Source: Vicinamibacterales bacterium (GTDB lineage Bacteria > Acidobacteriota > Vicinamibacteria > Vicinamibacterales > Fen-181). Taken from it: a DNA stretch of 64,000 nucleotides. Shown here in pieces: positions 1-64,000 of this stretch; the stretch's first letter is position 1, and each line of letters starts with the position of its first letter. The notes under the pieces were generated by a model that was not told where the DNA came from, did no database searches, and saw only the letters and a list, made by a program, of their open reading frames with translations. The stretch spans positions 35,079 to 99,078 of the forward strand of contig DASXVO010000076.1 of the NCBI GenBank assembly GCA_036504215.1, written 5' to 3'. The position numbers and the translations under genes are program-made.

Positions 1-2877
1 GCGCTCGATCTTGCTGGCGCGACGACCGCCGGTCTACCAGTGTTCGTCCGGTTGCTCGTCCGAGCGGACCGGCTGGGAGTAGATCCGGCGATGCTTCAAC
101 GCCTGGATGCACGGCTCGAGGTCTACGCTCGTCGCAGGATCCCGGTCGTGCTGACGCTCGTCGACCCGCCTCTCGACGCGGCGGCCATCGAGGCATGGCG
201 CCCGCGCTTGCGCGCGCTGGCCGAGCGGTGTCGCGGCAGGGTCGTGGGCTGGCAACTGGGGGACCGACTGGATGCGGCAGATGCCACACGCCCTCAGCCG
301 TATGCCTACCTCGTGAAATTCGCGGCGGTGCAGATTCGATCGATCGACAGCGCGGCCCTGATCCTCCAGGGAAGCGTCGTGGACGAGGGCACCGGCGGAC
401 AGGCCGCTGCGGCGTGGCAGGCGCACCTCTACAGTGAGGACGTCGCTGCGTACCTCGATGCGTTGCCGGTGGGATACCCGTCAGGCGGTCGCGATGCCGC
501 GTCCCGCACAGCCGACGACACGTCCGCGGCGGTCCTCTCCGCCCTCGAGACGGTTTCAGCCAAGGACGATCCCAGCGCAGTCCTTGGAATCACGGGGATG
601 ACGCTCGGCCCCGACGCGGCCGCAGGCGCCCGGCTTCTCCTGCGATCGCACCTCTCGCGCCTGGGGACCCGCGCCACGTTCACGACCTGCACGGCACCGG
701 TTGAGGTCGTGGCCGCGGCGCTGAAGACGGCAGCCGCGGTGAAAGACGTGCTCGCGGACGACGTTGTCACGCTCGACGACCGTGCATCCTCGCTGCGGCT
801 CAGCGCGGGTGGGCAGGACGTGACCGAGACCGCGCCGCATCGACTCCTCTACAACATGACCACGTTCGCGACCTATCTGCTGTGCTGGACGTCGGGCCAG
901 CCGACCGGGCCGCTCGAGGTCAGCCTGCACCTGCCGACCGCCGCGCCGATCGCGATTCGCGATGCTGCCGCCGGGACCGTGACGAAGGTGACGGACGCGC
1001 GCCGTGACGAGGCCGCGAAGACGACGACCACGCGCATCACGCCCACCGACCGGCCGTTGCTCCTCGATTTCAACTACGGCGCGGAGGACGCCTACGCGCT
1101 GCGGACCGACGCGCACGAGCGGGCGCTCCCGACGGTGGACGAAATCATCTTCCGGCACCAGCAGGCCCAGGCGGCCCAGTCCGCGCTCGTCACCAACTAC
1201 ACCGCGCATGCCCGCATCGACATGCACTTCCGGCCGTCGGCCACCGACTCCGGGTACGACGTGGTGACCGAGAACAGGTTCTTCGTCGACGCGACGAGCT
1301 TCGAGTGGGCCGAGCAGAGCTTCTCGCTGAACGGGACCCGCTGGGGCCGCAACCGCCCGCCGTTCCCGCTCCTGCAGCCCGAGAAGGTTCTGGCGGTGCC
1401 GTTGACGCTCCGGTTGAACCGCGACTACGTCTACCACCTGGAAGGTACGGAGGCGGTGAACGGGCGTCGATGCTACGTTGTGAAGTTCGACCCGATCGAC
1501 GACGCGCAGTCGCGTTACCGGGGGAAGGTGTGGATCGACACCGAGTCGTTCGTGCGCCTGAAGGTGCAGGCCGTGCAGACGCGGCTCGGCGCTCCGGTCG
1601 TGTCGAACGAGGAAGTGCAGTACTACGAGCCGGTCGCCCAGGCTGGCGGGCAGACGCTCTACCTGTTCAACCGCCTGGTGGCCCGCCAGATCTTCCTGAT
1701 TGCGGGGCGCAACCTATTGGTCGAGAAACAGGTAGCCTTCTCCGACTTCCGCGTGAACGATCCTGCCTTCGTCGATGAGCGTCTCCGCGCGCGGGCCGGC
1801 GACGAGGTGATGTACCGCGACACCGACCGCGGCATACGCTTCCTGGTCAAGCGCGGCACGGATCGCGTCGTGTCCGACGAGATGACCACTGGCGCCAGGG
1901 CGTTCGCGGCGGGCGCCGTCTTCGATCCGACGTTCGACTTCCCGCTCCCGATCGTCGGCATCAACTATCTCAACTTCAACCTGCTCGATCGCGACATCCA
2001 GTTCGCGCTCGTGTTTGGCGGCGTGCTCGCCATCGGCAACGTCCAAAAGGCGAAGATAGGAGGGACGAAGTTCGACGTGAGCCTCGACTTCTTCGGCCTC
2101 GCCGTCTCCGGCAACGACCAGGTGTTCGATGGTCAGGGCGAGCGGAAGGACGAGCGCGTGCGCAGCCGGCCTGCGTCGGTCGGCGTGAACCTCGGATATC
2201 AGGCGACCGATTTCCAGAAACTCACGCTGAGCAGCCACGCGCAGTACGACAAGTATCTCGACGCGCCAGGGAAGACGTCTGCCGACTTCGTTCTGCCTGT
2301 GACGACGGTGACGCTCAATCTCGGGGCCAACTACGAGTACCGGCGCAACGGGTATTCGCTGCTGGCCGGCTGGTCGTACTCACGCCGCGGAGACTGGCAG
2401 CGGTGGGGATACGGTGACGAGTACGATCCGGCGGCGCGCACCTACACCAAGTACTCGCTCGGACTCAGCAAGGACTTCTTCGTCAACGCGTTCAGCAAGC
2501 TGCACCTGAACGGCGCGTACTACGGCGGGCAGCGGCAGGATCGGTTCTCGATGTACCGCTTCGGCATCTACGACGAGACGAAGATGCGGGGCGTGCCGTC
2601 GGCTGGCGTCCGGTTCGCCGACCTGGCCATGGCCCGAGCCCAGTTCTCATTCAACCTGTTCAACCAGTATCGCCTCGATCTGTTCCTCGACCAGGCGTGG
2701 GGCCGGACCACGTCGCGCCACGCGTGGGATCCGGTGACAGGGATCGGAACGGAGCTGAGCCTGCGGGCGCCGATGGGGACGCTGCTGAAGCTGGGGGTAG
2801 GGAAAGGGTTCCTCCCGCAGATCTACCGTGGGTCGGGGTCAATGGTCGCGGAGGTCACGGTGCTGAAGCCGCTATGA
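1..2877 (+). CDS. Large outer-membrane protein, 5'-partial (LolA-like middle domain plus C-terminal Omp85/surface-antigen-like beta-barrel)
   Basis: Frame 1 is open from base 1; the first in-window start is GTG at 40. No signal peptide is visible, so the true start is probably upstream of the window. The middle region (RRCYVVKFDPIDDAQSRYRGKVWIDTESFVRLKVQ) resembles the outer-membrane lipoprotein-sorting (LolA-like) fold. The last ~350 aa show aromatic/Gly-rich alternating strand patterns (YEYRRNGYSLLAGWSYSRRGDW, LNGAYYGGQRQDRFSMYRFG) typical of a beta-barrel. Confidence 0.6.
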   Translation, partial: ALDLAGATTAGLPVFVRLLVRADRLGVDPAMLQRLDARLEVYARRRIPVVLTLVDPPLDAAAIEAWRPRLRALAERCRGRVVGWQLGDRLDAADATRPQPYAYLVKFAAVQIRSIDSAALILQGSVVDEGTGGQAAAAWQAHLYSEDVAAYLDALPVGYPSGGRDAASRTADDTSAAVLSALETVSAKDDPSAVLGITGMTLGPDAAAGARLLLRSHLSRLGTRATFTTCTAPVEVVAAALKTAAAVKDVLADDVVTLDDRASSLRLSAGGQDVTETAPHRLLYNMTTFATYLLCWTSGQPTGPLEVSLHLPTAAPIAIRDAAAGTVTKVTDARRDEAAKTTTTRITPTDRPLLLDFNYGAEDAYALRTDAHERALPTVDEIIFRHQQAQAAQSALVTNYTAHARIDMHFRPSATDSGYDVVTENRFFVDATSFEWAEQSFSLNGTRWGRNRPPFPLLQPEKVLAVPLTLRLNRDYVYHLEGTEAVNGRRCYVVKFDPIDDAQSRYRGKVWIDTESFVRLKVQAVQTRLGAPVVSNEEVQYYEPVAQAGGQTLYLFNRLVARQIFLIAGRNLLVEKQVAFSDFRVNDPAFVDERLRARAGDEVMYRDTDRGIRFLVKRGTDRVVSDEMTTGARAFAAGAVFDPTFDFPLPIVGINYLNFNLLDRDIQFALVFGGVLAIGNVQKAKIGGTKFDVSLDFFGLAVSGNDQVFDGQGERKDERVRSRPASVGVNLGYQATDFQKLTLSSHAQYDKYLDAPGKTSADFVLPVTTVTLNLGANYEYRRNGYSLLAGWSYSRRGDWQRWGYGDEYDPAARTYTKYSLGLSKDFFVNAFSKLHLNGAYYGGQRQDRFSMYRFGIYDETKMRGVPSAGVRFADLAMARAQFSFNLFNQYRLDLFLDQAWGRTTSRHAWDPVTGIGTELSLRAPMGTLLKLGVGKGFLPQIYRGSGSMVAEVTVLKPL

Positions 2878-3842
2878 CCGACGAGCCGCGCCTCCTGACC
2901 GTCTCGCGCCCACTCAAGGCCGATCTGCACGTGCACTCGTTCCACTCCGGGTTCACGTCCACGCTACGCATGTTCCGCAGCCTCGACTGCTACTCGACGC
3001 CGGAGGAGGTCTATCGGCGCGCGAAGGCTCGTGGCATGGACGTGGTGACGATCACGGACCACGACAGCATCAACGGCTGTCTCGAGCTGCTCGACCGCCA
3101 TCCCGACGCGCCGGACATTCTCGTGGGCGAGGAGATCGAGTGTCGCCTGCCCGACACGGGGATCCGCGTCCACCTTGGCGCTTTCGGTCTCTCGGAGCGC
3201 ATCCATCGCGACGTGCAGCCCCTTTGCGGCGACGTCCGGGAGGCGGCGGCATTCCTGCGCGCGCACAGCGTCGGCCTCGTGCTCCACCATCCGTTCCACT
3301 TCTTCCGCGGCGAGATGCCGGTCGGCCGGTACCTCGAGGACCTGCTCCCGCTCGTCCACGCGGTCGAAGCGCGAAACGGTACGATGTTGCCGGGGCACAA
3401 CGAGACGGTCGCCCGCCTCGTTGCCGCCCGCGCGCAACTCGGGCTGGGCCAGACTGGCGGCAGCGACGCGCACGTGCTGTCGCACGTCGGTGACAGCTAC
3501 ACGAACGCCAGTGGAATGAAGCCCGAGCCCATGGCCGGCATGGCGCTGACCCCGGCCGCGGCGTTCCTCGACAGCTTGAAGCGCGGAGAGACCAGGGCGG
3601 CCGGGCGGCATGGCACGCCTGGCCGGTTCGCCTTCGAGATCTACGGTGTAGTATTCAACTACTGGGGCGGCTTGCTCGGCCTCCGCCGGAGCGGCCTGTC
3701 CGCCGGGGAGAGGCTCAGCGGTCTCGGGTGTTCACTGGTGTCCCTGCCTTTCCAGTTCACTCCGCTCCTCGTCAGCATCGCGCAAAAAATTGGTGAGCGC
3801 CGACGCGTGGCGAGGTGGAACCGGGAGCTGGAGACGACATGA
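2874..3842 (+). CDS. PHP-domain metal-dependent phosphoesterase
   Basis: ATG at 2874 overlaps the upstream stop (ATGA). 'LKADLHVHSFHS' and 'DVVTITDHDSINGC' match PHP-domain metal-binding motifs. The longer listed ORF (from 2697) overlaps the upstream gene and is unlikely. Confidence 0.75.
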   Translation: MTDEPRLLTVSRPLKADLHVHSFHSGFTSTLRMFRSLDCYSTPEEVYRRAKARGMDVVTITDHDSINGCLELLDRHPDAPDILVGEEIECRLPDTGIRVHLGAFGLSERIHRDVQPLCGDVREAAAFLRAHSVGLVLHHPFHFFRGEMPVGRYLEDLLPLVHAVEARNGTMLPGHNETVARLVAARAQLGLGQTGGSDAHVLSHVGDSYTNASGMKPEPMAGMALTPAAAFLDSLKRGETRAAGRHGTPGRFAFEIYGVVFNYWGGLLGLRRSGLSAGERLSGLGCSLVSLPFQFTPLLVSIAQKIGERRRVARWNRELETT

Positions 3843-5059
3843 CGAAACGACGCGTCGCCATCACCGGTATCGGGCTGCTCTGCGCCCTGGGACTCGATCG
3901 TGAATCGGCGTGGGAACGCCTCTGCGATGGCCGCTGTGGCATCAGCGATCTGACGCTCTTCGACGGCGCCGGCTACCGAAGCCGGAAGGTGGCCGAGGTC
4001 CCCGCCTGGGACGCTCCCGCGCATTTCTCGCCCAACGAGCGCCGCCGCTACTCGCGCTCGGACCAACTGGCCGTCCTGGCTGCGCAGGAGGCCCTGGCCG
4101 ATTCCGGCCTGCTCGAACGCGGAACGGATCGCGCCGCGATCGGCGTCGTCTTCGGGGCTGGAACGAACGACCTTCTCCGGCACGAAACCTACTACAAAGA
4201 CGTGCGGGCGCTCGGACACCGCCGGGCGCGTCCGTCGAACGTCTTCAACTATTTCAACGATGCGCAGGTTGACACCGTGGCCCGCCGGTTTGGTCTCGGC
4301 GGTCTCCGGGCGTGCCCGTTGTCTGCCTGCTCGTCGAGCGCCGTGGCGGTCGGCTACGCCGCGGACCTGGTGGCAGCCGGCCACCTCGACGCGGCGCTCT
4401 GCGGCGGCAGCGATGCACTGTGCCGGCTGACGCTCGGCGGCTTCAACGCGCTTCGGCTCGTGGACGTCGAACCGTGCCGCCCATTCGACACGAGCCGCAA
4501 CGGCATGAACATCGGCGAGGCCGGCGCGGTCCTGGTGCTCGAGGAATTCGAACGCGCCCGGGCTCGTGGCACCCACGTCTATGCCGAACTCGCCGGGTAT
4601 GCCGCCTGCTGCGAGGCTCATCACCCGACGGCGCCCGAGCCCGAGGGACTGGCCGTCGCGGCGCTGCTTCGGGCGGCGCTCGCGGCTGCGGGCGTGGCGG
4701 CAGCCGACATCGACCACGTCAACACGCACGGCACGGCGACGCCCCAGAACGACAGGGCGGAATCGCGCGGACTGCGGGCGGTCTTTGGGGAGCGAACCGG
4801 GGCGATTCCGGTCACCTCGACGAAGTCGATGGTCGGACATTGCCTGGGCGCCGCCGGGGCTGTGGAGGCCGCCATCCTCGCCATGACCATCGATCGGGGT
4901 CTCATTCCGCCAACCGTCAACCACCGGCAGACGGACCCCGAGTGCCCGGTGAGCGTCGTCGCCAACCAGGCTCGGGCCGTGGAGGTGACCTGCGGCATCT
5001 CGACATCGCTGGCCTTCGGGGGCAACGACGTCGCCCTCGTTGTGAAGCGTGCGAGCTAG
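3839..5059 (+). CDS. Beta-ketoacyl-ACP synthase (FabF/KAS II-like)
   Basis: ATG at 3839 overlaps the PHP gene stop (ATGA). N-terminus 'RVAITGIGLLCALG'. The Cys-His-His triad context is intact: 'ACSSSAVAVGYA', 'NTHGTATPQND', 'STKSMVGHCLGAAGAVEA'. Confidence 0.85.
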   Translation: MTKRRVAITGIGLLCALGLDRESAWERLCDGRCGISDLTLFDGAGYRSRKVAEVPAWDAPAHFSPNERRRYSRSDQLAVLAAQEALADSGLLERGTDRAAIGVVFGAGTNDLLRHETYYKDVRALGHRRARPSNVFNYFNDAQVDTVARRFGLGGLRACPLSACSSSAVAVGYAADLVAAGHLDAALCGGSDALCRLTLGGFNALRLVDVEPCRPFDTSRNGMNIGEAGAVLVLEEFERARARGTHVYAELAGYAACCEAHHPTAPEPEGLAVAALLRAALAAAGVAAADIDHVNTHGTATPQNDRAESRGLRAVFGERTGAIPVTSTKSMVGHCLGAAGAVEAAILAMTIDRGLIPPTVNHRQTDPECPVSVVANQARAVEVTCGISTSLAFGGNDVALVVKRAS

Positions 5060-5122
5060 AGAACAAACCGAACCGCCGCGCCTTCTGGAACGTCTTACAG
5101 AGCAGCCTGCGGTGCTACACTG

Positions 5123-5335
5123 ATGACCATGATCGGCTTCGGCCGGATGAGCCTCAGCCTGTTCGGGATGATTGCCGTCGTATCGGCCGTCCTGGCCTCG
5201 GCGACGATCTGGCTCGTCCTGACCGATCCGGTCACGGTGGCCAACTCGGTCAACCAGGGCGATGTCTCGCCGCTCGTCCGCGAGCTGGCCTCGGTGGTCT
5301 ACGAGGCGCTCAAGGGACTGCTCAAATACCTCTGA
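5123..5335 (+). CDS. Small hypothetical membrane protein (70 aa)
   Basis: ORF with one clear hydrophobic helix (LSLFGMIAVVSAVLASATIWLVL), lying in an otherwise empty gap. No recognisable family. Confidence 0.35.
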   Translation: MTMIGFGRMSLSLFGMIAVVSAVLASATIWLVLTDPVTVANSVNQGDVSPLVRELASVVYEALKGLLKYL

Positions 5336-5342
5336 ATCCGCC

Positions 5343-6398
5343 CTACAGGTTCCTCACGAGGAATTTCGTGAGCACGTAGCCGTCCAGGTACTTGAACGGT
5401 GCCAGGCCGGTCGTGTAGTGGCCGCACGGCAGGACCGCCAGCTCGTAGGGTATCCGCAGCCGATCGAACTCGCGGATGAGTTCGATCGAGAGGTGGACGG
5501 GGAACGTCGTGTCGTACTTCGCGTAGACGAGCAACGTTCTCTTGTCGCCCACGCGGTCGACGTACGCGTGCGGGCTGATCGGCATCCACAGCTCGCGCAG
5601 CCGATCGAGAGTGATCCGCCCCTCGAGACCGGCGCGGACGTGTTCGGTCGACAGGCCTTCCCACACGACGTCCGCGAAGTACCGTGATACGTGGTTGAGC
5701 GCTTCCGCACGGATGAGCGGCTCGTGCGCCGACGTCAGCATCGCGAGGCACGACCCGAGGCTGGTGCCCAGAATGCCGATCCGCTCGTAGCCTTCCCGCG
5801 CGAGCCATGCGACGGTCCGCCTCGCGTCGACCACCGCCTGCCGGCAGACCTGCACGGTCCGCGCGACGTTCGCGCTGACGATGAAGTCGGCGCGGTGGAG
5901 GCTGGGCGGCATCCGGCGATCGTGGTACGGAAGGCTGAGTCGGACCGCGTTGATGCCGAACCGCGCCAGCAGCCTGCACAGGCCCACATGGCCACCCGCA
6001 TCGGCGTTCCATTGCGGGAGCACGACGACGGCCCGCCGCCGATCCGCGCGACCGCCCTTCAGCCTCGGCGCCGGGAACAGCCGGCCGTAGACGATGTTGT
6101 TCTCGGCATGCGGCGTGGTGATGACGCTGGGAAACATGACCGTGCCCGGGCAGCCGTCGGCCTGGGTCGGATCCGGCTCCCAGTGGTATTCCTCTGTGGG
6201 CGGCGCCGCGAAGAAGGCCTGCGAGTCGGCCAGCGCGGCCGCGGCCCATTCGGCAAGGACCACGTCTTCCGGCGTGCCCGGCGCATGGCCGTTCGCGGAC
6301 ACCCAGTCGAGGCCCCATTCGAAGGGGCGGACAACGCGGTCTGGCGTGCGGGAATGAAGCCGGCGTTCCCAAGCGTAGAAGAAGCGGGCGAACATCAA
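5343..6398 (-). CDS. Alpha/beta-fold hydrolase
   Basis: 351-aa ORF with a nucleophile elbow 'GILGTSLGSCLAM' (GxSxG) and protein-like composition. Competing ORFs in other frames are Arg/Pro-rich shadows. Confidence 0.7.
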   Translation of the reverse strand: MMFARFFYAWERRLHSRTPDRVVRPFEWGLDWVSANGHAPGTPEDVVLAEWAAAALADSQAFFAAPPTEEYHWEPDPTQADGCPGTVMFPSVITTPHAENNIVYGRLFPAPRLKGGRADRRRAVVVLPQWNADAGGHVGLCRLLARFGINAVRLSLPYHDRRMPPSLHRADFIVSANVARTVQVCRQAVVDARRTVAWLAREGYERIGILGTSLGSCLAMLTSAHEPLIRAEALNHVSRYFADVVWEGLSTEHVRAGLEGRITLDRLRELWMPISPHAYVDRVGDKRTLLVYAKYDTTFPVHLSIELIREFDRLRIPYELAVLPCGHYTTGLAPFKYLDGYVLTKFLVRNL

Positions 6399-6437
6399 CT
6401 GGATATCTTACCGCACGGGCGGGTCCGAGACCCGCCC

Positions 6438-7799
6438 CTACTCCCGCTGCGCCATGACCGCCTCGCACGAGGCCGCGATCTTCAACAGCTCCGTGGTCTG
6501 GTGGCGGCGGCCCACGAGTTGGAGGCCGATCGGCAGGTTCAGGTGGGACCGCCCGCAGGGCAGCGAGATGGCCGGGTGCCCGGTGATGTCGAACAGCTGC
6601 GTCAGCCGGAGCATCAGCGCCCGCACGGGCTGCACCTGTCCGCCAATCGTGAGCGTGGTGCTGCCGATCGGAGCCGCAGCGAGCGGGACGGTCGGGAGCA
6701 CGAGCGCGTCGCAGCCGTCGAGCGCGGCGTCGACCTCGTGACAGAGGACGACCGCACCGGTTCTGGCGCGGACGTAGTCCTCGGCCATCACGTAGCGGCC
6801 CAACTCGAGGCGCTGGCGGACCGGCGGGGTGTACGCGCGTGGCCGCCGTTCGAGCGCCGGCGCGTGATACGCCGATGCCTCTGGCAGCTGGATGTGCAGG
6901 TAGACCGTGGCGGTGTCGGCGGCGTGTGGGATCTGGCGGGGGCTCATCGCCACGCCGGCTCTCACGAGGCGCGCCGTCTCGAGCTCGAACTGCTCGCGCA
7001 CCTCGTCGCTCACGATGTCCATGAAGTAGGGGTCGAGCCGGCCAAGGCGCAGTGTCCGTGACGGTCGCCGGCTGGCTGGCTGAAGCGGAACTGGATTCTG
7101 CGTGCCGGCCATGGCGTGGTAGAGGAGCCAGGCATCGCCGACGGATCGGGCGATCGGTCCGACGTGATCGAGCGAGCGACTGAGCGGGATGATCCCGTCG
7201 CAGGGCAGTTCGCCGAACGTCGGCTTGAGACCGACGCAGCCGCAGACCGCCGACGGGATCCGAATCGAACCGCCTGTGTCGGTACCGACGGAGGCGTATC
7301 CCATTCCGGCGACGACCGCTGCCGCCGACCCGCCACTCGATCCGCCGGCCGACCGGGTGGGATCGAACGGGTTGCGGACCGGGCCGTACGCCGAGTCCTC
7401 ACTGGTCGTGCCGAACGCGAACTCGTGCAGGTTGCACTTGCCGAGGAACACCGCGCCGGCCGCCCTGAGCCTGGCCGCGACCAGCGCATCCGCCGTGGCC
7501 ACGTGACGCTCGAGAAGCCTCGACCCCGCCGTCGTCGGCACGCCGGACAGATCGATCAGGTCCTTGAGGGACAGGGGCACGCCGTGAAGCGGGCCGCGCC
7601 AGACACCGGCCGCGAGTTCCTCGTCGGCGCGGGCGGCCTGTTCCCGAGCCTGGTCCGCGAGGACCGTGACGAAGGCGTTGAGTCGGCCGTTGTCCCGCGC
7701 CACGCGTTCCAGGCACGCGTCGGTCGCACCCACGCACGACACCTCGCGGGTGGCGATCTTCGAGGCCAACTCGCCGATCGTCAGATCGCAGATGCTCAT
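6438..7799 (-). CDS. Amidase-signature family amidohydrolase (GatA/AtzE-like)
   Basis: Amidase signature 'GGSSGGSAAAVVAG...GTDTGGSIRIPSAVCG' with the Ser-cisSer-Lys context ('LKDLIDL...'). Confidence 0.85.
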   Translation of the reverse strand: MSICDLTIGELASKIATREVSCVGATDACLERVARDNGRLNAFVTVLADQAREQAARADEELAAGVWRGPLHGVPLSLKDLIDLSGVPTTAGSRLLERHVATADALVAARLRAAGAVFLGKCNLHEFAFGTTSEDSAYGPVRNPFDPTRSAGGSSGGSAAAVVAGMGYASVGTDTGGSIRIPSAVCGCVGLKPTFGELPCDGIIPLSRSLDHVGPIARSVGDAWLLYHAMAGTQNPVPLQPASRRPSRTLRLGRLDPYFMDIVSDEVREQFELETARLVRAGVAMSPRQIPHAADTATVYLHIQLPEASAYHAPALERRPRAYTPPVRQRLELGRYVMAEDYVRARTGAVVLCHEVDAALDGCDALVLPTVPLAAAPIGSTTLTIGGQVQPVRALMLRLTQLFDITGHPAISLPCGRSHLNLPIGLQLVGRRHQTTELLKIAASCEAVMAQRE

Positions 7800-7996
7800 A
7801 CCTGTCTCGCCCGAAGGGCCGAGCCGATGTCAGCCGGCACGTGGTCGTTCCAATCCGCAGAGCGCAGCGCGATCGTCGACCGCGCGAGTCCCTCGAGCAG
7901 GGGCCGCAGTTCGGGCAAGCCGCGCCGCTCGGCGTCCTCGACGGCCGAGCGCAGCCAGGCATCCACCGCCGATCGAATCGATTCCTCTCGGGTCAT
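7796..7996 (-). CDS. Small protein (66 aa) translationally coupled to the amidase; possible GatC/AtzG-like partner
   Basis: ATG at 7996 (minus strand). Its stop overlaps the amidase start (ATGA at 7796-7799). The rest of the listed 213-aa ORF runs antisense into the pyk promoter and gene and is rejected. Function is inferred from size and coupling only. Confidence 0.45.
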   Translation of the reverse strand: MTREESIRSAVDAWLRSAVEDAERRGLPELRPLLEGLARSTIALRSADWNDHVPADIGSALRARQV

Positions 7997-8174
7997 ACGA
8001 TCTGCCTGCTGCTGACCTCCACTGGGCACGGCCTGGGTCGCCGAAGCCGTTCGGCGAAGGCGCAGGGCCCGCTGCCACGATGGAGGTCCGCCGTGGCGGT
8101 CGGTACCGAGGCCGCCATGCGTCGGTCGAAGCATGGCTTCAGCCACGCCATGTGTAACGTAAGATAATACCTTC

Positions 8175-9638
8175 ATGCGCCATACGAAGATCATCGCGAC
8201 GCTCGGTCCGGCATCAGACAGCGACGCGGCCCTCGACGAACTGGTGGCGGCTGGTGTCGATGTCGTGCGGTTGAACTTCTCGCACGGAACCCATGAATCC
8301 CACGCAGCGGTGTTCAATCGGGTGCGCGCAGCCGCCAGCCGCGCGGTTCTGCGGGGTTCACCACGCGAGGGGGTCGGCGCACGGCACCGGCCGGCCATCG
8401 GCATCCTCCAGGACCTCAGCGGGCCGAAGATCCGCACCGGCCTGCTCGCCGATCACCGTCCGATTGCCCTCCGGCCCGGGGACGGACTGGCTATCCGAAC
8501 CGGAGACGGGGCAGGCGGAGTGGGGCGGGTCTTCACCACCTACGCGGGCCTCGCCAGGAACGTCCACCCGGGCGACCGCCTGCTGCTCGACGACGGCCGC
8601 ATCGAATTGCACGTCGAGCGGAGCGACGGCACCGAGATCTCGACGACCGTTGTGTTCGGCGGGGAATTGGCGGAGCACAAGGGAATCAACGCGCCGGGCG
8701 TGGAGTTGCCGGCCTCGGCGATGACGCCGAAAGACGAGGACGATCTGCGGTTCGGCCTCTCGCTCGGCGTGGACATGGTGGCGCTCAGTTTCGTGCAATC
8801 GGCCGACGACATGCGTCGGGCGCGGTCGATCGTCACCGCGTGCGGCGCCGACGTCCCCCTCATCGCGAAGATCGAGCGGCCGCGGGCCGTCGAGAACCTC
8901 GACGCGGTTCTCGACGCGTCGGACGGGATCATGGTGGCCCGAGGCGACTTGGGGTTGGAGTTGCCGCTGGAGCAGGTGCCGCGCGTGCAGAAGCAGGTCA
9001 CCGAACGCGCACGGGCGCTCGGCCTGCCGGTGATCGTCGCCACGCAGGTCCTCGACTCGATGCGGACCGAACCGCGGCCCACGCGCGCCGAGGTCAGCGA
9101 CGCGGCGCACGCGGTGGACGACGGCGTCGATGCCATCATGCTGGCCGGGGAAACCGCGGTCGGCGTGTCGCCGGCGCGCGTGGTCCGGACGCTCGACGCG
9201 ATCATCCTGGACGCCGAGTCGGCGCTGCCTGGCGGCGGGACCGGGCCGGGGCGACGTTCGGCGAACGGCGGGTGCTCCACGGTTCAGGCGATTTGCGAGG
9301 CGGCCGTGACGATGGCCGGCCTGGGGCACGCGCAGGCGATCCTCGCGGTGACGCGGACCGGGCGGACGGCGCGGATCCTGTCCACTCTGCGCGGCGGCAC
9401 GCCAGTCTACGCACTGACCGGGCGTCCCGAAGTGGCGGCGCGGTTGTCCCTCTTCTGGGGCGTCGTGCCGATCGTCAGCGAGATCGGCGACGGGTTCGTG
9501 CCCTTCGTCCCGCTCGTGCGGCAGCTCCGAGAGTCGGGTGTACTGGCAGGAGTGACGGAGGCCGTCCTGGTCAGCGTCGATCCCGACCTGGCCCGGGAGG
9601 ACACGAACTTCCTGAAGCTCATCAGGCTCCAGGATTAG
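8175..9638 (+). CDS. pyk: Pyruvate kinase
   Basis: 'MRHTKIIATLGPAS', 'DLSGPKIRTG', 'MVARGDLGLE' and 'ATQVLDSM' are classical pyruvate kinase motifs. Confidence 0.9.
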   Translation: MRHTKIIATLGPASDSDAALDELVAAGVDVVRLNFSHGTHESHAAVFNRVRAAASRAVLRGSPREGVGARHRPAIGILQDLSGPKIRTGLLADHRPIALRPGDGLAIRTGDGAGGVGRVFTTYAGLARNVHPGDRLLLDDGRIELHVERSDGTEISTTVVFGGELAEHKGINAPGVELPASAMTPKDEDDLRFGLSLGVDMVALSFVQSADDMRRARSIVTACGADVPLIAKIERPRAVENLDAVLDASDGIMVARGDLGLELPLEQVPRVQKQVTERARALGLPVIVATQVLDSMRTEPRPTRAEVSDAAHAVDDGVDAIMLAGETAVGVSPARVVRTLDAIILDAESALPGGGTGPGRRSANGGCSTVQAICEAAVTMAGLGHAQAILAVTRTGRTARILSTLRGGTPVYALTGRPEVAARLSLFWGVVPIVSEIGDGFVPFVPLVRQLRESGVLAGVTEAVLVSVDPDLAREDTNFLKLIRLQD

Positions 9639-9690
9639 CCGCGATAGTTCCTCGACCGATCCCGGTTCCCATCGCGGATGAGGGTATGCC

Positions 9691-11001
9691 ATGAGCGCGA
9701 ACAACGTCGAATCGCAGGAATCGCACTGGCCGCTCCGGGTTGTCGTCCTGATCTTCGTTGGACTCCTGACCTACGGCAGCTACTTCGCCTACGACAGCGT
9801 CGGGGCGCTCGCGCCGACGCTCATCCAGGCCTGGAACACGAGCCAGAGCGGCATCGGATGGCTCTATACCATCTACAGCATCGCCGCGATCCTGTCGGTG
9901 TTCGTCGGTGGCGTGCTCACCGACCGCATCGGCACCCGCTGGGCGAGCCTGGTCTTCTCCCTCCTCATCGTCATCGGCGCGGGGATGGTGGCGCTGTCCT
10001 CGTCGGTGCCGGTGGCGTGCCTCGGACGCTTCGTCTTCGGCGCGGGGTCCGAGTCGCTCGTCGTCGCGCAGAATGCGATTTTGGCGCGCTGGTTCACCGG
10101 GCGGATGCTGGCGATGTCGTTCGGCGTGACGCTGGCGCTCGCACGGCTCGGGACGCTATTCAGCTTCAACACGATGTCGCTGACGGCGAACCGGTACGGG
10201 TGGCGCGGCGCGCTGTGGGTGGCCGCCGGCCTGTGCGTGGCCAGCCTGGGCGCGAACATCGTCTATTACCTGCTGGACAAGACGAACGAGAGGCGGCTCG
10301 GTCTCGCGGAGACGGAAGCGGGCGACAAGATCGTGCTGGCGGACATCAAGAAGTTCGGCGCGTCCTACTGGTACGTCGTCGCGCTGTGCGTGACGTTCTA
10401 CTCGGCGATTTTCCCGTTTACCGCGCTGTCCACGGACTTCTTCCACGAGAAGTGGCAGTTGCCCCTGAGCGTGGACTCGGGCACGCAGAGCTTCATCGCC
10501 GCGGCGTTCCAGGACTTCCTGCACATGTTCTCGACGGCGCCCGGCACCTCGTCCATCATCATCTTCGCCTCCATGTGCTTCGCCCCGTTCGCGGGCGGCG
10601 TCGTGGACAAGATCGGCAGGCGCACGAGCCTGATGATCGTCGGCGCCCTGCTGATGATTCCATGCTACCTGCTGCTGGCGTTCACCGCCATCGCGCCGGC
10701 GCTGCCGATGATCCTGCTCGGCGCAGCCTTCGTCCTCGTGCCCGCCGCCATGTGGCCGGCCGTGCCGCTCATCGTCGAGAAGAACAGGGTGGGCACCGCA
10801 TTCGGGCTGATGACGATGGTTCAGAACATCGGCCTGGCGGCGTTTCCGCTGCTGAACGGCTGGTTGCGTGAATGGACCAAGGACTACCGGGCGAGCATGG
10901 TGATGTTCGCGCTGCTCGGATGCGCCGGCCTGGTGTTCGCATTCCTGCTGAAGCGCGCGGACACGGCCGCCGGCGGAGTGTTGGAGCAATCCCAGTCGTA
11001 A
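9691..11001 (+). CDS. MFS transporter
   Basis: 436 aa with about 12 hydrophobic segments. Shows the MFS-type loop 'GGVLTDRIGTRWA' and its second-half counterpart 'GGVVDKIGRRTS'. Confidence 0.8.
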   Translation: MSANNVESQESHWPLRVVVLIFVGLLTYGSYFAYDSVGALAPTLIQAWNTSQSGIGWLYTIYSIAAILSVFVGGVLTDRIGTRWASLVFSLLIVIGAGMVALSSSVPVACLGRFVFGAGSESLVVAQNAILARWFTGRMLAMSFGVTLALARLGTLFSFNTMSLTANRYGWRGALWVAAGLCVASLGANIVYYLLDKTNERRLGLAETEAGDKIVLADIKKFGASYWYVVALCVTFYSAIFPFTALSTDFFHEKWQLPLSVDSGTQSFIAAAFQDFLHMFSTAPGTSSIIIFASMCFAPFAGGVVDKIGRRTSLMIVGALLMIPCYLLLAFTAIAPALPMILLGAAFVLVPAAMWPAVPLIVEKNRVGTAFGLMTMVQNIGLAAFPLLNGWLREWTKDYRASMVMFALLGCAGLVFAFLLKRADTAAGGVLEQSQS

Positions 11002-11025
11002 ACCCCGTCTGGTATCGTAGGTGGT

Positions 11026-11889
11026 ATGGATCACCAGCCGCTGGCGTATCTCGACAAGGAGTTCCTGCAGAGCGACGAGGGGCGTCCGATGCGCATCCTC
11101 GCGGAGTACCTCGAGCCGCTCCGCCGCTTCGAACAGGAACGCATCCAGGATACCGTCGTGTTCTTCGGGTCGGCCCGAATCGTGAGCCGGGAACGCGCGG
11201 ATCGCGCGTTGCAGATGCTGTCGCGGCAGGATGCGACCCCGGCGGCTTCCCAATCGGAGAGCCCGATCTCACAAGCGCGCCACGCGCTCGACTTGTCCCG
11301 GTACTACGAGGACGCCCGAACGCTCGCGCACCTGCTGACCGCGTGGGCGCGCACGCTGGAGTCGCCGTTCCACCGGTTCGTCGTCTGCTCGGGCGGCGGG
11401 CCGGGGATCATGGAGGCGGCCAACCGGGGCGCGCACGAGGCGGGCGGCAAGACGATTGGCCTCAACGTCCGGCTGCCGTTCGAGCAGGGAGCCAATCCGT
11501 ACATCTCGAAGGGACTGCACTTCGAGTTCCACTACTTCTTCATGCGGAAGTTCTGGTTCGCCAGCCTGGCGAAGGCGCTCGTGGTGTTTCCCGGCGGCTT
11601 CGGCACGATGGACGAGTTGTTCGAGGTCCTGACGCTGGCGCAAACGGAGAAGCTGTCGAAGAAGATTGGCGTTCTGCTCTACGGGCGGGAGTACTGGGAG
11701 CGCGTTGTGCACTTCGCGCCGATGATCGAGGCGGGGACGATCTCGCCGAACGACATGAACCTGTTTCGCTTCGCAGACACACCGCAGGAAGCGTTCGACC
11801 ATTTGCGGGCGCATCTGGTGGAGAACTGCCTGGAGCCCGAGACGTCCGAGGCGCCCCGCGCTCCCGGCATCGCCCACACGCGCGCCTGA
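11026..11889 (+). CDS. LOG family / TIGR00730 Rossmann-fold nucleotide nucleosidase-like protein
   Basis: 'GGGPGIMEAANRGA' and 'PGGFGTMDELFEVLTLAQT' are the LOG (lysine-decarboxylase-like) family motifs. Confidence 0.8.
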   Translation: MDHQPLAYLDKEFLQSDEGRPMRILAEYLEPLRRFEQERIQDTVVFFGSARIVSRERADRALQMLSRQDATPAASQSESPISQARHALDLSRYYEDARTLAHLLTAWARTLESPFHRFVVCSGGGPGIMEAANRGAHEAGGKTIGLNVRLPFEQGANPYISKGLHFEFHYFFMRKFWFASLAKALVVFPGGFGTMDELFEVLTLAQTEKLSKKIGVLLYGREYWERVVHFAPMIEAGTISPNDMNLFRFADTPQEAFDHLRAHLVENCLEPETSEAPRAPGIAHTRA

Positions 11890-12417
11890 CTACTCGTACG
11901 CCCGCAAGTCCCACACGCCGCGCCCGTGCTCGAGGTACGCCTTCATCGTCTCGAGCGCGCGGGGCCAGCCGGCGCCGATCAGCTCGTAGTAGCGCTCCCA
12001 CCGCGGGCTGTCGTCGAGGCCGCGCTCGACGACGCGAAGCATGGTCGCCTGAGGAATCGAGCGATGGTCGGGCTGGGAAGCCACGGGCGTACACGTCACT
12101 TCCATCGCCATCGGGCCCACCGGATCGCCGTCGGGTGGCAGCCAGTAGGCGTCGGCCACGAAGAAGCCGCGGCCGGGCTGGAAATCGATGACCGTGCCGT
12201 GGAAGACGCCGCCCAGCCGGCCGAGGAGATCGTCCTCCTCATCGGAGTCACGCCACTGGAGCGCGTAGGCGCCGAGCGGCCGCGGGGATGCGACGACGGC
12301 CGCCACGTCCCACCAGGCCGCGAGCGCCGTGGGCTCGAAGAACGCCGCGAGGATCCTCGTGGGCGTCGATTCGATTCGCAGCGAGTAGTCGAAGCCGATC
12401 GTGTTTCGTGTGGGCAT
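11890..12417 (-). CDS. SRPBCC (AHSA1/START-like) family protein
   Basis: Start chosen at ATG 12417, just after the upstream gene's stop at 12422. 'SLRIESTPTRILAAFFEPTALAAWW' resembles the N-terminal strand-helix of AHSA1/SRPBCC proteins. Confidence 0.55.
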   Translation of the reverse strand: MPTRNTIGFDYSLRIESTPTRILAAFFEPTALAAWWDVAAVVASPRPLGAYALQWRDSDEEDDLLGRLGGVFHGTVIDFQPGRGFFVADAYWLPPDGDPVGPMAMEVTCTPVASQPDHRSIPQATMLRVVERGLDDSPRWERYYELIGAGWPRALETMKAYLEHGRGVWDLRAYE

Positions 12418-12421
12418 GGTC

Positions 12422-13585
12422 TCAGTAGATGAGGAAGTCCTCGCGAACGGCGCCAAACCTCTTCGTCGGGGCGTCCCACTCCGCCGCGATTTCTCGAAAC
12501 GGGACATCCGCCTCGATCGCGAGGCGCAGGCGATCCGATCCCGCCAGAATGTCGATCGGCATCTTGTCGTGTTCGTACTCGTAGGGAGGCTGCCGCCAGG
12601 CGAAGCGACCGGGGGCCGCGCGATGGAAGGCGCCCATCACCGCGACGCCCGCGAGGACGGGCCTGAACGCGGCCCGGTTCGTCACGTGAATCTGGCACCC
12701 GCCGCACGCCTGCCGCGCGTGCTTCTGGAAGTTCGGCTCGAAGATGACCGGCCGGAAGTGCGCGCCGTCGATCGCCGACGCATTCAGGACCGCCGCGAAC
12801 GACTCCGCCTCAATCCACGGCGCACCGAGCATCTCGAACGGCCTGGTCGTCCCCCGGCCCTCCGACAGCATCGTCCCCTCGAAGAGGACGGCGCCCGGGT
12901 AGACGATCGCCGTGTCGATCGTCGGCATGTTGGGCGACGGCAGCACCCACGGCAGGCCGGTGTCGTCCCAGTACATTCCGCGTTGCCAGCCTGTCATCGG
13001 CACGACCTCGAGCGCGGCGCCGATCCCGAAGTGGTCGTTGAACAGGCGCGCCAGCTCGCCGATCGTGAGGCCGTGGCGCATCGGGATTTGGAATTGCCCG
13101 ACGAACGACTCGTAGCCGGCGGCGAGCATCGGCCCTTCGACCGCCACGCCGGCAATCGGGTTCGGCCGATCGCACACGATCACCGGCACGCCGTGGCGCG
13201 CGCCGGCCCTCAGGCAGTTGGCCATCGTGTAGACGAAGGTGTAGATGCGCGCGCCGATGTCCTGCAGATCGACGACCAGCACGTCGACGTCTTTCAGCAT
13301 CTCCGCCGTGGGCTCGCGCGTCTCGCTGTAGAGCGAGTGGACCGGCACACGGCGCCGCGCATCGCGCACGTGCGGCGATTCGATCATGTTGTCCTGGAGG
13401 TCGGCGCGAAATCCGTGCTGCGGGCCGAACACGGCGGCCAGGGTGACACCAGGCGCGGACGCCACGCGATCGACGATGTGCCGGAACGCGCCGTCGATCG
13501 ACGCCGGATTGGCCACGACGCCCACGCGCCGCCCGGTGAGTGCGCCGGATGCCAGGAGACGCTCGGAGCCGAGGAGAGTGGACAT
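12422..13585 (-). CDS. DUF1343 family protein (NamZ-like exo-beta-N-acetylmuramidase)
   Basis: 'RVGVVANPASID...LAAVFGPQHGFRADLQDNM' and 'DVLVVDLQDIGARIYTF' match the DUF1343/YbbC family. Confidence 0.75.
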   Translation of the reverse strand: MSTLLGSERLLASGALTGRRVGVVANPASIDGAFRHIVDRVASAPGVTLAAVFGPQHGFRADLQDNMIESPHVRDARRRVPVHSLYSETREPTAEMLKDVDVLVVDLQDIGARIYTFVYTMANCLRAGARHGVPVIVCDRPNPIAGVAVEGPMLAAGYESFVGQFQIPMRHGLTIGELARLFNDHFGIGAALEVVPMTGWQRGMYWDDTGLPWVLPSPNMPTIDTAIVYPGAVLFEGTMLSEGRGTTRPFEMLGAPWIEAESFAAVLNASAIDGAHFRPVIFEPNFQKHARQACGGCQIHVTNRAAFRPVLAGVAVMGAFHRAAPGRFAWRQPPYEYEHDKMPIDILAGSDRLRLAIEADVPFREIAAEWDAPTKRFGAVREDFLIY

Positions 13586-13756
13586 GTCGCCAATCTTACA
13601 TCGGCGCCGCCACGTGGCACCGGCAAGAGCCCGCCGGCCTCCGCGAGCCAGGTCGAAGGGCGCCCCCGCTGCGACGGCGCTGCCGCAGGACTGCCCGTGT
13701 GTGGAATGGCTTGGCGCGCGCCAAGCGACTCGGTTCCGGCCTCCGCCCGCCCCGTC

Positions 13757-16120
13757 TCAGACGGCGCCTGGATCGGACCCCGGTGGTTCCACCGCCGGTC
13801 GGGGAGGCGTCCCTTTCGCCAGTTGCCGCTGGATGCGGCGGCGCAGACGGCTCACCGCGTCGGCGCGCCGCGGGCCGTTCAGATCCTCGCCCAGTTCCTC
13901 CAGGGCCACTCGAACGATGTCGCGGTGGTGCACTTCGAGACCGACGCTGCCGACGGCCTGCAGCCAGAGCTTGTGGATCAGATCGAGGTCATCGATCGTC
14001 AGGGTCGGCGCATGAGGGCCGAGCTGGTAACTCTGCACTTCGCCCGACAGCTTGTACGCCAGCAGCCGCGTGCGCAGCCTGTCGCTGTTCGGCACCCGCT
14101 CCCAGGCTTCACCGAGCAGCCGCGCCTGCTCGACGGCCGAGTACTTCGCCGAGTCACCCAGGACGATCTCGTTCAACGACAGCCGCACCGCGGTCTGCGC
14201 AATCGCGTCGAAGACGTTCGCCGATGGCACGACCAGCAATTTGACGGGCCGCCCCTGTCGCTCAGCCACCGCAACCACCTTCGTGAACAACAGTTGCTCG
14301 TAGTCGCTGAACACCTCGGTCTGGTGAAAACCGGCATCGGGGCCCTGCAGCAAACGGACGGTCATGGCCACGACATCGTGGCGCTCGGTGTCCACGTGGG
14401 ACAGCGCCCAATTCAGGTGCGCCAGGGTGTTGTAGTCGCGCACGGGCACGAGGACGCTTCCGGGTCGCGCCGCGACCTCGCCCAAGCCGAGGTCGGCCGC
14501 AGGCAGCAACTGGAACTGGTCGAGCGCGTCGGTGCGCTGTGCCAAGGCGGCCTTCCGCCGCACGTTGTGCCGTTCTGAAAACACGAATACGACGTACAGC
14601 AAGACGGTGAAGGTGACGCCCCAGATGGTGGCGAGCTGTTTGGTGAACAGGTTGATGATCGCGAACGAGAACAGTGTGACGGTGAAGAGCCCGAGGCCGA
14701 TGGGCAGCTCGAGGCCCCCGATCGTGATGTTGAGCGGCACCCGCCACTCGCGCGGTCCGGGCTCGCGGTAGCGAAGGACGAGCACCGCGAGGCTCTTCAG
14801 CGCGAAGCTCCACACGACGCCGAACGCATAGGCCTCACCAAGGAGGTACACGTCGCCGCCGCTCATGGCCAGCGTGAACAGCTGCAGCCCGACGATGGTG
14901 TTCAACACTCGTGATGTCGTGCCGTACTTCCGGTGCGGCTTCCGGAACCAGTCGGGCACGACGCCGTCCTCCGAGATCCGATTGACGACGGCGTTCGAGC
15001 CGACGAGCGCCGTGTTCACGCCACCAGCCAGGATCAGGAATCCGACCACGACGACCAACCCCTGGAACAGCAGCCTCAGACCGAGCGGTCCGACCAGGTG
15101 CATCGCGATGCCCGAGATCAGGTTGTCGCTGAAGTGCCCGCGCACATCGTCGGGGATGAAGGCTACCGCGAGGAAGCTCACCGAGCCGGTGAACACCACG
15201 CTGTAGATCAGGACGGCCAGACCCGCGCGCCGCAGGTTCAGGACCTTCGGATGTTCGATCTCGCGATAGACCTGCGCGAGGGTCTCCCACCCGCTCAGCG
15301 CCAGGAACGAGTGTCCGAGGCCGACCAGGATGGCGATGGCGGTGAACGTGGGCCAGATCGTTCCGTTCAGCCAGCCGAGCGACTCCTTGGAGAAGTGGAG
15401 GTTCGGGAGCGTCGGCGCCGGGGGCAGTTGCCCGCCGTGCAGCAGCAGCGTGAGGCCCGACCACCCGAGCAGCACGACGACCATGACCGTGGTGATCTGC
15501 ACGATGCGCAGCGCATCGGAACTCGACTCGCGCAGTCCCTGCGTGTTCCGCCACCAGAAGTAGATGATCACGGCCGCCGCAATCACCGCCGACGTCGCGT
15601 TGCGTGGTAGCGCCAGTGGCATGCCCGCCCGGTGCGAGACGTCGTTCAGCAGGCCGACGATATACTGCCCGGCCGACACCGCGCTGATCGGGCCGGTCAG
15701 CACGTAGTCGAAGAGCAGCGCCGACACCGAGATCTTGGCCAGCGTCCCGCCCATCGCCTCCTTGACGACCCGGTAGACGCCGCCACGCACGAACATCACC
15801 GAACTCTCGGTGTAGATCGCACGCACCGCGTACGAGAAGAGCATCACGCCGAGGATGAACCACGGGGCAGCCTTCCCGACGGCGTGCTCGGCGATGCCGC
15901 CGGCGTAGAACGCCGACGACCCGAGGTCTCCGAGGACGATGGCGGCCGCGCGCCACAGGGAGATGAACGAGAGAAAGACCGTCGTGGCCACCACCACGCG
16001 AACCGGTCCGCGTGAGGGAGCCGACGGGATGGCCGAGGCCGGCGCCGATGCCCCGGCGCCGGGCGGTGTCGCAGGCGGCGTCGGCGACGTCTGCGCGGAT
16101 TGAGACAAGTGTGGCTTCAT
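13757..16120 (-). CDS. APC-superfamily amino acid permease with long cytoplasmic C-terminal extension
   Basis: 787 aa. The N-terminal ~480 aa contain about 12 TM segments with APC-like composition. The C-terminal ~280 aa are soluble (Usp-like by impression only). Confidence 0.7.
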   Translation of the reverse strand: MKPHLSQSAQTSPTPPATPPGAGASAPASAIPSAPSRGPVRVVVATTVFLSFISLWRAAAIVLGDLGSSAFYAGGIAEHAVGKAAPWFILGVMLFSYAVRAIYTESSVMFVRGGVYRVVKEAMGGTLAKISVSALLFDYVLTGPISAVSAGQYIVGLLNDVSHRAGMPLALPRNATSAVIAAAVIIYFWWRNTQGLRESSSDALRIVQITTVMVVVLLGWSGLTLLLHGGQLPPAPTLPNLHFSKESLGWLNGTIWPTFTAIAILVGLGHSFLALSGWETLAQVYREIEHPKVLNLRRAGLAVLIYSVVFTGSVSFLAVAFIPDDVRGHFSDNLISGIAMHLVGPLGLRLLFQGLVVVVGFLILAGGVNTALVGSNAVVNRISEDGVVPDWFRKPHRKYGTTSRVLNTIVGLQLFTLAMSGGDVYLLGEAYAFGVVWSFALKSLAVLVLRYREPGPREWRVPLNITIGGLELPIGLGLFTVTLFSFAIINLFTKQLATIWGVTFTVLLYVVFVFSERHNVRRKAALAQRTDALDQFQLLPAADLGLGEVAARPGSVLVPVRDYNTLAHLNWALSHVDTERHDVVAMTVRLLQGPDAGFHQTEVFSDYEQLLFTKVVAVAERQGRPVKLLVVPSANVFDAIAQTAVRLSLNEIVLGDSAKYSAVEQARLLGEAWERVPNSDRLRTRLLAYKLSGEVQSYQLGPHAPTLTIDDLDLIHKLWLQAVGSVGLEVHHRDIVRVALEELGEDLNGPRRADAVSRLRRRIQRQLAKGTPPRPAVEPPGSDPGAV

Positions 16121-16519
16121 GCGTGGCTTCCGTTGGGCCGGCGAGGTGAGCTGACGGGCTCGGACCGGAAGTGTCCTATGGCGCGACGACGGTCGCCAAT
16201 ACGCCCCGGGGATCGAGTGGACGAGTCGGGCATCGGCCGTCCTCCAATTCCACGATCCCGGTGGTTCCCCCGCATCCTGCGAATGGCGCAGAATTTTGAC
16301 CGTCTTCCAACCTACGCCGTTGGGTGCGCGCGGTCAAGGCTGGCGACTGCGGCTCATCCCGCAGCGTCCGGCCACGGAGGGTGGGTTGGACGAAGAGGGA
16401 GGCGTGGTAGACTCCGGTACCCAGACTCACCAGTTCAGCGAGTCGCCGCACGGGCACGGCGGGTGCGACATGAACCAGGCGCGTTCAAGGACGCGCCCCA
16501 TCACAGGTGGAGGTCAGCG

Positions 16520-16762
16520 ATGTTCCATCTCATCGGCCAGGTGGTCTTCGGCCTCGTCGTTGGCGTGATCGCGAAGCTCCTGGTGCCCGGCCGCGATCCG
16601 GGCGGCTTCCTCGTCACCATCCTCATCGGCATCGCCGGTTCGCTACTCGGCACGTTCGTGGGACGCGCCATCAAGCGCGACCCGAACTACTCCGCGCACT
16701 GGGTGACGTCGATTCTGGGTGCGATCGTGCTGCTGGTGGTGTACCGCTTCGTGGTGAGATAG
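16520..16762 (+). CDS. GlsB/YeaQ/YmgE family stress-response membrane protein
   Basis: 80 aa, 'MFHLIGQVVFGLVVGVIAKLLVPGRDPGGFLVTILIGIAGSLLG' is typical of the transglycosylase-associated (YeaQ) family. GGTGGAGG Shine-Dalgarno sequence lies upstream of ATG 16520. Confidence 0.8.
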   Translation: MFHLIGQVVFGLVVGVIAKLLVPGRDPGGFLVTILIGIAGSLLGTFVGRAIKRDPNYSAHWVTSILGAIVLLVVYRFVVR

Positions 16763-16775
16763 CGCGACAGCCTGG

Positions 16776-17840
16776 CTACTGGAGCCGGCTGAGGGTGACG
16801 TCGATGAGGCGCGACTGGCGTGGCGCGCGGTGCCACTGCACGAGGATGGTGCTCTGGTACGTGCCTTCCACGACCGAGCCCTTGCCCCGCCCCTCGTCGG
16901 AGACGAGCAGGTTGACCGAGCGTTTCATGCGAAGGAAGCGGTTGGCCGGAACGGCCACGGTGCGGGCGAGCAGCCGTTCGACGAGCGACTCGCTCAGACC
17001 GAGGCGATCGACCACCCGGTTGATGATCTGCACGAGGTCGTACTTCGCGTAGCCCAGCGTCTTGGCGGGCACTGCCCGCGGATCCGCAATCGCGTGGCGA
17101 CCCTTCTCGATCGCGAACCGCAGCGGATCGCGGAGCACTTCGAGCAGGTCGTGTCGCATCAGCAGCGTCTCGTACTCATTGACCGTCAGACCGGCGTGGC
17201 GTTCTCCGGCGTGGAGCGACAGGCGGAGCCGGCCCTTCTCCACGCCGTGCTGCGCCACGAACTCAGCCAGTTGTTCCGAGACGCCAAGCCGGGGGTCCTT
17301 GAGGTTGATCGAGTCGACCGGGTGCGACGAAACCGGCACCTCGATTTGACACCGCGCCACCAACTCCTCGCGATGGAACCCGATGACTCGCGTGCGGCGG
17401 TGTCGCGGGCGTCCTTTGTTGACGCCGTCCAGGTCCACGAAGCACACGGGTTCGTCGGCCCTGTTCGCATAGGTGACACAGGTGCGCAGGCCGGCGGCGA
17501 TGAACGCGAGGTGCGAGTCGGCGTTCTTCGGTTCGACCTCGCGCTGCTCCGGCGCCAGTTCGACCCGGCGATCCAGGTTGTCGTGCTCGTAGGCGGCGCC
17601 TTCGGGGAAGATCGCGCGGAAGGCGTCGATGTAGCCGGCAACGCCCGGCCTGGAGAGCAGGCGGAGCGCCACGCTCCGGTCGAGGAACCCTGCGGTGGTG
17701 TGCGATGACCAGTACAGGCAGAACGGAAACGCCGCCAGGGCGGAGCCATGCTCCTCGGACGCGAGCGCGCGAAGATCGACCATGTCGAACCGGGAACGCG
17801 GTACGACCTCGAGCGTCACATCGAGAGGGTCGAACGGCAT
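16776..17840 (-). CDS. Hypothetical protein with YjbQ/UPF0047-like N- and C-terminal segments separated by a large insert
   Basis: N-terminal part: 'FCLYWSSHTTAGFLDRS', 'AYEHD', 'NADSHLAFIAAGL'. C-terminal part: 'VVEGTYQSTILVQWHRAPRQSRLIDVTL'. Both resemble YjbQ-family blocks, with ~170 aa of unrelated sequence between them. Confidence 0.45.
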   Translation of the reverse strand: MPFDPLDVTLEVVPRSRFDMVDLRALASEEHGSALAAFPFCLYWSSHTTAGFLDRSVALRLLSRPGVAGYIDAFRAIFPEGAAYEHDNLDRRVELAPEQREVEPKNADSHLAFIAAGLRTCVTYANRADEPVCFVDLDGVNKGRPRHRRTRVIGFHREELVARCQIEVPVSSHPVDSINLKDPRLGVSEQLAEFVAQHGVEKGRLRLSLHAGERHAGLTVNEYETLLMRHDLLEVLRDPLRFAIEKGRHAIADPRAVPAKTLGYAKYDLVQIINRVVDRLGLSESLVERLLARTVAVPANRFLRMKRSVNLLVSDEGRGKGSVVEGTYQSTILVQWHRAPRQSRLIDVTLSRLQ

Positions 17841-17884
17841 GCACGCCTCGCGAGAGGGCTGTTGGTGATCAGCTCACTAGCCTA

Positions 17885-18082
17885 TCACAGAACCTGCACG
17901 TTTCGCGTCGCCACCGTGACGCGACGGTACTTGCCAAAGGGGACGTTGAACGCGCCACGTCGGTTGAATCGACAGAGGCCGTTGTAGCCGGTGCGGTTGA
18001 GATAGTAGAAGAGCGCGACCGCCAGGCCGCCGCAGAACGGCTCGACGAGGCGGCCATACGCGGCTCGCAGTATGGCGGTTGC
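17885..18082 (-). pseudogene. dam: DNA adenine methylase (Dam) remnant, N- and C-terminally truncated with an internal deletion
   Basis: The reading frame gives 'RLVEPFCGGLAVALFYYLNRTGYNGLCRFNRRGAFNVPFGKYRR' then a stop. Compare E. coli Dam 'LVEPFVGAGSV...' and '[30 protein letters not shown]'. The ~75 aa between the two blocks and the entire DPPY catalytic half are missing. Confidence 0.75.
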
Positions 18083-18186
18083 CAGCCTGAAGACGCCAGG
18101 CGCTGACCCGGGCGCGGAGCAACGGATGCCAGACAGACGACGCAGACGACGGCCGGATGCTCCGTTCTCCGTCCGACGTTCTTCGC

Positions 18187-19683
18187 TCAGGACGGCCCAA
18201 GCTGCCCGGTCTGCCACGGCTGTTCGAGCGGTCGCCCGTCGGGCCCGAGCTCGGGGAACTCCACGGACTGGGCGGGCGGCTTGACGTCGGCGGCTGGCGT
18301 CGGAGCTTCGGGCCGACCTGTGTCGGTTGGTGAAGCGGCGGTTTCGGGTGAAGCGGCGGTTTCGCCCTCGGTCGTGCCTTCCGGTGCGGCTTCGTCGGCT
18401 GTCGCCGCCGGGGTGCCGAGCACCAGCGATCGCGAGCACTGCGGGCAGATCTCCGCGTTGGCCGGGACGGCGGCGGCACAGTAGGGACACGCTTCCTCGG
18501 CCGGCGGTGGGGTGTCGGGTACGCCTTCCGGGAACTCCTCTGCCAGAATCTGTGCCCACTGCTCTTCCTCGGCCTGGGCCAACTCCTCCTTCACCTGCGG
18601 CAACCGCGTCGGCAACAGGCGCTTGATTTCGGTTTCGCGTCCGTAGACGAAGCCGGCACCACCGCAGCCGACGGCCAGGATCAGACCGATGAAGAGCACA
18701 ATCGCGTTGCCGCCGGTGACGAGCGCGAGGACGACGGCCGCCACCACACCGCCGATCAGGAACCGGACCGCTTGGGAAATCGCCGGGCCGCCCGCCTTGG
18801 CGGAGAGATCGCTGGTCGCTTTCTCCCTCGCTGCAGCCTCGATCAATCGGGCGACATCCGGTACCCAGCGTTCGTAGCGTCCGCGAATGGCGGTGCGAAC
18901 CTGCGCAATCGTGGACCCGCGGCAGATACCGGCGTTTGCGAGTTCCTTGTACTCCGCGAGCACCTGCAGCCGCCGGTTTGCCGGGACCCTTTCGAGATAG
19001 GCCTGCAGATCGGGGTCGGTGTGGCTGAACGGACGGGCGGTGACCTGCATGCTGTAGGCGCAGGTGATGAGCGATCGCTCCGACGCCGGGAGCTCGTCGA
19101 GCACGAGGAGCGCATCGGCTGTCGATCCCCGGGCGACCATTGCCCGCACCATGGGCAGGGCGTCGCGCGCCGACCACTTCTTGGCGGCGACAAACGCGCG
19201 CGCCACATGGTTCACTATCGTCTCGTCGCGGGCGTACTTCAGAACCTCGTGGTACCAGTGCGGCGTCGTTCCGTATTCCGGCGTCCGGAGGAGCTTGATC
19301 GCGTCGTCGAGGAGTTCGCGCTCATGGGTCGTGTCGCGGAGAATTCGGCAGGCGCGCGCGCCCACGAGGTGTGCGTGCAGGTTGCGCGGGTCCATCTCGA
19401 TCGCCGACTCGCACAGGTCGAGCGACTCCCGTGCGGAACCCGACAAGAGCATCGCCTCCGCCTGGTCGCTCTTGGTCTTCGATTCGGCGCGGGAGGGTAC
19501 ATGGTAATTCCCGCCTGCACCGGCCGCGTCTCCTGGTTGCGAACCGGGTCGCAACTGGGAGGCCCCCGGACGCTGCGCCTTGCCCGAGGCCCGCTCTTCC
19601 TCCTCCTGCACACAGAAGGGGCACTGCCACCCTTCGTACATCTTTGCGTGCCGGAAGCAGTAGTCGCGGTTCTTCTTCTCCAT
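18187..19683 (-). CDS. Hypothetical membrane protein with N- and C-terminal zinc-ribbon motifs
   Basis: N-terminus 'CFRHAKMYEGWQCPFC'. Central helical-repeat region, then a hydrophobic pair of helices (FLIGGVVAAVVLALV...IVLFIGLILAVGCGGAGFVYG). After that 'CPYCAAAVPANAEICPQCSRS' and a Pro/Ala/Thr/Glu-rich tail. No family recognised. Confidence 0.6.
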   Translation of the reverse strand: MEKKNRDYCFRHAKMYEGWQCPFCVQEEEERASGKAQRPGASQLRPGSQPGDAAGAGGNYHVPSRAESKTKSDQAEAMLLSGSARESLDLCESAIEMDPRNLHAHLVGARACRILRDTTHERELLDDAIKLLRTPEYGTTPHWYHEVLKYARDETIVNHVARAFVAAKKWSARDALPMVRAMVARGSTADALLVLDELPASERSLITCAYSMQVTARPFSHTDPDLQAYLERVPANRRLQVLAEYKELANAGICRGSTIAQVRTAIRGRYERWVPDVARLIEAAAREKATSDLSAKAGGPAISQAVRFLIGGVVAAVVLALVTGGNAIVLFIGLILAVGCGGAGFVYGRETEIKRLLPTRLPQVKEELAQAEEEQWAQILAEEFPEGVPDTPPPAEEACPYCAAAVPANAEICPQCSRSLVLGTPAATADEAAPEGTTEGETAASPETAASPTDTGRPEAPTPAADVKPPAQSVEFPELGPDGRPLEQPWQTGQLGPS

Positions 19684-19834
19684 GGTCCTTCACCGGTGGC
19701 CGGCGTGCGTCGACGATCGGTACGGCTTGCGACACGTATTCACCGCCCCTTCGCCTGGGACTCAATAGAGTTATCGGTTGTTGCCGGCAAATGATGAATC
19801 GGCGGTGCAGGAACGATAACTGGACTGGGTCGGT

Positions 19835-20611
19835 CTAGAACCAGCCACCCCGCTCACCGCGCGCGTGCAGCGCCAGCTCGAACCGCCGCAGGGCCTGACG
19901 GTAGTTGTCCGCCGCCCGCCGTTCGGCCGCGTCGGGATCGCCGCTCGCCAGGGCCTCGATGATGGCGTCGTGCTCCGCCACCGATTCCCGCAGATTATGG
20001 GCTTGAAGAAGCGCCTCGGTGTAGACGCGGGTGTACCGTGTGCGCCGTGCGCCGAGCCAGTCGAGCTCGACCACGAGCTGCGGGGCCCCGGCGACCGCCT
20101 CGTAGGCGCGGTGGAAGCGTCCGTCGAGATCCTCGGCCTGCCGGACATCCGCGGCGTCGCGCTGTCCGAACTGGCGCAGGCCGTCGTTGATGGCCCGCAT
20201 CTGCTCGACCAGCCGCCGGCGCGCGCCCTCGTCGAGCTGCGCGGCCAGGCGGGCGGCCACGCCGTTGAGCGCGCCCACCATGAGGAAGAGCTGCTTCATG
20301 TCGGAGGCCGTCAACGGCGCGACAATCAGCCGCAGCTTCGTGCCGAACTGCGACGGACAGAGGAGCCCCTCGCGCTCCAGGCGCGACAGCGCGGCCCGCG
20401 CGGGGGTCCGGCTGCCGCCAAACCGCCGACACACGTCTCCCTCGGAGATGGGGGCTCCGGGCGGAATCCGGAGGCTGGTGATGGCCTCCCGTAAGTCGTG
20501 GTACAGGCGCGATTCGATGGTGGGCGCGGGCGTGTCGGGTTCGGTATCGACCACGGGCGGCCTGGCATCGACGTGGGGGCTGCGGGTGGAGGGAGGACGG
20601 GTGCTCTGCAT
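19835..20611 (-). CDS. GntR family transcriptional regulator (FadR/FCD subfamily)
   Basis: wHTH 'LYHDLREAITSLRIPPGAPISEGDVCRRFGGSRTPARAALSRLEREGLL' followed by a helical FCD-like C-terminal domain. Confidence 0.8.
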   Translation of the reverse strand: MQSTRPPSTRSPHVDARPPVVDTEPDTPAPTIESRLYHDLREAITSLRIPPGAPISEGDVCRRFGGSRTPARAALSRLEREGLLCPSQFGTKLRLIVAPLTASDMKQLFLMVGALNGVAARLAAQLDEGARRRLVEQMRAINDGLRQFGQRDAADVRQAEDLDGRFHRAYEAVAGAPQLVVELDWLGARRTRYTRVYTEALLQAHNLRESVAEHDAIIEALASGDPDAAERRAADNYRQALRRFELALHARGERGGWF

Positions 20612-20774
20612 TGCGACCGTAGTCTACACCGACCGTTCGTCTATGACGAAGGTCCGGCCCACGATCGCCACGACTCGGCGGCATGGTTCCAGCCCACCGT
20701 CTGCCAGGCGGCCTGTCGTCTGGTATACTCCGCGCGCCCCCGCCGGCCATCCGTCCTTCACTTGAAAGGGCTCC

Positions 20775-22394
20775 ATGCGTTTCCATATCCGCACAATCGT
20801 CTGCTTGGTGGTTGCGGCGTTGCTCGTCGCGGCCGTGCCTGCATCCGCGCAGCTCAAAGGCGTGCAGACCATCCGCGCCGAAGACATGAAGTTCCACATG
20901 CAATTCCTCGGAGCGACCGAGTTCAAAGGGCGAAACACGCCGTCGGTGGAACTCGAGATCGCCGCGCGCTACATCGCGCTCACTGCCCAGCGGATCGGCC
21001 TCAAGCCGTTGTTGCCGAACGGATCGTATTTCCAGGATCTTCCGCTCGACATCACCCGCCTGTCTGAAGCGACATCCCAGATTCGCCTGACCAGCGCAGC
21101 CAGCACCGTGACCTATCACGCACCGGCGGCCTTCGCCGTGCGCGGGCGCTGGGTCGCTCCGGCAGCCGCGTCCGGCGGCCTCGTCTTCCTCGGCCTCGGG
21201 GCGAACGCGCCGACCCTCGGCTGGGACGACTTCGCTGGCGTGGATCTGAAGGGCAAGGTGGCGATCGTGCTCGACGCGACGCTGCCGGCCACGCATCCGT
21301 TGCGACAGGCCGAGAACCGCGCCATCCTCACGCGTCGCGCCACAGTTGCGCGCGAGAAGGGAGCGGTCGCCGTCTTGACGGTCGTCACGCGCGAACGCGA
21401 GTCCACGCTGACCAACCGCGACCTGTCGTTCGACAACGTCGAGCGCGGTCGGCCGATCAACACCGAGATCAGCCTCGGGTCTGCGGCACAGCCAGCGGTG
21501 TTCCAGGTGGATCTGCGTCACGACGCGGCGGCTGGTCTGCTCGGCATCACCCGCGCCGAACTCGACCTGATGTTCGACCGCCTCGGCCGCGGCGAACGCG
21601 TCGCGCCGAAGGAACTGCCGGGCCGCAGCGTCGATGTGGCGGTCAACTTCGAGTCGCGCAAGGGCGCAACGCGGAACGTGGTCGCCGTGGTGGAAGGCTC
21701 CGACCCGACGCTCAAGCGCGAGTACGTGCTGCTCGGCGCGCACCACGACGGCATCGGCTACCGCGAGGGCGACGTGTTTCCAGGCGCCGACGACAACATC
21801 TCGGCGGTCGCCGCCCTGTTCTCACTCGGCAAGGCGCTGCTCGTCGAGCGGCCGAAGCGGTCGGTGATTCTCGTCTGGTACACGGGTGAGGAGAAGGGTC
21901 TGTACGGCGCCCACTACTTCGCCGCCAACAGCCCGGTGCCGATCGAGAAGATCAGCGCGGTCCTCAACCTGGACATGCTGTCGCGCAACGATCCCAACAG
22001 CATCTACCTCATTGGCTCGAACACGATCAGCAAGGCCCTGGATCGCACGCTCAACGATGTGAACGCGAAGGTCACGAAGATGACGCTCGACTACAAGTAC
22101 CAGGAGCCGTCGCACCCCGACCGGTTCTTCTTCCGGAGCGACCACTATCCCTATCTGCGCTACGGTGTGCCGGCGGTCTGGCTCTTCTGCGGGACGACGG
22201 GCGACTACCATCAGCCGACCGACGTCGAAGAGCGTACGGACTACGTGAAGATGGAGAAGGTCACGAAGCTGGTGTACCACGTGGCGATGGAAATCGGGAA
22301 CCGGCCGACACTGCTCGAACTCGACGTGGATCCCCGCATCACGTCGCGAGGCAGGCAGAACCTCCAGATCGACTGGGAGCGGGCGGGGAAGTAG
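20775..22394 (+). CDS. M28 family metallopeptidase (aminopeptidase) with PA domain
   Basis: Signal peptide (…AAVPASAQ). 'NVVAVVEGSDP...YVLLGAHHDGIGY', 'GADDNISAVAALFSLGKAL', 'WYTGEEKGLYGA' and 'SDHYPY' are M28 zinc-ligand contexts. Confidence 0.85.
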   Translation: MRFHIRTIVCLVVAALLVAAVPASAQLKGVQTIRAEDMKFHMQFLGATEFKGRNTPSVELEIAARYIALTAQRIGLKPLLPNGSYFQDLPLDITRLSEATSQIRLTSAASTVTYHAPAAFAVRGRWVAPAAASGGLVFLGLGANAPTLGWDDFAGVDLKGKVAIVLDATLPATHPLRQAENRAILTRRATVAREKGAVAVLTVVTRERESTLTNRDLSFDNVERGRPINTEISLGSAAQPAVFQVDLRHDAAAGLLGITRAELDLMFDRLGRGERVAPKELPGRSVDVAVNFESRKGATRNVVAVVEGSDPTLKREYVLLGAHHDGIGYREGDVFPGADDNISAVAALFSLGKALLVERPKRSVILVWYTGEEKGLYGAHYFAANSPVPIEKISAVLNLDMLSRNDPNSIYLIGSNTISKALDRTLNDVNAKVTKMTLDYKYQEPSHPDRFFFRSDHYPYLRYGVPAVWLFCGTTGDYHQPTDVEERTDYVKMEKVTKLVYHVAMEIGNRPTLLELDVDPRITSRGRQNLQIDWERAGK

Positions 22395-22409
22395 GTGGAG
22401 CGCCCACCC

Positions 22410-23129
22410 CTAGAACCTCGGGCCGAACCGCACGCCGACGCTGCCGGTCGCGCCGCGAAGACGACTGTCGTAGCCGTGGGCTGCGCCAACCATGCGATAG
22501 CCACCCGCCAGATCCAGCCAAATCCCGCGGTGCAGCCGAACCAGCAGGGTAGCCTGCGGTTCGGCGACGAAGAAGCCCTGGTGGAAGGCGTACTCCTGCC
22601 GGACGGTCGTGTAGGTGACGTTGGTCTGAGTCAACGGCCGCGGCGGCAGAAAGACCGGGACCTGAAACGTGACCGTTTTGGTCAACGTGGCTCGCCCGCC
22701 GCCGACGAGCGCCCGAGCGCCCACCCGAACCGCGCTGCCGACGGGAGCCGTCCAAGCGGCGACGAAACCGCCGTAGGCCAGTCCCGGATCGTTCCAGCCC
22801 CAACCCGAGCGATCCCAATCGCGGCCATCCCGGTCGTGGTGCCTCGTATCGGCTTCGAAGTAGCCGCCGCCTCCCAGAAGCAGCCCGTTGTTCATCAGCC
22901 AGCCGCCGAACGCACCAATCAGCACGCCGTCCCTGCCGTCGATTCGCGTGACCTCGACGTCGGGCGTGACGACGAACCCCTCGTTGATCGGCTCCAGGAC
23001 CAGCGTCCCCTGGGACTTTGCCGCCTGCTTCGTCCCGGCCACCGGCTGCTGCGCCGTCGCCGCCGTCGCCAGCGCCGCCACCAGGCCGATCGAGAATCCA
23101 ACGGTCCTTGCCCTCGCCAGTCTGCTCAT
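22410..23129 (-). CDS. Putative outer-membrane beta-barrel protein
   Basis: Signal peptide (…ALATAATAQQ), Gly/aromatic alternating strands and a C-terminal '...VGVRFGPRF' ending in Phe. Confidence 0.55.
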   Translation of the reverse strand: MSRLARARTVGFSIGLVAALATAATAQQPVAGTKQAAKSQGTLVLEPINEGFVVTPDVEVTRIDGRDGVLIGAFGGWLMNNGLLLGGGGYFEADTRHHDRDGRDWDRSGWGWNDPGLAYGGFVAAWTAPVGSAVRVGARALVGGGRATLTKTVTFQVPVFLPPRPLTQTNVTYTTVRQEYAFHQGFFVAEPQATLLVRLHRGIWLDLAGGYRMVGAAHGYDSRLRGATGSVGVRFGPRF

Positions 23130-23282
23130 GTCGTATCCCTCGCCTCGGAACGTCTCCGCACGATACGGAACGGAGCGCCGTCGCCTCCGTTCGCCGCTCG
23201 AACGCCGGTGGAGACAGGGCAGAAGCGCAGGGACGCTCAGGCCGTCTCTGCGCTCCTGTCGTAGTCGGTGTTGAAGGTCGGC

Positions 23283-24155
23283 CTACGCCCCGTGCGGGGA
23301 GAGGCTCACGTTCAGTGGCGCGGTCTCGCCACTGCGCACCGTGATCTCCGTGGTGAACGGGGTGAACCCGTCCTTGCGGATCTCAACCTTGTGCGGGCCT
23401 TCGGAGACCTGAATGACCAGCCGTTCCGCACCGTCCGGACCCTGCCAGCGGTTGCCGTCCACATAGACCTCGGCGGCAGCCGGCTGCACGCGGATCAAGA
23501 GGGTTCCGAAGCCGCGGGCCTCTGCCGCACCAGCCTCCCCGGGTTCCCTGATCTCCCGGGGTTGACGGGGCCTCAGCCCACGCCGCGGCGTCGGCGCACT
23601 CGGCGCGTCGGTGTCCGGCTGCTCCGAAGCCACCTTGGCCGGTGGTTGGGGTGGCGGTTCATTGGCGTCGCCCGCGGCCAGCGGCTCGAGTGTGTACCGT
23701 ATCCTCGAGTCGTCTCCCGCCCGCAGACGGACGGTCTGCCGCACGGTGTGGTAGCCCTTCAGATAGAACACCAGTTCGTGTTCACCGGGCCGCACGCGCA
23801 GGCGCTTGAATACTCCGTCGAAATCGTCCACCGTGCCCGTGAAGTAGCCGTCCACGTAAACCTGGGCTTCGCTCGGCTTGACCTGCAAACGAAGCCGCGC
23901 GGTGTCCTCGTACCCGTCGTCGTAGTAGCCGACGCCCGGATAGCGATTCCAGTAGTACGGGCCGTAGAAGTACGGATCCCAATACGGGTTCCAGTAGGAG
24001 CCCCAGCCCCAGTAGCCCCCGATCACCACGCGGGCCCCGCCGCCACCGTGTCCGTGGCCGCCGCCGTGCCGTTGAGCTTCGGCCGTGGCTGGCAGGAACG
24101 CGAGCACCGCAAGGACGAGGGGCGCGAGAAGGGCAATTTGAATGTTCCGTCGCAT
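23283..24155 (-). CDS. PEGA domain-containing secreted protein
   Basis: Start chosen at ATG 24155 with a GGGAGGA Shine-Dalgarno sequence. Signal peptide 'MRRNIQIALLAPLVLAVLAFLPATAEA'. Two PEGA-like modules ('VYVDGYFTGTV...GEHELVFYLKGYHTVRQTVRL' and 'VYVDGNRWQGP...GPHKVEIRKDGFTPFTTEITV'). Confidence 0.75.
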   Translation of the reverse strand: MRRNIQIALLAPLVLAVLAFLPATAEAQRHGGGHGHGGGGARVVIGGYWGWGSYWNPYWDPYFYGPYYWNRYPGVGYYDDGYEDTARLRLQVKPSEAQVYVDGYFTGTVDDFDGVFKRLRVRPGEHELVFYLKGYHTVRQTVRLRAGDDSRIRYTLEPLAAGDANEPPPQPPAKVASEQPDTDAPSAPTPRRGLRPRQPREIREPGEAGAAEARGFGTLLIRVQPAAAEVYVDGNRWQGPDGAERLVIQVSEGPHKVEIRKDGFTPFTTEITVRSGETAPLNVSLSPHGA

Positions 24156-24303
24156 CGGAAGTTCCTCCCGGCCTAGGTGGAGCAACTCTCGCGCCAGCGC
24201 GAAGGACGCAGAAATGGACCCAAAAAGGCCGGCAAAGCCCCACCTCCGCCCGCGAGTGCCATCTGGACAGCCCACCGGCGTCTGCTACAGGGGGCACAAG
24301 GGA

Positions 24304-24366
24304 AAGGATGAAGGATGAAGGATGAAGGAGCAAGGATGAAGGATGAAGGCGGAGGGAGGAAGGCGG
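24304..24366. repeat. 7-bp tandem array (AAGGATG)n, nine units of which five are perfect
   Basis: Read directly: AAGGATG AAGGATG AAGGATG AAGGAGC AAGGATG AAGGATG AAGGCGG AGGGAGG AAGGCGG. Lies between the modC stop (24372) and the PEGA gene start (24155). Confidence 0.9.
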
Positions 24367-24371
24367 ACGGG

Positions 24372-25499
24372 TCATTCCGGCAGCAGGTGGATCGAACTGC
24401 GATGGATGGAGAACTCCCAGTGTCGATCCCGCTCGATGCCGAGCAGTTGGAAGACGAACCGCGGCACCTCGATCTCCAGGTCGTACCCTCCCTGGGCGGG
24501 TTCGCCTGGCTCGTCCAGCCGAATCAACAGCCTCCGGGTCGCGCCGAAGTCCTCGTCATCGACGACCACACCCGACAAAACGTTGTGGTGATGCTCGGTG
24601 GAAGGCGGGGGGCCATCTTTCCTGAGCAATCGCGGGTCTTCGGGCCGGATGAAGAAGGTCACCGGCGTGCCGGCGGCCGGAATCGACGATGCTTCGTCCG
24701 AGCGTTGGAGTTCGAGCGTTCGGCCACGCCACTGCACGTGGATGCGCTGCGGCGTGACATCGACGACGACGCCGCGGAGGATGTTGCGGAAGCCGAGGAT
24801 CCGCGCGACCGGCTCGGACGCCGGCCGCCAGAGGAGGTCGCCGCGCGGTGCCGCCTGCAGCACGCGGCCCCGCTCGTACACGATGATCTGGTCCGCGAGT
24901 TGATACGCTTCGGACAACTCGTGCGTCACGATGACACACGGAACGTTCCATCCCTCGAGCAGCGTTCGCAGGTCGTCGCGCAGCGCACGTCGCAGGGGAA
25001 GGTCGAGCGCGGACAACGGTTCGTCCAGGAGGAGAAGCGCCGGTTCGGTGGCCAGGGCCCGCCCCAACGCCACGCGCTGCCGCTGGCCGCCCGACAGTTC
25101 GTGCGGCAGGCGCCGCTCGAGACCCTGGAGTTCGAGGCGTTCGACGACCTCACCCGTCCGCCGCACGCGCTCGGTGCGCGACCGCTCCCGGAGGCCAAAG
25201 GCCACGTTGTCCTCGACCGTGAGGTGCGGGAAGAGCGCATACCCCTGGAAGACGTAGCCAACGCGCCGCGCCCGGGGCGGGACGTGGAGGCCGGCCGCCG
25301 CGTCGAACAGCACACGGCCGTCGAGCACGATTCGACCGGCGTCGGGGTGGACGAGTCCGGCAAGACATTGCAACGTCAGTGTCTTGCCGGAACCCGATGG
25401 TCCGAACAGGACGTTGACGCCGTCGCCGCCGCTCCAGGCGACGTCGATCGAGAAGCTCCCGATGCGCGTCCGAATTGCGACGTCGAGCCGGACGGTCAC
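24372..25499 (-). CDS. modC: Molybdate ABC transporter ATP-binding protein
   Basis: GTG at 25499 overlaps the modB stop (GTGA). Walker A 'GPSGSGKT', signature 'LSGGQRQRVALGRAL', Walker B 'LLLDEPLSALD'. C-terminal TOBE/Mop-like domain. The upstream part of the listed 513-aa ORF is out-of-gene. Confidence 0.85.
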   Translation of the reverse strand: MTVRLDVAIRTRIGSFSIDVAWSGGDGVNVLFGPSGSGKTLTLQCLAGLVHPDAGRIVLDGRVLFDAAAGLHVPPRARRVGYVFQGYALFPHLTVEDNVAFGLRERSRTERVRRTGEVVERLELQGLERRLPHELSGGQRQRVALGRALATEPALLLLDEPLSALDLPLRRALRDDLRTLLEGWNVPCVIVTHELSEAYQLADQIIVYERGRVLQAAPRGDLLWRPASEPVARILGFRNILRGVVVDVTPQRIHVQWRGRTLELQRSDEASSIPAAGTPVTFFIRPEDPRLLRKDGPPPSTEHHHNVLSGVVVDDEDFGATRRLLIRLDEPGEPAQGGYDLEIEVPRFVFQLLGIERDRHWEFSIHRSSIHLLPE

Positions 25500-26161
25500 G
25501 ATGTGCGACTCCCGAGTCGTCCGGCGAGATAGATGACCAGGCAGGACACGGTCGTCAGCGCGGAGACGAGGATCAGCACCTCGGACGTCTCGCCCGTCTG
25601 GACCGCGGTGTAGATCGCAAGCGGCACCGTGGTGGTGCGGCCCGGGATGTTCCCGGCGAGCATCAGCGTCGCGCCGAACTCGCCGAGCGACCTGGCGAAG
25701 GCCAGCACCAGGCCGGCGAGGATGCCGTTGCGCGCGAGCGGCAGCGTCACCTCGATCGCCGTCTGCCATTCGGAGCGTCCCAGCGTCATGGCCGCTCGCT
25801 CGAGATCTCGGTCCACCGATTCGATGGCCGCGCGCGCGGTCCGCACGAGCAGCGGCAGCGCCATGATCGCCGACGCGATGACCGCGGCCTGCCAGGTGAA
25901 CGCGACGGTCCAACCGGTGAGCGCGTACAACGGTCCGCCGAGGAGGCCGCGGCGGCCGAGTACCACGATCAGGTAGTAGCCGGTCACGGTGGGCGGCAGG
26001 ATCAGTGGCAGCGTCACCGCCAGGTCAACCAGCCATCGTCCGCGAAACGGCTTGCGCGCGAGCAGGTAGGCGAGCGGCACGCCGACCAGCGCGTTGACGA
26101 CGGTCGCGACGCCGGCAACCTTGAGCGACAGCCACAGGGCCGCCACCGATTCCGCGCTCAT
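25496..26161 (-). CDS. modB: Molybdate ABC transporter permease
   Basis: 'LSLKVAGVATVVNALVGVPLAYLLAR' and the EAA loop 'DRDLERAAMTLG' are typical of ModB. Start overlaps the modA stop. Confidence 0.9.
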   Translation of the reverse strand: MSAESVAALWLSLKVAGVATVVNALVGVPLAYLLARKPFRGRWLVDLAVTLPLILPPTVTGYYLIVVLGRRGLLGGPLYALTGWTVAFTWQAAVIASAIMALPLLVRTARAAIESVDRDLERAAMTLGRSEWQTAIEVTLPLARNGILAGLVLAFARSLGEFGATLMLAGNIPGRTTTVPLAIYTAVQTGETSEVLILVSALTTVSCLVIYLAGRLGSRTS

Positions 26162-26952
26162 CGGACGATGCTCGCGGCTGGCTCGAAGCCGAAACGCGCC
26201 AGGACGGCCTGCCCCTCGCGCCCGGCCAGCATCTCGACGAAGGCGGTCGCTTCAGCCAGGTGTGGGGACCCGCCAACGACCGCCGCGGGATAGGTGATGG
26301 GCGCGTAGGTTGCCTGCGGCGGACGGAATGCCGCCTTGGCCACGCCGCCTCGGACCGCCACGTCGGTCGCGTAGACGAAGCCGGCGTCCACTTCTCCACG
26401 CGCCAGGTAGTCCAGGACCTGCCGGACGTTGCCACCGAACACCAGCCGGGATTGCAGGCGGTCCCACTCGCCGGTCGCGCGGAGGCACTGCTCGGCGTAC
26501 GCGCCCGCCGGCACCGTCTTGGGACTGCCGATCGCAATCCGCCGAACCTGCGGCTTCTGGAGATCGGAGACCGACGCCAGCCGGATCGGCGAATCGGAGG
26601 GAACGGCGACCACGAGGACGTTGCGGGCAATCGTGCGCCGCGTGGCTGCGACGATCAGGCGCTTGGCGTGCAGGGCATCCATGTTCGTCTCGGACGCGGA
26701 CACGAACAGATCGATCGGCGCACCCGCCTCGATTTGCTGCTGCAGTTCGCCCGACGCGCCGAAGTTGTACTGCACCCTGACGCCGGGCCGGCCGGCCTCG
26801 AACCGGCGCCCGACCTCCTCGATGGCCTCCTTCAGGCTCACGGCGGCCGAGACAGTCAGCGTGACGTCCGCCGCCCGGGGGTGGGCGAAGCCGCAGACGG
26901 CAAGGGCGCCCGCAAGGGCGACGCGACGGAGAGGGTGGTGATGAGCCGGCAT
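26158..26952 (-). CDS. modA: Molybdate ABC transporter substrate-binding protein
   Basis: 'LTVSAAVSLKEAIEEVGRRFE...VQYNFGASGELQQQIEAGAPIDLFVSA' is the ModA pattern. Signal peptide present. Confidence 0.9.
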   Translation of the reverse strand: MPAHHHPLRRVALAGALAVCGFAHPRAADVTLTVSAAVSLKEAIEEVGRRFEAGRPGVRVQYNFGASGELQQQIEAGAPIDLFVSASETNMDALHAKRLIVAATRRTIARNVLVVAVPSDSPIRLASVSDLQKPQVRRIAIGSPKTVPAGAYAEQCLRATGEWDRLQSRLVFGGNVRQVLDYLARGEVDAGFVYATDVAVRGGVAKAAFRPPQATYAPITYPAAVVGGSPHLAEATAFVEMLAGREGQAVLARFGFEPAASIVR

Positions 26953-27069
26953 GCGCTACCACAGTCTACCTTCATCGGGCGGGGAAGATCCCGCACGGGC
27001 TCGGCGGCGAGGCGGTCGTGCGGCGACGCGTCTCGACCCGGTCTGAGGTAACATCTCTGCTCGATCCGG

Positions 27070-29643
27070 TTGAAGAGCGCAGCGACGCGGCCACTGATGA
27101 CCATCGAACTCGCTTACAACCTCTCGATCCTCGTTGCCATCACGGTGGTCTCGGGCTTCATCGACGACCGCTGGCGACGGACCACCCGCGCGGGGATGCT
27201 GGCCCAGGGGCTCCTTTTTGGGACCGCCGCCGTGGTCGGGATGCTGCGGCCGTTCGTGCTCACGAGTGGCATCTTCTTCGACGGCCGGTCGATGATGCTG
27301 AGCCTGAGCGCGTTGTTCTTCGGTCCGCTCGCGGCCGCCGTCGCCGTGCCCATGACCCTCGCCTGCCGGATGTACCAGGGCGGCAGCGGTACGCTCATGG
27401 GCGTCTCGGTGATTCTGACCTCGACAGCCGTCGGTCTCGCCGTTCGCTGGCGGCGGCGCGGCGACATCGCATCGCTGGGGTTGCTCCACCTGCTCCTGTT
27501 CGGCCTGATCGTCCACGTCGTGATGGTCGCGTTGATGGCCACGCTGCCGAGCGGCATCGTCCTCGTTGCGATCGTCCGGCTCGGGCCGATCGTGCTCGGC
27601 GTCTACCCGTTGGCCACCGTGCTGGCAGGGCGGGTCTTGGCCGATCAGGAGGCTCGCGCGAACCTGGTCGAAGGCCTGCGGCGAAGCGAGGAGCAGTGGC
27701 GCGCCCTCGCGGCCAACATTCCGGGCGTCGTCTACCGATGCGAGGCACAGCCTCCGTACCGCCTCCAGTACATCAGCGAAGGCGTTCAGAACCTGATCGG
27801 CCGACCGGCCTCGGCCTTCACCTCGGGCCGTTCGAACTGGGACGCGATTACGATCCCGGACGATCGGGACATCGTGAATCGCACCTTGGAAACGGCCGCC
27901 TCTGCCGGAACGCCGTTCGAACTCGAGTACCGGGTGCTGCATGCGGACGGGAGCCTCAGGTGGATCCATGAGAAGGGCCAGGCCGGCCGCGGTCCACAGG
28001 GGGAGGTGACCTGGCTGGACGGCGTGGTCATCGACGTGACGGGCCGCAAGCGAGCTGAGGAGGCGTGGCGCCAGAGCGAGACCCGCTGGCAGTTTGCGTT
28101 GGAGGAAGCTGGCGACGGTGTGTGGGACTGGGACCTCGCCACGAACCGGGTCTTCTACTCGCGCAGCTGGAAAGCGACCCTCGGCTTCGAGGAGCACGAG
28201 ATCGGCAACGAATTCGCGGAGTGGGACCGGCGGGTCCACCCGGACGATCGCGGCCGGTGCATCGAGGACTTCCAGCGACACCTCCGGGGTGAGACGGCGA
28301 TCTACCAGAACGAGCACCGGCTCCAATGTCGCGACGGGTCGTACAAGTGGATCCTCGATCGCGGCAAGGTGGTCGAGCGCCAGCCCGACGGCACACCGCT
28401 GCGGATGATCGGGACCCACACCGACGTCACCGACCGCCGGCAGGCGGACACCGACCGGCTGGAGATGGAACGGCGCCTCCTCCACGCGCAGAAACTCGAG
28501 AGCCTCGGCGTCCTGGCCGGCGGCATCGCCCACGACTTCAACAATCTGTTGACTGCGATCCTGGGGAACCTCGAACTGGGCCTCGACGAGCTGGCGCCGG
28601 CCTCACCGGCTCGCGACGCGTTCGCGCAGGCGGTGCAGGCCTCGCGGAGGGCGGCCGACCTGACGCGTCAGATGCTGGCGTACTCCGGTCGGGGCCAGTT
28701 CGTGTTCTCGCCCCTGGACCTGAGCGAACTGGTGCGCGAGAACGCCGGCCTGTTCCGAGCGTCGGTCGGCAGGCACGTGACGCTCGATCTCGATCTGGCC
28801 GACCGGTTGCCCTTCATCGAGGCCGATCCCGGCCAGGTGCAGCAGGTGGTCATGAACCTGATCACCAATGCCTACGAGGCGATCGGCACCAAGGCCGGTA
28901 CGGTGACGCTGACCACCTCCGAGCGGACGTGCGACGCCGAATACCTCGCGGCCAGCCGCGTCAGCGAGAAGCCCCCGCCGGGACGCTTCGTCTGCCTGGA
29001 GGTCCGGGACACCGGCTGCGGGATGGACGAGGAGACCAGGCAGCGGCTCTTCGACCCGTTCTTCACGACCAAGTTCACCGGGCGGGGCCTGGGCCTCTCG
29101 GCGCTGCTCGGAATCATTCGAGGGCACGAGGGAGCGGTCCTCGTGGATAGCGAGGTGGGACGCGGCAGCGTCATACGGGCGCTGTTCCCCGTGGCGTCGC
29201 GGACCCTGCGGGTCGTGGGCGGCCAGGACAGCCGCGATCGGGCCGCGATGCCGCGTTCGACGGGTGGGTCGGCGCGGACGATCCTCGTCGTGGACGACGA
29301 GGCCGCCGTGCGCCAACTGGCGGAGCGGATGGTGATCAGTTTCGGTTTCCAGGCGGCCGTGGCCGAAGACGGTCACGCGGCGCTCAAGGAGTTGGCCGCA
29401 CGTCCCGAGGCGTTTTCGTGCGTGCTGCTGGACCTGACCATGCCCGGCCTGGACGGTGTCGCCACGTTCGGGGAGATCAAGCGCATTCGGCCGAATCTGC
29501 CGGTGATCCTGTGCAGCGGCTTCTCCGAAGCCGACGCCACGCATCGATTCATCGGGGCCGGGCTGGCGGGGTTCCTCCAGAAGCCCTACGGCCTGAGCGA
29601 CCTCCGCGCCAAGCTGGAGGCCCTCCTCGGACCGGGTCGGTGA
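27070..29643 (+). CDS. Hybrid sensor histidine kinase/response regulator (5TM LytS-type sensor, PAS x2, HisKA, HATPase, REC)
   Basis: N-terminal 5-6 TM helices, two PAS-like blocks ('WRALAANIPGVVYRC', 'FALEEAGDGVWDWDL'). H-box 'GGIAHDFNNLLTAI', N/G boxes 'NLITNAYEA', 'DTGCGMD', 'GRGLGL'. Receiver 'ILVVDDEAAV...LLDLTMPGLDG'. Start is uncertain (TTG 27070 vs ATG 27097). Confidence 0.85.
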   Translation: MKSAATRPLMTIELAYNLSILVAITVVSGFIDDRWRRTTRAGMLAQGLLFGTAAVVGMLRPFVLTSGIFFDGRSMMLSLSALFFGPLAAAVAVPMTLACRMYQGGSGTLMGVSVILTSTAVGLAVRWRRRGDIASLGLLHLLLFGLIVHVVMVALMATLPSGIVLVAIVRLGPIVLGVYPLATVLAGRVLADQEARANLVEGLRRSEEQWRALAANIPGVVYRCEAQPPYRLQYISEGVQNLIGRPASAFTSGRSNWDAITIPDDRDIVNRTLETAASAGTPFELEYRVLHADGSLRWIHEKGQAGRGPQGEVTWLDGVVIDVTGRKRAEEAWRQSETRWQFALEEAGDGVWDWDLATNRVFYSRSWKATLGFEEHEIGNEFAEWDRRVHPDDRGRCIEDFQRHLRGETAIYQNEHRLQCRDGSYKWILDRGKVVERQPDGTPLRMIGTHTDVTDRRQADTDRLEMERRLLHAQKLESLGVLAGGIAHDFNNLLTAILGNLELGLDELAPASPARDAFAQAVQASRRAADLTRQMLAYSGRGQFVFSPLDLSELVRENAGLFRASVGRHVTLDLDLADRLPFIEADPGQVQQVVMNLITNAYEAIGTKAGTVTLTTSERTCDAEYLAASRVSEKPPPGRFVCLEVRDTGCGMDEETRQRLFDPFFTTKFTGRGLGLSALLGIIRGHEGAVLVDSEVGRGSVIRALFPVASRTLRVVGGQDSRDRAAMPRSTGGSARTILVVDDEAAVRQLAERMVISFGFQAAVAEDGHAALKELAARPEAFSCVLLDLTMPGLDGVATFGEIKRIRPNLPVILCSGFSEADATHRFIGAGLAGFLQKPYGLSDLRAKLEALLGPGR

Positions 29644-29647
29644 GCCC

Positions 29648-30778
29648 TCAGGTGGGGAGCGACAGGCTGAATACCGTTCCGCCCGGAGCCGAAGTGGTGA
29701 ACGACACCCGGCCGCCGAGCACCTTCTCGCCGAACAGCTTCATGGCGTAGGTGCCAAGGCCACGCCCGGACTCACCCTTCGTACTGAAGTGCCGTTCGAA
29801 GATCCGCGCGGCGACGGGCGCTGGAATCACCTGCCTGTTCCACACGTGGATGCCGATCGACTCGCTCGACTGGTCCGTCCAGACGCGGATCTCGTCGCCC
29901 GGTTCGGAGGCCTCGAGCGCATTCACCACCATGTTCGAGAGGATGCGGAGACTGAGCGACGAGTCGGTCGCGAACGTCGAGTCGGTGGCGGGCGGCGCAA
30001 TTGTCACAACGCGGCCCCGGGCGGCCGGATGCGATGCGACGGCCATCTCGAGGTCTCGCATCACCGACGACAGCTTCAGCCGTTCGGGACGGATGGTCAC
30101 CGTCCCGCTGCCCTCGCGCGCCAGCAGCTTCTGAATCTCGACTTCACGCGACAGCCGCTCGACGAGTTGACGGAACTTGCCGGTGCCTTCGAGCACCGTG
30201 CTCGCGTCGGCGTTTGCCAGCAGTTCCACCCGCGCCGCCAACGCCATCAGCAGGTTGCTCACGTCGTGAAAGAAGACCCGCTCGATCTCCTCCCAACGCT
30301 GCGCCGCGGTGATGTCCTGGAGCAACAACAGGACGAAGCGATATCCGTGCGACTGGAGCAGCGACGATCGCACCCGGAGGCACCAGTCGGTCGTGCCTTC
30401 CGGGCCGTGAATGGTCATGAAGCACTTGCGATCGACGACCTTCCCGGTCTCCAGCGTGGCAGCCATGGCGATTGCCGCGCCGCACGTCGCGCAGGCAGCC
30501 GTCGTCCCGCATCCGCCGGCCGCCTCGGGCGGGTGCACGCAGCGCAGAGCTTCGCCGGGCCGCAGACCGAGAACGCCCTCCGCGCCGTCGACGCCGAGCG
30601 ACCGCAGGAACGTGTCGTTGACCGCCACGACCTCGCGGTTCTCGTTGACGACGATCAGGAGACCGCTGGCGGCCGACATCAAGGTCGTGATCACAGGGTC
30701 ACGACCAATCAACGCCACCTGTGCCTGGATCACATCGAGCGAAGATCGTTCGGCGGAAGCGTTGGGTGCGCTGTCCAT
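29648..30778 (-). CDS. Sensor histidine kinase with Cys-rich PAS-like input domain
   Basis: H-box 'VFFHDVSNLLMAL'. ATPase boxes 'NMVVNALEAS', 'IHVWNRQVIP', 'GRGLGTYAMKL'. Sensor block 'CVHPPEAAGGCGTTAACATCG'. Start chosen at ATG 30778 (GGAGA Shine-Dalgarno sequence); the alternative is GTG 30889. Confidence 0.75.
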   Translation of the reverse strand: MDSAPNASAERSSLDVIQAQVALIGRDPVITTLMSAASGLLIVVNENREVVAVNDTFLRSLGVDGAEGVLGLRPGEALRCVHPPEAAGGCGTTAACATCGAAIAMAATLETGKVVDRKCFMTIHGPEGTTDWCLRVRSSLLQSHGYRFVLLLLQDITAAQRWEEIERVFFHDVSNLLMALAARVELLANADASTVLEGTGKFRQLVERLSREVEIQKLLAREGSGTVTIRPERLKLSSVMRDLEMAVASHPAARGRVVTIAPPATDSTFATDSSLSLRILSNMVVNALEASEPGDEIRVWTDQSSESIGIHVWNRQVIPAPVAARIFERHFSTKGESGRGLGTYAMKLFGEKVLGGRVSFTTSAPGGTVFSLSLPT

Positions 30779-30983
30779 CGGCGTCTCCAGACCGTGTGCG
30801 ATGCTCGAGACAGGATGTCGTGGGGGCTGGCGAGAGAGAGCGTAGCGCGGCGAGAGGTGGCCGTCAACGCCGGCACGGCCGCCTGTCACGGCCCGCGCCT
30901 TGGGGCGCCACGCTGCAGCGCGGCGGTCCGGAGGGTCGCGATACGGCCGACCTTGGCGAGGTCCATCCGCTGGCGCTCGCGCG

Positions 30984-33827
30984 TCACGACGGCCCGTGGC
31001 CGAGCGCGTTCCAGTTGAGCAGCGCGTTCCAGAGGAACCGGTAGTCCGAGCGGTTCAGGTCGCGGTGGATCGGGTTGAAGTTGAACGCGATGACGCGGCC
31101 GCGGCCGGCGGGCAGGTCGAGGATCGCCGGCCGTCCCTCGAGTTCGTCCTCGCCCTTGGCCGCTCCACTGACGAGCATCTTGACCTCGTCCTTCTTCGGT
31201 TGGTCCTTGGCGGATTTCGCCTTCGCGGGTTCCTGCCCCTCTTCGTCCCTGTCTTCCGTTCGCAGCTTCGTGCCCCACTGCAAGACGACGCCGCCGCGGC
31301 CCGACATGGCGATGTCGTAGACCGGCAGCCCCGTCCGAAACGCCGATGTGACTTCGCGAAGACCGTAGGCCAACGGGTGCTCCGTCCTGACGAACTTCAC
31401 CGTCAGCTCCGAACCCGGCGTGAAGAAGGTGCCCGGTTTCCTGTAGACATTCCGAACGAGCCCGCCCTCGAACGGAAGCGTCGATCCGTTGCCCAGCGTG
31501 ATCAGCAGTCCGCCAGCGTCGAGGTACTTCTCGATGTTGGCCATGCCGGACCAGCCGATGCCGCCGGTGATGTCGTCCGATGCGTCGGGCACGCCGAGGC
31601 TGGGGAACTCCTTGGTCCTGGTGTACGCCATCGGACCGAACTTCTTCTCGATACCCTGGATCTGGCCCTGGAGATCGAGATAGTTGTGAGCGAAGAGGAT
31701 GACGTCGTACCGTTCGCGCAGGCCTCCGGCCCGGACGTCGTCGTCGCGAAGATAGGTGTAGGCGATCTTCTCGCGATCGAGGACATAGCGGACCCAGCCG
31801 ACGGCCTCGGTGTCGGCCCACGTGTGCCACACGGCCAGGCGCGGCACCTTCGATTCATGGCGCGGCACGTCGGGCAGCGTGGCCACGCTCTCGAAATCGA
31901 CGGACAGCTCGGTCGACACCCGCTTCAGCGCGTCCGCGAGCCCGCTCTGATCGGACAGCACCCACGACCCGGCCGGATAGGTTGTGTCACCGGACTTGAA
32001 TGGCTTCTCGGCAATCTCGACGCGGAACGAGGACAGGCGATGGCGGAGCGCGAGCAACGCCTCCTGTCCCGTGTCCTTGAGCAGATAAATGGGGCCCGCT
32101 CCCTTCACCGTGCCGGGAACCTGGGCGCCCGGCTGCACGGGCGTCAGGGCCACGTCCATGACCTTGGCGTCGTCGATGCGCTTGGCCTCGAGGCCGTAGT
32201 GCACTGGCAGAGACCATGACACGTCGTCGTACGGCTCGTACGCGGCGTCAGTCGGGAAGGTCTGCGGCACCATCAAATCCACGGCGTAGTTCCGATAGGG
32301 CTGGTCGAGCCGGACGATGTAGGTGCCGGCAGCGAACTCCCCCTCCTCGACCTTGAAGGGCGCGGAGGCCCGCGACACCTCGATGCGGTGGGTGAGCAGC
32401 AATTCGACCAACTCCGCGACGCGGCGCCGGTCGCCCTGATCAGCCGGGATGGCGAACGCGTAGGGGCCGCCCTTGACCCCCTTCTGCCAGGAGTTGTAGC
32501 CCTTGCGGTAGAAATCGCGAAGCATCTCCTTCGAGTGCTTGGCCGTGTAGTCGAGGATCGCCAGGCAGCCGCTCTCCATGTAGTTCGTGTTGTCGCGGAG
32601 CGACCAGCGGAGCTTGCGCGGCGGCGGCATCGGCCGGTACCACTCTCTGCTCGTCACGGGCTTGCCAACGTAGCGCTCTTCGTTCGGCCGGAGCACACGC
32701 TCGACCGTCTCCGCCGTGCCGTTTCCGTACGTTTCGTAGCCGCGGCCCATGCTGTTGTGATTGACGGCGATCGAGTCGAGATAGTGATGTCCCCAGCCCT
32801 CGCCGAAGCCCCAGGTCCAGACGCCCGGCATGCCTGCGGAGGTCAGCGCGCTGATCTCCGCGAACGCCATCGCGAAGAACTCGTTGACGATGATCGGGTC
32901 GAGGTTGACATTCCACGGGCCCGTGCCGTTCCAGGTATGCAGGAGTGGGATGGACTCGTGAAGATCGTGAATGACGGTCGGATGGTAGTCGAAGAACATC
33001 CTGCTCACGGCCTTCGACAACTGGAGCGCCTCCTGGTGCGTGTCGCGGTTGTTGTCGTGGAACACGTACTTCCCCCAGTACGGCGGGGACACGGGCGGGA
33101 GGTTGTCGAAGTCCGTCTTGCCCTTGAGATAGCGGTAGAACCAGTCAACCTGTTTGTCACGGCCGTCGGGCTCGGACGCAGGGTTGATGAGGACCACGAG
33201 CTCGCTTCGGATCTTCCGGATCATCGGCTGGTCGGACACCGCCAGACGGTAGGCCAGCTCCATGACCATCTCCGGGCTGCCCAGTTCGGTCGAATGGAGG
33301 CCGGCGTTGAAGTAGTAGATGGGTCGTGCCGACGCGATCACCGTCTCGGCGGCGTCCGGGGATGTCTTGCGCGGATCGGCCAGGGCGGCGGTTGCCTCCT
33401 TGAGCTTCGCGAGATTGCGGATGCCGTCTTCGTCCGCGATGGCCACGAGGAGAATGTCCCTGCCCTCTTCGCTGCGGCCGATGACCTCGACGCGGACGCG
33501 CGGTGATGTCTCGGCGAGCTTGCGGAAGTAGCCGTAGATCTTGGCCGTGGACGACAGTTCGCCCGCGGCCCCGACGACGTGGCCGAGGTAGGTGGTTGGT
33601 GACGGGACGGTGCTCGAGGCCGGCACGTAGGCCACCCACGGATTCCCGAAGCGGGCTTCGGTGGTGAACTTCGCGATCGCCTCGACCGAGCCCGGCTCGG
33701 CGGTATCTGGAGCGTAGGTGTTCCTGGCCGGGTTCTGCTGTGCCCGAAGCCGGACGGCGCCGGCGAAGACGAGCGCCGCGCAGAGCAGCGGCAGAAGTGA
33801 CAAGGCGGGACGAAGCGGTTTCTTCAT
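30984..33827 (-). CDS. M14 family zinc carboxypeptidase-like secreted protein
   Basis: Start at ATG 33827 with signal peptide 'MKKPLRPALSLLPLLCAALVFAGAVRLRAQ'. 'GLHSTELGSPE' fits the M14 HxxE zinc motif. The upstream 538 codons of the listed 1485-aa ORF are antisense to the next gene and are rejected. Confidence 0.8.
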   Translation of the reverse strand: MKKPLRPALSLLPLLCAALVFAGAVRLRAQQNPARNTYAPDTAEPGSVEAIAKFTTEARFGNPWVAYVPASSTVPSPTTYLGHVVGAAGELSSTAKIYGYFRKLAETSPRVRVEVIGRSEEGRDILLVAIADEDGIRNLAKLKEATAALADPRKTSPDAAETVIASARPIYYFNAGLHSTELGSPEMVMELAYRLAVSDQPMIRKIRSELVVLINPASEPDGRDKQVDWFYRYLKGKTDFDNLPPVSPPYWGKYVFHDNNRDTHQEALQLSKAVSRMFFDYHPTVIHDLHESIPLLHTWNGTGPWNVNLDPIIVNEFFAMAFAEISALTSAGMPGVWTWGFGEGWGHHYLDSIAVNHNSMGRGYETYGNGTAETVERVLRPNEERYVGKPVTSREWYRPMPPPRKLRWSLRDNTNYMESGCLAILDYTAKHSKEMLRDFYRKGYNSWQKGVKGGPYAFAIPADQGDRRRVAELVELLLTHRIEVSRASAPFKVEEGEFAAGTYIVRLDQPYRNYAVDLMVPQTFPTDAAYEPYDDVSWSLPVHYGLEAKRIDDAKVMDVALTPVQPGAQVPGTVKGAGPIYLLKDTGQEALLALRHRLSSFRVEIAEKPFKSGDTTYPAGSWVLSDQSGLADALKRVSTELSVDFESVATLPDVPRHESKVPRLAVWHTWADTEAVGWVRYVLDREKIAYTYLRDDDVRAGGLRERYDVILFAHNYLDLQGQIQGIEKKFGPMAYTRTKEFPSLGVPDASDDITGGIGWSGMANIEKYLDAGGLLITLGNGSTLPFEGGLVRNVYRKPGTFFTPGSELTVKFVRTEHPLAYGLREVTSAFRTGLPVYDIAMSGRGGVVLQWGTKLRTEDRDEEGQEPAKAKSAKDQPKKDEVKMLVSGAAKGEDELEGRPAILDLPAGRGRVIAFNFNPIHRDLNRSDYRFLWNALLNWNALGHGPS

Positions 33828-34016
33828 GGCTTCACGCAAGTGAGTTGCGGTGAACGGGACGGCCCACTCGATCGAGGGTCGGCCTCGGGACACCGAGGGC
33901 CGGTGTCTCCGGGGCGACACGATAGCACAAGGCGGCTGCAGGCTCGTACAGTCTGTCGTGGCCGTTGTCCCCCTCGGGCATAATGCACGCGTACGGTTGC
34001 TCGAGGAGGACACGTC

Positions 34017-36641
34017 ATGACGAAGCATGCAGGGTTCGTACTGCTCGTGCTCGGGGCGCTGGCGGCAATCGGGCTGCGGGGGCAAGAGCAGGTGCCGGTG
34101 CCGCCGATCGCCACGACGCTCGGCGCACTGCCTGGCGTGAACGACCTTCCGGCGAGCGGCGAGATGCCCGACGTCATGGTGATGAACAACGGGCAGAGGG
34201 TCGGCACCGCAGCGCAGTGGGCGACGCGTCGCGAGGAGATGAAACGTCTCCTCTCGTACTACGCGGTCGGCCTGATGCCGCCCGCCCCAGGAAACGTCGC
34301 AGCCAAGGTGCTGAAGACACAGGCGCTCGCCAGCGGCGCGGTCACCTATCAACTCGTGCACCTGTCGTTTGGTCCCGGGATGACGCTCGGGTTCGACGTG
34401 GCCGTATTCGTGCCAACCGGCCCGAAGGGCCCATTCCCGACGGTGATCTTCCCGTCGTTCGGCCTCACACCCGGTGGCACGCCGCTGCCGACGATGCTCC
34501 GTCTGCCCGAGCAGGGCAAAGGCCTCGACGCGCTGACGCTTCCGCTCGGTGATCCCTCCACGAGACTTGCCGCCGCCGCCGCAGCAGGGGCGCCGACCCA
34601 GGCTTCCCCGGTGATGCTCGGACAGGCAGGAGATCCGGAACAGGCAGCCAGGACCTACGCCGACCTGTTCCGGCGCGGCTACGCGCTGGTGACCTACCAC
34701 TACCAGGACGCCGGCGAGGATACGATTCGGCGGAACGACGATGGCAGCTGGGCGTTCCGGAATACGCGCTTCTTTCCTGCATATCCGGCCCACGACTGGG
34801 GTCTGCTCGGGGCCTGGGCCTGGGGAATCTCGCGCGTGGCGGACTACCTCGAGGCGCAGCCGTTCGCCGACCGGGCGATGCTCGTCGCCGTCGGCCACTC
34901 GCGCGTCGGCAAGGCGGTCCTCGTCGCCGGAGCGTTCGACGAGCGCCTGGCGGTGGTGGCGCCCGCCGGCAGCGGAGCGGGCGGCACGGGCGCGTACCGC
35001 TTCAATGGTGCCGCCTATGGCGCGCGCGAAGGCCTCGACGACATGATGCGGAAGTACCCGAACTGGTTCTCGCCGAACCTCCATCAGTTTGCCGGTCACG
35101 TCTACCGCCTTCCGTTCGACCAGCACTGGCTGATGGCGCTCTCCGCGCCTCGCGGCTTCATCTCGCTCGAGGGGGCCGAGGATCAGAACTGCCTGCCGAG
35201 CGCCGTCGAACAGGCACGTGACGCCGCCATGCCCCCGTACGCCCTCCTGAAATCGTCGGGCCGGTTGGGCGTGCACTACGCATCCCATCGCCACGCGCTC
35301 ACCCCGGAGGACTGGACGGCCCTTCTGGACTTCGCCGATCAGCAGCTTCGCGGCCTGAAGGTGAACCGCCGGTTCGACCAGTTTCCGCCAGCGCCCGCGC
35401 CGGGGTCGGACGTGGCCGGTTCCTCTGCGCCACCCGGACACCGCCTCACGCTGGACGTGCGCGAGGCGGGTGCGAAGGGTGACGGTGCGACCAAGGACAC
35501 CAAGGCGATTCAGTACGCGCTCGACCGGGTGGCCGCCGCCGGCGGCGGCGAGGTGGTGGTGCCGGCCGGCGCGTACATCACCGGCAGCGTCGTGTTGCAG
35601 TCGAACACCACGCTGCGGCTCGAGAAGGGCGCCACGCTACGCGGCAGTCCGGACCTCGAGGACTACCCGCCGGCAACGGTGCGGTGGGAAGGTCGGTGGG
35701 TCGATGGCCGGCGCGCGCTCATCTCCGCGCAGAACGCCGCGCACATCGCCATCGTCGGGCCGGGCAACATCAAGGGTCACCCCGTGGTTGGCACGCGGCG
35801 CATGCCGAACCGCGCGGTGCTCATCGAAACGGTCAACTGCCGCGATGTGCGCCTCGAGGGTTTCTCCACCGAGCACACGGACATGTGGTCGATCCATCCG
35901 GTCTACTGCGACGATGTCGTCGCGCGCGGCCTGACGATTCGCAGTGCCGGCGGTGACGGCATCGACGTGGACTCTTGCAGGCACGTCGTCATCGAATCGT
36001 GCGACATCGACACCGGTGACGACGCGATTGCCATCAAGTCGGGGCGGGGGATGGAGGGCTTCCGGCTGGCCAGGCCGACCGAGGACGTGTTGATCTCGAA
36101 CTGCCGGCTCGGCGACAGCCGGTTCGCGGCGATCGGCATTGGAAGCGAGACGTCGGGCGGGATTCGCAACGTGCGCATCGAGCACGTGAGGTTCACGCAC
36201 GCGAAGACGTACGCCATCTACATCAAGAGCCGGCCCGGTCGCGGGGCGTTCATCGAGGACATCGTCGGACGCGATCTCGACGTGTCGAATGCCGAGGGCT
36301 TCCTGCGGTTCAACCTGACGAACAGCGGTCTGCAGGATCCCGAGCCGGTTCCGGGTGATGAGGGCATTCCACGAACGAGGAACTTCCGATTCGAGGATGT
36401 GCGAATCACGGGCGGGACGATCGTGGATGGGGCACCGGTGCCGGCGGAGAGGCCGCTCGATGGCCTGGCGCTGATCCGGATCAGCGGGACGGCGGGCAGG
36501 GGCATCACACTGGCCAATGTCACGAATGCGGATCTGCAGGACATCACCGTTACGGGCGTGAGCGGTCCCCTGCTCTCGACCAGCAACGTCGCCGGCAAGG
36601 GCCTCGACGGCGCGGTGCCGATCGAGCATCCTCGAAAATGA
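34017..36641 (+). CDS. Bifunctional carbohydrate esterase family 15 (glucuronoyl esterase)-like / glycoside hydrolase family 28 protein
   Basis: Signal peptide. N-terminal half has 'WATRREEMKRLLSYYAVG' and 'GHSRVGKAVLVAG' (CE15 GCSRxGK-type nucleophile motif). C-terminal half has 'GAKGDGATKDTKAIQYALD...VVVPAGAYITGSVVL' and 'GDGIDVDSCRHVVIESCDIDTGDDAIAIKSG' (GH28 / pectate-lyase-fold signature). Confidence 0.75.
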   Translation: MTKHAGFVLLVLGALAAIGLRGQEQVPVPPIATTLGALPGVNDLPASGEMPDVMVMNNGQRVGTAAQWATRREEMKRLLSYYAVGLMPPAPGNVAAKVLKTQALASGAVTYQLVHLSFGPGMTLGFDVAVFVPTGPKGPFPTVIFPSFGLTPGGTPLPTMLRLPEQGKGLDALTLPLGDPSTRLAAAAAAGAPTQASPVMLGQAGDPEQAARTYADLFRRGYALVTYHYQDAGEDTIRRNDDGSWAFRNTRFFPAYPAHDWGLLGAWAWGISRVADYLEAQPFADRAMLVAVGHSRVGKAVLVAGAFDERLAVVAPAGSGAGGTGAYRFNGAAYGAREGLDDMMRKYPNWFSPNLHQFAGHVYRLPFDQHWLMALSAPRGFISLEGAEDQNCLPSAVEQARDAAMPPYALLKSSGRLGVHYASHRHALTPEDWTALLDFADQQLRGLKVNRRFDQFPPAPAPGSDVAGSSAPPGHRLTLDVREAGAKGDGATKDTKAIQYALDRVAAAGGGEVVVPAGAYITGSVVLQSNTTLRLEKGATLRGSPDLEDYPPATVRWEGRWVDGRRALISAQNAAHIAIVGPGNIKGHPVVGTRRMPNRAVLIETVNCRDVRLEGFSTEHTDMWSIHPVYCDDVVARGLTIRSAGGDGIDVDSCRHVVIESCDIDTGDDAIAIKSGRGMEGFRLARPTEDVLISNCRLGDSRFAAIGIGSETSGGIRNVRIEHVRFTHAKTYAIYIKSRPGRGAFIEDIVGRDLDVSNAEGFLRFNLTNSGLQDPEPVPGDEGIPRTRNFRFEDVRITGGTIVDGAPVPAERPLDGLALIRISGTAGRGITLANVTNADLQDITVTGVSGPLLSTSNVAGKGLDGAVPIEHPRK

Positions 36642-36673
36642 GGCCCGTCGGTTCCGTGAGGGTGTCGATCCGG

Positions 36674-37426
36674 CTACTTCTTCTCGACGATCTCCACCGG
36701 GATCGTGACCTTGAACCGCAGCAGGCTCCGAGCAGGTATCCGGGCCGGCTGCCCCCTGGTGCCGAGAACCAGCGCGGTCCCCCCGGCCCCGCCCGCTGCC
36801 GCGCCGATCGCCGCACCCTTGCCGCCGCCGGCGACCGCCCCGATCGCCGCCCCGATGCCCGCGGTGATGCCGATCGTCTTCGCGTCCTTGCCCTTCGTGG
36901 AGCGGGCCACGGTTGCGTCCACGGCGGTCGTGAGCGGGATGCGCTGGCCGTCGGACAGGGTGAGCGCGGTGACAGCCACCTCGAGTTCCGCCCGCCCCTT
37001 CACGCGCCCTCCCTTGGTGGACGCGACGACGAGCCCTTCGACCTCGGCACCCGATTTCGCGACAACCCAGTCGCCGTCCACCAGGGGCTCGGCGAGTGAG
37101 GCGACGAACTGGTCCCCGGCGGCCTGGCTGTCTGTCGACAGCGTGGAGGTGGTCCGGATGGCCAGCACCGTCCCCGCCGCCAGCGTGAACCTGCGCGGGG
37201 GCGGCGCGATGGGCTTGGCGGGTGCCGGACTGTCCGTCGCGGCAGCCGTCGCGGCCGGCGCAGCAGCCGGCGCAGCACCCGGCGCGGCCGCAGGCGCCGC
37301 CGTCGCAGCCGGCGTCGCCGCTCTCTCCTGACCGGACTTCGAGCACGCAGCAGTCGCAAGGACTCCAAACGCGAACGGAGTGGCACAGCACGTGAGCATC
37401 ACGACTCGGCCGAGCGTGTGGCGCAT
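36674..37426 (-). CDS. Hypothetical lipoprotein with Ala/Pro-rich linker and Gly-zipper C-terminus
   Basis: '...FGVLATAACSKSG' is lipobox-like. Long AP-rich linker. 'GITAGIGAAIGAVAGGGKGAAIGAAAGGAGG' is a glycine-zipper-like stretch. Confidence 0.5.
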   Translation of the reverse strand: MRHTLGRVVMLTCCATPFAFGVLATAACSKSGQERAATPAATAAPAAAPGAAPAAAPAATAAATDSPAPAKPIAPPPRRFTLAAGTVLAIRTTSTLSTDSQAAGDQFVASLAEPLVDGDWVVAKSGAEVEGLVVASTKGGRVKGRAELEVAVTALTLSDGQRIPLTTAVDATVARSTKGKDAKTIGITAGIGAAIGAVAGGGKGAAIGAAAGGAGGTALVLGTRGQPARIPARSLLRFKVTIPVEIVEKK

Positions 37427-37596
37427 GAGGACCTCCGGATTCGATGCCTGCTCACCGGCAGCTCGAGCGTTCGAGCAATTTCCGGCGAGTCGCTACCTGA
37501 CAACTGTAGCGCCGGAACGATGGAGACCGCTATCGTGCTGATTCCGAGCGGCTGGCTCGGCGATGGTTGTGCCGCGGCGATCGGCCCCGGCGGCGC

Positions 37597-38250
37597 CTAG
37601 CGCGAGCCTGCGTTCGGCTTGAGATAGTCGGGATAGAGCTTCTCCGCGCAGGACGGACAGAGTCCGTGCGTGAAATCCGCTTCGGAGTGCTGCCGAATGT
37701 AGGATTCGATCTGCGTCCAGTAGCCGTGGTCGTCGCGGATCTTCTTGCAACTGGCGCAGATGGGCAGGAGGCCCGATAGCGTCCGTATCTTCGCCAGGGC
37801 CTCGGTCAGTTCCGCGATCAGCTTCTGCTGTTCCTCTTCGGCACGCTTCCGCTCGGTGATGTTCTTGGAGATGCAGATCACCGAGGCGACGGTGCCGCGT
37901 TCGTCCACCACGGGTTTGACGGACGTGATGAAGAAGAGGTCGCCCGTCGGCAGCGGAACCTTGACGTCGAAGACGATTGTCTCCCTGGTGGCAAACGCCT
38001 GCCTGACGACGGTCATCCGCTTGTCCGCTTCCTCCGGCGAGAACACATCGTAGATCTTCCTGCCGATGATCTCGGCTGGGATCTTCCCGAAGGGGTTCGA
38101 GAACGCGTTGTTCACGTAACGGTACGTGCCGTCCTCGAGAATGCTGAAGATGGGGTCGGTCGACTCGTCGAGCACAATTTGGAGGATACCAAGCTTGTTG
38201 CGGAGGGTCGTGAGCTCTCCCCTCAGGCGGGCGGCGGCTTGGTCGGTCAT
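37597..38250 (-). CDS. PAS domain protein with C-terminal four-Cys module
   Basis: PAS block 'DPIFSILEDGTYRYVNNAFSNPFG...' and a coiled linker. C-terminus 'LPICASCKKIRDDHGYWTQIESYIRQHSEADFTHGLCPSCAEKLY'. Confidence 0.75.
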   Translation of the reverse strand: MTDQAAARLRGELTTLRNKLGILQIVLDESTDPIFSILEDGTYRYVNNAFSNPFGKIPAEIIGRKIYDVFSPEEADKRMTVVRQAFATRETIVFDVKVPLPTGDLFFITSVKPVVDERGTVASVICISKNITERKRAEEEQQKLIAELTEALAKIRTLSGLLPICASCKKIRDDHGYWTQIESYIRQHSEADFTHGLCPSCAEKLYPDYLKPNAGSR

Positions 38251-38460
38251 GTTCTCACGGTCTCCTCTGACTGGACGGCCTCACGGCTGCTGTGCGACGT
38301 CGTACATCGCGTGGATCGTGAATCGCGGCGCCGGCCAGTATAGCGGGTTTCTCGGACGCCGTGGTGAGGTCGTCCCGCCGCCGCGGGGTTTGATGTAGAC
38401 TGACACCGGCCTGTCGTGATCCCCGCGACGCACCCGACTGCCCCGCCACGGAGTTGCCTC

Positions 38461-40416
38461 ATGCACAGCCCGATTCGCCTGCTGGCCGCCGCGGCCACTC
38501 TCGCCACCCTCATTGCCGCCACGAGCACGGTGCTCGCGCAGCGCGGCGCCCTCACGCCGGAGCAGACCACGGCTCGCTGGGAGGCCGAGAAGCAGCTGCA
38601 GTCGGCCGCCGTCGTCGATCGCAAGGTGATGATTCGGATGCGCGACGGCATCCGGTTGGCGACCGACATCTACCGGCCGAAGGATGCCTCGGGGAAGGTC
38701 CCGACGATCTGGGTCAGGACGCCTTACAACTTCAACTACTGGGACGTCCGCAACGGCGTGCCGGCGGACATGACGGCGGCCCTGACCGCGGTGAAGCGCG
38801 GCTACGCCTACGTCATTCAGAACGAGCGCGGCCACTTCTTCTCGGAGGGGAACTACGACATCCTCGACTCGGTCCGTACCGACGGCGACGACACGCTCAA
38901 CTGGATCTCGGCGCAGGCCTGGTCGAACGGCAAGGTGGGCACGACCGGGTGCTCGTCCACCGCCGAGTACCAGATGGGGGTCGCCGCGCTCGGCAACCCG
39001 GCGTACGCGGCGATGAACGTCCAGGGGTTTGGAGCCGGCGTCGGGCGGGTCGGGCCGTACTACGAGCAGGGCAACTGGTACCGCGGCGGCGCGGTGCAGA
39101 CGATGTTCATCGCATGGCTCTACGGCCAGCAGAACCAGGTGCGCCCGATGTTTCCGGCCGGCGCGTCCCAGGAGGATCTCCTCCGCGCCTCGAAGTGGTT
39201 CGACCTCGCACCGCAGATGACGCCGGTGGACTGGTCCAAGGCTCTGTGGTACCTGCCGGTCCGGGACATCTACAAGGCGGTGGACGGCCCGCACGGGATC
39301 TTCGCCGACACCATGCCGGTGCCGACCGGCGGCCGGATGATCGAGCGCACGCCGAACGACCCGGCCTGGTACAAGGGCGGCCTGTACCACGACGACATGC
39401 CGCTCGACGTGCCTGGCCTCTGGTTCATGTCGTGGTACGACGTGTCGGTCGGTCCGAACCTCGCGCTCTACAACCACGTCCGCAAGACGGCGAAGGGCGC
39501 CGCTGCCGGCGAGCAGTGGGCGGTGATTGCGCCCGTCACGCACTGCGGCTACACCCGCACCCCCGAGAATCTCATCGTCGGCGAGCGGCCCATGGGCGAC
39601 GCCCGTCTCGACTACAACGAGATCGTCTACGGGTTCTTCGACCGTTTCCTGAAGGGCGCGGCGAACGACGCCATCGACAAGCTGGCGAAGGTCACCTACT
39701 TCACGATGGGCCTCAATAAGTGGCAGACATCGGAGACCTGGCCGCCCAGGGGCGCGCAGCCGCAGACGTTCTTCCTGTCGAGCGGCGGCAAGGCGAACAC
39801 GATGAGCGGCGATGGCACGCTCGTGGCGGCGCCGCCCGCGGCGGACATGCCGGATGCGTTCACCTACGATCCCGGGAACCCGGTGACCTCGTACGGCGGC
39901 AACGTCTGCTGCACCGGCACGGCGATCGAGGCCGGCGCCTTCGATCAGCGCAAGATGGAGACGCGGCCCGACATCCTCGTCTACACGTCGGAGCCGTTCA
40001 AGGAGGCGATCGAGGTGAGCGGGCCGATCGTACCGACGCTGTACGTGTCGTCGGACGTGAAGGATACGGACTTCACGGTGAAGGTGATTGACGTCTACCC
40101 GGACGGCCGCGCGTACAACCTGGACGAGTCGATCCAGCGCATGCGCTACCGTGACGGTTACGACAAGCCGCTCGTGTGGATGGAGCCCGGCAAAGTGTAC
40201 AAGGTCACGCTCCAGCCGCTGACGACGAGCAACTATTTCGAGGCGGGGCATCGACTCCGGATCGAGGTGTCGAGCAGCAACTTCCCGCGATTCGACCGCA
40301 ACCTGAACACCGGCGGCAACAACTACGACGAGGCCAAGGGGGTGGTCGCCCACAGCGCGGTGCACCACTCGAAGCAGTTCCCGTCACAAGTCACCGTCAC
40401 GATCGTGAAACGCTGA
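38461..40416 (+). CDS. CocE/NonD family hydrolase (S15 X-Pro dipeptidyl-peptidase-like)
   Basis: Start at ATG 38461 with a signal peptide. '[16 protein letters not shown]...[11 protein letters not shown]', nucleophile region '[15 protein letters not shown]', and a C-terminal jelly-roll '[22 protein letters not shown]' typical of the family. Confidence 0.8.
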
Positions 40417-40422
40417 CGGAGC

Positions 40423-40446
40423 GCTGGCCGGCCTCCGCCGGCCAGC
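40423..40446. terminator. GC-rich hairpin between convergent genes (possible bidirectional terminator)
   Basis: GCTGGCCGG-cctccg-CCGGCCAGC: a perfect 9-bp stem with a 6-nt loop, 7 nt after the CocE-like gene stop. No U-tract. Confidence 0.35.
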
Positions 40447-40539
40447 TCAGCCCGCCTCGTGCGAGGCGACCATCATTCGGTGACCTTGCCGTGACAGGCC
40501 GCCCCGCCTGCGCCTGTCTGGCGGCTTGCCAGTCGCCTG

Positions 40540-41346
40540 CTACCGGGCGCGGCGCTGCCGCAACCTGGCCACCAGTCCGACAACGCCGGCACCGAGCAGA
40601 AGCAGGCTGGCAGGCTCTGGAACCACGGCCAGATTGCTGCCGCTGGCTGGCGCGTTCGCGAGGTCCTCCCAGGAGTCGATGTTGTCGCCAGTGGTCACGA
40701 ACAGCGAGCCGTCCGGAAGCACCGTGGCCCACGGGTCGGTTGCCGTCGTCGGCACCTCGATCGACAAGCGGTAGTTCCACGTACCGGCCTTGAAGCCTCC
40801 CGCCACCGACCACAGGTCGCCGTCGCCCGGGCTATCCGGGTAGTGCGAGTTCAAGCCGATGGCCCAGTATGGATGCGTCACGGTCCCTTGGCGCTGCCTG
40901 AGGTAGTCCCACGAGTAGTTCTGGGTGACGTCGGTCTCACGGTACTCCCATGTCGGCTGGTCCAGAATCGATACGCCAGGCGCCCACACCTGCCACCAGA
41001 GGCGCGGGAAGTACTTCTGACCGTCCGCCGCCGTGATCATGTCCGTCGCCTCGAGTGACTTGAGGTCCACGCCCGCGCCAACATAGACCTTGTCAGCGGC
41101 TGTGAACGTCGTGTTCGGGACTCCGGAACCCAGCCGGGCGTAGGCCTGGAAGAACGGCAGAGGATTTCCATATGGCGTTGGACTGCCCGACCGGTCGTCG
41201 TACAAGACAACGGGCACTTTCCCGACATCGCCTGGTCCGCCGTAGAACAGGGGATTGTTCGAGCACGTGATGAGGTCGGCCGTGGCTCGACTGGCGCCGC
41301 AGACGATCACCAGGAAGACCAGACAGAACGATGCGAGATGCTTCAT
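40540..41346 (-). CDS. PEP-CTERM sorting domain-containing secreted protein
   Basis: Start at ATG 41346 with signal peptide 'MKHLASFCLVFLVIVCGASRATA'. C-terminus 'VPEPASLLLLGAGVVGLVARLRQRRAR' is a canonical PEP-CTERM anchor. Confidence 0.8.
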   Translation of the reverse strand: MKHLASFCLVFLVIVCGASRATADLITCSNNPLFYGGPGDVGKVPVVLYDDRSGSPTPYGNPLPFFQAYARLGSGVPNTTFTAADKVYVGAGVDLKSLEATDMITAADGQKYFPRLWWQVWAPGVSILDQPTWEYRETDVTQNYSWDYLRQRQGTVTHPYWAIGLNSHYPDSPGDGDLWSVAGGFKAGTWNYRLSIEVPTTATDPWATVLPDGSLFVTTGDNIDSWEDLANAPASGSNLAVVPEPASLLLLGAGVVGLVARLRQRRAR

Positions 41347-41747
41347 ATGAGCGCCCCTTCGGTTCCGGGTTGATGTGACGAGCTCGATTCTCGCGGCCCT
41401 GCCTGGCCGGTCCGACCCGTCGCTGGCGCCGCGCGCCGCCGGCACTACTCGAACACCGGAATCGTCACCCCTCCGAAAGGCCTGCCTCCAGCCGAGGGCT
41501 TGGATCCCGTTTTCCAGAGCGAGATTCGACGGTAGTGATATATGCGCCAGAAGGCGCGGCATCAAGACCGCAGGGGTATCCAGGGTGTGACTAACATCGC
41601 TAACACACCAGCTACCAGGTTGTTGCGAGATTCGGCGCGGCGGACGAAAGAAGTCGCGGCCGCCGGCTCAGCGCAGTCGGGCCGGCTCGCGTGCCACGGC
41701 ACCAGGATTTGAGGCTGGGAAGGGGTTCGAGGCTCGGGTTTCGTGGT

Positions 41748-43676
41748 TCACTTGGCGGTGCGGAGGTTCGGAAGGCCGATGGTCTCGAGGAGGTGGATGA
41801 ATCGAGGCTGGGCGCGGAGTTCGTCGAGCGCCGGGTCGACACCCATGTAGGCAACGTCGGCATCGTACCGCTTGACGGCCTTTTCCAGCGCATCGATCGC
41901 CCGGTCGTGCTCCCGCAGTCCCGACAGGATGTATGCCACGTGGGCGTAGGAGACCGCCGATTGGTCCGGCGAATCCGTCAGTTCTCTCAGCAGCGCGTTG
42001 GCCTCGGCGTGGTTGCCCGAACGCGCGTAGTCGTGCCCGAGATGGCCGATCAGGTAAGAGAACCGCTCGGACATCGAGATGGCCCGCTGGAACTCCGGGA
42101 TCGACTCGGTCCATCTCCCTCGGGAGGAGTAGCAGCAGCCGAGCAACGCGTGTGCGGGAGAGAAGCTCGGGTCCGCGGTCAGCGCCTGCCGGGCCAGTTC
42201 GATGGATTCGTCGCACCTGCCGCCAATGTACAGGATCACGCCGAGGTCGTTGCTGATGCCGACCGACAGCGGGTCGAGTTCGATGGCCGTTCGCGCATGC
42301 TGGATCGCCTCGTCGAAACGACCCCTGGAAATCAGCGCCGTGGCGTATCGCTGGCGGGTCTTGTAGTAGCTCGGGTTCAGCCTCAGGGCACGCTGGAACG
42401 TCCGGTCGGCGGCGTCCCAGTTCCTGTCGAAGTAGAGTTCAACGGTCGCTTGCGCCACGAGCGCCTCGGCCGACTTGCCGTCGAGTTCGAGGGCCCTGGC
42501 CGAAGCGAACTTCGCCCGCCGGATGAAGTCCTCGGGTGCGCTCCCCGACGTCTGGTGGTAGGCCAACATGGCGTTCGTGTCCGCGAGCGCGGCCCATGCG
42601 TCGGCGTACTTGGGATCGACCTTCACCGACTCCTCGAATAGCTCCGCGCTTCTGGGCATCGCATCAGGGCGCACCTGACGCCTCATGTAGCGGCCGGTCC
42701 AATACAGCCTGATTGCCTCGGGGTTCAGCGGCGCTCGGGATGTCGCGACGGTCGGGGGGCTGACTCTCGACTGAAGCGCCCGGCTGATGTTGAGGGCGAT
42801 CTCGTCCTGCACCAGGAAGCTGTCTCGAGCCACGCGGTCGTACCGCTCTGACCACAGTTGATAGCCGTTGGCCGAACCCACCAGTTTGGCCGAGATCCGG
42901 ACGACGCCGCCGGCCCTGGTCACGCTGCCTTCCACGAGCGCATCCACGCGGTACTTTCGGGCCTCGGCCAGCGGATCACGCGCAGCCTTCAGCAGGCGGG
43001 ACGACGTCCGCGCCATCACGCGAACGCCCTCCAGGTTCGCCAGCCTGATCGTCAACTCGTCCACCAGGCCTTCGGAGAACACGGCGTCGTCGGGCGCCTG
43101 GCTCATGCTGTCGAAGGGAAGGACGGCAATGACGAATTCCGCTTGACGTGTTCCGCCCGAGAACCTGACCAGCACGGCCACGAGCGCCGTACAGGCCAGC
43201 ACGATCGCCGCCGTCACCAGCACACGCCGCCGCGTGATGACCGTGGAAGTGGACACATACGGCGGGCTGGCCCCGCTCCCGGCCGGCACCCTGTGATGGA
43301 ACACCGGGGCGTAGCCGCCCTTGGGAAGGTCGATCAGGATGGGATCGGCCCGCCCCTGGGTGTCGTAGTAGTCGCGCAGTTTCACACGAAGCGACCGGGC
43401 AGCCACGCGCACGACGGAATCGACCCGCGGGTCGAAGGAAGAAGGCCGCTCGAAGACCTCGAGCGCGATCGTGTATTCCTTGAGGAGTCCGGCGCGGCCT
43501 TCGACCGATTCCCGCACGAGGAACCGAAGAAACTCGCTGAGGCGTTGCGCTTTCTCGAACGTGTCCGACGCCAGCACCCGCTCGAGTTGTTCCGTGATCG
43601 CGGTGTTGGGAGCCACGGCATCCGCCGGGACGGAGTCCTCGGCGGCCGCGCTTCCTGGAGCGTCACTGTCTCCCAT
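41748..43676 (-). CDS. Winged-helix (CadC/OmpR-C-like) DNA-binding protein with TM segment and C-terminal TPR repeats
   Basis: Start chosen at ATG 43676. 'EFLRFLVRESVEGRAGLLKEYTIALEVFERPSSFDPRVDSVVRVAARSLRVKLRDYY' is wHTH-like. One TM helix (VLVTAAIVLACTALVAVLV), then multiple TPR-like repeats to the end. Confidence 0.7.
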   Translation of the reverse strand: MGDSDAPGSAAAEDSVPADAVAPNTAITEQLERVLASDTFEKAQRLSEFLRFLVRESVEGRAGLLKEYTIALEVFERPSSFDPRVDSVVRVAARSLRVKLRDYYDTQGRADPILIDLPKGGYAPVFHHRVPAGSGASPPYVSTSTVITRRRVLVTAAIVLACTALVAVLVRFSGGTRQAEFVIAVLPFDSMSQAPDDAVFSEGLVDELTIRLANLEGVRVMARTSSRLLKAARDPLAEARKYRVDALVEGSVTRAGGVVRISAKLVGSANGYQLWSERYDRVARDSFLVQDEIALNISRALQSRVSPPTVATSRAPLNPEAIRLYWTGRYMRRQVRPDAMPRSAELFEESVKVDPKYADAWAALADTNAMLAYHQTSGSAPEDFIRRAKFASARALELDGKSAEALVAQATVELYFDRNWDAADRTFQRALRLNPSYYKTRQRYATALISRGRFDEAIQHARTAIELDPLSVGISNDLGVILYIGGRCDESIELARQALTADPSFSPAHALLGCCYSSRGRWTESIPEFQRAISMSERFSYLIGHLGHDYARSGNHAEANALLRELTDSPDQSAVSYAHVAYILSGLREHDRAIDALEKAVKRYDADVAYMGVDPALDELRAQPRFIHLLETIGLPNLRTAK

Positions 43677-43798
43677 TGTCCCGCTTATTATGTCCTCCAC
43701 GTCGTCGGTGTCAACGGACCGTCTCGCGCCGCTCGACAGGTTCTCGTGCCGACCACGAGCTCCAGACCGCTTGGCGGCCACGCTGGGTTGTACGCGCC

Positions 43799-45739
43799 TT
43801 ACTGTATGAGCTTCGTCACCCGCGTGGACCAGTTGCCCAGGCTCGCCCGCGTACCTCCGCAGGTGCCGAACGGGGCAGCCTTGTAGTCCGTGTACGTGCA
43901 GGTCTGCGCGATGTACTCGCTTGCAATCCAGAAGTTGTCGCCGTCCGCGACTGCCGCGCCGTAATCGCCCCAGCGCGGGCGGATGCGCGTTCGGCTGTTC
44001 TGCGAGAGCGGCGCGTAGCCCGAGAAGCCGTCTTGCGGGCCTGCCCCCTCCGCGGCGACGTGCAGGTCGCCGGCGCCGATTTTGGCGTCGAGGCTCACGT
44101 AGCCGGCGCTCGGGTAGTGGTCCGAGCCGACGAGCGTGAACGCCATCACGCCGCGGCCGCTGGAATTGACCGCCACCGCCGGATAGATCGCGTTGTTGTT
44201 CTCGAAACCCACGTAGCCCTGCGCGAACACATGCAGAGAATTGGGATTGAGGACGAAGTACGCGATCCCGGCCTGCTGGTCGGTGCCGTTGATCAGAAGC
44301 CCGGTGTCGAGCGCCCCCCACAGCTTGCCGTTGGCCAGGAAGACTTGCTGCATCCGCGAATCGTTGCTCGGGATCCGCGACTCGACGTTGGTCTGGGTCG
44401 CGGTGGGGGCGACGCCGACCAGGGGAGCGCACGCCGGATCGCCAATGCACTGCGCCAGCGGGATCGACCCGGCCTTCTGCGTCGAACTGCCCGGCACGGC
44501 GTACGGTGTCACCGCCGCGACGCGCGCGCTCAGGACCGGCGCCGGCGTGGCCGTGTCGAGCGACGACGTGTTCGTGATCGACCAGACGCGCAGGCGCGAG
44601 TCGACGCCGGTGTCCTGGAAGACCGCTTCGGAGCTGAGGAAGAACTCGGTGTCGGACTGGAAATCGGCCGCCGTCGGCGACTGGGCCGGCCAGACCGTGA
44701 ATCCCGGCGTGCCATCGAGCTGAACGCCGAGTGCCGGGTTCGTGGTGTCGAAGAGCACCGCGTTGACTGCCGGCGCGTTGGCGGCGAGCTGATGCTTCGA
44801 GAGCGCGTAGATTTGGGCGCCGTGGAAGAACGGACCGGCGAGATCGAATTCGTTCGTGGTGATGTAGAACCCGTTGGCATCCGCGCCGATGTGCGGGTAG
44901 TCACCGAGACATGGCCCATGGACGGTGCTCGTGGGCCCGCCGACGATGCAGTGATGGTCCGGCGTTCCCTGCGTCCCGTCGTTCTGCACCTGGAGCCTGT
45001 AGACCACCCACGACCCGGTCGGGTCGGAGGTTGTGCTCACCGCGATGTCCAGGTGGTTCGCTCCCGACAGCGCCTGCGTGGTCGGCCTCGCGCGGTCGAG
45101 CGTGAGGACGACGTGGAACCAGCGCTGGGTGTCCGTGTCGAAATAGCAGCTCGGGTCGGTCACCGAGGGGCCGAATTGCAGCGGCGACACCTGACGGTTT
45201 ATCGCGGGCGCGTACCCGTAGAACGAGTTCAGATCGACCACGCCGGTCAGCGCGCCACCGTTCGCGTCGTGCACGCGGAGGACGTCATTCGCCGACTCCA
45301 GCACGAACCCGTTGCCCGCGCAGAGCCCCTGGTCCGGCGGCTCGACCGAGAACTGGTTGCCGTGGTTCGCGAATCGCTGGTTGTTGAAGTTCAGCCCCTC
45401 GAAGCTCGCGACGAGTTTCGGGTTGGACTTGGCCCGCGTTCGGCCCGTCGCGCGCGGTCCGGTTCCCCCGGCGGCCGCGATCGTGCGATTGATCCCGGCG
45501 AAGCCATCGCCGGCGCCGCCGTCCACGTCGCCTCCGAGCGTGCTGAGGTCCACCTCAGGATCTTGCGTGGCGTCGCCGCCGGTCCCGACCGTCGGAATCG
45601 GCGCAGCGCTCGACGCGCTGATCGGAATCACTGTGAAGGTCGGTGCTGCCGCCAGCACCGGTTTGGTACCGATATCGAGCTGAAAGGCGGCCACTGCGAG
45701 CGCCGCAGCAACGAGACAGGAGATCGTCACCTTCTTCAT
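43799..45739 (-). CDS. Secreted hypothetical protein (646 aa, possibly beta-propeller-like)
   Basis: Start at ATG 45739 with a GGGGAGA Shine-Dalgarno sequence and signal peptide 'MKKVTISCLVAAALAVAAFQ'. Protein-like composition. 'RPRWGDYGAAV' and 'CLGDYPHIGADANGFY' motifs recall sialidase/BNR-type propellers, but no family was confidently recognised. Confidence 0.6.
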   Translation of the reverse strand: MKKVTISCLVAAALAVAAFQLDIGTKPVLAAAPTFTVIPISASSAAPIPTVGTGGDATQDPEVDLSTLGGDVDGGAGDGFAGINRTIAAAGGTGPRATGRTRAKSNPKLVASFEGLNFNNQRFANHGNQFSVEPPDQGLCAGNGFVLESANDVLRVHDANGGALTGVVDLNSFYGYAPAINRQVSPLQFGPSVTDPSCYFDTDTQRWFHVVLTLDRARPTTQALSGANHLDIAVSTTSDPTGSWVVYRLQVQNDGTQGTPDHHCIVGGPTSTVHGPCLGDYPHIGADANGFYITTNEFDLAGPFFHGAQIYALSKHQLAANAPAVNAVLFDTTNPALGVQLDGTPGFTVWPAQSPTAADFQSDTEFFLSSEAVFQDTGVDSRLRVWSITNTSSLDTATPAPVLSARVAAVTPYAVPGSSTQKAGSIPLAQCIGDPACAPLVGVAPTATQTNVESRIPSNDSRMQQVFLANGKLWGALDTGLLINGTDQQAGIAYFVLNPNSLHVFAQGYVGFENNNAIYPAVAVNSSGRGVMAFTLVGSDHYPSAGYVSLDAKIGAGDLHVAAEGAGPQDGFSGYAPLSQNSRTRIRPRWGDYGAAVADGDNFWIASEYIAQTCTYTDYKAAPFGTCGGTRASLGNWSTRVTKLIQ

Positions 45740-46176
45740 CGGATATCTCCCCAAAACGGTCCGCTGGACGCGGAGTTGAACTGTACGGGTGGAAGAATCC
45801 ACTCTATGAAGGGCGGAGAGGCGCCGTCAAGTAGTTCCGTGCAGCTCAGGTGGGGAGGTCGTCCAGGGGCGCCGGGTGATCGGTGCAACGCACGAGGTTC
45901 GCGGCAGACCCGTGCGGTCGCGGCGTGCCGTGCTTCGATGAGCCCCTTGCCCGCACCGCCCGTCGGGCTGATCTCCCTCTCGAGGTTGGCCTCCTCCACG
46001 CGCGCGACCTGCTCCGTGCGTGCGCCGGCGATGGCCGAGAACGGCTTCCCGGGCTTCCAGGTTCCAGGCGAATCGGGCAGGGAGCGGGACTGCGACCGCG
46101 CAGGTGCGGAGGCGGCGCCCATTGCGAGGCCGAGCAGGGCCACTCCGAGTGACCGTCTGACAGGGGCTGTATGCAC
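45736..46176 (-). CDS. Possible small secreted protein translationally coupled to the 646-aa gene
   Basis: GTG start, signal-like N-terminus 'HTAPVRRSLGVALLGLAMGAASAPA'. The first ~95 codons have strong G/C third-position bias. The stop overlaps the downstream ATG (ATGA at 45736-45739). The last ~45 codons look non-coding in composition, so the call is weak. Confidence 0.3.
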   Translation of the reverse strand: MHTAPVRRSLGVALLGLAMGAASAPARSQSRSLPDSPGTWKPGKPFSAIAGARTEQVARVEEANLEREISPTGGAGKGLIEARHAATARVCREPRALHRSPGAPGRPPHLSCTELLDGASPPFIEWILPPVQFNSASSGPFWGDIR

Positions 46177-46413
46177 GGCGAAGTGTCCTGCGGCGATAGT
46201 CTCGGCACCGACGTCTTTCCGAAGTTGAAGATCCTGGCGACGGGTTCATCGACGCTCACCGCCAGCAAGAAGTTCCGCGACAGGTTGACGGGGCGGAAGC
46301 GGTCGGTCCACTTGCTGCCTGTCCTGTGGGAGGAACTCCCGGCGTTCGGCGTGACGCTGAACGATCGGCTCTTCCGCGGCGGCCTGCCGCCGGCTGTGTC
46401 TGCCCACACGTGA
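46171..46413 (+). pseudogene. Fragment of an AAA_14/DUF4143-type ATPase (COG1373 family)
   Basis: 'KLKILATGSSTLTASKKFRDRLTGRKRSVHLLPVLWEEL...RGGLPP' matches only the central block of that ~400-aa family (TGSS...L.GR....L.P....E...GG.P). Walker A and the DUF4143 C-terminal half are absent. Confidence 0.5.
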
Positions 46414-46560
46414 TCCCGAGCGAGCGCCCGCAACGACTTGTTTCGCACACATTCGCACACGCTTCAGCGCGGCGTTCCTGTCCATCTCGGCCCGCGGCTC
46501 GGCTCCAAGCCCACACCCAGGTCGCTGAGATCCTCGGGATCACGCCGGCGTCACCGTGCG

Positions 46561-46588
46561 TCGACGCGCGGGCGGGTCGGGCTATAAT
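46561..46588 (+). promoter_or_regulatory. Candidate sigma70-type promoter upstream of the ATPase module
   Basis: TCGACG, a 16-nt spacer, then a perfect TATAAT at 46583-46588, about 175 nt upstream of ATG 46763. A perfect TATAAT is conspicuous in this GC-rich sequence. Confidence 0.3.
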
Positions 46589-46762
46589 CCGCGTGTCGCT
46601 TGGGTTTGCTCTGTGTTTCCCGAGCATGGCGTTTGTCGGGTGCTTGCCGACGGGAATTGCGCCCTTCTCGGGGATGCACGCTCTCACTGGCTGAACGACT
46701 GGCCAGCCAGCGCGTGCGGCAAGAGAGCCCATTATTGACGCGCTGTCCGCGGCATCGAAACC

Positions 46763-48022
46763 ATGTTTACCCGCATTGAAGCCCGGCGATTCCGAAGCCT
46801 CCAGGGCGTAGATCAGAGCTTGGGGCCATTCCGCGCGCTTGTTGGGCCGAACGGGAGCGGAAAGACGACGTTCCTCGACGTCATTGCGTTTCTGAGCGAC
46901 TTGGTCCGCAACCGCGGCGACGTCAGGAAGACCGTTCTTGACCGGAGTTTCACCTTCCAGAAGCTCGTGTGGATGGGTCTGGGAAACAGCTTCCAGTTGG
47001 CGGTCGAGGCCGAGGTGCCAGAGGCGGTTCGACAATCGATGGCGGAGGCCAAGAGGCGGTTCTCGCGAGTGCGGTACGAGATTGAGGTCGCCCTCGATCA
47101 GTCAAATGAGGTCGGGCTCGAACACGAGACACTGTGGCTGATAGAACCGCCAGATGGCAGTCGGTTGACCCAACCGAGGCTGGAGTTTCCGAAGCCGCCA
47201 GGACTTCGCCCGAGTCTGTCGGTCACCTCCGGCCCTTCAAGGCGGGCTGCAATCACGAAGAAGCCTGGTGGCAACGACAACTACTACCCAGAGGGGCGCA
47301 AGTCGTACATGCCCTCGTTCAAGCTCGGCCGGACCAAGTCGGCGCTTGCCCACGTACCGGCCGACGTCGATAGTTTTCCGGTCAGCTCGTGGTTTCGCGA
47401 TCTGCTGGACACGGGTGTCCAGACATTCGCGCTCAACGGACAGGCCATTCGACAACCCAGTGCGCCCGGTGCGGGCCGTCGATTCGTTCCAGATGGCTCG
47501 AATCTCCCGTGGGTTGTGGACGGCCTACGGAGCCACAGGCTGCGTTTTCAACAGTGGCTAGGTCACGTGAAGACCGCACTGCCAGATGTCCTCGACATCG
47601 ACACCGTCGAGCGCCCCGAAGATCGGCACCGTTATCTCGTTCTCTCATACGCCAATGGGGCGAAAGTGCCTTCGTGGTTGGTGTCTGATGGGACACTTCG
47701 TCTGCTTGCTCTCACAATTCCGGCATACCTTCCTGACCTCACTGGCACTTTCTTGATTGAAGAACCGGAAAACGGCATCCATCCGCGAGCCATTGAAACC
47801 GTTATCCAGTCTCTGTCCTCCATCTACACCGGGCAGGTGTTGTTGGCGACTCACAGCGCCGTCGCCCTGAACATGGTGGAACCGCGAAACCTGCTGTGCT
47901 TTGCCAAGGACGCATCCGGTGCAACAGACATCGTTTCTGGCGACGAGCATCCCGCCCTGCGGGACTGGAAGCAAGGACAGCCGGATCTCGGTGTGCTGTT
48001 TGCCGCTGGAATCCTGAGCTGA
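46763..48022 (+). CDS. ABC/OLD-type AAA family ATPase (AAA_21-like)
   Basis: Walker A 'LVGPNGSGKTTFLD', signature-like 'SDGTLRLLAL', Walker B/D-loop 'FLIEEPENGIHP', H-loop 'LLATHS'. A long variable insert sits between the two halves, as in SMC/RecF/OLD-like ATPases. Confidence 0.85.
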   Translation: MFTRIEARRFRSLQGVDQSLGPFRALVGPNGSGKTTFLDVIAFLSDLVRNRGDVRKTVLDRSFTFQKLVWMGLGNSFQLAVEAEVPEAVRQSMAEAKRRFSRVRYEIEVALDQSNEVGLEHETLWLIEPPDGSRLTQPRLEFPKPPGLRPSLSVTSGPSRRAAITKKPGGNDNYYPEGRKSYMPSFKLGRTKSALAHVPADVDSFPVSSWFRDLLDTGVQTFALNGQAIRQPSAPGAGRRFVPDGSNLPWVVDGLRSHRLRFQQWLGHVKTALPDVLDIDTVERPEDRHRYLVLSYANGAKVPSWLVSDGTLRLLALTIPAYLPDLTGTFLIEEPENGIHPRAIETVIQSLSSIYTGQVLLATHSAVALNMVEPRNLLCFAKDASGATDIVSGDEHPALRDWKQGQPDLGVLFAAGILS

Positions 48023-48034
48023 CGGCAACTCGCT

Positions 48035-48637
48035 ATGCGTGACCTTGTTGTGCTCGTGCCGGACAAGAACACTGAGTACGTGGTGCTCGGTGTGCTGTCG
48101 AGGCCGCAAGCGTTGGGCATTCGGGCGATCGACTTCAAGGTCATCGTGGACCCGGGTCATGATGGTGGCGTGCGTCGGCGGGGTGCTCAGATTTTGCACG
48201 TCGAGCGGCACCAGTTCAGTCACGCCGTGCTGATGTTCGATTACGAGGGAAGCGGTGCGACTGAACGACGTTCCGATCTCGAAGCCGGCCTTGACGCAAC
48301 CCTCTCGCAAGATTGGGGTCGAGACGCAAAAACGATCATCATCGAGCCCGAGGTCGATGTGTGGATGTGGGGCGCTGAGGCCCATCTGAAGTCGGTTGTG
48401 CGCTGGAAGTTTCCAGAAGGGATTCGCGATTGGCTCGGTGCCGAATCGTTCTCGTTCACCTCCTCGGGCAAGCCGGTGCGCCCGAAGGAAGCGCTGGAGG
48501 CCGTCTTCCGACGGGCACAGGTGTCAAGGTCGTCTGCGAGCTACCAAGCCCTGGCGAAGAGGCTCAGTCTTGCCCGATGCGAAGACCCTGCGTTCCATCG
48601 ACTGCGGGAGCGGATGGTAGAGTGGTTCGGCAACTGA
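48035..48637 (+). CDS. Hypothetical protein, DUF4276/RloB/Toprim-like partner of the ATPase
   Basis: Starts 12 nt after the ATPase stop. Three blocks follow the layout I recall for DUF4276 (N-terminal acidic strand, central E.E motif, C-terminal C..F helix): 'LVVLVPDKNTEYVVLGVL', 'IIIEPEVDVWMWG' and 'LARCEDPAFHRLRERMVEWF'. The assignment is from memory, not from a search. Confidence 0.55.
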   Translation: MRDLVVLVPDKNTEYVVLGVLSRPQALGIRAIDFKVIVDPGHDGGVRRRGAQILHVERHQFSHAVLMFDYEGSGATERRSDLEAGLDATLSQDWGRDAKTIIIEPEVDVWMWGAEAHLKSVVRWKFPEGIRDWLGAESFSFTSSGKPVRPKEALEAVFRRAQVSRSSASYQALAKRLSLARCEDPAFHRLRERMVEWFGN

Positions 48638-49111
48638 AGTTGGACATTCGACATTCGCTGCTGACGACGGCCCCACCTGCGCCCGTCGGCCCTCATGTGC
48701 GTCCGCCTGCACCGTTCCCACCTGCAGCCTGCTCCATCCCCAACTTCTTCCCTCCAGGCGCACCAGGACGTGAGCGTCTAGACATGAATGAATAGACGTG
48801 GAATTTGTAAGCCATTACAAATAAATGGTTTGGCTCCAGTTTCAGCGCGGGGCTAACCTTCGCTGTCAGCGAACGGTCAAATGCGGCCACACCCGAACGT
48901 CTGAAAAGCGGCCACTGCGGGTAGGGGTGCTCAGGCAACCTATGCGAACGGCTACAGCTTGCCTTGCGCCTGAGAGAAGACGACTGCCGGAGTGGACGGC
49001 CACGTGAGCGGGCCGTGAAATGGGGCTTCTGCAACCATCGCTTCCTCGGCGAGTTGAGCGGGTTCCTCGCTCTATTGCGAGGAGCCCCGCCCTTCGGGGC
49101 ACTGATGCAGT

Positions 49112-49140
49112 TTGAGCCTTCGGCGGTGCGGATCTAGAAT
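49112..49140 (+). promoter_or_regulatory. Candidate promoter of hicBA
   Basis: TTGAGC (49112-49117), a 17-nt spacer, then TAGAAT (49135-49140), 31 nt upstream of the hicB ATG. Preceded by two short GC hairpins (49065-49082 and 49084-49100). Confidence 0.4.
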
Positions 49141-49171
49141 AGGGACGGTATCGGGCAGAAAGGACGTGGCC

Positions 49172-49363
49172 ATGCCGCAGCGGCTGACGATGGTCTACTG
49201 GAAGGGCGAGCAGATGTGGCTTGGCAAGCTGCTCGAATTCCCTGACGTCATGACGCAGGGAGAAACGGTTGAGGAGCTCGAGGAGAACATCAAGGACGCC
49301 TATCGCGTGCTCATCCTCGAGGACGTGCCGGCCGATCACCTGACAAAAGAGATCGCTGTGTGA
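49172..49363 (+). CDS. hicB: HicB-like antitoxin (UPF0150 N-terminal fold only)
   Basis: ATG 49172 with an AAAGGA Shine-Dalgarno sequence. 'MVYWKGEQMWLGKLLEFPDVMTQGETVEELEENIKDAY' is the HicB/UPF0150 pattern. Confidence 0.7.
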   Translation: MPQRLTMVYWKGEQMWLGKLLEFPDVMTQGETVEELEENIKDAYRVLILEDVPADHLTKEIAV

Positions 49364-49539
49364 AGCGCGCGGAGCTGATCCGGCAACTCACCGAGGCCGG
49401 TTGCGTTCTGCTCCGGCACGGCGGTCGGCACGACGCGTACGTCAACCCCCTCACCGGACAGAAGCAACCGATCCCCAGACACGCGGAGATCGACGAGCAT
49501 CTCGCGCGGCATATCAGGAAGTACCTCGGCGTGAAGTAG
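49360..49539 (+). CDS. hicA: HicA family mRNA-interferase toxin
   Basis: Not in the supplied ORF track (59 aa). GTG 49360 overlaps the hicB stop (GTGA). Translation: 'VKRAELIRQLTEAGCVLLRHGGRHDAYVNPLTGQKQPIPRHAEIDEHLARHIRKYLGVK'. This is the YcfA/HicA pattern, including the conserved 'G.H' and 'P.H.E'. Confidence 0.8.
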   Translation: MKRAELIRQLTEAGCVLLRHGGRHDAYVNPLTGQKQPIPRHAEIDEHLARHIRKYLGVK

Positions 49540-49589
49540 GGGCGAGCCGAACTGGCTCGGCGGTACGCCTACGCGTGTACCTGGCTTGG

Positions 49590-49830
49590 AGGTCCGCCTT
49601 CGCGCCTTCGCGCTTCGGCGGGACAGCCTTCGCATAGCTGGGTGGCTTGCCCGGACGAACCTTGCTGGGACGGAGGTGCGCCCTTCGACTCGCAGGTTCG
49701 TGGCCTGCCATGAGCGTGGCCGGCGCGAAGTGGGTGGGAATTGAGGTCCGCCGCCGCAACGCTTCGGGAGGCCGTCGTGCCTCGCGTTGCTTTGGCGGGA
49801 CAGCCTTCGCATGTCTTGCTGGCTTGCCCA
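49590..49830. repeat. Two to three imperfect copies of a local intergenic repeat
   Basis: The exact 19-mer GGCGGGACAGCCTTCGCAT occurs at 49617-49635 and 49794-49812. Each copy is preceded by GAGGTCCGCC and followed by (G)CTGG(G)TGGCTTGCCC. A weaker third copy (GGAGGTGCGCCCTTCGA) lies between them. Confidence 0.6.
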
Positions 49831-49876
49831 GCCGAAGCTCACCGAGGTGAGCGGCAAGCCGACGGTGAGCGAAGGC

Positions 49877-49963
49877 TGGTGCGGAAGGGGGGATTCGAAC
49901 CCCCACGCCCTTGCGGGCGCCAGCCCCTCAAGCTGGTGCGTCTGCCAGTTCCGCCACTTCCGC
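49877..49963 (-). tRNA. tRNA-Leu (anticodon GAG), CCA encoded
   Basis: Hand-folded cloverleaf. Acceptor GCGGAAG/CTTCCGC. Anticodon stem CCAGC/GCTGG with loop TTGAGGG. Long variable arm CGCCCGCAAGGGCG. T-arm GGGGG-TTCGAAT-CCCCC. Discriminator A followed by CCA. Confidence 0.9.
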
Positions 49964-50080
49964 AAATGAGGGACGAACGCGAGAACCGAAATCGTATCAG
50001 ACCTGCGGGCCGCTCGACAACCGCCGATCTGCGTCCTTCTCCCGGCCCGAGCGCGAAGCCTGGAGCCGAGAGCCCGGTCT

Positions 50081-50386
50081 CTACTTCTTCGCTGGCGTCG
50101 CGGGCGCGCTCACCGGGAGCGACTTGCCCGTCAGGACCGACGACGACCCACCGCGCTGCCAGGCGATGCCCAGAACAATCGACCCGACGATGAACAACAC
50201 CGCGGCCACCGTGGTGATCCGGGTGAGCAGCGTCGCGCCAGCCCGGGCACCAAACGCCGTCTGGCTGCCGGCCCCGCCGAAGGCGCTGGCGATGTCACCG
50301 CCGCGTCCCTGCTGGAGCAGGATCACCATCAGGAGCACGAGACAGACGAGGACGTAGAGGATGCTGATAGCGTATTGGAAAACCAC
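50081..50386 (-). CDS. secG: Preprotein translocase subunit SecG
   Basis: 'ILYVLVCLVLLMVILLQQGRGGDIASAFGGAGSQTAFGARAG' is the SecG signature region. Start chosen at GTG 50386 so the N-terminus matches the usual ~25 aa before LQQG; the maximal ORF starts at 50422. Confidence 0.8.
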   Translation of the reverse strand: MVFQYAISILYVLVCLVLLMVILLQQGRGGDIASAFGGAGSQTAFGARAGATLLTRITTVAAVLFIVGSIVLGIAWQRGGSSSVLTGKSLPVSAPATPAKK

Positions 50387-50535
50387 GGCTGCTGATCCCA
50401 ACCGGCCGGCCCGATCGACCACGATCGGAATGGCCTCGTTCGCGGATGCGATGTCAGTACGTCACCGCAACGGCTCGGTATTGCCGAGATGCATCGGTCG
50501 CAGCATGGCCCCGCACCATGCTCGCAAACCACATA

Positions 50536-51303
50536 TTATATCCTGCCGGGCCGGCTCGCCGCCACGATTTCGCTGAATGCGCGCGGATCGAGACTGGCGC
50601 CGCCGACCAGTGCCCCGTCCACGTCCGCCTGGCTGACCAGTTCGCGGGTGTTCGCCGGCTTCACGCTCCCACCGTAGATCACGCGACAGGCGTCCGCGGC
50701 TTCCGCGCCGAACCACTCCCGCAGCCGCAGACGGATGTGCGCGTGCGCTTCCTGCGCCTGCGCCGACGTCGCGTTGCGTCCCGTTCCGATGGCCCACACC
50801 GGCTCGTACGCCACGGCCAGCGACGCCACCTGTTCGGCCGACAGGCCGTCGAGCCCGCGCTTCACGTGCCGATCGAGGACCGCGAGCGTCTTCCCCTGTT
50901 CGCGCTCGTCGAGCGTCTCGCCGATGCAGACGATGGGCGTGAGGCCACCCGCGAGCGCAGCCTTCGTCTTCCTGTTGACCTGCTCGTCGGTCTCGCCGAA
51001 CTTCGTGCGCCGCTCGGAGTGCCCGACGATCACGTAGCGCGCACCGGCCTCCTTCAGCATGCCAACGCTCACCTCGCCGGTGAAGGCGCCTTCTGCCTCC
51101 CAGTAGACGTTCTGACCGGCGATGCCGATGCGCGTGCCCTTCACGGCCTCGGCCGCCGCATGGATGGCCGTGAACGGTGGCGCGAGAACGATCTCGACGT
51201 CGTCAATCCCGGCGACGAGCAGGTGAAAGTCGTATCCGTAGGCCGAGGCCTCCCGGATCGACTTGAACATCTTCCAGTTGGCGGCGACGAACGGGATGCG
51301 CAT
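50536..51303 (-). CDS. tpiA: Triose-phosphate isomerase
   Basis: 'FVAANWKM', 'VIVGHSERR', 'YEPVWAIGTG' and 'IYGGSV' are classical TIM motifs. Confidence 0.95.
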   Translation of the reverse strand: MRIPFVAANWKMFKSIREASAYGYDFHLLVAGIDDVEIVLAPPFTAIHAAAEAVKGTRIGIAGQNVYWEAEGAFTGEVSVGMLKEAGARYVIVGHSERRTKFGETDEQVNRKTKAALAGGLTPIVCIGETLDEREQGKTLAVLDRHVKRGLDGLSAEQVASLAVAYEPVWAIGTGRNATSAQAQEAHAHIRLRLREWFGAEAADACRVIYGGSVKPANTRELVSQADVDGALVGGASLDPRAFSEIVAASRPGRI

Positions 51304-51313
51304 GAAAACCTCA

Positions 51314-51520
51314 GGTGCTAGGGGTGCTGAAGGTGCCAGAGCTGCTTCACGTGCAGTGCCAATCGTGCCACAGGTGCTGGGGGTGGGGGTGCCGAAGGTG
51401 CGGTGCTGCGGGTGCTAGCACGTCCAGCACCCGCACCCTCAGCACCAACAGCACTTGTGGCACCTGCAGCACTGGACCTTCAGCACCTGCAGCACCCGTG
51501 GCACCTCCAGCACCTGCAGT
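51314..51520. repeat. ~200-bp imperfect inverted repeat built from 9-nt-spaced GTGC (left arm) / GCAC (right arm) units
   Basis: It fills the pgk-tpiA spacer. The centre is GCTAGC at 51414-51419. In the left arm GGTGC recurs mostly every 9 nt; in the right arm GCAC recurs every 9 nt about a dozen times. The reverse complement of the right arm aligns with the left arm (e.g. GTGCCACA(G/A)GTGCTG, GGTGCGG(G)TGCTG). Confidence 0.8.
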
Positions 51521-51531
51521 GTGCTGTCCGG

Positions 51532-52722
<1,191 letters not shown>

Positions 52723-52739
52723 GGGAAACCTCCTTGCCC

Positions 52740-53900
<1,161 letters not shown>

Positions 53901-53927
53901 TCAGCCAGCCCGTTGAAACCCGGCCAG

Positions 53928-55259
53928 ATGTATTTCCTCTACACGTGCGTCAGCGTCGTCGCCCTCCTGCTGCTCGGGCCGTACTTCCTGTATCAGGCGG
54001 TGCGGTACCGGAAGTACATCACGAACCTGCGCCAGCGGCTGGGCTACCTTCCGGTGTCGTTCAACGTGGACGGTGAAGAATCGATCTGGATCCACGCCGT
54101 GTCGGTTGGCGAGGCGCTCACGGCGCGGGCGCTGGTCGGCGAACTGCGCAAGCGCTACCCGCGCATGCGGCTGTTCGTCTCCACGACGACGATTGCCGGC
54201 CAGCAGGTGGCCGCACGCGAGATCAAGGACGCCGACGCGCTCTTCTACTTCCCGATCGACTTCAGCTTCATCGTTCAGCGCACGCTGCGGCTCGTCCGGC
54301 CCCGGCTGTTCGTGATGATGGAAACCGAGATCTGGCCGAGCCTGCTTCGCGCCTGCTGTCGCGCGGGGGTGCGCACGGTCGTCGCGAACGGACGGATCTC
54401 GGCGCGGTCGTACCCGCGCTACCGCTGGGTCCGCCCGTTCTTCCGTCGGGTCCTGGCGGACGTCGATCGGTTCTGCATGCAGTCGAGCGAATCGGCGGAG
54501 CGGTTGATCGACCTCGGCGCCGACCCGGCACGCGTGACCGTGACCGGCAATCTCAAGTTCGACGCGCTGCAGGCGCCCGCGACCGCCGGGCAAGAGCGCG
54601 GCGGGCATCGCGTGCTGCGGTTCTTCCGCGTGTCCGAGGGACGGCCGGTCATCGTGGCAGGCTCGACGATGCGGGGTGAGGAGATCCTGGTGCTCCGGGC
54701 GTTCGAGCGCGCGCGCGCCAGCGTGCCACGGGCCCTGCTCATCGTGGCACCGCGCCACACCGAGCGGTTCGACGAGGTCGAACGGCTCGCGCGGGAAGAG
54801 GGGTTCCGGACCGCGCGCCGGACGATGCTGACGATCGACGAAGAACCCGCGGCGGACGTGGTCGTGCTCGACACGATCGGCGAACTCGCCCACTTGTACC
54901 GGCTGGCGACGCTCGTGTTCGTCGGCGGCAGCCTCGTGTCCACGGGTGGCCACAACATCCTCGAGCCGGCGGTCTACGGGCGGCCGATCCTTTTCGGTCC
55001 GCACATGCAGAACTTCAAGGAAATCGCGGCGACGTTTCTCGAGGCGGACGCCGCTGTCCAGGTGGGAGACGAGCGGGAACTGGGATCGGTCTTCCGCGAC
55101 CTGCTGGACGACGAGTCGCGGCGCGCGCGGATGGGTGGCGCGGCACGGGCGATCATCGACGCCAGCCACGGGGCGCGTGAACGGACGCTGTCGGTCATCG
55201 CGGAACTGCTGCCGCCGGGCGAAGGGCCGACGGTGCGTTCCTTCCGGCTCGTGAAGTAG
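53928..55259 (+). CDS. waaA: 3-deoxy-D-manno-octulosonic acid (Kdo) transferase
   Basis: N-terminal TM helix, then '[26 protein letters not shown]...[10 protein letters not shown]', which aligns with E. coli WaaA 'IMLHSVSVGETLAAIPLVRALRHRYP...ITVTTMTPTG'. Confidence 0.85.
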
Positions 55260-55279
55260 GATGGGCCACTGAGGATGAC

Positions 55280-56284
55280 GTGAACCTGGCGAGTACGATC
55301 TACGCAGGGGCCGCACGCGCGCGGCGACGGTGGTACGCGCGGCACGCCGAGGCGCGCCGGCGGCTCGCTCGGCCGGTCATCAGCGTCGGCAACATCAGCG
55401 CGGGGGGCAGCGGCAAGACGCCGGTGGCCGCCTTCGTGGCGCACCTGCTGCTGGCACTTGGCGAGCGGCCGTCGATCCTCACGCGCGGGTATGCCCGCCG
55501 GACACCGTCGGACGGCGTCACGGTGGTGAGCGACGGCCAGCGGGAGCTCGCCGGCGTCGATCGCGCCGGCGACGAGCCGCTGATGCTCGCCAGGCAACTG
55601 CCGGGCGTGCCGGTGTTCGTCTCGGCTGATCGCTTCCTGGCAGGGTGTCTCGCCGAACGGCGATTCGGCTGCACGGTCCATGTGTTGGACGACGGGTTCC
55701 AGCACTTTCAGCTGGAACGGGATGTCGACCTGGTGCTGATCTCGCCGGACGACATCAGCCACCCCGTCACGCTCCCGTCGGGGCGCCTGCGCGAGCCGCT
55801 CGACGCGGCCAGAGCCGCGGACGCCGTGATTGTCTCGGATGCGGACGAAGCGGCCGCCATGTCGGTCGGTCGGACACTGAGCGCGGCGCACGTCTTCCGG
55901 CTGACGCGCAGGCTTGGGATCCCGCAGTTCGTGGAGCCCCCCGCAGGAATGGACGGATCGCCCGGGCCTGGCACCCGGGTGTTGGGGGTCGCCGGCCTTG
56001 CACGACCGGAGCGGTTCTTCGCGGCACTTGCGGCAGAGCGATGGGTGGTCGCCGACACGATGGCATTTGCGGACCACCACGCGTTCACCGCGACCGACGT
56101 TCGGCGGATCGCCGGCGCCATGAGCCAGGCGGGCGCGGCGATCGTGATGACAACCGAGAAGGATCTGATGCGGCTGCTGCCGCTCTGCCCGCTGCCGGTG
56201 CCCGTCGCGTGGGTCCCGCTCGAGGTGAGCGTCGAGCCGGCTGCCGAATTCTCGGCCTGGCTGCGCGGGCACGTGGGCCACTGA
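55280..56284 (+). CDS. lpxK: Tetraacyldisaccharide 4'-kinase
   Basis: GTG 55280 with a GAGGA Shine-Dalgarno sequence. 'VISVGNISAGGSGKTPVAAFVA' P-loop and 'LDDGFQH' motif. Confidence 0.85.
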   Translation: MNLASTIYAGAARARRRWYARHAEARRRLARPVISVGNISAGGSGKTPVAAFVAHLLLALGERPSILTRGYARRTPSDGVTVVSDGQRELAGVDRAGDEPLMLARQLPGVPVFVSADRFLAGCLAERRFGCTVHVLDDGFQHFQLERDVDLVLISPDDISHPVTLPSGRLREPLDAARAADAVIVSDADEAAAMSVGRTLSAAHVFRLTRRLGIPQFVEPPAGMDGSPGPGTRVLGVAGLARPERFFAALAAERWVVADTMAFADHHAFTATDVRRIAGAMSQAGAAIVMTTEKDLMRLLPLCPLPVPVAWVPLEVSVEPAAEFSAWLRGHVGH

Positions 56285-56353
56285 GCCACCGGGCCGTGTC
56301 GTCTCTCTACCCCTGTCCGTCTTTGTGCCTCTGTGGCCAGGTGAGGAAGGTCA

Positions 56354-57301
56354 TTGCGTCATCGTCTCGAATACCTGCTCGTGGCCTTCGTGGCCTTTGT
56401 CATCCGGTGGCTGCCGTGGCCCGTTGTCACCGCCATGGGCCGGGGCGTCGGCACGCTGTTCCATGCCTTCGACGTGACGCACCGTCGCGTGGCGCTCGCG
56501 AATCTCGCCCGCGCGTTTCCGACGCGGACGCTCGTCGAGCGCCGGGCGATTGCCCGCGCCGTCTTTCGCCATTTCGGCAGCATGCTCTTCGAGCTGCTCA
56601 AGTTCGGGGCGCTGCCGCCAGAGGAGATGCTCGATCGGGTGGAGTTCGAAGGCGCGGACCGCGCGCGCCAGGCCTACGCGGCCGGCCATGGCGTGTTCTT
56701 CCTGACCGGCCACTTCGGATGCTGGGAGGTCAACGGCCTCGTCCACGCCCTGCACCTCGCGCCGATCGGCCTGATGGCACGCCCGCTCGACAATCCGTTC
56801 CTGAACGGCCTGCTCGAGCGTGTCCGGCAGGCGACGGGCAACTGGGTGATCTACCGGCGCGGCGGCATTCGTCGGACCTTGCGGGCGCTCGAGTCGGGGC
56901 AGGGCGTGGCGATTCTGATCGACCAGCACGTGCACGGTCCCGACGCGACGCATGTCGATTTCTTCAATCGCCCGGCCTCGACGACCACCGCGCTGGCCGC
57001 GCTCGCCCTTCGGACCGGTGCGCCCGTGATCCCGGTGTTCGCGATTCCGGTCGCCGCTGGCCGGTATCGGATGATCTACGAGCATGCGGTGGAATTGCCG
57101 AAGCCCGACTCGCCGGACGCCATCCGTGAATTCACGCAGCGCTGCACCGACGTGCTCGAGATGTACGTCCGCAGGTATCCGGAGCAGTGGCTGTGGATGC
57201 ATCGCCGGTGGCGCGAGCCCGAGAACGCGGCGATGCACGTGAAGGGGATGTTCCCCGCCGCCCGACGCGAGAACGACGTCGACGACAAGGTCCCCGACTG
57301 A
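56354..57301 (+). CDS. Lipid A biosynthesis (Kdo)2-lipid IVA acyltransferase family protein (LpxL/HtrB-like)
   Basis: TTG 56354 with a GAGGAAGG Shine-Dalgarno sequence. 'FFLTGHFGCWEV' is the H(x)4(D/E) acyltransferase motif context. 'ILIDQ', 'FFNRPASTTTALAALALRTGAPVIPV' and 'YPEQWLWMHRRW' are typical of the family. Confidence 0.75.
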   Translation: MRHRLEYLLVAFVAFVIRWLPWPVVTAMGRGVGTLFHAFDVTHRRVALANLARAFPTRTLVERRAIARAVFRHFGSMLFELLKFGALPPEEMLDRVEFEGADRARQAYAAGHGVFFLTGHFGCWEVNGLVHALHLAPIGLMARPLDNPFLNGLLERVRQATGNWVIYRRGGIRRTLRALESGQGVAILIDQHVHGPDATHVDFFNRPASTTTALAALALRTGAPVIPVFAIPVAAGRYRMIYEHAVELPKPDSPDAIREFTQRCTDVLEMYVRRYPEQWLWMHRRWREPENAAMHVKGMFPAARRENDVDDKVPD

Positions 57302-58353
57302 TGCCTGCCCGCATCGTCGTCCTCTCGCCGAACTGGCTGGGCGACGCCGTCATGGCGCTGCCGGCGCTCTGTGCGATCAGAGGTGAGTACCCGGAGGATC
57401 GATTGGTCGTGGCGGCGCGCGCCTCCATCGCCGGCATGTTTCGAATGGTCCCGGGCGTGGACGACGTCGTGACGCTCGACGCCGGCGGCGGCTGGCGCGG
57501 GGCGGCGGGTTGGGCGAGCGATGCGCGGGCCCTCGCGGCGGCGCGGGCGGATGTGGCGATTCTGCTGCCGAATTCCTTTCGCAGCGCATGGATCGCACGG
57601 CGCGCCGGCATCGCGGAGCGATGGGGGTTCTCGGGCGACCTCCGGGGGCGGCTCCTGACTCGGCCCATGGCGCGCCCTCAGGGACCGTTGCACCAGGCCG
57701 ACTACTACCGGGCGCTGATCTCGGCGCTGGGCATCGCGGCCTCGTCCGACACGGCGCGCGTGAAGGTGCCGGCCGATGCCGGCCAGCGCGCCGATGAACT
57801 TCTCGCGCGCCATGGTATCGAGCAGGGGACGGTCATGGTCGGGATGGCTCCGGGTGCCGCGTACGGACGCGCCAAGCAGTGGCCGCCGGATCGCTACGCG
57901 CGCCTCGTGGCGCGCCTGTTCGAACGCTACGGGGCCCGGTCCGTGCTCGTCGGCAGTCGAGGCGACCGCCAGGCGGGCGAGGACATCGCGGGGCCGGGAC
58001 ACTCTCTCCGTCTCGCGGGTCGGGGTATCGTCGATCTGATCGGCCAGACCGATCTTCCGCTCCTCGTCGCGGTCATGTCGCGGTGTCGCGCGTTCGTCTC
58101 GAACGACTCCGGGGCGATGCACCTGGCTGCGGCCGTCGGTGTGCCGGTGACCGCCATCTTCGGGTCGACCGACGAGCGTGGGACCGCGCCGCTTCCGGCC
58201 GCGGCCCCCGCGGTTCCGCCGCATGAGATACTCTCTTGTGCGGTGTGGTGCCGCCCGTGCATGCTGCGCGAATGCCCGATCGACCACCGCTGCATGACCG
58301 GAGTCGACCCGGACCACGTCGCCGACGCCGTCGGCCGCCAGATCCGGCGGTAG
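57301..58353 (+). CDS. waaF: Glycosyltransferase family 9 (ADP-heptose:LPS heptosyltransferase II-like)
   Basis: ATG 57301 overlaps the upstream stop by 1 nt. 'IVVLSPNWLGDAVMALPAL', 'APGAAYGRAKQWP' and 'VSNDSGAMHLAAAVGVPVTAIFG' are GT9 motifs. The I/II assignment is tentative. Confidence 0.75.
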   Translation: MPARIVVLSPNWLGDAVMALPALCAIRGEYPEDRLVVAARASIAGMFRMVPGVDDVVTLDAGGGWRGAAGWASDARALAAARADVAILLPNSFRSAWIARRAGIAERWGFSGDLRGRLLTRPMARPQGPLHQADYYRALISALGIAASSDTARVKVPADAGQRADELLARHGIEQGTVMVGMAPGAAYGRAKQWPPDRYARLVARLFERYGARSVLVGSRGDRQAGEDIAGPGHSLRLAGRGIVDLIGQTDLPLLVAVMSRCRAFVSNDSGAMHLAAAVGVPVTAIFGSTDERGTAPLPAAAPAVPPHEILSCAVWCRPCMLRECPIDHRCMTGVDPDHVADAVGRQIRR

Positions 58354-58394
58354 CGGCCGGTGGTGGCCCGCCCGCAGCCGAGAGCCGAGAGCCT

Positions 58395-58973
58395 ATGAGA
58401 CCCGCAGTCTTCCTCGACCGTGACGGCACCGTGATCGAGGAGGTGGGATATCTGAACCGCCTCGATCGCGTGGCGTTCTTTCCCTGGACCGTGGACGCGA
58501 TTCGGGTGCTGAACGAGTCAGGGTTCCTCGTGGTCGTCGTCACGAACCAGGCCGGCGTGGCCCGGGGCTACTTCGAGGACGCGTTCGTCAAGGAGACCCA
58601 CGCGTTCATCGATGGGCGACTGCGCGGCGGCCGCGCGCGGATCGACGCGTACTATTACTGTCCGCATCATCCGGACGGGCTCGTGCCCGAGTTCACGCGG
58701 CCGTGCGAATGTCGCAAGCCGAAACCCGGGCTGATCCATCGAGCGGCCCGCGACCTGGACATCGATCTCGCGCATTCGTTCGTGGTCGGCGATCGCTGGC
58801 TGGACGTCGAACTCGGCCGTGCGGCCGGAACGCGCACCGTCCTCGTGCGAACCGGCTACGGCTCGGACGAGGAAGCCCGTCCGCAGGATTCCGCTCCGGC
58901 CGATCACGTCGCCGACAACCTGATGGCTGCCGCAGCCTGGATCCTGAGTCAGCCGACCGATACCGAAACCTGA
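58395..58973 (+). CDS. gmhB: D-glycero-beta-D-manno-heptose-1,7-bisphosphate 7-phosphatase
   Basis: 'AVFLDRDGTV', 'VVVTNQAGVARGYF', the zinc-binding 'CPHHPD...CECRKPKPG' and 'FVVGDRWLDVE'. Confidence 0.85.
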   Translation: MRPAVFLDRDGTVIEEVGYLNRLDRVAFFPWTVDAIRVLNESGFLVVVVTNQAGVARGYFEDAFVKETHAFIDGRLRGGRARIDAYYYCPHHPDGLVPEFTRPCECRKPKPGLIHRAARDLDIDLAHSFVVGDRWLDVELGRAAGTRTVLVRTGYGSDEEARPQDSAPADHVADNLMAAAAWILSQPTDTET

Positions 58974-59005
58974 TTCTCAATTCCGTATTCTGGCTCCTGG
59001 CTCCT

Positions 59006-60064
59006 ATGAAGACCGCCCGCCCCGTTCAATCGCTGTCCGGCGAGCGCGAGCGTCAGACGCGCCTGCTCACGCTCGTCGACGGTTTCGGCCGCCGCCGCGT
59101 CGCGGTCGTCGGTGACATCGTTGCCGACGAATTCCTGACGGGGCAGATCTCGCGCGTGTCGCGCGAAGCGCCAGTGCTCATCCTCCGGTACGATGCCACG
59201 CGAATCGTGCCGGGCGGGGGAGGCAACGCGGCGAACAACGTGGCCGCGCTCGGCGGCCGAGTGGATCTGTTCGGGCTGCTGGGGAACGACGAGGCAGGGC
59301 GCGCGCTGCGGAAGGCCTTTCCGGGCGGTGTGCGCCAGACCGGCGTGATGCGCTCGCCCGGGTACCGGACTCCCACGAAGACCCGCGTCCTCGCCGGTGG
59401 GATTCACTCGGCCAAGCAGCAGATCGTGCGGATCGACCGCGAGCCGTCCGGGTCGCCGTCGGCGGACGTGGTGCGCGCGTTCACCGCGAAGGTGCTCGAC
59501 GCCATCGACGACGCGGACGCGGTGCTGCTGTCCGACTACGGATACGGACTCGTGACGCCGGCCCTGGCCGAGGCGATCGACACGAGGCTGAAGCGGTCCG
59601 CCCGTCGTCGGCACGTGCCCGTGCTCGTCGATTCGCGCTACAACCTCGGCGCCTACCGGGGCCTGAGCGCGTGCACGCCGAACGAGCCGGAAGTGGAGCA
59701 ACTGCTCGGTGTGCGCATCAACGACGATCCGGACACACTCGAGCGCGCAGGCCGCGCGATGCTCCGGCGACAGCGCATGCAGGCGGTGTTGATCACCCGC
59801 GGCAGCCGCGGGATGGCGCTGTTCGAGCCGAAGGCGCCGACCGTCCACATCCCGATCTTCGGGAGCGACGAGATCGCCGATGTCACCGGCGCCGGCGACA
59901 CCGTGATGGCGACGATGGCGCTGGCGCTCGCGACGGGGGCATCGTTCGATGAAGCGGCGCGCCTGGCGAACTACGCGGGCGGGATCGTCGTGATGAAACG
60001 CGGCACGGCCACCGTCTCGGCCGACGAGCTGCGGCAGGCCGTCATCTCCGACCTTTCGGCATGA
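59006..60064 (+). CDS. hldA: D-glycero-beta-D-manno-heptose-7-phosphate kinase (RfaE domain I as a separate gene)
   Basis: PfkB/ribokinase fold. 'VAVVGDIVADEF...REAPVLI', 'GGGGNAANNVAALGG' and 'DVTGAGDTVMATMALAL'. Confidence 0.85.
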   Translation: MKTARPVQSLSGERERQTRLLTLVDGFGRRRVAVVGDIVADEFLTGQISRVSREAPVLILRYDATRIVPGGGGNAANNVAALGGRVDLFGLLGNDEAGRALRKAFPGGVRQTGVMRSPGYRTPTKTRVLAGGIHSAKQQIVRIDREPSGSPSADVVRAFTAKVLDAIDDADAVLLSDYGYGLVTPALAEAIDTRLKRSARRRHVPVLVDSRYNLGAYRGLSACTPNEPEVEQLLGVRINDDPDTLERAGRAMLRRQRMQAVLITRGSRGMALFEPKAPTVHIPIFGSDEIADVTGAGDTVMATMALALATGASFDEAARLANYAGGIVVMKRGTATVSADELRQAVISDLSA

Positions 60065-60534
60065 GCCTCATCGTCAGCGAATCGGAGCTCGACACCCTTG
60101 TCGCCGCCGACCGCGCGGCCGGGCGCACGCTTGCGTTCGCCAACGGCTGCTTCGACGTGCTGCACGTCGGGCACGTCCGGTACCTGGCCGGTGCCGCGGC
60201 CGAGGCCGACCGGCTGATCGTGGCGGTGAACGACGATGCGGCCGTCCGGCGGCTGAAGGGGCCAGGGCGTCCGGTGCTCGCGGCCGGGGCGCGCGCCGAA
60301 CTCGTGGCGGCGCTGCGCGGCGTGGACTACGTGGTGATCTTCCCCGACCCGACCGTCGCGCGGCTGCTCGAGCGTTTCCGCCCCGATGTCCACTGCAAGG
60401 GGACCGACTACACCGTGGACACCGTGCCGGAGCGCGACACCGTGCGCGCGTACGGCGGGCGCATCGCGATCGTCGGCGATTCGAAGCACCACTCGACGAC
60501 CGGGCTGCTCGAGCGGGTCAGGCGCGGCGATTGA
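60061..60534 (+). CDS. hldC: D-glycero-beta-D-manno-heptose-1-phosphate adenylyltransferase (RfaE domain II as a separate gene)
   Basis: ATGA overlap with hldA. The cytidylyltransferase motif 'FANGCFDVLHVGHVRYL' and the ~155-aa size fit. Confidence 0.85.
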   Translation: MSLIVSESELDTLVAADRAAGRTLAFANGCFDVLHVGHVRYLAGAAAEADRLIVAVNDDAAVRRLKGPGRPVLAAGARAELVAALRGVDYVVIFPDPTVARLLERFRPDVHCKGTDYTVDTVPERDTVRAYGGRIAIVGDSKHHSTTGLLERVRRGD

Positions 60535-60573
60535 TCGGTGGCGGGCCGTCGGGCCCGCGAGGAGGAGGCTCTC

Positions 60574-62301
60574 ATGTGCGGCATCCTGACGATTCTCAAC
60601 ATCGACGGGACGCGCTCCAATCCAGCCGAATTGCGCCGTCAGGCGCTGGTCATGGCCAAGAAGCTCCGCCATCGCGGCCCGGACTGGAGCGGCATCTACA
60701 GTGACGAGCACGCCGTGCTGGCCCACGAGCGGCTGTCGATCGTGGACGTCGAACACGGGGCACAACCGCTGATCGATCGCCTCGAAGGCACGGTGCTCTC
60801 GGTGAACGGGGAAATCTACAATCACAAGGCCCTGCAGCGGGGCCTGCGGCGCCCCCACGATTTCCAGACGCTGTCGGACTGCGAGGTCATCCTCTACCTC
60901 TACGACGAACTGCCGCCGAAGGAGTTCCTGAACCGGATGAACGGGATCTTCGCGTTCGTCATCCACGATCCCAAGCGCAGGACGTTCCTGATTGCGCGCG
61001 ACCCGATCGGCGTCGTGCCGCTCTACGTCGGGTGGGATCGGCGGGAGAATTTCTACGCCGCGTCCGAGATGAAGGCCCTCGTGGGACACTGCGAGCGGAT
61101 CCAGGAGTTCCCTCCCGGGCACTACTATCTCGGCCACGAAGCCGAGAAGGGATTCCAGCGCTACTACGAGCCGGCGTGGGCCGAGCCGGGCGTGTATCCG
61201 ACGACGCCGTACGACCCGGTGATACTCCGCGAGGCGCTGGAAGCCTCGGTCCACCGGCAGTTGATGTGCGATGTGCCGTACGGCGTGCTCATCTCGGGCG
61301 GCGTCGATTCGTCGATCATCGCGGCGATCGCGGCGCGGTTCAGCCAGCGGCGGATCGAGGAGGACGACAAGGCGTTGGCGTGGTGGCCCCGCCTGCACTC
61401 GTTCGCGGTTGGCCTCGAGGGCGCGCCCGACCTGGCCCCCGCCCGCACCGTCGCCGAGCACATCGGCGCGGTGCACCACGAGATCCAGTTCACCGTGCAG
61501 GAGGGCCTCGACGCGTTGTCGGACGTCATCTACCACCTCGAGACGTTCGACATCACGACGATCCGGGCGGCCACGCCGATGTATCTCATGATGCGGAAGA
61601 TCCGCGCGATGGGCATCAAGATGATCCTGTCGGGCGAGGGGGCCGACGAGGTGTTCGGGGGCTACCTCTACTTTCACAAGGCGCCGAACGGCCACGAGTT
61701 GCACGACGAGACGGTGCGCAAGATCCAGAAGCTGCATCTCTACGACTGCCTGCGGGCGAACAAGGCGAGCTGCGCGTGGGGTGTCGAGGCGCGCGTGCCG
61801 TATCTCGACCGCGAGTTCCTCGACGTGGCGATGAGTCTCGACCCGGACGTGAAGATTCCGCGCAACGCGCCGCACCCGCGGCCCATCGAGAAGTATCCCC
61901 TGCGCAAGGCGTTCGAGGGCTACGTGCCGCACGAGGTGCTGTGGCGGCAGAAGGAGCAGTTCTCCGACGGGGTCGGCTACTCGTGGATCAACTCGCTGAA
62001 GGCCACGGCCGAGGGTGAGGTCACCGACGGCATGATGCGGGGCGTGAACGAGCGGTTTCCGACCAAGACGCCGGAGACGAAGGAAGCGTACCTCTATCGG
62101 CAGATTTTCGAGCTGCACTTCCCCTCGGCCAGCGCGGTGAACTGCGTGCCGCACGAGCGGAGCGTGGCCTGCAGCACGGCGACGGCGCTGGCATGGGACG
62201 CCGCATTCCAGGCGATGGTGGATCCGTCGGGCCGCGCCGTGATGGACGTCCACAACGACAGCCTGAGCCAGGAGCCGGGAGCCCGGGGCCCGAAGCCGTG
62301 A
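60574..62301 (+). CDS. asnB: Asparagine synthase B (glutamine-hydrolysing)
   Basis: ATG 60574 with a GGAGGAGG Shine-Dalgarno sequence. 'MCGI...' N-terminal nucleophile Cys. Near-collinear with E. coli AsnB ('HRGPDWSGIY', 'LAHERLSIVD', 'VPYGVLISGGVDSS', 'LSGEGADEVFGGYLYFHKAP', 'WRQKEQFSDGVGYSWI'). Confidence 0.9.
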   Translation: MCGILTILNIDGTRSNPAELRRQALVMAKKLRHRGPDWSGIYSDEHAVLAHERLSIVDVEHGAQPLIDRLEGTVLSVNGEIYNHKALQRGLRRPHDFQTLSDCEVILYLYDELPPKEFLNRMNGIFAFVIHDPKRRTFLIARDPIGVVPLYVGWDRRENFYAASEMKALVGHCERIQEFPPGHYYLGHEAEKGFQRYYEPAWAEPGVYPTTPYDPVILREALEASVHRQLMCDVPYGVLISGGVDSSIIAAIAARFSQRRIEEDDKALAWWPRLHSFAVGLEGAPDLAPARTVAEHIGAVHHEIQFTVQEGLDALSDVIYHLETFDITTIRAATPMYLMMRKIRAMGIKMILSGEGADEVFGGYLYFHKAPNGHELHDETVRKIQKLHLYDCLRANKASCAWGVEARVPYLDREFLDVAMSLDPDVKIPRNAPHPRPIEKYPLRKAFEGYVPHEVLWRQKEQFSDGVGYSWINSLKATAEGEVTDGMMRGVNERFPTKTPETKEAYLYRQIFELHFPSASAVNCVPHERSVACSTATALAWDAAFQAMVDPSGRAVMDVHNDSLSQEPGARGPKP

Positions 62302-63338
62302 AGATTCTCCTCGTCCGCCTCGGCTCGCTTGGCGACATCGTGCACGCGCTGCCCGTGGCGGCGGCACTGCGCGATCGCCACCCCGATGCGCAGATCGACT
62401 GGCTGGTCGATGCGCGGTACGCAACCATCCTCGGCCTCGTGCCGGCCATCAGCCGGCGCGTGATCCTGGGACGGTACGAAGGTGGACGCGGTGGCGCGCC
62501 GACCGTGCGCGACTGGCTGACGACGATCGCGGCGCTGCGGCGGGAGCGCTACGACGCCGCGGTCGATCTCCAGGGACTGATCAAGTCCGCCCTGTTGGCG
62601 CGCCTGTCGGGCGCCCGCCGCGTGATCGGCTTCGGCCGGTCGCACCTGCGTGAGCGGGCCGCCGGCGTCCTCTACTCCGAGACGGTCGATCCGGGAGGCG
62701 CGGTTCACGTCGTGGACAAGAACCTGTCCGCGCTTCACGCGTTTGGGATCACGGACGCGCCCCGCCGATTTCCGCTCGTCGTGGGTGATCTGAGTGGCAC
62801 GGGCGTCTCGCCCGTGCAGGCCCCCGCGGGCGTCCCGCCCGTGGCGTACGCCCTTCTCAATCCCGGGGCCGCGTGGCCGAACAAGCGCTGGCCGGCTGAG
62901 CGCTTTGGTGCGATCGCGGTCTGGCTGCACGAGGCGCACGGCCTGCGTTCGCTCGTGCTCTGGGGACCCGGTGAAGAGCGGCTCGCCTCGCGCATCGTCG
63001 CCTGTTCGGAGGGGGCGGCCACCCAGTCGCCGCCGACAGGCATCGCCGAAATCCTCGCGCTGGCACGCGGCGCGCGCCTGATGCTCTCCGGCGACACCGG
63101 CCCACTTCATCTCGCGGCTGCCGTCGGCACGCCAATCGTCGCGCTCTTCGGTCCGACGATGGCCGAGCGGAACGGGCCATGGGATCCGGGCGACATCTCG
63201 CTCTCGCGTTTCGACGAGTGTGTGTGTCACTATCAAAGACGGTGCCGGCGCGACCGGCCCTGTATCGACGACATCACCCTCGAGGACGTGCGTGGAGCGA
63301 TCGACCGACGCCTTGCCTTCGTCGCCAAACATGCCTGA
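62298..63338 (+). CDS. waaC: Glycosyltransferase family 9 (heptosyltransferase I-like)
   Basis: GTG 62298 overlaps the asnB stop (GTGA). 'KILLVRLGSLGDIVHALPVAAALR', 'DLQGLIKSALLA' and 'SGDTGPLHLAAAVGTPIVALFGPT'. The I/II assignment is tentative. Confidence 0.75.
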   Translation: MKILLVRLGSLGDIVHALPVAAALRDRHPDAQIDWLVDARYATILGLVPAISRRVILGRYEGGRGGAPTVRDWLTTIAALRRERYDAAVDLQGLIKSALLARLSGARRVIGFGRSHLRERAAGVLYSETVDPGGAVHVVDKNLSALHAFGITDAPRRFPLVVGDLSGTGVSPVQAPAGVPPVAYALLNPGAAWPNKRWPAERFGAIAVWLHEAHGLRSLVLWGPGEERLASRIVACSEGAATQSPPTGIAEILALARGARLMLSGDTGPLHLAAAVGTPIVALFGPTMAERNGPWDPGDISLSRFDECVCHYQRRCRRDRPCIDDITLEDVRGAIDRRLAFVAKHA

Positions 63339-63849
63339 CCTGGCCGCCCGCCTTGCCCGTGTCCGCGTCCCGATCGGGTTCGTGGCGTCGGCTGTCGCCC
63401 TGTGGCTGGCACATCCAACGTGGGGATCCATCGCCGTGGGCGGGCCGATCGCCGTGGTGGGCGAGGTCATTCGCGTATGGGCGGCGGGACATCTCGAGAA
63501 AGGCCGCGAGGTGACCAAGTCGGGGCCGTACCGCGTGACGGGGCACCCGCTCTATCTCGGGTCGTCGATCATCGGCATCGGCTTCGCGGTGGCGACCTAC
63601 AGCCTGTGGGTTGTGGCGCTGGCGATCGTCTATCTGGGTGGCACGCTCGGCGCCGCCATCCGGAGCGAAGAAGCGAGCCTGCGCGCGAAGTTCGGGCGCG
63701 AATACGTGGAGTACCGACAGGGACGGACGACTGACGCCACGCGTCGATTCAGTCTGGCGCGGGCGATGAGGAATCGGGAGTATCGGGCGATCGTCGGCCT
63801 CGCGGCCGCCCTGATTCTGCTCGTGCTCAAAGCGTACCTGATGCTATAA
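63331..63849 (+). CDS. Isoprenylcysteine carboxyl methyltransferase (ICMT)/phospholipid methyltransferase family membrane protein
   Basis: ATG 63331 overlaps the waaC end by 8 nt. 'LEKGREVTKSGPYRVTGHPLYLGSSIIGIGFA' and 'EEASLRAKFGREYVEYR' fit the ICMT/PEMT family. Confidence 0.7.
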   Translation: MPDLAARLARVRVPIGFVASAVALWLAHPTWGSIAVGGPIAVVGEVIRVWAAGHLEKGREVTKSGPYRVTGHPLYLGSSIIGIGFAVATYSLWVVALAIVYLGGTLGAAIRSEEASLRAKFGREYVEYRQGRTTDATRRFSLARAMRNREYRAIVGLAAALILLVLKAYLML

Positions 63850-63870
63850 TCGGATGCTCTGCTGGCAGCC

Positions 63871-63945
63871 GGGCGGTTAGCTCAGTGGTAGAGCACCGGC
63901 TTTACACGCCGGCTGTCGCAGGTTCGAACCCTGCACCGCCCACCA
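63871..63945 (+). tRNA. tRNA-Val (anticodon TAC), CCA encoded
   Basis: Hand-folded. Acceptor GGGCGGT/ACCGCCC. D-arm GCTC-AGTGGTA-GAGC. Anticodon stem CCGGC/GCCGG with loop TTTACAC. T-arm GCAGG-TTCGAAC-CCTGC. A TATAAT hexamer at 63845-63850 lies 20 nt upstream. Confidence 0.9.
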
Positions 63946-64000
63946 GGGTCGTGTGCAGGCGCATCCGCCGGTCATCGTGACGTGGACAGACGTCGCGGAC

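Follow-up and report, generated by a model that had tools for sequence, protein, structure and literature searches.

The 228-nt spacer that separates pgk from tpiA in the window, by which we mean the whole 64-kb stretch of DNA analyzed here, is an imperfect palindrome around GCTAGC, with approximately 10-11 GGTGC-type units in each arm arranged mostly in 9-nt steps. We interpret this element, with a probability somewhat above even, as an inverted pair of degenerate 9-nt tandem arrays, that is, a long-unit SSR that has grown in place and would, once transcribed, form a hairpin decoupling the two genes. A survey of relatives shows that intergenic tandem arrays with units of 7-9 nt constitute a lineage-wide class in Vicinamibacteria, to which the window element belongs. 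The element is similar to repeats known from Xanthomonas and cyanobacteria and does not represent a new system.

Genomic setting and organization of the spacer

The window comes from an uncultured soil bacterium of the Vicinamibacterales (Acidobacteriota). The spacer lies within a cluster of the order gap-pgk-tpiA-secG-tRNA-Leu, encoded entirely on the minus strand, and an identical public locus (L081) carries matching Pfam labels (Table 1). In species-representative genomes the best matches of TpiA belong to Vicinamibacteria MAGs, with 60-82% identity. The exact TpiA sequence is confined to identical contigs; the next best match among 5.8 billion proteins is 82% identical, and none of these proteins comes from a relative close enough for covariation analysis.

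Table 1. Features of the gap-pgk-tpiA-secG region, by position in the window.
Feature	Position	Strand	Remarks
gap	52740-53747	minus	upstream of pgk
pgk (phosphoglycerate kinase)	51532-52722	minus	upstream of the spacer; PF00162 recorded on the identical locus L081
pgk stop codon TAG	51532-51534	minus	
pgk-tpiA intercistronic spacer	51304-51531	minus	228 nt, equal to 76 codons, frame not open; same gap called in L081
Small 5' hairpin CAGCAC/GUGCUG	51508-51526	minus	predicted in MFE and centroid structures; directly after the pgk stop
5' arm (mRNA sense)	51420-51515	minus	about 11 units (A/G)GGTGCYNN, mostly 9 nt; plus strand reads GCACC
Main predicted RNA hairpin	51308-51502	minus	spacer positions 30-224; MFE structure
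Palindrome center GCTAGC	51414-51419		inside the perfect 10-bp palindrome GTGCTAGCAC
3' arm (mRNA sense)	51312-51413	minus	GCACC-type units, more degenerate; irregular at about 51340-51362; plus strand reads GGTGC
Putative tpiA ribosome-binding region GAGGUUUUC	51304-51312	minus	GG of GAGG (51309-51310) predicted to pair at the helix foot, followed by UUUU
tpiA ATG	51301-51303	minus	
tpiA (triose-phosphate isomerase)	50536-51303	minus	downstream of the spacer
secG	50081-50422	minus	cluster member
tRNA-Leu	49877-49963	minus	cluster member

The coordinates and anatomy given in the original prediction, which was made from the sequence alone, are correct, including the 228-bp length of the spacer and the GCTAGC center. 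The 9-nt unit has a consensus of about AGGTGCTGN. In the left arm, successive GTGC starts follow one another at 9, 9, 18, 5, 9, 9, 15, 9, 5, and 9 nt; in the right arm, the distances between successive GCAC starts are 9, 6, 9, 9, 9, 9, 14, 9, 9, and 9 nt. The core-to-core interval thus equals 9 nt in six of ten cases in the left arm (with one further interval of 18) and in eight of ten in the right arm, so that the earlier description of the spacing as mostly 9 nt holds, while that of a strict phasing was overstated. TRF assigns the element a period of 9 and 12.2 copies, with only 63% matches, and the autocorrelation of the arms reaches its maximum at lag 9 (0.53 and 0.62). The two arms are about 75% complementary and differ in GC skew (5' arm, +0.38; 3' arm, -0.28). 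The GGTGCYNN unit contains no runs of three or more G, save for one GGGGGTGGGGG stretch at 51379-51389.

The window contains 31 matches to the pattern GGTGCN4GGTGC, with at most one mismatch, compared with 11.3 +/- 3.2 in shuffled sequences. Sixteen of the 31 matches fall inside the spacer, and the remainder are single occurrences dispersed over the 64 kb. A search for further arrays, as had been proposed earlier, finds neither a second copy or array of this unit nor a comparable long inverted repeat elsewhere in the window. The other arrays that TRF detects there are confined to AAGGATG at 24304-24349 and GAGCCCG at 62265-62297.

A JGI contig and a Logan assembly, two sources that possibly derive from the same sample (source data JGI 3300035523 and SRR11794808), carry the sequence of the element with 100% identity, so that it is not a quirk of a single assembler; the protein record of an NCBI TPA MAG is identical as well. 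Metagenome assemblers can mis-assemble repeats and palindromes, and the element might accordingly be viewed as a fold-back chimera or a collapsed repeat. We consider such an artefact extremely improbable given this identity across records, the merely ~75% complementarity of the arms, the intact flanking genes in their normal order, and the presence of analogous arrays at the same place in dozens of independent MAGs, long-read assemblies included.

A mobile or dispersed palindromic element of the REP/BIME, MITE, or ERIC kind, inserted between pgk and tpiA, would share the palindromic build and the intergenic site of the window element, and in two relatives one unit does occur at several loci (CGCAAGAT at three sites in L002, CACGAAGG at two in L032). 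This origin nevertheless appears very unlikely. Besides lacking a second copy in the 64-kb window, the element shows no visible direct duplication at its ends, the flanks CCGGACAGCACAC... and ...TGAGGTTTTC having no direct repeat in common. Its internal tandem periodicity is foreign to REP and MITE elements, and the relatives carry a different unit at nearly every site. There is also no real Rfam match: at E <= 1, the Rfam 15 families return over positions 49000-54000 the tRNA-Leu and otherwise sub-threshold models of eukaryotic miRNA precursors, which amount to generic hairpins. A single copy in 64 kb without flanking duplication is therefore not a REP/BIME, a MITE, or a CRISPR array. Membership of the REP/BIME type, to which the original prediction had likened the hairpin, is accordingly not supported, and its exclusion of a CRISPR array is confirmed by a period of 9 nt, the absence of spacers, and the inverted halves, CRISPR arrays being composed of 23-50-bp repeats with spacers of similar length.

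The element was also described earlier as non-coding, and the analysis agrees. No Pfam family matches the three ORFs or frames of the spacer, and the frame shared by pgk and tpiA meets a TGA after 30 codons; read-through of the pgk TAG was rejected as a candidate, since the frame shuts at that point. It could still be proposed that the spacer is decayed coding sequence, either the Ala/Pro/Val-rich linker of a former Pgk-TpiA fusion or a small repeat protein. The spacer measures exactly 76 codons and the unit three, a period-3 signal is present within the arms, in E2 acyltransferases (L163, L134) the linkers are coded by the same GGTGCC/GGCACC units, read as EVP/KVP and APQ, and PGK-TIM fusions occur in Thermotoga. 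This proposal retains hardly any probability, however, since pgk ends in TAG ahead of that in-frame TGA, the spacer ORFs match no family, the units at the same site in relatives are mostly of 7 or 8 nt and cannot be coding, and an open pgk-linker-tpiA reading frame was found in none of the 78 relatives examined.

Predicted folding of the spacer RNA

The sense RNA of the spacer folds with -138.5 kcal/mol, compared with -102.8 +/- 5.0 for dinucleotide shuffles (z = -7.2; none of 200 shuffles as good), far better than the shuffled controls against which the proposed hairpin was to be checked. The main hairpin and the small 5' hairpin together comprise 82 predicted pairs, of which 8 are G-U, so that the imperfect hairpin of about 100 bp anticipated earlier is recovered as a long imperfect hairpin. 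This predicted duplex lies above the approximately 20 bp of double-stranded RNA in a transcript that we take as characteristic of RNase III sites. Because two arrays with complementary cores would partly pair in any case, we also used a null in which the core pentamers were kept and the variable positions alone were shuffled. Against this fixed-core null (-117.4 +/- 5.8), the spacer has z = -3.6, with 1 of 300 sequences as good; the arms therefore mirror each other past the motif.

At its foot, the main helix is followed by UUUUCAUG, and a consensus scan limited to simple stems of up to 20 pairs gave no terminator in the spacer. GAGG is the putative Shine-Dalgarno site of tpiA, an assignment made from the sequence itself and from the 5 nt that separate it from the ATG; the GG of this site is predicted to sit in a weak terminal helix of 3 bp, after which come four U residues.

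Intergenic arrays across Vicinamibacteria

To place the element in its lineage, we collected the tpiA loci of 80 species-level relatives, locating pgk and tpiA in each, and surveyed them together with the window (1.32 Mb) using TRF, with a period of 5-12 and at least 3.5 copies. The survey returned 147 arrays, of which 126, about one per 10 kb, are intergenic according to a crude GC3-based gene caller. Heptamers predominate among the intergenic arrays (86), followed by nonamers (20) and octamers (12). Nearly all units are different, whether sites within a genome or different genomes are compared, except that some relatives reuse one unit at several loci. The arrays are often inverted, hairpin-forming pairs, the remainder being one-sided, and folds with z < -3 against mononucleotide shuffles are found in 42% of the array-bearing gaps compared with 11% of the array-free ones.

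In a full-text search, no publication connecting Vicinamibacter to tandem repeats and intergenic DNA came up, so that intergenic arrays of 7-9 nt are likely undescribed for Vicinamibacteria. These bacteria are abundant in soil and little studied, and the arrays bear on assembly quality, operon prediction, and strain typing.

The pgk-tpiA junction as a preferred site of arrays

The length of the pgk-tpiA spacer is bimodal among the relatives: it is at most 60 nt in about 40 of them (~55%) and at least 70 nt in 32 of 74, with a maximum of 328 nt. The earlier assumption of a close pgk-tpiA linkage as the norm is consequently only half true in this lineage. The short spacers, present in about half of the relatives, are plain, and they include those of L003 (13 nt) and L083 (7 nt), both among the closest relatives. 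Most long spacers consist of short tandem units, frequently in two inverted arms, with a unit specific to the genome: GGTGGCT in L004, GAATTGC in L010, CACGCAG in L014, CTTCGGG in L018, GGGCAGGTA in L028, CACGTGC over 361 nt in L050, GGACCGT in L053, CCCCATG in L064, and GCTTACG in L065. L065 and L067, both with array-bearing spacers, are Luteitalea MAGs. With respect to the conservation check suggested in the original prediction, the sequence of the element is thus not conserved, the relatives with 77-82% TpiA identity having other units or a spacer of 7-13 nt; what does recur is a hairpin-forming array at this site, far more commonly than elsewhere.

Of the 74 pgk-tpiA gaps, 23 (31%) are occupied by arrays, compared with 59 (6.6%) of the 892 remaining gaps, an approximately 5-fold enrichment (Fisher p = 3e-9) based on counts that are not phylogenetically independent and that therefore indicate recurrence or persistence, not necessarily repeated gain. 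When gaps of 60-450 nt are compared, z < -3 is reached in 18 of 34 at pgk-tpiA (53%) and in 48 of 362 elsewhere (13%; p = 3e-7). The neighboring gap-pgk gap contains arrays in 9 of 70 relatives. The enrichment of arrays at pgk-tpiA, and of hairpins there even among long spacers, exceeds a purely neutral expectation and could reflect selection.

These frequencies bear on a possible, though distinctly less probable, reading in which the element is a selected regulatory RNA. Its hairpin would set the pgk:tpiA ratio by serving as a processing site, by stabilizing the 3' end of gap-pgk, by attenuating transcription and/or by masking the ribosome-binding site of tpiA, with the units providing raw material and their copy number a tuning knob. 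The enrichment of arrays, and of hairpins even among long gaps, is in line with this reading, as are the recurrence of hairpin potential with unrelated units (L002, L010, L013, L028, L048, L050, L053, L065, L067), the arm complementarity that extends past the cores, and the predicted pairing of the GG of GAGG with UUUU after the stem. On the other hand, the short spacers of about 55% of the relatives, L003 and L083 among them, are free of hairpins, and the arrays at pgk-tpiA in L007, L014, and L026 are one-sided and do not fold. The same architecture is likewise found in gaps of every kind and within coding linkers, and the enrichment could stem from common ancestry or from a mutational hot spot located in a strongly transcribed operon. 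An orthologous spacer that is filled by hairpin-forming arrays in about one third of the genomes, with unrelated sequences, provides a natural test of selected structures versus mutational debris, a question that cyanobacterial STRR and Xanthomonas heptamers raise as well.

Proposed growth of the array in place

For the inverted pair of tandem arrays that we favor, replication slippage from a local seed combined with an inverted duplication or fold-back event would generate the paired arrays. This course would account for arms that match both at the cores and between them, at the variable positions, and the mirrored variable positions fit an inverted duplication of an array that was already heterogeneous. 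Growth from a local seed would likewise explain the single copy of a unit in the short spacers of sister genomes.

The nearest relatives, a clade with 77-82% TpiA identity, contain in the 5' part of their spacers related yet different G-rich units, namely GCTGGTGGCTGG in L002, repeated GGTGGCT in L004, and GCCGGTGGTCGG in L001, alongside GGTGCTGNA in the window. The 3' part of the spacers in this clade, directly upstream of the ATG, carries CAACTGG/CCACTGA/GCCACTA units. The whole spacer of L083 is AGCACCT, one copy of the unit of the window; that of L003, ATAGCTGGTGGTTC, includes one copy of the L002/L004 unit; and in L033 the unit GTAGGCA starts within the stop codon. These three cases fit growth or collapse in place rather than the insertion of foreign DNA. 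Matches of 7-8 nt could nonetheless arise by coincidence, or could represent collapsed arrays instead of seeds.

Scanning metagenomes for four GGTGCN4 units in a row gave at least 120 loci, the window's own contig not being among the matches listed. The matches listed are mostly one-sided arrays in long open frames, of very varied G+C, that represent coding Gly-Ala-X or linker repeats. Four palindromic cases are found among them, on contigs of 64% G+C: one follows the stop codon of a gene (L168), one overlaps the 3' end of a gene (L172), and two lie in the Ala/Pro/Val-rich linkers of the E2 acyltransferases mentioned above, where the arms encode the EVP/KVP and APQ repeats. That this architecture also appears within a coding linker, given a unit length divisible by three, speaks for a mutational process at the level of DNA.

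Of 58 intergenic hairpins, 40 have their G-rich arm in the 5' position (p = 0.005); among the 33 with a strong skew, the number is 25 (p = 0.0046). The window element obeys this rule. Since a G-arm/C-arm palindrome keeps this order of arms on reverse complementation, the bias is independent of the strand that is read or transcribed.

Expected consequences for the glycolytic transcript

The tpiA gene begins 5 nt past the helix foot, which leaves it no space for a separate promoter downstream of the element, and a consensus scan, from whose consensus acidobacterial promoters may differ, found no promoter-like site in the spacer; tpiA should therefore be transcribed through the array. The likeness of TGGCAC/TGTGGCAC to a sigma-54 promoter or a DnaA box was rejected by eye, on account of a misfit in the spacing and the second element.

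Long RNA duplexes are substrates of RNase III-type enzymes in bacterial RNA decay and barriers to 3' exonucleases. Such a duplex, imperfect and about 80 bp long, would form part of the gap-pgk-tpiA-secG message, where it could be cut by a double-strand-specific RNase III-type endonuclease and could block 3' exonucleases. After a cut of this kind, gap-pgk would end in a protective 3' stem and tpiA-secG would begin with a new 5' end. By covering part of the putative tpiA Shine-Dalgarno site, the helix foot may add some masking of the ribosome-binding site or a weak attenuation. Full termination is implausible, as tpiA is essential, has no promoter of its own, and begins only 5 nt later. The predicted hairpin thus probably splits or uncouples the pgk and tpiA parts of the message, and the stabilizing, processing, or decoupling roles put forward in the original prediction are plausible as physical consequences of such a structure. 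A duplex of this length within an essential glycolytic operon would be bound to affect message processing. Half of the relatives lack such an element, and we therefore lean towards a decoupling effect that is tolerated or tunable more than required or essential.

Signs of selection at the level of RNA were sought by folding 30 array hairpins located between co-directional genes in the sense and antisense orientations. The median difference between sense and antisense is -2.4 kcal/mol, with the sense strand favored in 17 of 30 (Wilcoxon p = 0.46, with limited power), and the number of G-U pairs over the 30 hairpins is 174 in sense and 173 in antisense. Had selection acted on the transcript, G-U pairs should be tolerated on the sense strand only, a pattern that is absent in these hairpins. 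The two strands fold equally well and thus nothing points to RNA-specific selection, although young palindromes would be symmetric anyway. The lack of a G-U excess or energy difference on the sense strand speaks against the selected regulatory RNA considered above.

This symmetry would be compatible with a function of the DNA itself, whether as phased sites for a nucleoid or regulatory protein bound to GGTGC every 9 bp or as a cruciform or other non-B structure affecting replication or transcription. The core pentamer is regular and, folded as DNA, the spacer forms a stable predicted hairpin (z = -5.5). We nevertheless assign little probability to such functions. The arrays of relatives at the same site have no core motif in common, and therefore imply no common binding protein; a phasing of 9 bp places neighboring sites on different faces of the helix; arms of about 75% complementarity disfavor cruciform extrusion; and GGTGC lacks the G-tracts needed for a quadruplex. 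No support was found for the protein-binding array that had been suggested from the spacing.

A broader and more speculative proposal, which we regard as rather improbable, is that Vicinamibacteria repeatedly build hairpins at pgk-tpiA, and less so at gap-pgk, from self-expanding repeats, with selection favoring a break in the glycolytic message. The arrays would then act as an evolvable tuning device in which copy number and arm symmetry adjust processing, stability, and tpiA translation, the sequence turning over while the structure is kept throughout the class, and the G-first bias shared with Xanthomonas would reflect a common mechanism by which inverted arrays of this kind are generated or used.

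Comparison with described repeat systems

In its predicted effect, the window element is similar to the REP stabilizers and to RNase III intercistronic sites. RNase III intercistronic hairpins, such as those of the phage T7 early mRNA and of rpsO-pnp, act through a cut or a stability barrier that gives the two halves of a message different half-lives, and a processed gap-pgk message occurs in Zymomonas mobilis. Like these, the window element would form a long imperfect duplex between cistrons. The RNase III hairpins are of 20-40 bp, of unique sequence, and experimentally mapped, whereas the duplex in the window is of about 80 bp, built from repeats, and predicted.

REP RNA hairpins shield the upstream message from 3' exonucleases and thereby set differential expression within operons, for example at malE-malF. 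The window element shares with the REP/BIME elements of enterobacteria and pseudomonads the character of an extragenic palindrome, often situated between the genes of one operon. REPs are conserved units of 20-40 bp, present in hundreds of copies, carrying a GTAG/CGTC tag and mobilized by RAYT transposases (PMC3733652). In the 64-kb window, neither a conserved 20-40-bp unit nor many copies are seen for the element, and no terminal GTAG or CGTC tag was seen on reading the spacer.

The closest likenesses are found among long-unit SSRs. The window element consists of head-to-tail units within the range of 5-11 nt, is intergenic, and belongs to a lineage with many arrays, as do long-unit SSRs and STRR-like repeats; its unit is of 9 nt and not the heptanucleotide of STRR in the strict sense. 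A looser likeness is to the STRR (short tandemly repeated repetitive) heptanucleotides of heterocystous cyanobacteria and to the intergenic TAACTGA heptamers of Beggiatoaceae (PMC4679880), which, like the Xanthomonas arrays, differ among closely related genomes. STRR are also present in the intercistronic spacers of operons, for instance at pecE-pecF in Nostoc, and for both kinds of repeat an involvement in mRNA or translation has been proposed, not shown. The Vicinamibacteria arrays are similarly tandem units of the 7-nt class in intergenic DNA, intercistronic spacers included, with many arrays per genome. STRR and TAACTGA repeats, however, fall into a few defined unit families per genome and mostly form one-sided direct arrays, whereas the units of Vicinamibacteria are idiosyncratic and often palindromic, and the period in the window is 9 nt.

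The nearest described counterparts are the paired inverted heptamer arrays of Xanthomonas, whose genomes contain 70-75 convergent pairs of GGGAATC arrays each (Rehm et al. 2015, PMC4692102). The positions of these pairs are mostly conserved, while their length and sequence are variable; they are transcribed, and their function is unknown (PMC4692102). The likeness extends to intergenic tandem arrays of a short unit that often occur as convergent pairs on opposite strands, with the G-rich arm first, and that are capable of forming stem-loops; in the window, too, arrays of the same unit lie on opposite strands with the G-rich arm 5'. The window element differs in its 9-nt unit without G-tracts, and hence without quadruplex potential, in being much more degenerate, and in belonging to another phylum. 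One unit dominates the genome in Xanthomonas, whereas in Vicinamibacteria nearly every site has a unit of its own.

Repeat structure of the pgk-tpiA spacer and arm orientation

The palindromic pgk-tpiA spacer of the window (51304-51531) carries a period-3 sub-structure within its 9-nt unit, with autocorrelation raised at lags 3, 6, 12, 15 and 18. CTGCAG, which contains CAG/CTG-like triplets, is abundant in both arms, and each arm is therefore also able to pair with itself in shifted registers. The window hairpin was considered alongside the 58 intergenic hairpins of the tpiA loci of 80 species-level relatives (L001-L080), in which the 5′ arm is the G-rich one in 40 cases (p = 0.005), a bias that is independent of the strand read and agrees with the 'convergent' GGGAATC pairs reported for Xanthomonas (PMC4692102).

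In these 80 Vicinamibacteria loci, intergenic short-unit tandem arrays occur about once per 10 kb, most commonly with heptameric units, and are frequently paired in inverted orientation to give long hairpins; the unit sequence differs at nearly every site. A single locus, L033, holds 10 arrays within 20 kb.

Spacers and rearrangements at the tpiA locus

Two of the closest relatives have very short pgk-tpiA spacers, each consisting of a single copy of a unit that is amplified in sister genomes: AGCACCT, the unit of the window, in L083 (9994-10000), and GCTGGTGG, the unit of the relatives L002 and L004, in L003 (about 9988-10000). This suggests that such single-unit spacers represent a local seed or else a collapsed array. 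In the closest clade (L084-L086), the spacers between tpiA and secG are likewise long (130-190 nt; 113 nt in the window) and hold hairpin-forming repeats of their own, namely GGGCGAGGC...GCCTTGCCC and GGGCGACCCTT units. Elsewhere, pgk and tpiA lie 2349 nt apart in L069 (7651-10001), so something has been inserted between them, and the locus of L022 (10791-11951) has been rearranged, with pgk on the other strand from tpiA and downstream of it.

Palindromic arrays within coding sequence

The 9-nt unit of the window spacer, GGTGCC/GGCACC, also forms palindromic arrays in E2 (dihydrolipoamide acyltransferase) genes on two metagenome contigs (L163 and L134), within the region for the flexible linker. 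There the linker reads as EVP/KVP repeats along one arm and as APQ repeats along the inverted one; the DNA palindrome is thus read through as protein.

Other features of the window

The unit AAGGATG is present in 6.6 tandem copies, which also form 2.9 copies of a 21-nt super-unit, within a 342-nt gap between minus-strand genes; a folding test of this array gave no hairpin (z = +1.6). On the plus strand, the unit resembles a Shine-Dalgarno sequence plus ATG.

Immediately downstream of tRNA-Leu(GAG), a G+C-rich 51-nt element occurs in two direct copies (84% identity, 177 nt apart), for which an Rfam match was not found at E <= 1. Adjoining the tRNA is a small island with a weaker coding-composition signal, possibly devoted to toxin-antitoxin and defence functions; its genes were taken from gene calls on L081, a public locus identical to the window region.

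Coordinates of repeat arrays, spacers and island genes
Feature	Sequence	Position	Source
AAGGATG array	window	24304-24363	
51-nt element, first copy	window	49612-49662	
51-nt element, second copy	window	49789-49839	
Island adjoining tRNA-Leu	window	47536-49539	
HicA-toxin-like gene	window	49360-49539	gene calls on L081
ORF partner upstream of HicA-toxin-like gene	window	49166-49363	gene calls on L081
200-aa gene	window	48035-48637	gene calls on L081
SMC_N/AAA_21 ATPase	window	within island 47536-49539	gene calls on L081
tpiA-secG spacer	L084	10769-10958	
tpiA-secG spacer	L085	7733-7904	
tpiA-secG spacer	L086	10769-10900	
E2 linker palindromic array	L163	517-705	
E2 linker palindromic array	L134	3196-3340	
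Example arrays	L033	129-10876	
Example arrays	L028	256-9988	
Example arrays	L003	6165-6267 and 16418-16521	
Example array	L017	15681-15823
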